A stretch of DNA of 30,785 nucleotides from an uncultured Anaerolineales bacterium (GCA_964397995.1 CAYNLG010000042.1:1-30785); one strand, 5' to 3'; positions 1 through 30,785 are shown, counted from the stretch's first letter. Notes: generated by a model not told the origin, from the letters alone. Made by a program: numbers and translations.

Positions 1-465
1 CGGGGGAGATGGGGAGGATGGGGGGGCGTTACCCGACATTAAGGTGAGGTGGATTGTGCCTTGGCGCTGGCGGCTTAGTGGCGGATGGCGGGGGTGATTG
101 CGGTTGGCGGGAGGGGGGTGGCGACCGCGCGGCGTGAGGGGGCCGCGCGTCCCGCCCGCGAAGAGGGCGTACTGAGCCACCGTGGTGGCGCCGACCCAGT
201 TTCGTGCCTCGGAGAGAGAAACCGGAGAGAGCCACTGCTGGGTGGCGCTGTCGTAAATATCCACGGTGCTACTGAATGGCCCTGTGTCTGCGGACCCCGT
301 CCAGCCCCCCGCGAACAGGGCGCACCCGTTGATTGCGGTACCGGCCAGCCCGGCCCGGGCCTCCGAGAGCTGTGCCAGACTCCACTGGCCCGTTGCGGCG
401 TGCGAGTGGGCCGCCAGCAGTGTGGCGCCGACAACGGCAACCCAAGTTCGAGTGCCACGCTTCAT
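1..465 (-). CDS. Secreted Kelch-like beta-propeller repeat protein; partial, 3' end runs off the window start
   Basis: ATG at 465 on the minus strand, preceded by AAGGAG. N-terminus MKRGTRTWVAVVGATLLAAHSHA looks like a signal peptide. Two Kelch-like blades follow (LSEARAGLAGTAINGCALFAGGWTG..STVDIYDSATQQW and LSEARNWVGATTVAQYALFAGG). No stop before the window edge. The distal ~150 nt translate to Pro/Arg-rich low complexity, so extent and frame are uncertain. Not in the supplied ORF track because no stop lies in the window. Confidence 0.4.
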   Translation of the reverse strand, partial: MKRGTRTWVAVVGATLLAAHSHAATGQWSLAQLSEARAGLAGTAINGCALFAGGWTGSADTGPFSSTVDIYDSATQQWLSPVSLSEARNWVGATTVAQYALFAGGTRGPLTPRGRHPPPANRNHPRHPPLSRQRQGTIHLTLMSGNAPPSSPSPP

Positions 466-639
466 TGGTCAGTCTCCTTTCGTCGCCATGCCATGCACAA
501 ACAACCGGGGCTCGTCCGCCCGATGCGGACGCAGCCCCGGGTGCATTCAGATCAGACTGGCGCGGGTGTGTCTGCTTCCCCCTGCTACCGGCACGAGCAT
601 GCCCCCCCCCGCGTTTGTCAAATGCAAAATAGCCGCATT

Positions 640-1120
640 TTCAGACGACAGCCATGGCGGGGCCACAGGGGCAGCTGCCTGCTGCAGGCAGGCCGCAGTC
701 CATAGAAGACGGAGAACGGCAAGGCGGCAACGGCAGGACGGCAAAACGGCAGAAGCGGCGAGGCAGAACTCGCGGGCTGGAGGCCCGTGCCGCCGAAGAC
801 GGCGAACGGCGGCACGCCAGGAACGGCGCGGTGGGCCCAGAAACGCGGCCATCCGCACGCCCCCACGGACGTGCGGATGGCCCTTACGCTGGGATGGGAC
901 AGCCTCCTTATCGTTACGCCGCCGGGACCCTTAAGGAAAAAGCGCGGTCGAATGTCAGGGATTTCGTGAACGCCGAATGCGGAAGCCGGAATGCGGAATG
1001 CAGGCGACGGCAAGACGGCAAAACAGCAAGGCAACGGCAGCCAAAGCGGTGCCGCCGGCACCGCAGTCCATAGAAGAGCGACGGCAAAACGGCCGAGCGA
1101 CACGGGCGGGGGCAAGCCCC
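640..1120. repeat. Non-coding region with short degenerate direct repeats: ACGGCA(A/G) motif about 10 copies, GCAGTCCATAGAAGA twice, GAATGCGGA twice
   Basis: Read directly. ccgcagtccatagaaga occurs at ~693-709 and ~1061-1077. cggcaa(a/g)acggc-type units cluster at 716-760, 1004-1040 and 1080-1095. ggaatgcgga direct repeats lie at 975-1001. ORFs in this region are basic and low complexity and are judged non-coding. Confidence 0.5.
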
Positions 1121-1215
1121 CTCCTTCGCTGGCGCCGCGGCGGGCGGGCCGTGGCGGAAAGAGCCATCGCGAGGGTCGGGTGAGCGCCCAGGGCGGGCGC
1201 CGATGGCTCAGTGCG

Positions 1216-1245
1216 TTGACGGCGGGGCGGGGCGGGGTCTAGAAT
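1216..1245 (+). promoter_or_regulatory. Sigma70-like promoter candidate: TTGACG, 18-nt spacer, TAGAAT
   Basis: TTGACG at 1216-1221 and TAGAAT at 1240-1245. Lies ~85 nt upstream of the flavodoxin-like start. The same architecture recurs at 15690, 24560, 8239 and 7468. Confidence 0.45.
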
Positions 1246-1327
1246 GGCGGCACGCGCCGAGGGTGGGGTCGCTGACGGGCGGGCCGCGCTCGCCCGGCTG
1301 CCCCCGTCTTGCCGAAAGGAGACCGTC

Positions 1328-1762
1328 GTGGCACGCATTGTCGTCCTGTATTCGAGTCTCTCGGGCCACACCCGCACGATGGCCGCCCACGTCGCCGACG
1401 GAGCCCGCCTCGTCCCCGGGGCGGAGGTCGCGCTGATGGACGCGGCCGACCTGGACCTCGCGGCGGTGGAGGCGGCCGACGGGGTGGCGGTCGGGTCGCC
1501 GAACTACTACTCGTACCCGAGCGGCCAGGTGAAGCACTTCTTCGACGTGGCGTTTCGGCGTCCGGCCTTCAAGGGGAAGCCGTACGTGGGGTTCTCGACG
1601 CACGGTGGGGGCGGCGGCATCTCGGGGGTACTCGACCGGTTGGCCGAGTCGCTCGGGATGGAGCGGGCGGCCGAGGGGCTGGACGTGGCCCAGGAGCCGC
1701 AGGGCGACCAGGTCCGGGCGTGCCGCAAGCTCGGCCAGACGCTGGCCGAGGCGGTGTCGTGA
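1328..1762 (+). CDS. Flavodoxin-fold FMN-dependent protein (WrbA / NAD(P)H-quinone oxidoreductase-like)
   Basis: GTG start with AAGGAG 6 nt upstream. N-terminal IVVLYSSLSGHTRTMA flavodoxin-type phosphate loop. GSPNYYSYPSGQVKHFFD motif typical of WrbA/flavodoxin-like proteins. Coding-like composition. Confidence 0.7.
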   Translation: MARIVVLYSSLSGHTRTMAAHVADGARLVPGAEVALMDAADLDLAAVEAADGVAVGSPNYYSYPSGQVKHFFDVAFRRPAFKGKPYVGFSTHGGGGGISGVLDRLAESLGMERAAEGLDVAQEPQGDQVRACRKLGQTLAEAVS

Positions 1763-1872
1763 TGTGTTGGGTAGAAGACACGGGTTTGTGAGAAACGCGA
1801 GGGTCGCGTGGACGCTCAAGCAATGCGCCGCGCGCGGGTCGGGGTGGCGCTGGCGAAGAACGGAATGAGGGC

Positions 1873-3054
1873 ATGCTGACGATTCCCGCCAAGACGGTGT
1901 ACGTGGACCCGGCGGTGCGCGCGCGGCCGGCCTGTGCGGCGCGGCTGGAGCGGATGTGGCCGCACGTCGCCTGCGACGACGTCCGCACGATGACGCCGGG
2001 GGATTACCGGGCGGTGTTCGACCTGGGCCAGCGGCGGCACGGGAAGGACGACTTGGGCGACGACGCGGTCCTCGTCTTCACGACGTTCGACGAGGGTCGC
2101 CTCGACTGGTTCTACCATTACCGGGACGCGGGCCGGGTGGGGGAGAATCAGGGCGGGGCGTGCCAGTCGGCGCTGGAGCTGAACGTAGTGGACGGGTGCA
2201 TGTTCCGGTGTGCGTATTGCGGGTTCGGGCGGCGGGTGGTGTTCTACCTGGACGTCGAGCGGTTCATGGCGGGGCTGGACGCCCAGTTCGCCCGGTACCC
2301 GCGGCAGCGGCTGTGGAAGTACTCGAACATGACCGATTTGCCGCCCTTCGAGCCGGAGCTGGACGCGGTGCGGCCGATGGTGGAGCAATTCGCGCGGGAG
2401 GCGGACCGGTACCTGATGCTCTTCACGAAATCCGACAACGTGGACTTCTTGCTGGGGCTGGACCATGGGGGGCGGACGATCGTGAGCTGGTCGCTCTCCG
2501 GCCGCACCGTCAGCCGCGAGGTCGACAAGCGGACGGCCCCGATGGAGGGGCGGCTGGAGGCGATGGGCCGGTGCCAGGCGGCGGGGTACCGGGTGCGGGC
2601 GCGGCTGAGCCCGATTGTGCCGGTGCGGGGGTGGCGGGAGGAGTACAGGGAGCTGCTGGAGCGGCTGCTGGCGACGGTGCGGCCGGACGTGGTGACGGTG
2701 GAGTTGCTGGGGTGGATGGATTTCCGCGACCTCACCCAGATTGTGCCGCGCGAGCTGATCGACGACGCGGCGTGGGCGGGGGCGGAGGCGGCGGCGGACC
2801 GGCTGGCAGGGCGGCGGGAAGGGCCGTTCGACGAGGCCACCCACGAGGCGGTGTACCGGTTCTGCATCGAGACGGTGCGCGAGCTGAGCCCGGGGACGCC
2901 GGTGGCGGTGTGTCACGGGACGCCGGCGGTGTGGGCGGCGCTCGGCGAGGCGATGGGGATGACGGCCGAGGCGTACATCTGCAATTGCGGGCCGCAGTCG
3001 GCGCCCGGCGGGGCGACGTACGACTGGTGGCACGCGGCATCGGGCGGGGGTTGA
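1873..3054 (+). CDS. Spore-photoproduct-lyase-family (SplB-like) radical SAM protein
   Basis: CMFRCAYC is a Cx3Cx2C radical SAM cluster motif, in the LELNVVDGCMFRCAYCGF context typical of the SPL/DNA-repair-photolyase-like family (COG1533). Length 393 aa. RBS-like GGAATGAGGG upstream of ATG 1873. Confidence 0.65.
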   Translation: MLTIPAKTVYVDPAVRARPACAARLERMWPHVACDDVRTMTPGDYRAVFDLGQRRHGKDDLGDDAVLVFTTFDEGRLDWFYHYRDAGRVGENQGGACQSALELNVVDGCMFRCAYCGFGRRVVFYLDVERFMAGLDAQFARYPRQRLWKYSNMTDLPPFEPELDAVRPMVEQFAREADRYLMLFTKSDNVDFLLGLDHGGRTIVSWSLSGRTVSREVDKRTAPMEGRLEAMGRCQAAGYRVRARLSPIVPVRGWREEYRELLERLLATVRPDVVTVELLGWMDFRDLTQIVPRELIDDAAWAGAEAAADRLAGRREGPFDEATHEAVYRFCIETVRELSPGTPVAVCHGTPAVWAALGEAMGMTAEAYICNCGPQSAPGGATYDWWHAASGGG

Positions 3055-3080
3055 GGGCGGCAGGCGCACTAGGAGGCACT

Positions 3081-3203
3081 ATGCCTATCGTCATTCTGAT
3101 GTTTTTGTATCTGGCGGCGCATTGGGTGTACGGGTGGCTGCTCACCCGTCACTGGAATCGTCGCACGGAGCAGGACAGGGCTCATCACCCTGGCCGTCCG
3201 TGA
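3081..3203 (+). CDS. Small single-pass membrane peptide (40 aa), hypothetical
   Basis: Perfect AGGAGG 5 nt upstream of ATG 3081. Peptide MPIVILMFLYLAAHWVYGWLLTRHWNRRTEQDRAHHPGRP has a hydrophobic helix followed by a basic tail. Local GC is markedly lower than the surroundings. Lies 27 nt downstream of the radical SAM gene. Confidence 0.5.
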   Translation: MPIVILMFLYLAAHWVYGWLLTRHWNRRTEQDRAHHPGRP

Positions 3204-3330
3204 CCAGACGCAGGTTGGCGGCGGTGCGCCCCGCGCGTGAGGAAACGTCAAGGCGGCCCCCGGTGCGCGCCGATGCGGGTAGCGCACAGGGCGCGCGCGT
3301 GCGGCGCGCAATCCCTTGGCGGGAAAAGAG

Positions 3331-3360
3331 TTGACGGGGCGGACGGCCGAGGTGTAGCGT
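3331..3360 (+). promoter_or_regulatory. Promoter candidate: TTGACG, 18-nt spacer, TAGCGT
   Basis: TTGACG at 3331-3336. The -10 (TAGCGT) is weak. Positioned ~40 nt upstream of the 3401 ORF. Confidence 0.3.
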
Positions 3361-3400
3361 ATCGGGCGTTCGTCCGGCCTGCGGGCCGGGAGGCGCTGTG

Positions 3401-3679
3401 ATGGCCAGGTGCGACGAGGCGCAGCCGAAGGCGGCGTGCCAGGAGGCGGCCCGCCGGTTCGTCGAGGGGCTGTCGGAGGAGGAGGTGATGCTCGTTCGCC
3501 TCCGCGACGAGCTCTACGACGGCCGGTGGGACCAGATGCGGACCGACCTCCAGGACCGGCTCCAGGGCAAGCCGTATGTCTTCAAGCTCGCTCACCGCAT
3601 CCAGGACGATATCGAGCGGATCGAGCGGCTGAGCCGCTTCGAGCAGAAGCACGGCGTGGACCTGGCGGCCTATCTGTAG
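3401..3679 (+). CDS. Hypothetical soluble helical protein (92 aa)
   Basis: ATG 3401 with GGGAGG 8 nt upstream. Non-repetitive charged/helical sequence (..LVRLRDELYDGRWDQMRTDLQDRLQGKPYVFKLAHRIQDDIERIERL..). No family recognised by eye. Confidence 0.5.
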   Translation: MARCDEAQPKAACQEAARRFVEGLSEEEVMLVRLRDELYDGRWDQMRTDLQDRLQGKPYVFKLAHRIQDDIERIERLSRFEQKHGVDLAAYL

Positions 3680-3763
3680 GCGCCGGGCGGCGACGCGGAG
3701 GGAGAAGGGCGGCGGCGGGGGCCGTCGGCCCGCGAGTGGGACGTGCGAGGCGCGGAGTCGAGT

Positions 3764-4918
3764 ATGAACAGAGCGGCGAACCGGTCGGTCGTGTGGAGCT
3801 GGGCGAGTCTGGCCCTTGGGGTCCTGGCGATGGCGGGGGGCCTGGGGTGCGCCCAGGGGACCCGCGAGGCGTACGTCGGGCCGACCGTGCCGTCGCCCGA
3901 CGGCCTGGTGCCGCTGGCGGTGCTCTCGCTCGAGGGGCTCGACACCCTCTGGTACACGCAGCTGATCATGCCGGAGGGGACGCAGGTCACGCGGCTGTGG
4001 CTGAGCGGCGACACCCTGCTGGCGTGCGGGACGGACAACCGGGTCTACTGTGTGGACGCGGCGACGGGCCAACGGTTGTGGTCGCGGCAGTTGGCGGACC
4101 CGTTCCAGACGGTGTTCCGGCCGACGGTGTACGGCGAGGACGTGTGGATCGCGACGACGCTGCACCTGTGGCGGATCCGCCTCGACGACGGCGACGTCCT
4201 CGACAAGAGGGTCCTCGACTACGCCCCCGGCGCCGGGGCGACCACGAACGGGACGCATGTCTTCTACGCGGGGGCGCGCGGCTGGGTGCAGGCGTTCGCC
4301 ATCGTCGACGACGCCCTGTCGTGGGGCCGGTGGATGCCGGAGACGATGTCGGCGCGGCCGGTGCTGGCGAGCAGCGTCGTGGTGGCCGGGACGCAGGGCG
4401 GCCAGGTCGTCGCGATGAACCAGAGCCGGCGGTACACCGTCTGGGATTACCAGGCCGAGGGGCCCATCCTGGGCGACCCGAAGGTCAGCGAGGCCAACCT
4501 CGTCATCGTGCCGACCCTGGACTACAGCGTCTACGCCTTCGAGGCCTCCAGCGGCGTGATGCGCTGGCGCTTCAACGCCGGCGAGCCCGTCACGCAGACC
4601 GCCTGGCCCACCGGCGAGCAGGTCCTCGTCTTCACCGACCGCAACGGGATGCGCGTCCTGGACGGCTCCAGCGGCGTGCCGGCGTGGCAGCTGGAGGGCG
4701 GGCGCGATTACGTGGCGGCCGACCCGGAGACGATTACCGTCCTCACGGATGAGCACGTCATGGCCGTCCTGGAGCGGGACAAGGGCGAGGTGCGGCTGGC
4801 GGTGCCGCTGCGCCCGTCGGCCGTCGTGGCCCAGAACGGCTCGCTCGACGGCACGGTTTACGTGACGACGCCGACCGGCGTCCTGGTCGCGCTCCGGCAG
4901 ACCAAGCCGGCGCCGTAG
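3764..4918 (+). CDS. PQQ-like / BamB-like beta-propeller lipoprotein
   Basis: Signal peptide with lipobox (LAMAGGLGC). Repeated 'YCVDAATGQRLW', 'VYAFEASSGVMRW', 'VLDGSSGVPAWQ' motifs characteristic of PQQ-type beta-propeller blades. Confidence 0.65.
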   Translation: MNRAANRSVVWSWASLALGVLAMAGGLGCAQGTREAYVGPTVPSPDGLVPLAVLSLEGLDTLWYTQLIMPEGTQVTRLWLSGDTLLACGTDNRVYCVDAATGQRLWSRQLADPFQTVFRPTVYGEDVWIATTLHLWRIRLDDGDVLDKRVLDYAPGAGATTNGTHVFYAGARGWVQAFAIVDDALSWGRWMPETMSARPVLASSVVVAGTQGGQVVAMNQSRRYTVWDYQAEGPILGDPKVSEANLVIVPTLDYSVYAFEASSGVMRWRFNAGEPVTQTAWPTGEQVLVFTDRNGMRVLDGSSGVPAWQLEGGRDYVAADPETITVLTDEHVMAVLERDKGEVRLAVPLRPSAVVAQNGSLDGTVYVTTPTGVLVALRQTKPAP

Positions 4919-4953
4919 GCCCGGCCCGGCGGCATCCGGCCCTGTCGGCCCCT

Positions 4954-4984
4954 CCCGCGCCCGGTGCGCGCGGTGCGGCTTTTT
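4954..4984 (+). terminator. Possible intrinsic terminator (GC hairpin then TTTTT) after the propeller gene
   Basis: ccgcgc-ccggtgc-gcgcgg stem-loop followed by tgcggcTTTTT (T-run at 4980-4984). A second perfect hairpin GCGGTTccccgaAACCGC lies at 4993-5010. The U-run is not immediately adjacent to the stem. Confidence 0.3.
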
Positions 4985-5111
4985 CCGGGGCTGCGGTTCC
5001 CCGAAACCGCGCGACACTCGCGCTTGCATCCGCGCGCGCCGCGACGTAGGCTGCACGCAGCGGCGGCGCGGGTGACCTGTGGCGGACCCGCCCCCCGCCC
5101 AGGGGACCCCC

Positions 5112-6212
5112 ATGACCACCGTGCGGGACATTGTGCAGGCCGTCGACCGGCTGGCGCCGTTCGCCTTGGCCGAGGCGTGGGACCACGTCGGCCTTCAGGT
5201 GGGCGACCCGGCGACGCCCGTCGCCCGGGTGCTGGTGGCGCTGGACGTCTCGGAGGCGGTGCTGGACGAGGCGGCCGAGGTCGGGGCGGACCTGGTCCTC
5301 GCCCACCACCCGCTGATCTTCAAGCCGCTGGAGGCGGTGACCGCCGACGGCCGCGCGGGCCGCCTGGTCCTGCGCCTCGCCCGCGAGGGCCGCGCCATGG
5401 TGGCCGCCCACACCAACCTCGATGCCGCCGACGGGGGGCTGTGCGACCTGTTGGCGCGGCGAGTGGGGCTGGTGGACCTGGTGCCGCTGCAGGCGGCCCC
5501 GGCGGACAAGGCGTACAAGGTGGTCGTGTTCGTGCCGGAGACGGCGCTGGCGGCGGTGCGGGAGGCGGCGTTCGCGGCGGGGGCGGGGCGGCTGGGGGCG
5601 TACAGCGAGTGCGGGTTCGTCACGACCGGCACGGGCACCTTCCGGCCGGAGCCGGGGGCGAGCCCCGCCGTCGGCCAGGTCGGCCGCCGCGAGGCCGTCG
5701 CCGAGGCCCGCTTCGAGACGCTGGTCGAGCGGCGGGCGCTCGGGCGGGTGCTGGCGGCGGTGGCGGAGGCGCATCCGTACGAGCGGCCGGCGGTGGACGT
5801 CCATCCGCTCCGGGCCGCCGCCGCGGGCGTCGGCCTCGGCCGCCTCGGCCGCCTCGAAACGCCGGTCCCGCTGGCGGCGCTGGCCGATACCGTCCGCGAG
5901 GCCCTCGGGCTGCCCACGCTCCGGGTCGGGGGCAACCCCGGCCGTACGGTCCAGCGCGTCGCGCTGGTGACGGGGGCGGGCAGCGGCCTTACCGAGACCG
6001 TGGCCGCCGCCGGCGCCGACGCCTACGTCACGGGCGAACTGAAGCTCCACGAGGTCCAGGACTTGGCGGCCGAAGGGATCGGGTCGATCCTGGGCGGCCA
6101 CTACGAGACCGAGCGCGTGCCGCTGGAGGCCTGGGCCCCGCGGCTGGCCGAGACGACCGGCGCCGAGGTGGTGATGGCGACGCGGGAACGCGGCGCGATT
6201 CGCTGGGAGTGA
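5112..6212 (+). CDS. Nif3-like dinuclear-metal-center protein (YqfO/YbgI family, long form with insert domain)
   Basis: N-terminal 'AEAWDHVGLQVGD', 'LAHHPLIFKPL', 'AAHTNLDA' and C-terminal 'YVTGELKLHE' motifs of the Nif3 family. Promoter-like TTGCAT, 17-nt spacer, TAGGCT at 5024-5052. Confidence 0.75.
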   Translation: MTTVRDIVQAVDRLAPFALAEAWDHVGLQVGDPATPVARVLVALDVSEAVLDEAAEVGADLVLAHHPLIFKPLEAVTADGRAGRLVLRLAREGRAMVAAHTNLDAADGGLCDLLARRVGLVDLVPLQAAPADKAYKVVVFVPETALAAVREAAFAAGAGRLGAYSECGFVTTGTGTFRPEPGASPAVGQVGRREAVAEARFETLVERRALGRVLAAVAEAHPYERPAVDVHPLRAAAAGVGLGRLGRLETPVPLAALADTVREALGLPTLRVGGNPGRTVQRVALVTGAGSGLTETVAAAGADAYVTGELKLHEVQDLAAEGIGSILGGHYETERVPLEAWAPRLAETTGAEVVMATRERGAIRWE

Positions 6213-6273
6213 GGGACCGCGCGCGGCGCGGCCCCGGGCCCCGGCCCCGGGCCGGGAGAGGAACGGGACGCCG

Positions 6274-7095
6274 ATGACGGCCGAGCTGTGCCCGCTGGGC
6301 AGCGGGAGCCTGGGCAACGCGCTGCTGGTGCGGACGGCGGGTGCCGCCGTGCTCGTCGATTTCGGGCTGACCCAGAAGCGCGTCAAGGCGGGCCTCGCGG
6401 AGGCCGGCCTCGGGCCCGAGGCCCTCCGGGCCGTCTTCGTCACGCACACCCACCGCGACCACGTCGGACCGAGCGCCGCCGGGTTCTGCCTGCGGCACGG
6501 GGTGCCGGTGGTCTCGACGGCGGCGAACCTGCGGGCGCTGGCCGCCGCGATGCCCGCGTTCGGCAAGCTCGACCGGGCGGGCCTGGCCCGGCCGATCGAC
6601 GGCGACCCGGTTGAGGCCGGCGACATTGCCGTCGAGGCCTTCCGCGTGCCGCACGACGCCCCCGGCGAGTGCCTGGGCTTCCGGATGACGCTCGGGTCGG
6701 GCCGGGTGCGGCGGACGGTAGCGGTGGCGACGGACCTGGGCCACGTGCCGACGGGGGCGATGGACCGGTTCGTGGACGCCGACGCGCTGGTGCTGGAGTC
6801 GAACTACGACCCGGAGATGCTCCGGACCAGCGGTCGCCCCTGGGACCTGATCGAACGGATCGAGGGCCCGCACGGGCACCTGGCGAACGAGGAGGCGGCC
6901 GAGGCGGTGGCCGCCATCGTCGGGCGCAGCCGCCCGGGGCGGGTGCGGCAGGTGGTGCTCGCCCACCTGAGCCGCGACTGCAACACGCCGCAACTGGCCC
7001 TGGCGGCCCAGGCGTACCTGGCGTCGCATCACGCGGGGGCGGTGCGGGTGGACGCGGCGTCGCAGTATGCGGCCGGGCCGTGGGTGAGGGTGTAA
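6274..7095 (+). CDS. MBL-fold metallo-hydrolase
   Basis: HTHRDHVG (HxHxDH) metallo-beta-lactamase signature. Additional His/Asp ligands downstream (VPHDAPGE, TDLGH, AHLS). YycJ/PhnP-like architecture. Confidence 0.7.
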   Translation: MTAELCPLGSGSLGNALLVRTAGAAVLVDFGLTQKRVKAGLAEAGLGPEALRAVFVTHTHRDHVGPSAAGFCLRHGVPVVSTAANLRALAAAMPAFGKLDRAGLARPIDGDPVEAGDIAVEAFRVPHDAPGECLGFRMTLGSGRVRRTVAVATDLGHVPTGAMDRFVDADALVLESNYDPEMLRTSGRPWDLIERIEGPHGHLANEEAAEAVAAIVGRSRPGRVRQVVLAHLSRDCNTPQLALAAQAYLASHHAGAVRVDAASQYAAGPWVRV

Positions 7096-7160
7096 AGGGC
7101 GTTCCTCGCGGGGTGGGCGACGTCGGGCGTGGCGGCGCCGGGGCGCGGCGAAGGGGTTGC

Positions 7161-7385
7161 TCACAAGGGCGTATCGGCGGCGTCGTCGCCGGGCCACCCC
7201 GTGTCTATTTCCAGGTCGCGAATCAGGGGTGCCAGGGCCGACAGCAGTTCCGGCACCTGCACCGTTACCACCTCGTACACCTTCTCCAGGTCGACTGTGC
7301 CGTAATCGTGCGCCAGGACGTGGCGCCTCGGACACCTGGCGTGCCGCTTCGCCGATGACCTCCACGCACCGCACCACGGCTGCCT
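7161..7385 (-). pseudogene. Decayed HepT-like (DUF86) ribonuclease toxin remnant
   Basis: One minus-strand frame encodes ..AAVVRCVEVIGEAARQVSE (HepT helix with IGEA). A +1 shifted frame encodes RRHVLAHDYGTVDLEKVYEVVTVQVPELLSALAPLI, containing the HepT catalytic R-x4-H-x-Y motif and the C-terminal helix. The two pieces are about 20 residues too close and out of frame, implying an internal deletion or frameshift. No HepT-like N-terminus and no MntA nucleotidyltransferase partner are present. Confidence 0.5.
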
Positions 7386-7467
7386 GTACCTTAGCCGGGC
7401 GGGGGGCCGGCGTCCAGCCCTCGCCGCCGCGCTCGTCGTTTCTGGCCCGGGCTCCGGGCAATCGCGC

Positions 7468-7495
7468 TTGACGCCCCCCCGGGGGGAGGTACACT
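7468..7495 (+). promoter_or_regulatory. Promoter candidate: TTGACG, 16-nt spacer, TACACT, with a C7G6 palindrome in the spacer
   Basis: TTGACG at 7468-7473, cccccccgggggg at 7474-7486, TACACT at 7490-7495. Lies ~58 nt upstream of the 7553 start. Confidence 0.4.
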
Positions 7496-7552
7496 CGCCC
7501 CCCGCGGGCCGGGGCAATGAGGCCGCCGGCGCGAGCAGACGGAAGGCATTTC

Positions 7553-8203
7553 ATGAGCGGCACGGACACCCCCCTGAACATGCTCTCGGCCGACGAGCAG
7601 CGCGACGGCTGGCAACTCCTCTTCGACGGCACCTCGGCCGACGCCTGGGTCGGCTACCGCCAGGACGCGCTGCCGGCCGGGTGGCAGGCGGTCGACGGCA
7701 CCCTCGCCCGGGTCGAGAAGGCCGGCGACATCGTCACGCGCGACCCCTATGACAACTTCGAGCTGGCCCTGGAGTGGAAGATCAGCGAGGGCGGGAACTC
7801 CGGCATCTTCTTCCGCGTGACCGACGACGGCGACGCCGTCTGGCACACCGGCCACGAGATGCAGGTCCTCGACAACGACCGCCACCGCGACGGCCGCAAC
7901 CCCATCACGATGGTCAACTCCTGCTACGCCCTGTACCCGCCGAAGGACCACAAGGACTGGTGCAAGCCGGTGGGCGAGTGGAACGCGATCCGGATCAAGG
8001 CCGACGGCCCGCGCATCGAGTACGGGTGCAACGGGACGCAGGTGGTGGCGTTCGAGATCGGCAGCCCGGACTGGCGCGAGCGGGTGGCGGGGTCGAAGTT
8101 CGCGAAGTTCGACGGGTTTGGCACGAAGCCCGCCGGCCGCATTGCCCTGCAGGACCACGGCGACGCCGTGTGGTACCGGAACCTGAAGATCCGGGTCCTC
8201 TGA
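7553..8203 (+). CDS. DUF1080 / 3-keto-disaccharide-hydrolase-like (LamG-type jelly-roll) protein
   Basis: Typical motifs of this family: 'W.LLFDGTS.D.W', 'GDIVT...Y.NFEL.LEWKI...GNSGIFFR', 'HEMQVLDN', '[16 protein letters not shown]'. ATG 7553 preceded by GGAAGG. Confidence 0.7.
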
Positions 8204-8238
8204 CGGAGGAACCGGGGCGGCCCCCCGTGCCGGAATCC

Positions 8239-8269
8239 TTGAAGGGCCGCGCCCGGGTCCGCTATAATC
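8239..8269 (+). promoter_or_regulatory. Promoter candidate: TTGAAG, 19-nt spacer, TATAAT
   Basis: Consensus TATAAT at 8264-8269, ~70 nt upstream of the hisF start. The spacer is slightly long. Confidence 0.4.
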
Positions 8270-8341
8270 GCCCCATGCGTCCGCGGTGCGCGGTGCGCGC
8301 GGCCGCGGGGTGCTGCGCGCACCGTGCCGGAAAGGGTCGCC

Positions 8342-9145
8342 GTGCTGGCCAAGCGGATCATTCCGTGCCTGGACGTGGAGGGGGGCCGCGTCGTCAAGGG
8401 CACGCGGTTCCTGGACCTGCGGGACGCGGGCGACCCGGTCGAGGTGGCCGCCCGGTACGACCGGGACGGCGCCGACGAGCTGGTCTTCCTGGACATCACG
8501 GCCAGCCACGAGGCGCGGGACATTTTGATTGACGTGGTGGCCCGGACGGCGGAGCAGTGTTTCATGCCGCTGACGGTGGGCGGGGGCGTGCGGACGCTCC
8601 AGGACATCCGGGCGCTGCTGAATGCCGGGGCGGACAAGGTCTCGATCAACTCGGCCGCGACGCGCGACCCGGACTTTGTGCGGCGGGCGGCCGAGCGGTT
8701 CGGCAGCCAGTGCATCGTCGTGGCGATCGACCCGAAGCGCGTCCGCGAGAACGGCCGCGAGGTCTGGCGCGTCCACATCAACGGCGGCCGCGTGCCGACC
8801 GACAAGGAGGCCGTCCCGTACGCCCGGGAGGTCGAGGGCCTCGGGGCCGGCGAGATTCTCCTGACGAGCATGGACGCCGACGGGACCCGCGACGGGTACG
8901 ACCTGGAGATGACGCGGGCCGTCGCGGACGCGGTGACGATTCCGGTGATCGCGAGCGGGGGGTGCGGGTCGCCCGCGCACTGCGTCGAGGTCCTGACCGA
9001 GGGCCGGGCGGACGCGGCGCTGGCGGCAAGCATCTTCCACTACGGCCTGCACCCGATTCCCGAGGTGAAGGCGGCACTGGCCGCGGCCGGGGTCCCGGTC
9101 CGCGAGCCCTGGGCCCCCGCCGGGGCAGAAGGGGCCGCGCCCTGA
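8342..9145 (+). CDS. hisF: Imidazole glycerol phosphate synthase cyclase subunit HisF
   Basis: [54 protein letters not shown] are canonical HisF motifs. GTG start at 8342 chosen so the N-terminus is [11 protein letters not shown]; the upstream GTG at 8324 is possible. Confidence 0.9.
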
Positions 9146-10251
9146 ACCTCGGCGACCCCAAGGCGACGCTGGCCGGCCTCCTGGATATCGCCCTCCTGGC
9201 CAAGGCCTCGGACCTGCACCTGAAACCCGGCCAGCCGCCCATCCTGCGGGTCGAGGGCGCGGTGCGGCCGACGGAGCGGCCGGCCCTGACGGCCGAGGAG
9301 GTCGAGGCCCTGGCCACGGCCTACCTGGACGCGCGGACGCGCGGCGACCTGGAGCGGTTCGGCGGGGCGGACCTGTCGCTGGACCTGCCGGGCGGCGACC
9401 GGTTCCGCCTCAGCGTCTACCGCGAGCGGAACAAGGTCAGCCTGGCGGCGCGGCGCGTCAACCGGGCCATCCCGACCTTCGAAGAGCTCCACCTGCCGGC
9501 CGAGGTGCTTGCTCCGGTGTGCGAGCGGCGGCAGGGGCTGGTGGTCTTCTGCGGGGCGACGGGGTGCGGCAAATCGACGAGCCTGGCCGCCTGCCTCGGC
9601 CACATCAACCGGACGCGCCGTTGCCACATCGTCACCATCGAGGACCCCATCGAGCACCTCTTCGAGGACGACCAGGCGTTCGTCAGCCAGCGCGAGATCG
9701 GCACCGACGTGACGGACTTCGACACGGCCCTGAAGAGCCTGATGCGGAGCGATCCGGACGTGGTCCTGGTGGGCGAGACGCGGGACCGCATCACCTGCGA
9801 GAGCGTTCTGCGGGCGACCGAGACGGGGCACCTCGTCTTTACGACCGTCCACGCCTCCAGCGCCCCCGGGGCGGTGGCCCGCGTGATGGACCTCTTCCCG
9901 GACGAGGTCCAGGAGACGGTCCGCGCGACGCTGGCCCAGAGCCTGGAGGCGGTGGTCTGCCAGCAGCTCGTCCCCTCGTGCCGCCAGGGCGTCGCCCAAG
10001 TGCCCGCGTGCGAGGTCATGCTGGCGACACCGGCGGTGCGGAAGGCCCTCCGCGAGGCCGACGAGACGTATCTGGGCGACTTGGTCGCGGGGGGCGGCGA
10101 CCTGGGGATGCGGAGCCTGACGCAGGACCTGGCCGCCCGCGTCAAGGACGGCTGGGTGGACAGCAAGACGGCGCAGGCGCTGGCGCCGCGGCCGGAAGCG
10201 CTCAAGATGGCCCTGAGAGGCATCCAGTTCAAAGAGGGAACGGTGCGATGA
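9142..10251 (+). CDS. pilT: Type IV pilus retraction ATPase PilT/PilU family (start codon uncertain)
   Basis: ASDLHL..G.PP.LRVEG N-domain. Walker [10 protein letters not shown]. Asp box and Walker [13 protein letters not shown]. His box [11 protein letters not shown]. Frame opens right at the hisF stop. No ATG/GTG/TTG occurs before the conserved N-terminus, so CTG at 9142 is used as a nominal start. Confidence 0.8.
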
Positions 10252-12023
10252 GCATGACGCGACGCGACGCGCGGCGCGGCCGGCCCGGCCGCGCGGCCGC
10301 GCGATGGGCCGCCCGGCTGGCGGCGGCGACGGCGGTGGCGGCGTGGGGGGTCCCGGCGGCGGCGTCGGGGTTCGAGCGGCCGAGGCTGGCCGACGCGGGG
10401 CAGTGGGGGGCCGGGCCGGTCCAGCTCGTCCTCGTCCTCCTCCTCGCCATGGCCGCCTTCCTCATGGTCAACTGGGCCCTGAAGGACATCCGCCGGGTGC
10501 GGACGGAGCCGGGGCGGTGGGCGGCCCTCGTGCTTGCCGGGGCGGTGCTCGGCCCGGCCACGGCGCTGCTCGTGCCGAGCTTCTACGCGGGCTTCCCGCT
10601 CGGCGTGGTCGTGACCGCCGGGGCCGGCTTCATCTACGCCCTCCACCGCAACGGCCAGGTCCCCGCCGCCCAGCGCGTCCTCACGGGCGCCCACGTCGAG
10701 CGGGTCAAGCGGCGGCTGCGCGGCGAGGCGGCGGAGGAGCCGACGCGCGGCCCGGTGATCGGCGTCGGCCGCGACATCATCTTCCTCGACCAGGCCGACC
10801 TGCCCATCAAGCTCGAGGCCCTCACCGACGCCGAACGCGAGGGCTACGAGCAGACCGAACGCGTCCTGTACGACGCCATCGTCCGCCAGTCTCAGATCGT
10901 CGGCGTCCTCGTCCGGCGCCAGGGCGCCCAGGTCCGGTTCCGGGCGGGCGGCCAGGTAATCGAGGGCGGCGACGTGGCGCACCCGGCGGCGGAGTTCCTG
11001 GCGGCGGGTCTGAAGCGGCTGGCGAACCTGAACCCCGCCGAGACCCGCAAGCCCCAGGAAGGCCGCTTCCGCGCCGTCGTCGCCGGCCAGACCTTCGAGT
11101 GCCGCGTCAAGACCGCCGGGTCGGTGCGCGGCGAGCAGGTGTCGGTCCGCATCATCGACCCCCTCACCAGCCGCATGGCCCTGGAGGACCTCGGCCTAAA
11201 TGCCGGGCAATTGGGGGCGGTGAAGGCGGCCCTGGAGGCCAAGCCCGGCATCGTGGTCGTCTCGAGCCCGAAGAACGGCGGCCTGACGACGACGCTGCAC
11301 GCCTGCCTCCGCCACTACGACCGGTACATGAACAACGTGGTCTGCTTCGATCCGCACGTGGACCTGGAGGTGGAGAGTGTGCGGCACGTGGGGCTGAACC
11401 AGGAGGAGGGGGAGGCGGCAGCGCGGCAGGTGCGGGAGGCGGTGCTGGCAGAGGCGGACGTGGTGGCGGTGGACTCGCTGTCGTCGCCAGAGGTGGGGCG
11501 CGTCCTTGCCGACGCCGCCGCCGACCGCCGCATCCTCATCGGCCTCCGCGCGAGCGACGCCGGCCAGGCCCTCGCGCGCGTCGCCCAGCTCCTGGGCGCG
11601 GCCGCGCCCCTGGCGGGGGCGCTCCGCCTCGTGGTGAACCAGCGCCTGGTCCGCCTGCTGTGCGACGAGTGCAAGGAAGGCTACCGGCCGAACCCGGAGT
11701 TCCTCCGCAAGGCCAACCTGGCCAGCCAGAAGGTGGACGTCCTCTACCGGCCGCCCAAGCTCCAGACCGACGAGAAGGGCCGCCCCGTCGTCTGCCCCGT
11801 CTGCCACAACGTCCGGTTCCGCGGACAGACGGGCCTTTTTGAGGTGATGGACGTGGATGAGGCGGCGCGGCAGCTGATCGGTGCCGGCGCGTCGGTGTCG
11901 GACGTGCGGACCCACGCCCGCAAGGGCGGCATGCGGAACCTCCAGGAGGAAGGGCTGCGGCTGGTGATCGAGGGCCGCACCGCCATCGAGGAAGTCCTCC
12001 GGGCCATCAAGCAGTCCCAGTAG
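10248..12023 (+). CDS. Membrane-anchored GspE/PilB-family secretion ATPase homolog with degenerate catalytic motifs (predicted pseudo-ATPase)
   Basis: ATG 10248 overlaps the pilT stop (ATGA), with AGAGGGAA RBS. Two N-terminal TM helices. GspE N2-domain signature PQEGRFR..ECRVKT...GEQVSVRIID. C-terminal tetracysteine CDEC..CPVC retained. Walker A reads SSPKNGGLTTT with no conserved Lys. Walker B region reads EADVVAVDSLSS with no catalytic Glu. The His box reads ADRRILIGLRASD with no His. Confidence 0.7.
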   Translation: MSMTRRDARRGRPGRAAARWAARLAAATAVAAWGVPAAASGFERPRLADAGQWGAGPVQLVLVLLLAMAAFLMVNWALKDIRRVRTEPGRWAALVLAGAVLGPATALLVPSFYAGFPLGVVVTAGAGFIYALHRNGQVPAAQRVLTGAHVERVKRRLRGEAAEEPTRGPVIGVGRDIIFLDQADLPIKLEALTDAEREGYEQTERVLYDAIVRQSQIVGVLVRRQGAQVRFRAGGQVIEGGDVAHPAAEFLAAGLKRLANLNPAETRKPQEGRFRAVVAGQTFECRVKTAGSVRGEQVSVRIIDPLTSRMALEDLGLNAGQLGAVKAALEAKPGIVVVSSPKNGGLTTTLHACLRHYDRYMNNVVCFDPHVDLEVESVRHVGLNQEEGEAAARQVREAVLAEADVVAVDSLSSPEVGRVLADAAADRRILIGLRASDAGQALARVAQLLGAAAPLAGALRLVVNQRLVRLLCDECKEGYRPNPEFLRKANLASQKVDVLYRPPKLQTDEKGRPVVCPVCHNVRFRGQTGLFEVMDVDEAARQLIGAGASVSDVRTHARKGGMRNLQEEGLRLVIEGRTAIEEVLRAIKQSQ

Positions 12024-12032
12024 GGGAGCGCT

Positions 12033-13367
12033 ATGCTGATCGTCAACGTCCTGGCCTTGGGGGCCACGCTGGCCGTCGCCTACCTGCTGAGCGGGCAGGG
12101 CCTGTACCGGGCGGCCCTGACGCTGGTGGCGTGCCTGGTGGCCCTGGCGGCCGCGTTCGGCCTGGCGGGCCCGGTCTCGGACATGATCGGGGCGGACCGG
12201 CCGGACACGAGCATGGGGTTCTCTGGCGATGCCCTGGCCCTGTGGGCCCTGTTCGCGGTCGTCTTCCTGGCCCTGCGCACCCTGGGCGACGTCTTTCTGC
12301 CGGAGGAGCCGGCCTTTCCGGACAGCGTCAAGCGCATCGGCGGGGGCGTCCTGGGCCTGCCGGTGGGGTACCTGTGCACGGGCCTGGCGCTGGTGCTGAT
12401 CCAGATGCTCCCCACCCCGCCGCGCGTCCTCGGCGGGTACGCCCCGTTCCGCCTGAAGAGCGTGATGCGGGCCGACGGTAGCCGCGTGACCGAGGTCCTG
12501 CCGGACGAGCCGCTCTGGCTGCAGTGGGACCGGGGGGTGCTGGTCCTGGCGCAGCAGATGACGGCGGCGCTGGGGGGCGACGAGGGCGGCTGGTTCGGGC
12601 GGTACGGGGACGTGTACCCGCCGGACGAGATGCGGGCCGCCCCCCCGGCGGCGGCGGAGGGCGAGGCCGGCGAAGAGGCGGCCGCGGCCCCGCGGGGCCG
12701 CGTGCGCCATCGCCTCGGCGAGGGCGAGGTGGACGTCAACGACGCCCTCTACTACCACTGGTACCGACGATGGGACTACATTCGGTGGCGCGTCGATCAG
12801 TATGACGGCCCCGTCCTGAGCGAGGCCGACCGCGAGGCCCGCCTGCCGGGGATGGGCCTGGCGCGCGGGCGGCGGGGCACGCTCGAGGGCCTCGACCTCC
12901 GCGTCGACAAGGCCTTCACGGAGCCCGCGCTGGCCCTGTTCGACGAACTCCGTCTCGACGAGAACCAGGAGCTGATGATCGTCGACCTGCGGTTCGAGCC
13001 CGACGAGGAAGTCTACACCTTCCCCGTCAAGGTCGAGAGCAAGCACTTCCTGCTGACGGGCCTTTCGGGCAAGCCCGTCTACGCCAACCCGTTCATCCGC
13101 CAGCGGGCGAAGCAGCGGCGCGGCGAAAAGGAGCTGATGCGGTCGCGGTCCGACCCGGACCTCGCGCCGGTGAACCTCCGCTACGGTTTCAAGGAGGAGA
13201 CGTCGCGCTACGGCGAAGGGCTGATGGACGCGGCCACGTGGACGTTCACCTCCGGCCGCCAGTCCGAGACGACGGACCTGATCTTCGTGGTGCCCAAGGG
13301 GACAGACCCGGACGAGCTTCGCCTGGATGTGGAGCAGGCCCCCGCCGGGGCCCCGGGGGGAGTTTAG
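12033..13367 (+). CDS. CvpA-family membrane protein fused to a ~290-aa C-terminal domain of unknown function
   Basis: ATG 12033 with GGGGAG RBS, 9 nt after the upstream stop. N-terminal 4-TM region resembles CvpA (MLIVNVLALGATLAVAYLL..., multiple helices to ~aa 150). The remainder is soluble and unrecognised (W/Y/R-rich YYHWYRRWDYIRWRVDQYDG segment). Confidence 0.6.
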   Translation: MLIVNVLALGATLAVAYLLSGQGLYRAALTLVACLVALAAAFGLAGPVSDMIGADRPDTSMGFSGDALALWALFAVVFLALRTLGDVFLPEEPAFPDSVKRIGGGVLGLPVGYLCTGLALVLIQMLPTPPRVLGGYAPFRLKSVMRADGSRVTEVLPDEPLWLQWDRGVLVLAQQMTAALGGDEGGWFGRYGDVYPPDEMRAAPPAAAEGEAGEEAAAAPRGRVRHRLGEGEVDVNDALYYHWYRRWDYIRWRVDQYDGPVLSEADREARLPGMGLARGRRGTLEGLDLRVDKAFTEPALALFDELRLDENQELMIVDLRFEPDEEVYTFPVKVESKHFLLTGLSGKPVYANPFIRQRAKQRRGEKELMRSRSDPDLAPVNLRYGFKEETSRYGEGLMDAATWTFTSGRQSETTDLIFVVPKGTDPDELRLDVEQAPAGAPGGV

Positions 13368-13401
13368 TATCCTGTCCCCGAAACTCGACGGAGGAGAGCC
13401 G

Positions 13402-14055
13402 ATGATCCAGTGGTGGAACGGCCTGACCGTCCTGAACCAGGTCTTCTTCGGGGTGGCGGGGTTCTTTACGCTGATCTTCCTGTACCAGGCGATCATGACG
13501 CTGATCGGCCTGGCGGGCTCGGGCGGCGACGCCGAGATGGGCGAGGGCGACTTCGCCGTCGATGCCGACGCCGCCGACGCCGACCTGGACGTGGCCGCCG
13601 ACGCCGGCGAGGTCGACGCCGAGGCCGCCGCCGACCAGGTCACCGGCACCAGCTTCCGGCTCTTCTCGTTCCGGTCGATCGTCGCCTTCGGCATGATGTT
13701 CGGCTGGGCGGGCGGCCTGTACATGCACGAGGGCACCCCCGCCGGCCGCGCCATCATCTACGCCCTCCTCTGGGCCGCCGCCGGCGCCCTGGTGGTGTCG
13801 CTGCTGCTGTACCTGATGCGGCGAATGACTGAGACGGGGACGCCGGTGCTGGCGAGCTGTGTCGGCCGGCCCGCGACGGTCTACATGAACATCCCGGCCA
13901 AGGGGGCCGGGCAGGTCCGCACGGTCGTCTCGGGGGCGGTCAGCCACGTGCCCGCCCGGTCGGCGGGTGGCAAGGCGCTCGAGGCGGGGACGCCCGTCCG
14001 CGTTCGCCGCCTCCTCGACCCGCACACCGTCGAGGTCGAGAGGCTCGACGCCTGA
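13402..14055 (+). CDS. NfeD-family membrane protein (short YuaF-like form) with acidic low-complexity insert
   Basis: ATG 13402 with GGAGGAG RBS. TM helix, a D/A/E-rich insert, two more TM helices, and a C-terminal OB-fold-like segment (GRPATVYMNIPAKGAGQVRTVVSGAVSHVPARSAGGKALEAGTPVRVRRL) typical of NfeD. Immediately upstream of flotillin, as in yuaF-floT operons. Confidence 0.7.
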   Translation: MIQWWNGLTVLNQVFFGVAGFFTLIFLYQAIMTLIGLAGSGGDAEMGEGDFAVDADAADADLDVAADAGEVDAEAAADQVTGTSFRLFSFRSIVAFGMMFGWAGGLYMHEGTPAGRAIIYALLWAAAGALVVSLLLYLMRRMTETGTPVLASCVGRPATVYMNIPAKGAGQVRTVVSGAVSHVPARSAGGKALEAGTPVRVRRLLDPHTVEVERLDA

Positions 14056-14088
14056 TCCCTGGTGCCGCACCCAGCAAAGGAGACGCGC

Positions 14089-15621
14089 ATGGCTTCGGTT
14101 CCGGCGGTTGTGACGGCGATGGCGGTGCCCGGCATGGACGACGGGTTCCCGACCGGCCTTGTCCTACTGGTCCTGCTGCTGGTCATCGTCCTGTTCCTCT
14201 TGATCTTCATCGCGCGGGTCTACCGTCGGTGCCCGTCGAACAAGGTGCTCGTCATCTACGGGAAGACGGGGAAGGGGGCGGCCAAGTGCATCCACGGGGG
14301 GGCGGCCATCGTGTGGCCGCTTATCCAGGCCTGCCGGTATCTGGACCTGGAGCCGTTCGTGGTGCCGATCGACCTGAAGTCGGCCCTGTCGCAGGAAAAC
14401 ATCCGCGTGTCGGTGCCGACGACCGTGACGGCGGCCATCTCGAACGAGCCGGCCCTGATGACCAACGCGGCCTACCGCCTCCTGGCGATGAGCCGCGAGG
14501 AGATCGAGCGCCAGGCCGAGGACATCATCCTCGGGCAGATGCGTGCGGTCATCGCGACGATGAAGATCGAGGAGATCAACCGCGACCGGCAGGCCTTCAT
14601 GAGCAAGGTCAACGAGGCGGTCTCGGGCGAGCTCGAGAAGATCGGCCTGGCGGTCATCAACGTCAACATCAAGGACATCACGGACGAGAGCGGCTACATC
14701 GAGGCCATCGGCCGCAAGGCCGCCGCCGAGGTCATCAACCAGGCCGAGATCGACGTGGCCGAGCAGGAACGGCGCGGCAAGACGGGCGTGGCGGAGCGGG
14801 AGCGTGATCGGCGCAAGGCCGTGTCGGCCGCCAACGCCGAGGCCACCATCGGCGAGGCCAGCGCCGACCGCGACCGCCGCCGCCAGGTTGCCGGCCTCGA
14901 CGCCGAGGCCGTCGAAGCCGAGGCCGTCGCGAACGCCAAGAAGGCCCAGTACGTGGCGGGCCAGCGGGTGGCGGAGCAGGAGGCGCGCGAGAAGAGCGAG
15001 TCGGCCTCCCGCGAGGCCGACGGCGGCATCCGCGTGGCCGAGGAGAACGCCCAGCGCGAGGCCGAGCTCGCCCGGGCCCAGCGCGAGGAGGCCCGCCTCC
15101 GGGCCGAGCGCATCGTCCCGGCCGAGGCCGAGCGCGAGCAGATCGTCATCCAGTCCGACGCCGAGAAGCAGAAACGCCAGCTCGTGGCCGAGGGCGAGGC
15201 CAACGCCGTCCTCGCTCGCATGCGGGCCGAGGCCGAGGGCACCCAGGCCGTCCTCCAAGCCAAGGCCGACGGCTACCGGGCCCTGGTCGAGGGCGCGGCC
15301 CGCGACCCGAAGGCGGCCGCCAGCCTGCTGATCATCGAGAAGTTCGAGGCGATCGCCCGGGTCCAGGCCCAGGCGATCCAGAACCTGCCGCTGGAGAAGG
15401 TCATCGTCTGGGACGGGGGCTCCGGGGCCGGCGGCGACGGGGGTCTGGCGGGCCTCGGCCGCCGCCTCATGGGCACCCTCCCGCCGATGCACCACCTGGC
15501 CAGCATGGTGGGCCTGGATCTGCCGGACTACCTGGGCAGCGTGCACGGGAGCGGGAGCGGCGGAAGCCATCCGCCCGCGCCGCCGGCGCCTCGCCGCGAC
15601 ACGCCGGAGGGCGGGGCCTGA
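14089..15621 (+). CDS. Flotillin-family SPFH-domain protein (FloT/YuaG-like)
   Basis: ATG 14089 with AAGGAG RBS. N-terminal TM helix. SPFH domain (VLVIYGKTGKG..IVWPLIQ..LDLEP). Long E/A/R-rich coiled-coil region. Gly-rich C-terminus. Confidence 0.85.
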   Translation: MASVPAVVTAMAVPGMDDGFPTGLVLLVLLLVIVLFLLIFIARVYRRCPSNKVLVIYGKTGKGAAKCIHGGAAIVWPLIQACRYLDLEPFVVPIDLKSALSQENIRVSVPTTVTAAISNEPALMTNAAYRLLAMSREEIERQAEDIILGQMRAVIATMKIEEINRDRQAFMSKVNEAVSGELEKIGLAVINVNIKDITDESGYIEAIGRKAAAEVINQAEIDVAEQERRGKTGVAERERDRRKAVSAANAEATIGEASADRDRRRQVAGLDAEAVEAEAVANAKKAQYVAGQRVAEQEAREKSESASREADGGIRVAEENAQREAELARAQREEARLRAERIVPAEAEREQIVIQSDAEKQKRQLVAEGEANAVLARMRAEAEGTQAVLQAKADGYRALVEGAARDPKAAASLLIIEKFEAIARVQAQAIQNLPLEKVIVWDGGSGAGGDGGLAGLGRRLMGTLPPMHHLASMVGLDLPDYLGSVHGSGSGGSHPPAPPAPRRDTPEGGA

Positions 15622-15689
15622 CCGCCGACCCCTCCGAGAGCAGGCCATCCGGCCCGGGCCCCGCGGGGTGCCGGGCCGGCCCCTTGCGC

Positions 15690-15719
15690 TTGCACGGTGT
15701 GCGCGGCCGCGCTAGAATG
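15690..15719 (+). promoter_or_regulatory. Promoter candidate: TTGCAC, 18-nt spacer, TAGAAT
   Basis: Same cTAGAATgg element as at 1240. Lies 35 nt upstream of the 15755 start. Confidence 0.45.
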
Positions 15720-15754
15720 GGCGGCGCCGTTCAGCCCTCAGGGGAGCCGCCGGC

Positions 15755-16402
15755 ATGGTCACCGCATCTGCGCCGCCCCGTCCCGCGCCGGTGCCGCTTG
15801 CGCCCGCGCCGACGCCGCCCGTGCTTCGCGCCCCGACCGGCTCGGGGAACCTGGAAGAGGACCTGCCGCTGCCGGCGCGGATCCTCTCGCCGTCGCTGCT
15901 GCTGCCGGGCGAGGCGGTGCTCTTCGAGCTGAAGCCGAGCCTGTGGTACGCCTTCTTCGTGAGCCTGGCGGTGGCGGCCCCGGGGGCGCTGGTGATGGTG
16001 CTGGCGTACTCGATCGACGTGTTGCCGGAGACGGTGCGGCACTGGGGCGCGGTGCTGGGCGTGTGGGGCGTCGGCCTGGGGTCGGCCTTGGGGCTGCTGG
16101 TGTGGCTGGGGCGGACGTACGTGCTGACGGACCGGCGGGTGCTTAAGCAGAAAGGCCTGCTGAACGTGCAGGTGGAGTGGCTGGGCCTGGAGCACGTGGA
16201 GGCGACGTTCGTGGCGCAGTCGGCGGTGACGCGGCCGCTGGGGCTGGGGACGCTGATCTTCGCCCCGGACGGGCACGGCAACCGGCCGCACCGGCTGACG
16301 TGGGAGTTCGTCCGGCGCCCGAAGGAGGTCCACGGCCACGTGGTCGCCCAGATCGACCGGTGGAAACGGGCCCTGGATGCCGCGAGCGGCAAGGGCGATT
16401 GA
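15755..16402 (+). CDS. Bacterial PH-domain (bPH_2 / YdbS-like) membrane-flanked protein
   Basis: Pro/Ala-rich N-terminus. Two TM helices. Then the YdbS-like motif RTYVLTDRRVLKQKGLLNVQVEWLGLEHVEATFV..LGLGTLIF characteristic of bPH_2 domains. Confidence 0.65.
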   Translation: MVTASAPPRPAPVPLAPAPTPPVLRAPTGSGNLEEDLPLPARILSPSLLLPGEAVLFELKPSLWYAFFVSLAVAAPGALVMVLAYSIDVLPETVRHWGAVLGVWGVGLGSALGLLVWLGRTYVLTDRRVLKQKGLLNVQVEWLGLEHVEATFVAQSAVTRPLGLGTLIFAPDGHGNRPHRLTWEFVRRPKEVHGHVVAQIDRWKRALDAASGKGD

Positions 16403-16433
16403 TTCGCCGCGAGGCGCCCGGTATTCTCGGGCC

Positions 16434-17918
16434 ATGGACGATCGGCCGTTCGACGCCAGTCTGATCCCCGAGCCGGAGCCCGAGGGCCCGGAGACCGTGG
16501 CGGGTCTGACGCGGCGGGTGCGGTCGCTCTTGGAGGTGGAGTTCCCGCGCGTCTGGGTCGTTGGCGAGGTTTCGAACTTCAAGCGCCACGGGTCCGGCCA
16601 CCTCTTCTTCACCCTCAAGGACGCGAAGGCCTCCCTCCGCTGCGTCATGTGGCGCTCGGCCGCCGAACGCTTGCCGCACACCATCACCGACGGCCTGGAG
16701 GTCGAGGCCCGCGGGCGGCTGAGCGTCTTCGACCAGGCCGGCGCCTACCAGCTCTACGCCACCAGCCTGAAGCCGCGCGGCATGGGGGCGCTGGAGGTGG
16801 CGTTCCGGAAGCTGAAGGAGCGACTGGCGGGCGAGGGCCTGTTCGAGGCGGCCCGGAAGCGGCCCTTGCCGCGCTTCCCCCGGCGGATCGGCGTCGTGAC
16901 GAGCCCGACGGGGGCGGCCATTCGGGACATCCTGCACGTCCTCGGCCGCCGCTGGCCCGCCGCCGAGGTCGTCCTCGCCCCGGCCCGCGTCCAAGGGGAG
17001 GGGGCGGCCGCGGAGATCGTCGCGGGCCTGGCGCGCCTCGACCGGCTTGGGTCGATCGACGTGGCGATTGTCGGGCGCGGTGGAGGGAGCCTGGAGGACC
17101 TCTGGGCGTTCAACGAGGAGGCGGTCGCCCGGGCGGTGGCGGCGTGCGGCGTGCCCGTGGTGAGCGCGGTGGGCCACGAGACGGACTTCGCGATCAGCGA
17201 CTTCGTCGCGGACGTCCGGGCGCCGACGCCTTCGGCCGCCGCCGAGACCGTCGTCCCGGACCGGCTGGAGGTGCTGGCGGCGCTGGCGGCCCAGACCGAC
17301 CGGCTGGGGCGCCTGCTGCGGCACCGGCTGGACCGGCTGCGAGACCGGCTGACGCTCGCGGCGCGGGCACGGGCGCTGGCCCATCCGGAAGAGCTGGTCC
17401 TCGCCCGGGCCGAGCGGGTCGAGGCCCTGGCCGGGCGGCTCGGGGCGGGGCTTCGCGAGGCCGGGCACGCGCGGCGGTTGCGGCTGGAGCGGCTGACCGG
17501 CCGCTTGGCCGAGCACGCCCCCCGTGCCACCGTCCAGGCCGCCGCCGCGGCCGTGCGGATGGCGGCGTACCGGTTCCAGGCGGTGGCGCGGCACCAGGTG
17601 GCGGACCGGTGGCGGGCGCGGCTGGAGCGAGCGGCCGGGCGGCTCCAGGACCTGGCGCCGGCGCGGGTGCTGGCGCGCGGCTACAGCCGGACGGTGCTCG
17701 CGCGGACCGGGGCGACGCTGACGCGGGCGGCGGACGTGCGGCCGGGGGACGTGCTGCGGACGCACCTGGCCGAGGGCCGCGTCATCAGCCGCGCCGACGC
17801 CGCGGACGGCGAGGCCCCGTCCCCCGCGGCGCCGCCGGAGACGCGGGCGCCGGCGCGACAGCGGCGCACGCCGAAGGACGCGGGCGGCGACACGCCCACC
17901 CTCTTTGAGACCGAGTGA
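16434..17918 (+). CDS. xseA: Exodeoxyribonuclease VII large subunit
   Basis: OB-fold N-domain (VWVVGEVSNFKRHGSGHLFFTLKD). Catalytic core (IGVVTSPTGAAIRDIL, VGRGGGSLEDLWAFNEE, VGHETDFAISDFVAD). Coiled-coil C-terminus. Confidence 0.9.
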   Translation: MDDRPFDASLIPEPEPEGPETVAGLTRRVRSLLEVEFPRVWVVGEVSNFKRHGSGHLFFTLKDAKASLRCVMWRSAAERLPHTITDGLEVEARGRLSVFDQAGAYQLYATSLKPRGMGALEVAFRKLKERLAGEGLFEAARKRPLPRFPRRIGVVTSPTGAAIRDILHVLGRRWPAAEVVLAPARVQGEGAAAEIVAGLARLDRLGSIDVAIVGRGGGSLEDLWAFNEEAVARAVAACGVPVVSAVGHETDFAISDFVADVRAPTPSAAAETVVPDRLEVLAALAAQTDRLGRLLRHRLDRLRDRLTLAARARALAHPEELVLARAERVEALAGRLGAGLREAGHARRLRLERLTGRLAEHAPRATVQAAAAAVRMAAYRFQAVARHQVADRWRARLERAAGRLQDLAPARVLARGYSRTVLARTGATLTRAADVRPGDVLRTHLAEGRVISRADAADGEAPSPAAPPETRAPARQRRTPKDAGGDTPTLFETE

Positions 17919-17941
17919 CCCGAGCGACGGACGAGGACGCC

Positions 17942-18214
17942 ATGGCCAAACGCAAGCAGACGAAACAGGACGAGGCGACGCCGACCTTCGAGGACCGGCT
18001 CGGGCGGCTGGAGGCGATTGTCGAGCGGCTGGAATCGGGCGAGGCCGGCCTCGACGAGAGCCTCGCGCTCTACGCCGAGGGGGCCGCCCTCGTCAAGGCC
18101 TGCCGCACGGTCCTCGAGGAGGCCGAGCAGAAGATCACCACGCTGACCGAGGAGGCGGGGCGGCTGAAGGAGACGCCGCTGGAGGCGCCGGCCGCGGACG
18201 CCGACGAGGCCTAG
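17942..18214 (+). CDS. xseB: Exodeoxyribonuclease VII small subunit
   Basis: FEDRLGRLEAIVERLESGEAGLDESLALYAEGAALVKACRTVLEEAEQKI matches the XseB helical hairpin. Immediately downstream of xseA. Confidence 0.85.
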   Translation: MAKRKQTKQDEATPTFEDRLGRLEAIVERLESGEAGLDESLALYAEGAALVKACRTVLEEAEQKITTLTEEAGRLKETPLEAPAADADEA

Positions 18215-18223
18215 GCCGCCCCC

Positions 18224-20545
18224 TCAGCGGCGTTTACGTTTGGCGGCCTTGCGGCGGGCCTTGCCGGCGCCCTGGGGCTTGCCCGTCGGAGCGGCGCCCT
18301 TGGGGCTGGGCTTTTTCATGCCCTTCTTCGGGGCCGCCTTCGCGTCCTTGGTCGCGGTTTTCTTGCGGCGGCGCTCGTCCTCGACCGGCTCCAGGTCCAG
18401 CTTCCGCCGCGCAATGTCCACGGCCGCGATCCGGACCTGGAGCGGCGTGCCGACGCGGAGGGTGCGGCCCTTTCGGGAGCCGACGAGGGCCCATTTGCGC
18501 TTGTCGAAGCGATAATGATCGTCCGTTAGCCGCGACACATGCACCAAGCCGTCGATCAGCAGCTCGGGAATCTCGACGAAAAGGCCGAACGCCTGGACGC
18601 CCGTGATGACGCCGGAGAAGGTCTCGCCGAGCTTGCCCTGGAGGTACTCCAGGAGCTTGACCTTGGTGAGTTCGCGTTCGGCGCCCTCGGCGCGGCGTTC
18701 GGTGACGTTGCAGTGGCGGGCGACCTCGACGAGGCCCTCGCCGGGCGCGGGCGCCTTGCCGCCCCCGCGCTTCTTGCGCCGGCCGCCCTTCTTGGCCTTC
18801 AGCTTGCCCTTGACGGCGGCGTCGACCTTGCGGTGGACGAGCAGGTCGGGATAGCGGCGGATGGGCGAGGTGAAGTGGCAGTAAGCCTCGGAGCCGAGGG
18901 CGAAGTGGCCTTCCAGGGCGGGGCTGTACTCGGCCCGCTTCAGGCTCCGCAGCACCGCCAGGTGGATACCGTACGCCTCCGGCTTGCCGCGCACCGCGTC
19001 CACCAGCCGCTGCAGCTCGAACCGGTCGGTCGGGTCCTTCAGCTTGTAGCCGGAGCTGGTGGCAAAGTGCTTGAGGTCCTCGGCGGCCTCGGCGTCGGGC
19101 TCCGGGTGGACGCGGCGCAGGATGGGCGCCCCGAGGGCCTCCATGCGCGCCGCCACCGCCTCGTTGGCCGCCACCATGAACATCTCGATGATCTTGTGGC
19201 TGTAGCTGGTGTCTTCCGGGTGAGCGCCGACGACGCGGCCATCGTCGTCGAACTCGAGCTCGACCTCCGGCAGCTCCAGCTCCATGTAGCCGAGGGCCTT
19301 GCGGCGGTCGTGGAGGGCGCGGGCGAGCCGGTCCATGCGCGTGAGCAGGTCGACGACCTCCGGCGCGAGGCCCCCGGTCTCGCCTTCCAGGGCGGCCGTG
19401 GCCTCCCTGTACGTGAGGCGCTTGGCGCTGCGGATGACGGTGTTGGCGAGTTCGACGTCGAGGAGCTCGCCGTCGGCGGCCAGGCGCATCAGGACGCTCT
19501 TGGTGAGCCGCGTCCGCCCTTCCTGGAGGCTGCAAACGCCGTTGGAGAGGGTCTGCGGCAGCATCGGCAGGACCGTCGTCGGCAGGTACACGCTCGTGCC
19601 GCGCTCCCGCGCCTCGGTGTCCAAGGCCGAGCCTTCCTCGACGAAGAAGGCCACGTCGGCGATGTGGATGCCGAGGGTCCAGATGCCGTCGCCGGCGCGC
19701 GTGAGGCTGATGGCGTCGTCGAAATCGCGAGCGTCCTCCGGGTCGATGGTGATGATGAGCTCGCCGGTGAGGTCGCGGCGGCCGTCGAGGGCGGCGTCGT
19801 TGAGGCGGGCAGTCGCGCGGCGGGCCTCGTCCATCACCTCGTCGGCGAAGTCGTCGGGGAGCTCGAACTGGCGGATCACCGCGAGCGTGTCGACGCCCGG
19901 GTCGCCCCGGTGGCCCAGGACCTCGGTGATGACGGCCTGACCCGGGTCGCCGCGCAGCCCGTAGGAGAGGACCTCGAAGACGACCTTGTCCTTGGGCTTC
20001 GCCCCGGCGGAGCGGGCGTCGGGGACGTCGAAGTCTTCGTGCAGGATGCCGCCGTCCGGCCGGACGACCGGCCCGGCCTGGGTCTCGTAGAACGTACCGA
20101 CGAACTGCGTCGTGCCGCGCTGGAGCACCTCCAGCAGGTGCCCCGCGTAGCCGCGCTTGTCCTTGCGGTCGACCTTGGCGAGGACGGTGTCGCCGGTGAC
20201 GGCGTTGAGGCGTTTGTCGGCGGGGATGAAGACGTCCTCGTCGCCGCTGGGGCCGCCCGGCTCGTCGGGGATGACGAAACCGAAGCCGCCGGCGGCCTGG
20301 CTGAAGCGGCCGACGACGGTGTTGCCGGGGGGCTTCTCGCGCTTCGGCGTGGGCTTGCCGGGGGGGACGATCTGGCCGCGCGGCCCGATGGCGAGTTCGC
20401 CGTCGCGGATGAGCCGCTTGACGAGGGTGCGGAACTCGCCGTAGTCCTCCTCGGCCACGTCGAAGAACCGTGCGAGCCGCCGCGTGCGCAGCGGCCGGTA
20501 GCGGTGGGAGTGGATCAGGTTCAGGATCGCCTGGCGCGTGGTCAT
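18224..20545 (-). CDS. rnr: Ribonuclease R (RNB family 3'-5' exoribonuclease) with Lys/Arg-rich C-terminal tail
   Basis: Start ATG at 20545 on the minus strand, with GAGGG RBS. N-terminal HTH/cold-shock region. RNB motifs (IDPEDARDFDDAIS, YLPTTVLPMLP, SPIRRYPDLLVHR). S1 domain. Highly basic C-terminus. The upstream extension to 20932 in the ORF track is judged spurious. Confidence 0.9.
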   Translation of the reverse strand: MTTRQAILNLIHSHRYRPLRTRRLARFFDVAEEDYGEFRTLVKRLIRDGELAIGPRGQIVPPGKPTPKREKPPGNTVVGRFSQAAGGFGFVIPDEPGGPSGDEDVFIPADKRLNAVTGDTVLAKVDRKDKRGYAGHLLEVLQRGTTQFVGTFYETQAGPVVRPDGGILHEDFDVPDARSAGAKPKDKVVFEVLSYGLRGDPGQAVITEVLGHRGDPGVDTLAVIRQFELPDDFADEVMDEARRATARLNDAALDGRRDLTGELIITIDPEDARDFDDAISLTRAGDGIWTLGIHIADVAFFVEEGSALDTEARERGTSVYLPTTVLPMLPQTLSNGVCSLQEGRTRLTKSVLMRLAADGELLDVELANTVIRSAKRLTYREATAALEGETGGLAPEVVDLLTRMDRLARALHDRRKALGYMELELPEVELEFDDDGRVVGAHPEDTSYSHKIIEMFMVAANEAVAARMEALGAPILRRVHPEPDAEAAEDLKHFATSSGYKLKDPTDRFELQRLVDAVRGKPEAYGIHLAVLRSLKRAEYSPALEGHFALGSEAYCHFTSPIRRYPDLLVHRKVDAAVKGKLKAKKGGRRKKRGGGKAPAPGEGLVEVARHCNVTERRAEGAERELTKVKLLEYLQGKLGETFSGVITGVQAFGLFVEIPELLIDGLVHVSRLTDDHYRFDKRKWALVGSRKGRTLRVGTPLQVRIAAVDIARRKLDLEPVEDERRRKKTATKDAKAAPKKGMKKPSPKGAAPTGKPQGAGKARRKAAKRKRR

Positions 20546-20660
20546 GAGGCCCTCGGGTCCGGGTCGGATGCAGTATAGGGGGGGGGGAGGCATCCTGCAA
20601 CGCGCTTGCGTCGCGGGCGGGGGGGGCGTACGGTGAAGGCGACCCCTCAAGGAGACCCCG

Positions 20661-21041
20661 ATGGCCGACTCGTCGATGGACCCGATCCTGGCCCGTGCCC
20701 GCGACCTGGGCGAGGCGCTCGGCGCGCATCCCCGCTTCAAGGCGTACGTCGAGGCCAGCCAGGCCCTGCAGGACGATGCGGCCGCGCGCGAGGCCCTGGA
20801 GGCGTACAACGAGGCGGCGCGCGGCATCGCCGAGAAGGAGCAGCAGGGGCAACCCGTCGAGCCAGCCAAGAAACAGGCGATGGAAACGAAGCGGTCGGCG
20901 GTGGCGTCGAACCCGACCGTGAAGCAGTTCATGCAGGCCCAGGCGAACTACGCGGAGTTGATGCGCCGCGTCAACGACGCCATCTACGGCCGCCTGGCCC
21001 CGCCGGAGGCGCCGCCGGAGGCCGCGCCCGGCCAGGGGTGA
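20661..21041 (+). CDS. YlbF/YmcA-family (UPF0342-like) regulatory protein
   Basis: ATG 20661 with AAGGAG RBS. Pattern ARDLGEALGAHPRFKAYVEASQALQDDAAAREALEAYNEA ... VKQFMQAQANYAELMRRVNDAI fits the YlbF/YmcA/YheA helical family. Confidence 0.55.
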   Translation: MADSSMDPILARARDLGEALGAHPRFKAYVEASQALQDDAAAREALEAYNEAARGIAEKEQQGQPVEPAKKQAMETKRSAVASNPTVKQFMQAQANYAELMRRVNDAIYGRLAPPEAPPEAAPGQG

Positions 21042-21120
21042 GCGGCACGGGCCGGGGCGGCATAGCGGCCGCTCGTTTGGGGGGACCGCACGCCCTGGCG
21101 CGTCCAGGGGGCGACGTACC

Positions 21121-21516
21121 CTATCCCCACCCGCCCGACGCGAGGCGCGTGTTGTACGCCTCGTGCGAGAGCACCTCGAGGAACCGGAGCCGGCCGTCGC
21201 CGTCGGTCGCGATCAGCCGATAATGCTGCCCCAGCGGGATCGTAATCACCTCCCGCTGCCCCATGTTCGTCAGCCGCTTGCCCCGCAGGTCCATGTAAGG
21301 CCGGCCCGCGTCGAGGGCCGCGATGACGCCGAGGGCCTTCTCGGCGACGTCGCGGGGCACCTGGTCGAGGGCGACGGGCGCGGCCGCCAGGCGGGCCGCC
21401 CACGCCGTCTTGGCCGCCTCCGTCTCCCGGGCGGCCTTCGCTTCCGTGGCGCACCGGTGGCAGTATCGGCCCTTGCCCACGTGCCCACAGGGGAATCGCT
21501 TCTTGCGTCCGGCCAT
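21121..21516 (-). CDS. RelE/ParE-like toxin-fold protein with N-terminal C4 zinc-ribbon extension (orphan)
   Basis: ATG 21516 on the minus strand, preceded by AGAGGGG. N-terminal Cys/His-containing motif KKRFPCGHVGKGRYCHRC. C-terminal VPRDVAEKALGVIAALDAGRPYMDLRGKRL..GQHYRLIATDGDGRLRFLEVLSHEAYN follows the RelE/ParE pattern (Y-R-ii-Y ... ilrv-H-R). No adjacent antitoxin ORF. Confidence 0.35.
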   Translation of the reverse strand: MAGRKKRFPCGHVGKGRYCHRCATEAKAARETEAAKTAWAARLAAAPVALDQVPRDVAEKALGVIAALDAGRPYMDLRGKRLTNMGQREVITIPLGQHYRLIATDGDGRLRFLEVLSHEAYNTRLASGGWG

Positions 21517-21792
21517 CCCGCACCCCTCTGCCCCTTGCACCCAGGGTGCGCGGGGAGCCGCCGGAAAGCAAGGTCCCGCCGCGGCACGCCGCTGCGCGGC
21601 CGCGGGGGGCGCGGCGTCGGTCGAGGCGAAACGGAGGCTGCTGGTGTTCTTCGCCGACGTGCCGGCGGGCGGGGCCCCGGTGCGGCGGCGCGGCCGAGCG
21701 CGGTCGCCTCCTTAAACGGTTGGCGGGCGGGGGCGAACCGGCTATTCTCCGGGGGCACGTCCGCTGCGCCGGATGGAAAGGAAGAAGCCGCC

Positions 21793-23199
21793 ATGGCCCG
21801 CCCGCGTTCGACCCGCCGCCGTTTCCTCCACGACACCGCCGGCGCGGCCGCCGGCCTCGCCGCCGCGGCCGCCCTCGGCCCGAGGCTCTGGGCCGCCGGC
21901 CGCGACCGGCCGCCCAACATCCTCTACCTGATGACCGACGACCAGCGGTGGGACGGCCTGTCGATCATGGGCAACCCCGTCGTCGAGACGCCGCACATGG
22001 ACCGCCTCGCCCGCGAGGGGGCCCTGTTCGAGCGGATGTTCGTCACGAACGCCCTGTGCGCCCCAAGCCGCGCGTCGTTCCTGACGGGCGTCTACTCACA
22101 CGTCAACGGCGTCCGGACGAACGCCTCGAAATGGGAGGACCAGCCGATTGTCATCGACCCCCTGCGGGCCGCGGGCTACCACACCTGCTTCATCGGCAAG
22201 TGCCACCAGGGCGAGACCGTCTGCCAGCCAAAGTTCGACCTCTGGCTCGGCTTCAACGGCCAGGGCCGGTATTTCAATCCGACGCTTCGCGACTTCGACG
22301 GGACCACGAAGCGCCGCCAGGGCCACATGACCGACCTCCTGGGCGACCGGGCCGTCGCGTACCTGGCCGGCCATCGCCGCGACCCGTTCTGCTGCTTCGT
22401 CTGGTTCAAGTCGCCGCACCGGGCGTGGGAGCCGGCCCCGCGGCACGCGGACCTGTACGCCGACAAGACCGTCCCGCGGCCGCCCACTTTCGACACCGAC
22501 TACGCGGGCAAGCCCCAGGCCGTCCGCCACACGAAGATGCAGGTCGAGACCGCCAAGGGCAAGGCGTCGTTCGACTCGTGGGTCAAGGACTACTACCGGA
22601 CGATCGCCGGCGTCGACGAACAGGTCGGCCGCATCCTCAAGACCCTCGACGACCAGGGCCTGGCCGAGAACACGATCGTCGTCTTCACGGGCGACAACGG
22701 CTTCTTCCTGGGCGAGCACCATTTCTTCGACAAGCGACTCATGTACGAGCCGTCGATTCGTATCCCGATGCTCGTGCGGTGGCCGGCCCGCGTGGCGGCC
22801 GGGCGGCGGATCGGCGAGATGGCCCTGAACGTCGACCTGGCTCCGACGCTGCTCGACTGTGCCGGGTGCGACGTCCCGGACCGCATGCAGGGACGGAGCT
22901 GGCGCCCGCTGCTCGAGGGCCGCGCCGTCCCGTGGCGCGAGAGCTGGTACTACCGCTACTACGAGTACCCCGCGAGCCACGCCGTGCGTCCCAACCGCGG
23001 CGTCCGGACCGACCGCTGGAAGTACATCGAGTACCCCGCACACGAGACCAAGGGCGAGACCTTCCCCGCCGAGTTCGAGCTCTATGACCTGGAGACCGAC
23101 CCGCACGAGGCGACGAACCTGCACGGCCGCGCCGACCGCGAGGCGTCGCTGTGCCGGGAGATGTGCCGGCTGGCGGCCGAGCTGGGCGACGAGGCCTGA
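21793..23199 (+). CDS. Tat-secreted sulfatase (formylglycine-dependent, arylsulfatase family)
   Basis: Twin-arginine signal (STRRRFLHDTAGAAAGLAAAAA). Sulfatase signature CAPSRASFLTG (C-x-P-x-R). NILYLMTDDQRWD N-terminal metal-binding motif. GDNGFFLGEH C-terminal motif. GGAAAGGAAG RBS. Confidence 0.9.
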   Translation: MARPRSTRRRFLHDTAGAAAGLAAAAALGPRLWAAGRDRPPNILYLMTDDQRWDGLSIMGNPVVETPHMDRLAREGALFERMFVTNALCAPSRASFLTGVYSHVNGVRTNASKWEDQPIVIDPLRAAGYHTCFIGKCHQGETVCQPKFDLWLGFNGQGRYFNPTLRDFDGTTKRRQGHMTDLLGDRAVAYLAGHRRDPFCCFVWFKSPHRAWEPAPRHADLYADKTVPRPPTFDTDYAGKPQAVRHTKMQVETAKGKASFDSWVKDYYRTIAGVDEQVGRILKTLDDQGLAENTIVVFTGDNGFFLGEHHFFDKRLMYEPSIRIPMLVRWPARVAAGRRIGEMALNVDLAPTLLDCAGCDVPDRMQGRSWRPLLEGRAVPWRESWYYRYYEYPASHAVRPNRGVRTDRWKYIEYPAHETKGETFPAEFELYDLETDPHEATNLHGRADREASLCREMCRLAAELGDEA

Positions 23200-23236
23200 G
23201 CGCCCGCGGCCGCGGGGGGCACCCGAGCGGTGCCGC

Positions 23237-23773
23237 TCAGCCGCCCATCTCGGCGCGGCAGACGGGCTCGCAGACGGAGTAGACGAATAGGAAGCGGGCC
23301 TCGCCGTCCTTCGGGAGCCGGATCAGCGCCCCGGTGCAGTCCGAGATCGACAGGGATTCCTTCTTGAGCTGGTGGCTCCCCGCCAGGTCCACGGCGGCCA
23401 TGACGCCGATGGTGTCTTTCGACGGCCGGGCCGCCTGGCAGGTGATTGTGCAGGGCGTGAGTTCGGGCTCCCCGCCCGTCGCGGCGGCCCCGTCGGCCCG
23501 CGGCACGTCGATCTTGAGCACGGTCTTGTACCCGTGGCCGCGCCCCACGTCGAGCTCCGAGAGCGGGATGACGAACGGTCCGGCCACCACCTCGTTCGTC
23601 TTGAGGTCCGTGACCAGGTACAGGACGACCGGTTGGTCGGCGATGGCCTTGGCGGGCCGGTAGTCCGTGGGCGGCCGGTCCGGCCCCGTCGGCTGCGACA
23701 GGGCCAGCCCGGCGGCGGCGGCGAGGAGGCAGGCGGCTCCGACGGCGGCAAGCGCAGCAAGGCGGCGGTTCAT
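23237..23773 (-). CDS. Secreted hypothetical protein (178 aa)
   Basis: ATG 23773 on the minus strand, with GGGGGAG RBS. Signal peptide MNRRLAALAAVGAACLLAAAAGLALS. Cys-containing C-terminus (TPCTITCQA...CEPVCRAEMGG). No family recognised. Confidence 0.5.
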   Translation of the reverse strand: MNRRLAALAAVGAACLLAAAAGLALSQPTGPDRPPTDYRPAKAIADQPVVLYLVTDLKTNEVVAGPFVIPLSELDVGRGHGYKTVLKIDVPRADGAAATGGEPELTPCTITCQAARPSKDTIGVMAAVDLAGSHQLKKESLSISDCTGALIRLPKDGEARFLFVYSVCEPVCRAEMGG

Positions 23774-24133
23774 GGCAGGCTCCCCCTGTGGGCCGGCGGG
23801 GCGGCCTCCGCTTCGGCGGACGCCCGTGGCGCGGCATGCACCCGTATAGACGCACGCCGGGCGGCGAGCATTTCGGGAAATCCCGCGGCCCTGGCCAGGA
23901 CACCGCCTGGATACCCCCGGCCCCCGATTCGGGACTGGAAGGCCCTCCAGGCCCCTTTCCATTTGCCTTTTCCCTGTTCGGTGGTATATTTCCGACGTTC
24001 TGGATTAGCCTTGACCCAGATGACCAGACGCGTCAAGCTAAGGTGGTGACGGGCCGCGCGGGTGCGTCGCTTGGGTGGTGTGCGGCACGGGAGCGCCGCC
24101 CGCCACCGTCCGTGTGCGCCGGGGTGGGGCTAA

Positions 24134-24535
24134 CCCGCCGGCGAGGCCGCCGAGCTCTTCGGCGGCCCCGACGTCATTCGCGGTCGCATCCGCACCTTCG
24201 TCAAGGAAGGGTGCGACCGGTGCGGCGTCACGTACAACGACCTCGGCCGGGCCCTCTTCCTCGACGACCCGTCGCGGGTCACGCGCGCCTTGACCGACGA
24301 TTCGGCCCCGCTCGGCGAGCGCCTGGCCGTGGCCATGCTGGCCCCGGTCGGCGTCGGCATCGACGACATCCTGCCCTGGAAGGGCGACCTTCTCGACGGA
24401 GACCGCGAGGTGTGGGTCCGGCGGATGCGCGAGAGCGGGATGCGCGTCAGCGCGGGGGTTCCCGACGAGGCGCGCCTCCGGCTGTACGTCCGATTCGAAG
24501 CCTTTGCCGACCTTAAGCCGGAGACGTCCGCCTGA
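24134..24535 (+). other. XRE-like HTH ORF with no canonical start codon (possible pseudogene, or non-canonical initiation)
   Basis: Frame open from 24134 and encodes [55 protein letters not shown].. (HTH-like pattern). The first ATG/GTG/TTG in frame is TTG 24290 or ATG ~24335, downstream of the HTH. An in-frame TAA lies at 24131. Confidence 0.25.
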
Positions 24536-24559
24536 CCACCGTTTTCTCCTTGCACGGCC

Positions 24560-24588
24560 TTGCATCCGCCGCCGGCGCGGGTATAATA
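24560..24588 (+). promoter_or_regulatory. Promoter candidate: TTGCAT, 17-nt spacer, TATAAT
   Basis: Consensus -10 and near-consensus -35 with ideal spacing, 62 nt upstream of rpmE. Confidence 0.5.
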
Positions 24589-24650
24589 CGCCCCTTTGCC
24601 GAGAGCGTATCGGCGGAACCCAGGACCCCCAAGCTGACGGGGCAGAGGCC

Positions 24651-25235
24651 ATGAAACCGGATATCCATCCCGATTACGTCGAGTGCAAGGTCACGTGCGG
24701 GTGCGGCAACACGTTCGCGACCCGCGCGACCGTGCCGACGCTGAACGTCGAGGTCTGCTCGGCCTGCCACCCGTTCTACACGGGCCAGCAGCGCTTCGTC
24801 GACACCGCTGGCCGCGTCGAGAAGTTCCAGAAGAAGTACGGCTGGGACGCCCAGCAGGCCGCCAAGGAGGCCGAAGAGGCCCGGCGCGAGGAGCTGGCCA
24901 AGGAGCGCGCCCGCCAGGCCAAGGAAAAGGCCCGCGCCCGCAAGGAGGCCCAGCGCAAGGCCGAGGCCCGCGACAAGGCCGAGGCCAAGGAAGCCGAGGC
25001 CCAGGCCGCCTCGAAGCCGCGCAGCAAGGCCCCCCCCAAGGACGAGGCTCAGGGTGGCGACAAGTCCGCCGGGGCCAAGGTCGACGCCAAGCCCGCCAAG
25101 GCCAAGGTCGACGCCAAGCCCGCCAAGGCCAAGGTCGACGCCAAGCCTGCCGGGGCAAAGCCCGAGGCCAAGGCCGAGGAGAAACCGGCCGAGACGCCCG
25201 CCGAGCCCAAGGACGAGGCCAAGAGCGAGGGCTGA
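24651..25235 (+). CDS. rpmE: 50S ribosomal protein L31 with long K/A/E-rich C-terminal extension
   Basis: [64 protein letters not shown] is canonical L31 with the CxxC...CxxC zinc motif, about 70 aa. About 125 further residues are Lys/Ala/Glu-rich low complexity. Confidence 0.85.
25073..25150 (+). repeat. 27-bp tandem repeat x3 (gccaaggtcgacgccaagcccgccaag) inside the rpmE tail
   Basis: Three near-perfect copies encode AKVDAKPAK three times. Confidence 0.8.
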
Positions 25236-25284
25236 GCGGCCCCCCGCGACCCGACCCTCACCGCTGGCGGTCCCGCGCGCTCGC

Positions 25285-25935
25285 CTAGAACCCCACCCCG
25301 TAGCTCATGCCGAAGTTCCAGCGGCTGTGCGGTCCGTAGTAGCGCGGCCCGTACCAGGGATGGTACCAGGGGTCGTACCACGGGTCGGGCCGGTAGATGT
25401 CCACGCTTTCGATCTTGATGAACTTCGTGGTCGCCTCGCCCGCCGCCTCGCCATAGGTCCACGGCCAGCGGAGCCGCAGCGACCCGAGGCTGCTGAACCG
25501 CATGTCGGGCGGCAGGTCGAAGACGAAGGTGAACCGGCTCTCGGCCCCCGCCGCCACGTTCAGCCGGTCCCTCGGCCGGTTGCCGGCGAGGACGTCAAGG
25601 CCGGTGTGGGTGCGGCCCTCGTCGTCGATCAGGCGGGCGGCGTCCGGGTCGATGCCGAAGGCCGCGTCGCCGCGGTTCTGGACGTCGAAGCGGATGTGCA
25701 GCACCTGGTACGCCACGCCGCGCTCGCCCTCCTTCTGCTGGCCGCGCGCCGCCACCGCCACCGTGACGGGTTCCTCGCCCGGGGGGAGGCCGTAGACGCC
25801 CTCGGCCACCCAGCCGGTGTCGGCGGCCTCGGGCGAGTGGGCCGGGCGGAAGTGGACGTACGCCGGCCCGCCGCACCCGGCACTCAGGGCGGCCAGGACG
25901 ACGAGGCAGGCGGCAAGGCGGGGACGGGTTCGCAT
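25285..25935 (-). CDS. Lipoprotein, hypothetical, with aromatic PWY-rich C-terminus
   Basis: Signal peptide with lipobox (LAALSAGC). Soluble domain with no recognised family. C-terminus is PDPWYDPWYHPWYGPRYYGP. Confidence 0.55.
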   Translation of the reverse strand: MRTRPRLAACLVVLAALSAGCGGPAYVHFRPAHSPEAADTGWVAEGVYGLPPGEEPVTVAVAARGQQKEGERGVAYQVLHIRFDVQNRGDAAFGIDPDAARLIDDEGRTHTGLDVLAGNRPRDRLNVAAGAESRFTFVFDLPPDMRFSSLGSLRLRWPWTYGEAAGEATTKFIKIESVDIYRPDPWYDPWYHPWYGPRYYGPHSRWNFGMSYGVGF

Positions 25936-26081
25936 GGGGGGCTCCTCCTGCCCCTATTCTAAGCCCCGGCCGCCCCGCCGCAAAGGGCCCGGGCAGGCCA
26001 AACGCCGTGCCTCGGCGGTTGCAAACGGCCCGGCCGGGCCGTACACTCCCCGTGCTGACCCCCTGCCGCACGGAGGACCTT

Positions 26082-27245
26082 GTGCCGAACGTTGCGATCC
26101 TCGGCTCGACCGGCTCGATCGGGCGGATGACCCTGGAGGTGCTGGAGACCCTGGGGGACGCCTGGCGGGTGGTCTCCCTGGCCGCGGGCACGCGGGCGGG
26201 GCCGCTGGCCGCCCAGGCCGTCGCCCTGCGCCCGCCGCGCCTCGGCGTCGCCACCGACGAGGCCGCGCGCGACCTGCGCGACCGCCTGCCGGCGGGGTAC
26301 GCGCCGGAGATCGTCGTCGGGCCGGAAGGGCTGGCGGCCCTGGCCGGTGACGACGCGGCCGACGTGGTCGTCCTGGCGGTCGTCGGGGCGGCGGGGCTCC
26401 CGGCCACTCTGGCGGCCGCGCGGGCTGGCAAACGCCTGGCCCTGGCGAATAAGGAAAGCCTCGTCATGGCCGGCCAGCTGGTCATGGCGGCCGCGCGCGA
26501 CGCCGGGGCCGAGGTCCTGCCGGTCGACAGCGAGCACTCGGCGATCTTCCAGGCGATGGCGTGCGGGCGTCGGGAGGAGGTGGCCCACGTGGTGCTGACG
26601 GCGAGCGGGGGGCCGTTCTACCGCCGCCCGGCCGCCGCCCTGGCCGACGTGACGGCCGCCGACGCCCTGGACCATCCGACCTGGTCGATGGGCCCGAAGA
26701 TCACGATCGACTCGGCCACCCTGATGAACAAGGCCCTGGAGGTGATCGAGGCGCACCACCTCTTCGGCCTGCCGGCGGAGCGGATCCGGGTGCTGATCCA
26801 CCCGCAATCGACGGTCCACTCGCTGGTGGAGTTTGACGACGGGTCGGTGCTGGCCCAGCTCGGGCCGCCCGACATGCGGACGCCGATCCAGTACGCGCTG
26901 ACGTACCCCGCGCGGCAGGCGGCGCCGTGGCCGAAGCTGGACCTCGCGGCGCTGGGGCACCTGGCGTTCGAGGCGCCGGACCCCGCGCGGTTCCCGGCGC
27001 TGGACGTCGGGTTCGAGGTGATCCGTCGCGGCGGGACGCTGGGGGCGGCCCTGTGCGGGGCCGACGAGACGGCCGTCGAGGCGTTCCTGGCGGGGCGGCT
27101 CCGGTTCACGGAGATCGTGCCGGTGGTGCGCCGCGTGCTCGAAGCCCACGACGTCGTGGCCGAGCCTGACCTGGAGACCCTGCGGGCCGCCGATGCGTGG
27201 GCCCGGGAGGAAGCGAACCGGTGTCTGGCCTCCTGTATGCGGTAG
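26082..27245 (+). CDS. dxr: 1-deoxy-D-xylulose 5-phosphate reductoisomerase
   Basis: GTG start with GGAGGA RBS, giving N-terminus (M)PNVAILGSTGSIG (NADPH-binding). LANKESLV and DSEHSAIFQ motifs. C-terminal domain. The upstream ATG at 26007 would add an implausible Arg-rich leader. Confidence 0.9.
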   Translation: MPNVAILGSTGSIGRMTLEVLETLGDAWRVVSLAAGTRAGPLAAQAVALRPPRLGVATDEAARDLRDRLPAGYAPEIVVGPEGLAALAGDDAADVVVLAVVGAAGLPATLAAARAGKRLALANKESLVMAGQLVMAAARDAGAEVLPVDSEHSAIFQAMACGRREEVAHVVLTASGGPFYRRPAAALADVTAADALDHPTWSMGPKITIDSATLMNKALEVIEAHHLFGLPAERIRVLIHPQSTVHSLVEFDDGSVLAQLGPPDMRTPIQYALTYPARQAAPWPKLDLAALGHLAFEAPDPARFPALDVGFEVIRRGGTLGAALCGADETAVEAFLAGRLRFTEIVPVVRRVLEAHDVVAEPDLETLRAADAWAREEANRCLASCMR

Positions 27246-29101
27246 AGATCGCGCTGGCCTTCGGGCTGGTGATCTTCATCCACGAGCTGGGCCACTTTCT
27301 GGCGGCCCGGCGGTTCGGCGTCCGTGTCCGCAAGTTCGCCATCGGCATGGGCCCGCCCATCGTCACCTGGGGCCGGGGCGACACCGAGTTCTCCTTCCGC
27401 TGGGTCCCGCTGGGCGGCTTTGTCGATGTCGTCGGCGAGCACCCCGACGCCGAGGACGCCGACGACCCGAAGGCCCTCTGGCGGCGCCCGCCGTGGCAGC
27501 GGGCGATCGTCTTCGCGGGCGGCGTCTTCATGAATGGCGTCCTGGCCGTGGTCCTCTTTACGGTGGCCTCGCTGATCGGCGTCCGCGCCCCGTCGCCCGT
27601 CCTGGGCGAGGTGGTCGCCGGCTCCCCGGCCTCCGAGGCCCGCACCACCCTCGGCGACACCGAGTACCGCCTCGAGCCCGGCGACTGCGTCGTCGCCGTG
27701 GATGACACCCCGGTCGACTCGTTCACGGACGTGATGACCGCCGTCGTCATGGAGGACGCCGGGACGCGCTTCGACGTGACGGTGCGGCGGGGCGTCGAGG
27801 GAATGGACGAGCCGCTCACCCTGACCTTCCGCGGCATCACCAGCCGCCGCGCCCCCGGCAGCGCCGCCCCCACCATCGGCGTGGCCCCGGCGTACGAGCC
27901 GGTGGTCGGCCAGCTGCTGCCCGGCAGCCTCGTCCACCAGGCGGGCCTGAAGCCCGGGGACCGGTTTGTCCTGGTGGATGGCCGGGCGGTGCGGCGGTGG
28001 GGCGAGGTCCAGGCGGCCCTTGCCGACGCCGCCCCGGGGCCCGTCGCCGTCCAGATCGAACGCGACCAGGGCACGGTCACGCTGACGATCGACCCGGCGG
28101 CGCTCAATCAGATCGACCTCGGGTTGGAGCCCGCCGTCGCCATCCGCTCCGTCGATCCCGGCGGCCCGGCGGACGAGGCGGGCGTCCGCGAGGGCGATGT
28201 CGTGACCGGCGCGGCCGACGTCGCCTGGCCCGACGCCGAACAGCTCCAGGAGGTGATCCGCGCCCGCGACGGCGGCACGGTGAACCTGCGGCTGCTGCGC
28301 GCCGGCGAGACCGTCGAGGTGACCAGCCAGGTCCGCGTCTACGGCGGGCCGGACTTTCCGCGGATCGGCGTCGCCCTCGGGCCGGAGGCGACGGCGCCCT
28401 TCCACGTGGCCTCCGTCGAGCCCGGCGGCCCGGCCGCCGAGGCCGGCATCCAGTCCGGCGACGCCGTCGTCCGCCTGGCCGACGGCGACCGCACCATCAC
28501 GCCGGGCGACTGGGGCGACCTGGCCGCCTTCTTCGGCGACGGCGACGACCTCGGCGCCCCGCGGACGCTCGTCCTCAGGCGCGGGCAGCAGGAGGTGACC
28601 GTCACCCTGACGCCGGACCTGACGGCGCCGGAGCGGTTCGTGCTGGCCGGCAGCCTGCCCGCCGGCCAGCTCTACGAACCCTTGCCGCGCGTCTACAACC
28701 CCGCCAAGGCGGTGGTGCGCGGCCTGAAGCGGACGTGGCTCTGGCTGGGCCGCGGGTACCAGACGCTGAGCCAGCTCTTGCGCGGCCAGCTCGGGCGCCA
28801 GGCCGTCAGCGGGCCCGTCATGATCATCGGCTACAGCTACAAGATCGCCGGCTACGGCCTCGGGACGTTCCTCGACTTCTGGGGCACGCTCTCGGTCTTC
28901 GTCGCCATCTTCAACTTCCTGCCTATGCCGCCCTTCGACGGCGGGCACGTCCTGTTCATCCTGATTGAGAAGCTCAAGGGCGGCCGCGTCAACATCAAGG
29001 TCCGCAACGCCATCTGGATCGGCGGCTGGGTCCTCGTGGGCGGGTTCTTCCTGTTCGTCCTGGTCCAGGACATCTCGTCCTGGAGCGTCCTGTTTCCGTA
29101 G
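27221..29101 (+). CDS. rseP: RIP zinc metalloprotease RseP (site-2 protease) with multiple PDZ domains
   Basis: HELGH zinc motif in the first TM. Several PDZ-like segments. C-terminal LDG motif region (FNFLPMPPFDGGHV). GTG 27221 with GGGAGGAAG RBS. Overlaps the dxr 3' end by 25 nt. dxr-rseP adjacency is a widely conserved neighbourhood. Confidence 0.85.
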   Translation: MSGLLYAVEIALAFGLVIFIHELGHFLAARRFGVRVRKFAIGMGPPIVTWGRGDTEFSFRWVPLGGFVDVVGEHPDAEDADDPKALWRRPPWQRAIVFAGGVFMNGVLAVVLFTVASLIGVRAPSPVLGEVVAGSPASEARTTLGDTEYRLEPGDCVVAVDDTPVDSFTDVMTAVVMEDAGTRFDVTVRRGVEGMDEPLTLTFRGITSRRAPGSAAPTIGVAPAYEPVVGQLLPGSLVHQAGLKPGDRFVLVDGRAVRRWGEVQAALADAAPGPVAVQIERDQGTVTLTIDPAALNQIDLGLEPAVAIRSVDPGGPADEAGVREGDVVTGAADVAWPDAEQLQEVIRARDGGTVNLRLLRAGETVEVTSQVRVYGGPDFPRIGVALGPEATAPFHVASVEPGGPAAEAGIQSGDAVVRLADGDRTITPGDWGDLAAFFGDGDDLGAPRTLVLRRGQQEVTVTLTPDLTAPERFVLAGSLPAGQLYEPLPRVYNPAKAVVRGLKRTWLWLGRGYQTLSQLLRGQLGRQAVSGPVMIIGYSYKIAGYGLGTFLDFWGTLSVFVAIFNFLPMPPFDGGHVLFILIEKLKGGRVNIKVRNAIWIGGWVLVGGFFLFVLVQDISSWSVLFP

Positions 29102-29118
29102 GCGCCCCGCGACGCACC

Positions 29119-30276
29119 TCAGGCCCCCAGGGCATCGAGGGCCGCGCGGGCGGCGTCCGCGTCGCCTGACGCGTGGGCCCCTCGCGCCGCCGCGAGCGCC
29201 GCGGCCTGCGCTTCCGTGAACGGCACGGCCGCGCCGGGCGCCGGCACGTGTACGCCCAGCCGCTCCAGCACGGCCGCGACGACGGCCTCGACGCCCGCCC
29301 CCGTAAGCGCGCTGGCCGAAAGGCCCGCTGGCGCGTCCGGCACCGCGCGGGCGGCGTCGGCCTTGTTCCAGACCGCGATCGCCCGGGCGCCCAGCGCCGC
29401 AAGGGCCTCGCGGTCCGCGTCCGTCGCGCCGGCCGCCGCGTCGAGCAGGTAGAGGACGGCGTCGGCCCCGGCCGCCTGGGCCTCGGCCCGGCGCGTGCCC
29501 TCGCGCTCGACCGGGTCGAGAGCCTCTCGCAGCCCCGCGGTGTCGATGAGGACGACCGGCAGGCCACCCAGCGACGCCTCGACCTCGACGGCGTCGCGCG
29601 TCGTGCCCGGCGCCGAGTCCGTGAGGACGCGGTCCGCCCCCGCGAGGCGGTTGACGAGCGTGCTCTTGCCGGCGTTGGGGCGGCCGGCGACGGCAACGCG
29701 CGGCGGCCGGGCGAGGAACCGGCCGAAGCGTTCGTAGCGGGCAACGAGCGTGCCGAGGCGGGCGTCTGCCTGCGCCGAGCGCCCCGCGGCCAGCGCCGCC
29801 CGGACCTCGGCAACCGCGCGGCCCAGGGCGCCGTCGAGCTGGTCCAGCAGGACGCGCGTCGCGGGCGGCATCGTGGCATCCTGGAGCGCCCGGCGGGCCG
29901 CCCGGGCGACCGGGCCCGCGCCCTCGTACGCCCTCAACGCGTCCGGGCTTACGCGCCTGAGTCCGCCGCCGGCCAGGCGCCCGGCCACGGCCTCGACGGC
30001 CGCCGGGCCCCCGTGGCAGTTGACCTCGAAGGCCGCCCCGCCCGCCCGGTAGAGGATGACCTCGTCCAGCGGGTCGCCGCCCGGATCGACGACGTGGCCG
30101 TAGGCGAGCCGCCCGGTCTCGGGCAGGGACGCGGGGCGCTGGCCCGCGCGGCGGAAGCACGCCGCCACGGCCGCCGCGGCGCCCGGTCCGGCCGCGCGCA
30201 GGACCGCGATGCCGCCCCGCCCGGGGGCCGTGAGGACCGCGACGACCCCGGCCTCGCCCGCGGCGGCGCGGCTCAT
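29119..30276 (-). CDS. mnmE: tRNA modification GTPase MnmE-like (short form lacking the C-terminal C-x-G-K tail)
   Basis: ATG at 30276 on the minus strand. N-domain [18 protein letters not shown] domain [28 protein letters not shown]. Protein ends ...ALDALGA, about 50 aa after G5. Confidence 0.65.
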
Positions 30277-30785
30277 CGGTCGAGCCACGCTCGGTAGGCG
30301 AGGACGAGCCCTTCGAGCACCAGTTCGGGCACGTGGTGGGGGTTGCTCGAGAGGAGCGGCATGAGCCGTGCCGCGTGCCCGCCCGTGAGGACGAGGGGCG
30401 CCCCCGCACCGAGCCGCTCGCGCACCGCCGCGGCGAGGGCCTCGATCGCACCGGCCGTCCCGCGCACGCACCCCGCCGCGATGGCCGCCTCCGTCGACCG
30501 GCCGATGGCCTGCGGCGCGGCTTCGGGCAGGGCGACGTGCGGGAGCTGGGCCGTCCCGTCGGCCAGGGCTTGGGCCGCGATCGCCGGCCCGGGCAGGATG
30601 GCCCCGCCGAGAAAGGCCCCGTCCGGGCCGACCGCGTCCACCGTAATGGCCGTCCCCGCGTCGACGACGACGCACGGCGCGCCGGCCGTCTCGCGGGCCG
30701 CCAAGGCCGCCAGCAGCCGGTCCACGCCGACGCGTTTCGGCTCGTCCACGTCGACGGCCCGGGCGACACGCCGGCCTTGCACCAT
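30273..30785 (-). CDS. coaX: Type III pantothenate kinase, C-terminal part (5' end beyond window)
   Basis: [24 protein letters not shown] and LTGG motifs of CoaX / ASKHA fold. Its TGA stop overlaps the mnmE ATG (ATGA). Confidence 0.8.

Follow-up and report, generated by a model that had tools for sequence, protein, structure and literature searches.

The window, that is the whole stretch of DNA analysed (30,785 nucleotides), contains four consecutive genes in the order hisF, pilT-like, psGspE and cvpA-like (Table 1). The name psGspE is coined here for the protein of the third of these reading frames. GC content by codon position in this frame is 0.78/0.48/0.96, resembling that of the neighbouring genes, and the frame is the genuine one. 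Two antisense reading frames (9417..10982 and 11196..13757) were dismissed as artefacts of high GC content, since it is the plus-strand frame that has the GC3 of 0.96 and all of the homology. The strings quoted in a preliminary description of this DNA are all found in the psGspE translation.

Table 1. Genes of the locus and features of psGspE; nucleotide positions are counted from the first letter of the window.
Feature	Residues	Position	Strand	Basis or remark
hisF (imidazole glycerol phosphate synthase cyclase subunit)		8324..9145	+	Pfam His_biosynth, E=5e-82
PilT/PilU-family hexameric ATPase, motifs intact		9142..10251	+	TIGR01420; PDB PilT 5fl3
psGspE		10248..12023	+	591-aa membrane-anchored PilB/GspE-like pseudo-ATPase
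N-terminal hydrophobic segment	14-38	10287..10361	+	signal peptide or fourth TM helix
Three-helix membrane anchor	TM 55-84, 88-108, 112-135	10410..10652	+	hydropathy; AF2 pLDDT ~90
N2D domain	204-310	10857..11177	+	alignment to PilF
Degenerate Walker A/P-loop, SSPKNGGLTTT	339-349	11262..11294	+	alignments; Lys position is Leu346; new basic K342 at P-loop position 3
Altered Asp box, CFDPHVDLEV	366-375	11343..11372	+	alignments; canonical TIEDPVEYxL
Degenerate Walker B, EADVVAVDSLSS	402-413	11451..11486	+	canonical Gly-Glu is Asp409-Ser410
Degenerate His box, ADRRILIGLRASD	425-437	11520..11558	+	PilF alignment; both histidines replaced
Intact tetracysteine Zn-binding motif, CDEC...CPVC	C472, C475, C516, C519	11661..11804	+	
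CvpA-family membrane protein		12033..13367	+	four TM helices, C-terminal beta-sandwich

psGspE belongs to the type II/IV secretion-system ATPase superfamily, with the fold and clade of PilB/GspE. Pfam T2SSE (PF00437), proposed earlier as a check on this assignment, matches residues 204-585 with 167.9 bits (cutoff 24.9; E=3.4e-49). The sequence matches in the PDB are to PilF, GspE and PilB (E=1e-41 to 1e-35), and comparison of the psGspE model with PilB (PDB ID: 5tsh) in Foldseek gives E=5e-31 and a TM-score of 0.84, with an N2D+CTD fold; membership of the GspE/PilB family, as first suggested, is upheld. The scores against the NCBIfam equivalogs lie below their cutoffs, at 179.2 against 630.25 for GspE (TIGR02533) and 177.6 against 675.65 for PilB (TIGR02538). 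Public annotation of proteins of this type reads ‘Flp pilus assembly complex ATPase component TadA’ or ‘ATPase, T2SS/T4P/T4SS family’.

Orthologues of psGspE, with 47-63% identity, form 87 clusters in the Phycisphaerae. The N2D domain keeps the arginine motif ETRKPQEGR (residues 265-273, nt 11040-11066; PQEGRFR is residues 269-275), in which R267 and Q270 are conserved in all 87 clusters and R273 in 85. The tetracysteine is likewise complete: LVVNQRLVRLLCDEC spans residues 461-475 and CPVC residues 516-519, and all four cysteines are present in 87 of 87 clusters and in nearly all distant membrane-anchored relatives. The presence of this Zn-binding tetracysteine indicates that psGspE derives from the PilB/GspE clade and not from PilT. 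Both hallmarks had been pointed out beforehand, and both are found in the translation and are conserved across the 87 clusters.

The catalytic motifs are altered. Their register was taken from a HMMER alignment to Thermus thermophilus PilF and from MAFFT alignments with canonical GspE. At Walker A, the canonical GPTGSGKS is replaced by SPKNGGLT, the lysine becoming Leu346, and the GxxxxGK[ST] pattern is lost; among 86 clusters this position is Leu in 84, Val in 2 and Lys in none. Residues G345 and T349 of the loop are invariant, and position 342 is basic in 76 of 86 clusters (K in 64, R in 12; Q is found in 9). The conformation of the loop is uncertain, with an AF2 pLDDT below 50 at residues 343-347. 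The Asp box reads FDPHVD in place of IEDPVE (family consensus FEPHVDLEV) and does not follow ExDPxE; the sole acidic residue retained is the first, at position 368, which is D in the window protein and E in 83 of 87 clusters. At Walker B, GEIRD is replaced by DSLSS (within VVAVDS), with the catalytic Glu changed to Ser and no hhhhGE pattern; D409 is present in all 87 clusters, and position 410 is Ser in 64, Ala in 21 and Glu in none. The His box has changed from GHLV..TLHTND to RRIL..GLRASD (RRILIGLRASD), both histidines being replaced by arginine, with R434 conserved in 87 of 87 clusters and A435 in 86. The preliminary description had read all three catalytic motifs as degenerate, and had named a different register, with the catalytic residues back in place, as the way in which this could be wrong. 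The in-register alignments give the same reading (Lys to Leu, Glu to Ser, both His to Arg), and in neither the HMMER nor the MAFFT alignments does another register bring Lys, Glu or His back into place. Judged by these substitutions, psGspE is most likely unable to hydrolyse ATP.

The soluble N1/MshEN domain expected at the N-terminus, which in functional GspE/PilB ATPases binds GspL/PilM or c-di-GMP, is absent and a membrane anchor is found in its place; no Pfam or NCBIfam family covers residues 1-200, there being no match before residue 199. Membrane anchoring had been proposed, and the hydropathy profile and the helices of the AF2 model agree with it. The number of helices differs: instead of the two first reported there are three confident TM helices, together with a signal-like or fourth hydrophobic segment (residues 14-38). 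This segment comes after an n-region rich in Arg and has AAASG at its end, is modelled by AF2 as a low-confidence helix at residues 14-31, and is poorly conserved in sequence among orthologues. Residues W76, D80, V84, W91, P110, G115, G119, Y130, R134 and N135 of the anchor are invariant in the family. A cytoplasmic position is predicted for the basic loop that joins TM1 to TM2 (KDIRRVR) and, from the TM topology, for the ATPase-like domain as well. Further conserved elements are an invariant cytoplasmic loop, NWxFxDxRFV, and a linker, DIIFxGxDDLP.

Comparison of the orthologues shows that the substitutions are fixed across the clusters, with the Walker A Lys and the Walker B Glu absent in all, and that the remodelled P-loop is the best-conserved segment of the protein (0.87-0.93, against a mean of 0.66). 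The protein is at least 550 residues long in 75 of the 87 clusters, and the shorter ones lie mostly on contigs of 1-4 kb. Since the same substitutions are fixed in 87 clusters, the loss of the motifs is not decay. On this pattern of substitution, psGspE is a pseudoenzyme, a conserved non-catalytic paralogue under purifying selection.

The membrane-anchored proteins extend well beyond these orthologues. A profile of the TM-anchor region recovers 382 clusters (at 50% identity), and the Pirellulales branch alone holds more than 650. The full-length members sampled are nearly all degenerate, with lineage-specific patterns, and a few are still canonical; across this wider superfamily the Walker A Lys position is occupied by L, V, R, T, I, F, A, Q, S or Y. 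A rough neighbour-joining tree places canonical or semi-canonical members (L024, L025, P0168 and P0195) close to where the sub-clades begin, in keeping with a repeated loss of activity, although the topology is not relied on here. For ten distant relatives, the cluster labels give little beyond ‘Planctomycetota’ and a generic GspE/PilB name.

The gene arrangement recurs in a complete genome of Pirellulales type (L050, 8.76 Mb). An exact look-up of the window's psGspE returned no record, and synteny beyond the window was read from orthologous loci. The surroundings are of a housekeeping kind (hisF, dxr, rseP). Directly upstream of the pilT-like/psGspE pair, hisF is found in most Phycisphaerae loci and in five loci of Planctomycetia/Pirellulales (L022, L027, L047, L048 and L050). 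This conserved linkage shows that synteny can be kept over long times in Planctomycetota without functional coupling, a point that weighs against the adaptor model set out below; hisF is probably a conserved neighbour with no functional part in the module.

The pilT-like gene encodes a PilT/PilU protein, scoring 347 bits against TIGR01420 (pilT_fam; cutoff 319.1). Its alignment with PilT (PDB ID: 5fl3; E=1.8e-75) includes GATGCGKST, IEDPIE and VGETRD, and the earlier remark that this neighbour retains all three catalytic motifs is correct. No ATG, GTG or TTG is found at the expected start, and CTG at 9142 is a candidate. The stop codon (TGA, 10249-10251) overlaps the psGspE start codon (ATG, 10248-10250) in a 4-bp ATGA; the same overlap occurs in 13 of 16 loci, and a 1-bp overlap in two more. 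The pilT-like gene lies directly upstream of psGspE in 17 of 20 testable orthologous loci, and also in Planctomycetia/Pirellulales relatives. The three loci where it is not adjacent (L006, L013 and L015) suggest that PilT is perhaps not obligatory, or else is encoded elsewhere in those genomes.

The most tightly linked partner is the cvpA-like gene, which is downstream of psGspE in all 20 testable orthologous loci and in the distant lineages L022, L030, L032, L047, L048 and L050. In one relative (P0228), CvpA, the TM anchor and psGspE are naturally fused into a single protein. Against Pfam Colicin_V (PF02674) the cvpA-like product of the window reaches 24.7 bits, below the cutoff of 29.3; all 15 of 15 orthologues carry a precomputed match to this family, and the distant syntenic partners score 30.7-43 bits. 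The AF2 model (pLDDT 81) has four TM helices, and the conserved motifs are YGDVYPP and DDxLYYHWYRRW. A fold search returned weak matches to beta-sandwich lipoproteins only (YcdA, PDB ID: 4r4g, E=4e-3), which are uninformative on function. Genes for pilins, PilC/GspF (T2SSF), PilM/N/O and PilQ/secretin were found neither in the 30-kb window nor in the inspected flanks, and over the same range psGspE is not associated with a PilC/GspF platform.

The regulator or stator role proposed for psGspE gains indirect support from the conserved synteny, the ATGA overlap with pilT-like and the fusion to CvpA. On balance we consider it probable, by a modest degree, that psGspE is a non-catalytic membrane adaptor or stator, which couples an active PilT-family motor to the CvpA-family protein. 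The protein would have descended from an assembly ATPase of PilB/GspE type, its soluble N-terminal domain having been swapped for the three-helix anchor, and would be kept by purifying selection as a structural subunit without ATP hydrolysis. A ring or partial ring of psGspE, lying against the inner membrane on its cytoplasmic side, would form the fixed adaptor (‘stator’). One side of it would hold the PilT-family ATPase, which is catalytically intact and co-translated, and within the membrane it would contact the CvpA-family product of the neighbouring gene, so that ATP-driven movements of PilT are relayed through psGspE to the membrane partner. Of this picture, the fold, the motif loss with its conservation, the membrane anchor, the synteny, the start/stop overlap and the CvpA fusion are observed; the oligomeric state, the assembly of PilT, psGspE and CvpA into one complex, the way in which energy passes between them and the cellular process served are elements that we infer. 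Conservation of the P-loop Gly and Thr residues, the N2D arginines and the invariant Walker B Asp suggests that psGspE may be a ligand-binding regulator and not a passive scaffold.

Several other readings have to be weighed against this one. That psGspE is a decaying pseudogene or an assembly artefact draws on the motif loss itself and nothing further, and can be rejected with near certainty on the grounds of orthologue conservation, the alignments and synteny: the 591-codon reading frame is intact, with a coding-type GC3, the mostly full-length orthologues share the same substitutions, and both the synteny and the start/stop overlap are conserved. The preliminary description had likewise argued against noise or a pseudogene, and had looked to random decay among orthologues as evidence to the contrary; the substitutions are instead uniform across the clusters. 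It is also very improbable that psGspE is a working ATPase with non-canonical residues, in which, by analogy with the WNK kinases, a relocated lysine (Lys342) might take over. The prevalence of K or R at P-loop position 3 and the invariant D409 would suit such an enzyme; however, the Glu has become Ser or Ala, both histidines are gone and the Asp box is altered, all together, position 342 is Gln in nine clusters, and no comparable basic residue is seen in other lineages of the superfamily.

Rather less probable than the adaptor, though worth keeping in view, is that psGspE acts as a nucleotide-binding but non-hydrolysing sensor or switch, through which ATP/ADP or another anionic ligand might regulate PilT or CvpA. 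Conservation within the family is highest in the P-loop region; G345, T347-T349 and the N2D arginines R267 and R273 are kept, a basic residue is usual at P-loop position 3, the first Glu of the Asp box is mostly retained, and the invariant Walker B Asp resembles the classical hhhhD Mg2+ ligand. Against this, nucleotides are normally no longer bound tightly once the Walker A Lys is lost, no consistent compensating residue appears at that position in the wider superfamily, and the model of the loop is of low confidence. A sensor of this kind can be likened to FlaH/ArlH of the archaellum; it overlaps with the adaptor model, from which it differs in whether ligand binding matters. The ancestry in the PilB/GspE clade and the pairing with a bona fide PilT-family gene could suit an accessory role in a conventional type IV pilus or type II secretion machine whose genes lie in another part of the genome. 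In this reading psGspE would be a membrane-fixed dock that recruits PilT to the basal body, replaces or complements the PilM/GspL tethers and so controls retraction. The usual membrane tether of GspE is GspL, for which a covalent anchor would be a plausible substitute. Such a role is unlikely, as the inspected loci lack pilin, PilC/GspF, PilM/N/O and secretin genes near the cassette, the gene that constantly accompanies psGspE encodes a CvpA-family protein, not known as a pilus component, and the neighbourhood is a housekeeping one.

The conserved pilT-like, psGspE and cvpA-like arrangement points to an undescribed three-part membrane machine in Planctomycetota. No description of the psGspE family or of a PilT-psGspE-CvpA module was found in full-text searches of the literature, an absence which is not proof. 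More tentatively, and with well under even probability, PilT, the membrane-anchored pseudo-PilB and CvpA could together be an unrecognised, phylum-wide, PilT-powered machine of the inner membrane, independent of pili and type II secretion; the roles of such a machine may include, for example, envelope or membrane homeostasis or transport. If true, this would be the first case in which an ATPase of the secretion superfamily has become an integral-membrane stator, and would give the enigmatic CvpA family its first mechanistic setting. The lineage presents a PilB/GspE scaffold fixed in the membrane and repeatedly silenced, which is nonetheless under strict conservation and shares its translation with that of an active PilT, and is a natural experiment on the roles of the PilB scaffold apart from ATP hydrolysis. 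The cassette also points to a function of PilT outside classical pilus retraction, and gives the CvpA family, itself poorly understood, a partner driven by ATP. Annotation as TadA or T2SS-type ATPase would mislead the inference of piliation or secretion, metabolism or phenotype from Planctomycetota genomes.

PilB, GspE and PilT are usually regarded as soluble, catalytically active hexamers, which other proteins bring to the membrane. A 2024 review of PilB goes no further than engineered Walker mutants and degenerate GGDEF domains (PMC11656802). psGspE shares with PilB/GspE the N2D+CTD fold, the N2D arginine motif, the tetracysteine Zn site and the C-terminal helices. It differs in the absence of the Walker A Lys, the Walker B Glu and both histidines and in its altered Asp box, in having a three-helix anchor instead of an N1, MshEN or GspL-binding domain, and in not being encoded with a PilC/GspF platform or pilins.

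In the PilT/PilU pairs of retraction ATPases, PilU depends on PilT. As at the present locus, two paralogous proteins of the secretion-ATPase fold are encoded by adjacent genes and presumably cooperate; in Vibrio, a PilT without catalytic activity is still able to support function by way of PilU (PMC11656802). psGspE differs as a partner that is naturally and permanently inactive, of the PilB/GspE clade, and an integral membrane protein. The pairing of FlaH/ArlH with FlaI/ArlI in the archaellum is similar in that a non-hydrolysing protein of P-loop fold stands beside an active secretion-superfamily ATPase at the membrane. FlaH binds ATP without turnover; in contrast with psGspE, to which it is homologous only in the P-loop fold, it is RecA/KaiC-like, soluble and still able to bind ATP.

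TadZ/CpaE of Tad pili and the cytoplasmic domains of GspL/PilM are proteins of NTPase or actin fold with impaired catalysis, which tether or position a secretion ATPase at the membrane. Their folds are MinD/ParA-like or actin-like, and they are separate tether proteins, whereas the anchor of psGspE is fused. Enterobacterial cvpA (colicin V production protein) sits with purF and has no known link to secretion ATPases; the phenotype associated with CvpA in enterobacteria is sensitivity to detergent and bile salts. The partner gene of psGspE shares with it the four-helix membrane domain (PF02674), and the Phycisphaerae version differs in an extra domain of ~300 residues that ends in the beta-sandwich.

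On sequence grounds, the 591-residue protein psGspE can securely be described as a conserved paralogue within the PilB/GspE clade that is membrane-anchored and catalytically disabled. Because the window has a G+C content of 73%, long antisense and out-of-frame ORFs are plentiful; the plus frame is the coding frame, as its GC by codon position (0.78/0.48/0.96) resembles that of the neighbouring genes and it carries all of the homology at the locus. The motif strings quoted in the preliminary description are all found in the translation, and the Pfam T2SSE model proposed there as a check matches residues 204–585 (E=3.4e-49). Among proteins of solved structure, the best matches (E=1e-41 to 1e-35) are PilF of Thermus, GspE/EpsE of Vibrio, and the PilB proteins of Geobacter and Myxococcus. 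NCBIfam equivalog scores are far under their cutoffs (GspE, 179 bits against 630; PilB, 178 against 676), indicating a member of the superfamily and not an orthologue of the working GspE/PilB enzymes. The AlphaFold2 model, built from 27 orthologues, has a mean pLDDT of 77 and a TM score of 0.84 on PilB (5tsh), with pLDDT below 50 at residues 343–347 of the P-loop and at residues 370–379.

Features in the window and in loci carrying related proteins
Feature	Sequence	Coordinates	Strand
hisF	window	8324–9145	+
pilT-like	window	9142–10251	+
psGspE	window	10248–12023	+
cvpA-like	window	12033–13367	+
242-aa membrane ORF, then flotillin/SPFH gene	window	13327–15621	
Canonical anchored paralogue	L024	5605–7587	
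Canonical anchored paralogue	L026	1136–3100	
Canonical anchored paralogue	L025	3910–5763	
Canonical anchored paralogue	L028	5740–7596	
GspE-like protein, other motif set	L034	5842–7164	
GspE-like protein, other motif set	L049	5884–7236	

The membrane anchor that had been proposed is present, with three transmembrane helices rather than two (residues 55–84, 88–108 and 112–135, from hydropathy and the AlphaFold2 model, pLDDT about 90). N-terminal to these helices, an Arg-rich n-region leads into a hydrophobic stretch rich in alanine (residues 14–38, ending in AAASG), which may act as a signal peptide or form one more helix; under either reading, the basic TM1–TM2 loop (KDIRRVR) and the ATPase-like domain are predicted to be cytoplasmic. 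No Pfam or NCBIfam model matches residues 1–200.

HMMER alignment to PilF and MAFFT alignments with canonical GspE agree on the register of the motifs, and the degeneracy reported for Walker A, Walker B and the His box holds in that register. The protein keeps the arginine motif of N2D (ETRKPQEGR), the four cysteines of the Zn site and its C-terminal helices.

Catalytic motifs of psGspE aligned with the canonical forms
Motif	Canonical	psGspE	Change
Walker A	GPTGSGK[ST]	SPKNGGLT	Lys to Leu346
Asp box	IEDPVE	FDPHVD	
Walker B	VGE[IM]RD	VDSLSS	Gly-Glu to Asp409-Ser410
His box	GHxV..T[LV]HTND	RRIL..GLRASD	both His to Arg

A search over 5.8 billion proteins returned 86 further psGspE clusters (47–63% identity). 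The clusters are mostly 560–640 residues long, the shorter ones coming mainly from short contigs, and any taxon name given to them is Planctomycetota or Phycisphaerae; the next matches are ordinary GspE proteins, after a sharp fall in score from 434 to 147 bits. Across the 87 clusters, the Walker A lysine position holds Leu in 84, Val in two and Lys in none, and the catalytic glutamate position Ser in 64, Ala in 21 and Glu in none. Asp at the Walker B glycine position, Arg at the second histidine, the four Zn-site cysteines and the N2D residues R267 and Q270 are found in all 87. P-loop position 3 is K or R in 76 of 86 clusters and Gln in nine, and the most conserved stretch is the remodelled P-loop with its following helix (0.87–0.93, against 0.66 overall). 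The uniformity of the substitutions and the conservation of the remodelled P-loop show the degeneracy to be a fixed, selected state. Decay into a pseudogene is excluded by the fixed substitutions; the preliminary description had discounted assembly noise. The window protein is slightly atypical, with S340, G344 and D368 in place of the G/A, S and E of most clusters.

When a profile built on the anchor–linker region (residues 52–205; alignment A3) was run against 1.84 billion representatives, it matched 382 clusters at E<=1e-3, of which 109 reached E<=1e-10; many of the matches are full-length (540–610 residues). In a sample of 47 full-length members and eight more from loci, the lysine position holds L, V, R, T, I, F, A, Q, S or Y; the Walker B glutamate and His box are usually lost and the tetracysteine is almost always kept. 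GK[ST] is kept in a few anchored members (P0164, P0168, P0195 and P0250). Fully canonical motifs (GPTGAGKSTT, GEIRD, GHMVFSTVHAND) occur only in the Planctomycetaceae proteins of L024, L025, L026 and L028, which have the N-terminal anchor region in common with the psGspE family and may be its still-active relatives. A DUF6793 gene follows those of L024 and L026 (PF20593, 190 bits) and a HEAT-repeat protein that of L028; no CvpA gene lies beside them in the loci inspected. In a rough NJ tree, members keeping GK[ST] or canonical motifs fall near sub-clade bases; an active, membrane-anchored ancestor with repeated later loss of activity would fit this tree, whose topology is not relied on. At 90% identity, the Pirellulales branch alone forms over 650 clusters, labelled at NCBI as 'Flp pilus assembly complex ATPase component TadA' or 'ATPase, T2SS/T4P/T4SS family'. 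Planctomycetaceae GspE-like proteins of 440–450 residues in L034 and L049, unmatched by the anchor region, carry another degenerate set (GPPYSGTTTT / LDPLRD / TAKDA) and are apparently a second kind of pseudo-ATPase in the phylum.

As judged from gene order and family assignments, psGspE belongs securely to a three-gene module, ancient within Planctomycetota, with a PilT-family ATPase of intact motifs and a CvpA-family protein. The upstream gene is of the PilT/PilU family (TIGR01420, 347 against a cutoff of 319) and, as had been noted, retains all catalytic motifs. Its stop TGA (10249–10251) overlaps the psGspE ATG (10248–10250); this ATGA overlap recurs in 13 of 16 orthologous loci, with a 1-bp overlap in two more, which argues for translational coupling. 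Between 9100 and 9270 there is no ATG, GTG or TTG where orthologues begin, 5–10 codons ahead of the aligned N-terminus, with ATG. The closest canonical starts are GTG 8962, 60 codons upstream within hisF, and GTG 9262, which would cost 40 conserved residues; one candidate for a non-canonical start is CTG 9142, which overlaps the stop codon of hisF (TGA 9143–9145); alternatively, the assembly may be in error here.

The downstream gene, nine bases past the psGspE stop, encodes a 444-residue membrane protein, probably of the CvpA family, modelled with four transmembrane helices and a C-terminal beta-sandwich. YGDVYPP and DDxLYYHWYRRW, outside the CvpA domain, are strongly conserved in its family (alignment A4); the beta-sandwich weakly resembles YcdA/YjhA lipoprotein domains, and a Pro-rich tail is frequent. 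Pirellulales versions have only 209–236 residues, without the extra motifs, sandwich or tail. Further downstream lie a 242-residue membrane ORF in an NfeD-like position, with no Pfam or NCBIfam match, and a flotillin/SPFH (Band_7) protein (PF01145, E=1.7e-29; FloT match weak). This pair is found only in the window; TldD/PmbA genes occupy the place in other orthologous loci.

Among 20 testable orthologous loci, the cvpA-like gene is downstream in all and the pilT-like gene upstream in 17; psGspE and cvpA-like without an adjacent pilT-like gene are found in L006, L013 and L015, with hisF directly 5' of psGspE in the latter two. In most orthologous loci hisF precedes the pilT-like/psGspE pair, and the order hisF, pilT-like, anchored GspE-like, cvpA is also seen in Planctomycetia and Pirellulales relatives (26–33% identity) and in a complete 8.76-Mb genome. 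A natural fusion, P0228 (757 residues), joins an N-terminal CvpA (Colicin_V, 33.6 bits, above cutoff), a three-helix anchor and a degenerate GspE-like domain (T2SSE, 134 bits), and serves as a Rosetta-stone link between the CvpA and psGspE families. Third-party MAG records with clear Phycisphaerae-type cassettes (L005, L008, L009, L014, L015, L016, L019, L033 and L038) are titled 'uncultured Anaerolineales bacterium', probably a taxonomic mislabel.

Taken together, sequence, structure prediction and synteny suggest that psGspE is most likely a fixed membrane adaptor or stator: PilT would dock on psGspE, which would contact CvpA within the membrane, so that ATP-driven movements of PilT could act on this membrane partner. 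It is possible, though less likely, that psGspE is instead a sensor and that its former active site has kept ligand binding; this would be favoured by the conservation of glycines and threonines in the P-loop and of the arginines in N2D, by the basic residue newly present at P-loop position 3 and by the invariance of the Walker B aspartate. More speculatively, the conserved active-site features might form internal salt bridges mimicking one nucleotide state. Residual ATPase activity appears unlikely from the motifs. The window contains housekeeping genes (flavodoxin-like, radical SAM, NIF3, hisF, xseA, RNase R, sulfatase, L31, dxr and rseP) and no pilin, PilC, PilM–Q or secretin genes; with only 30 kb of sequence in view, psGspE might serve, as an accessory part, a conventional pilus or secretion apparatus whose genes lie elsewhere in the genome, which we consider improbable.

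In the full-text literature searched, including a recent PilB review, neither naturally degenerate or membrane-anchored PilB/GspE paralogues nor a PilT–CvpA link are described, and psGspE is classed as a large new subfamily, and its locus as a new gene module, inside the secretion-ATPase superfamily. This subfamily would come as a surprise to specialists and lends itself to direct tests. In function, the nearest parallels are the cooperation of PilT with PilU, the pairing of FlaH with FlaI in the archaellum, and tethers such as TadZ or GspL/PilM; none has a homologous architecture. In classical systems GspL holds GspE at the membrane, and GspE engages the GspF/PilC platform; in psGspE, by contrast, the tether is covalent and CvpA is the sole constant membrane partner.
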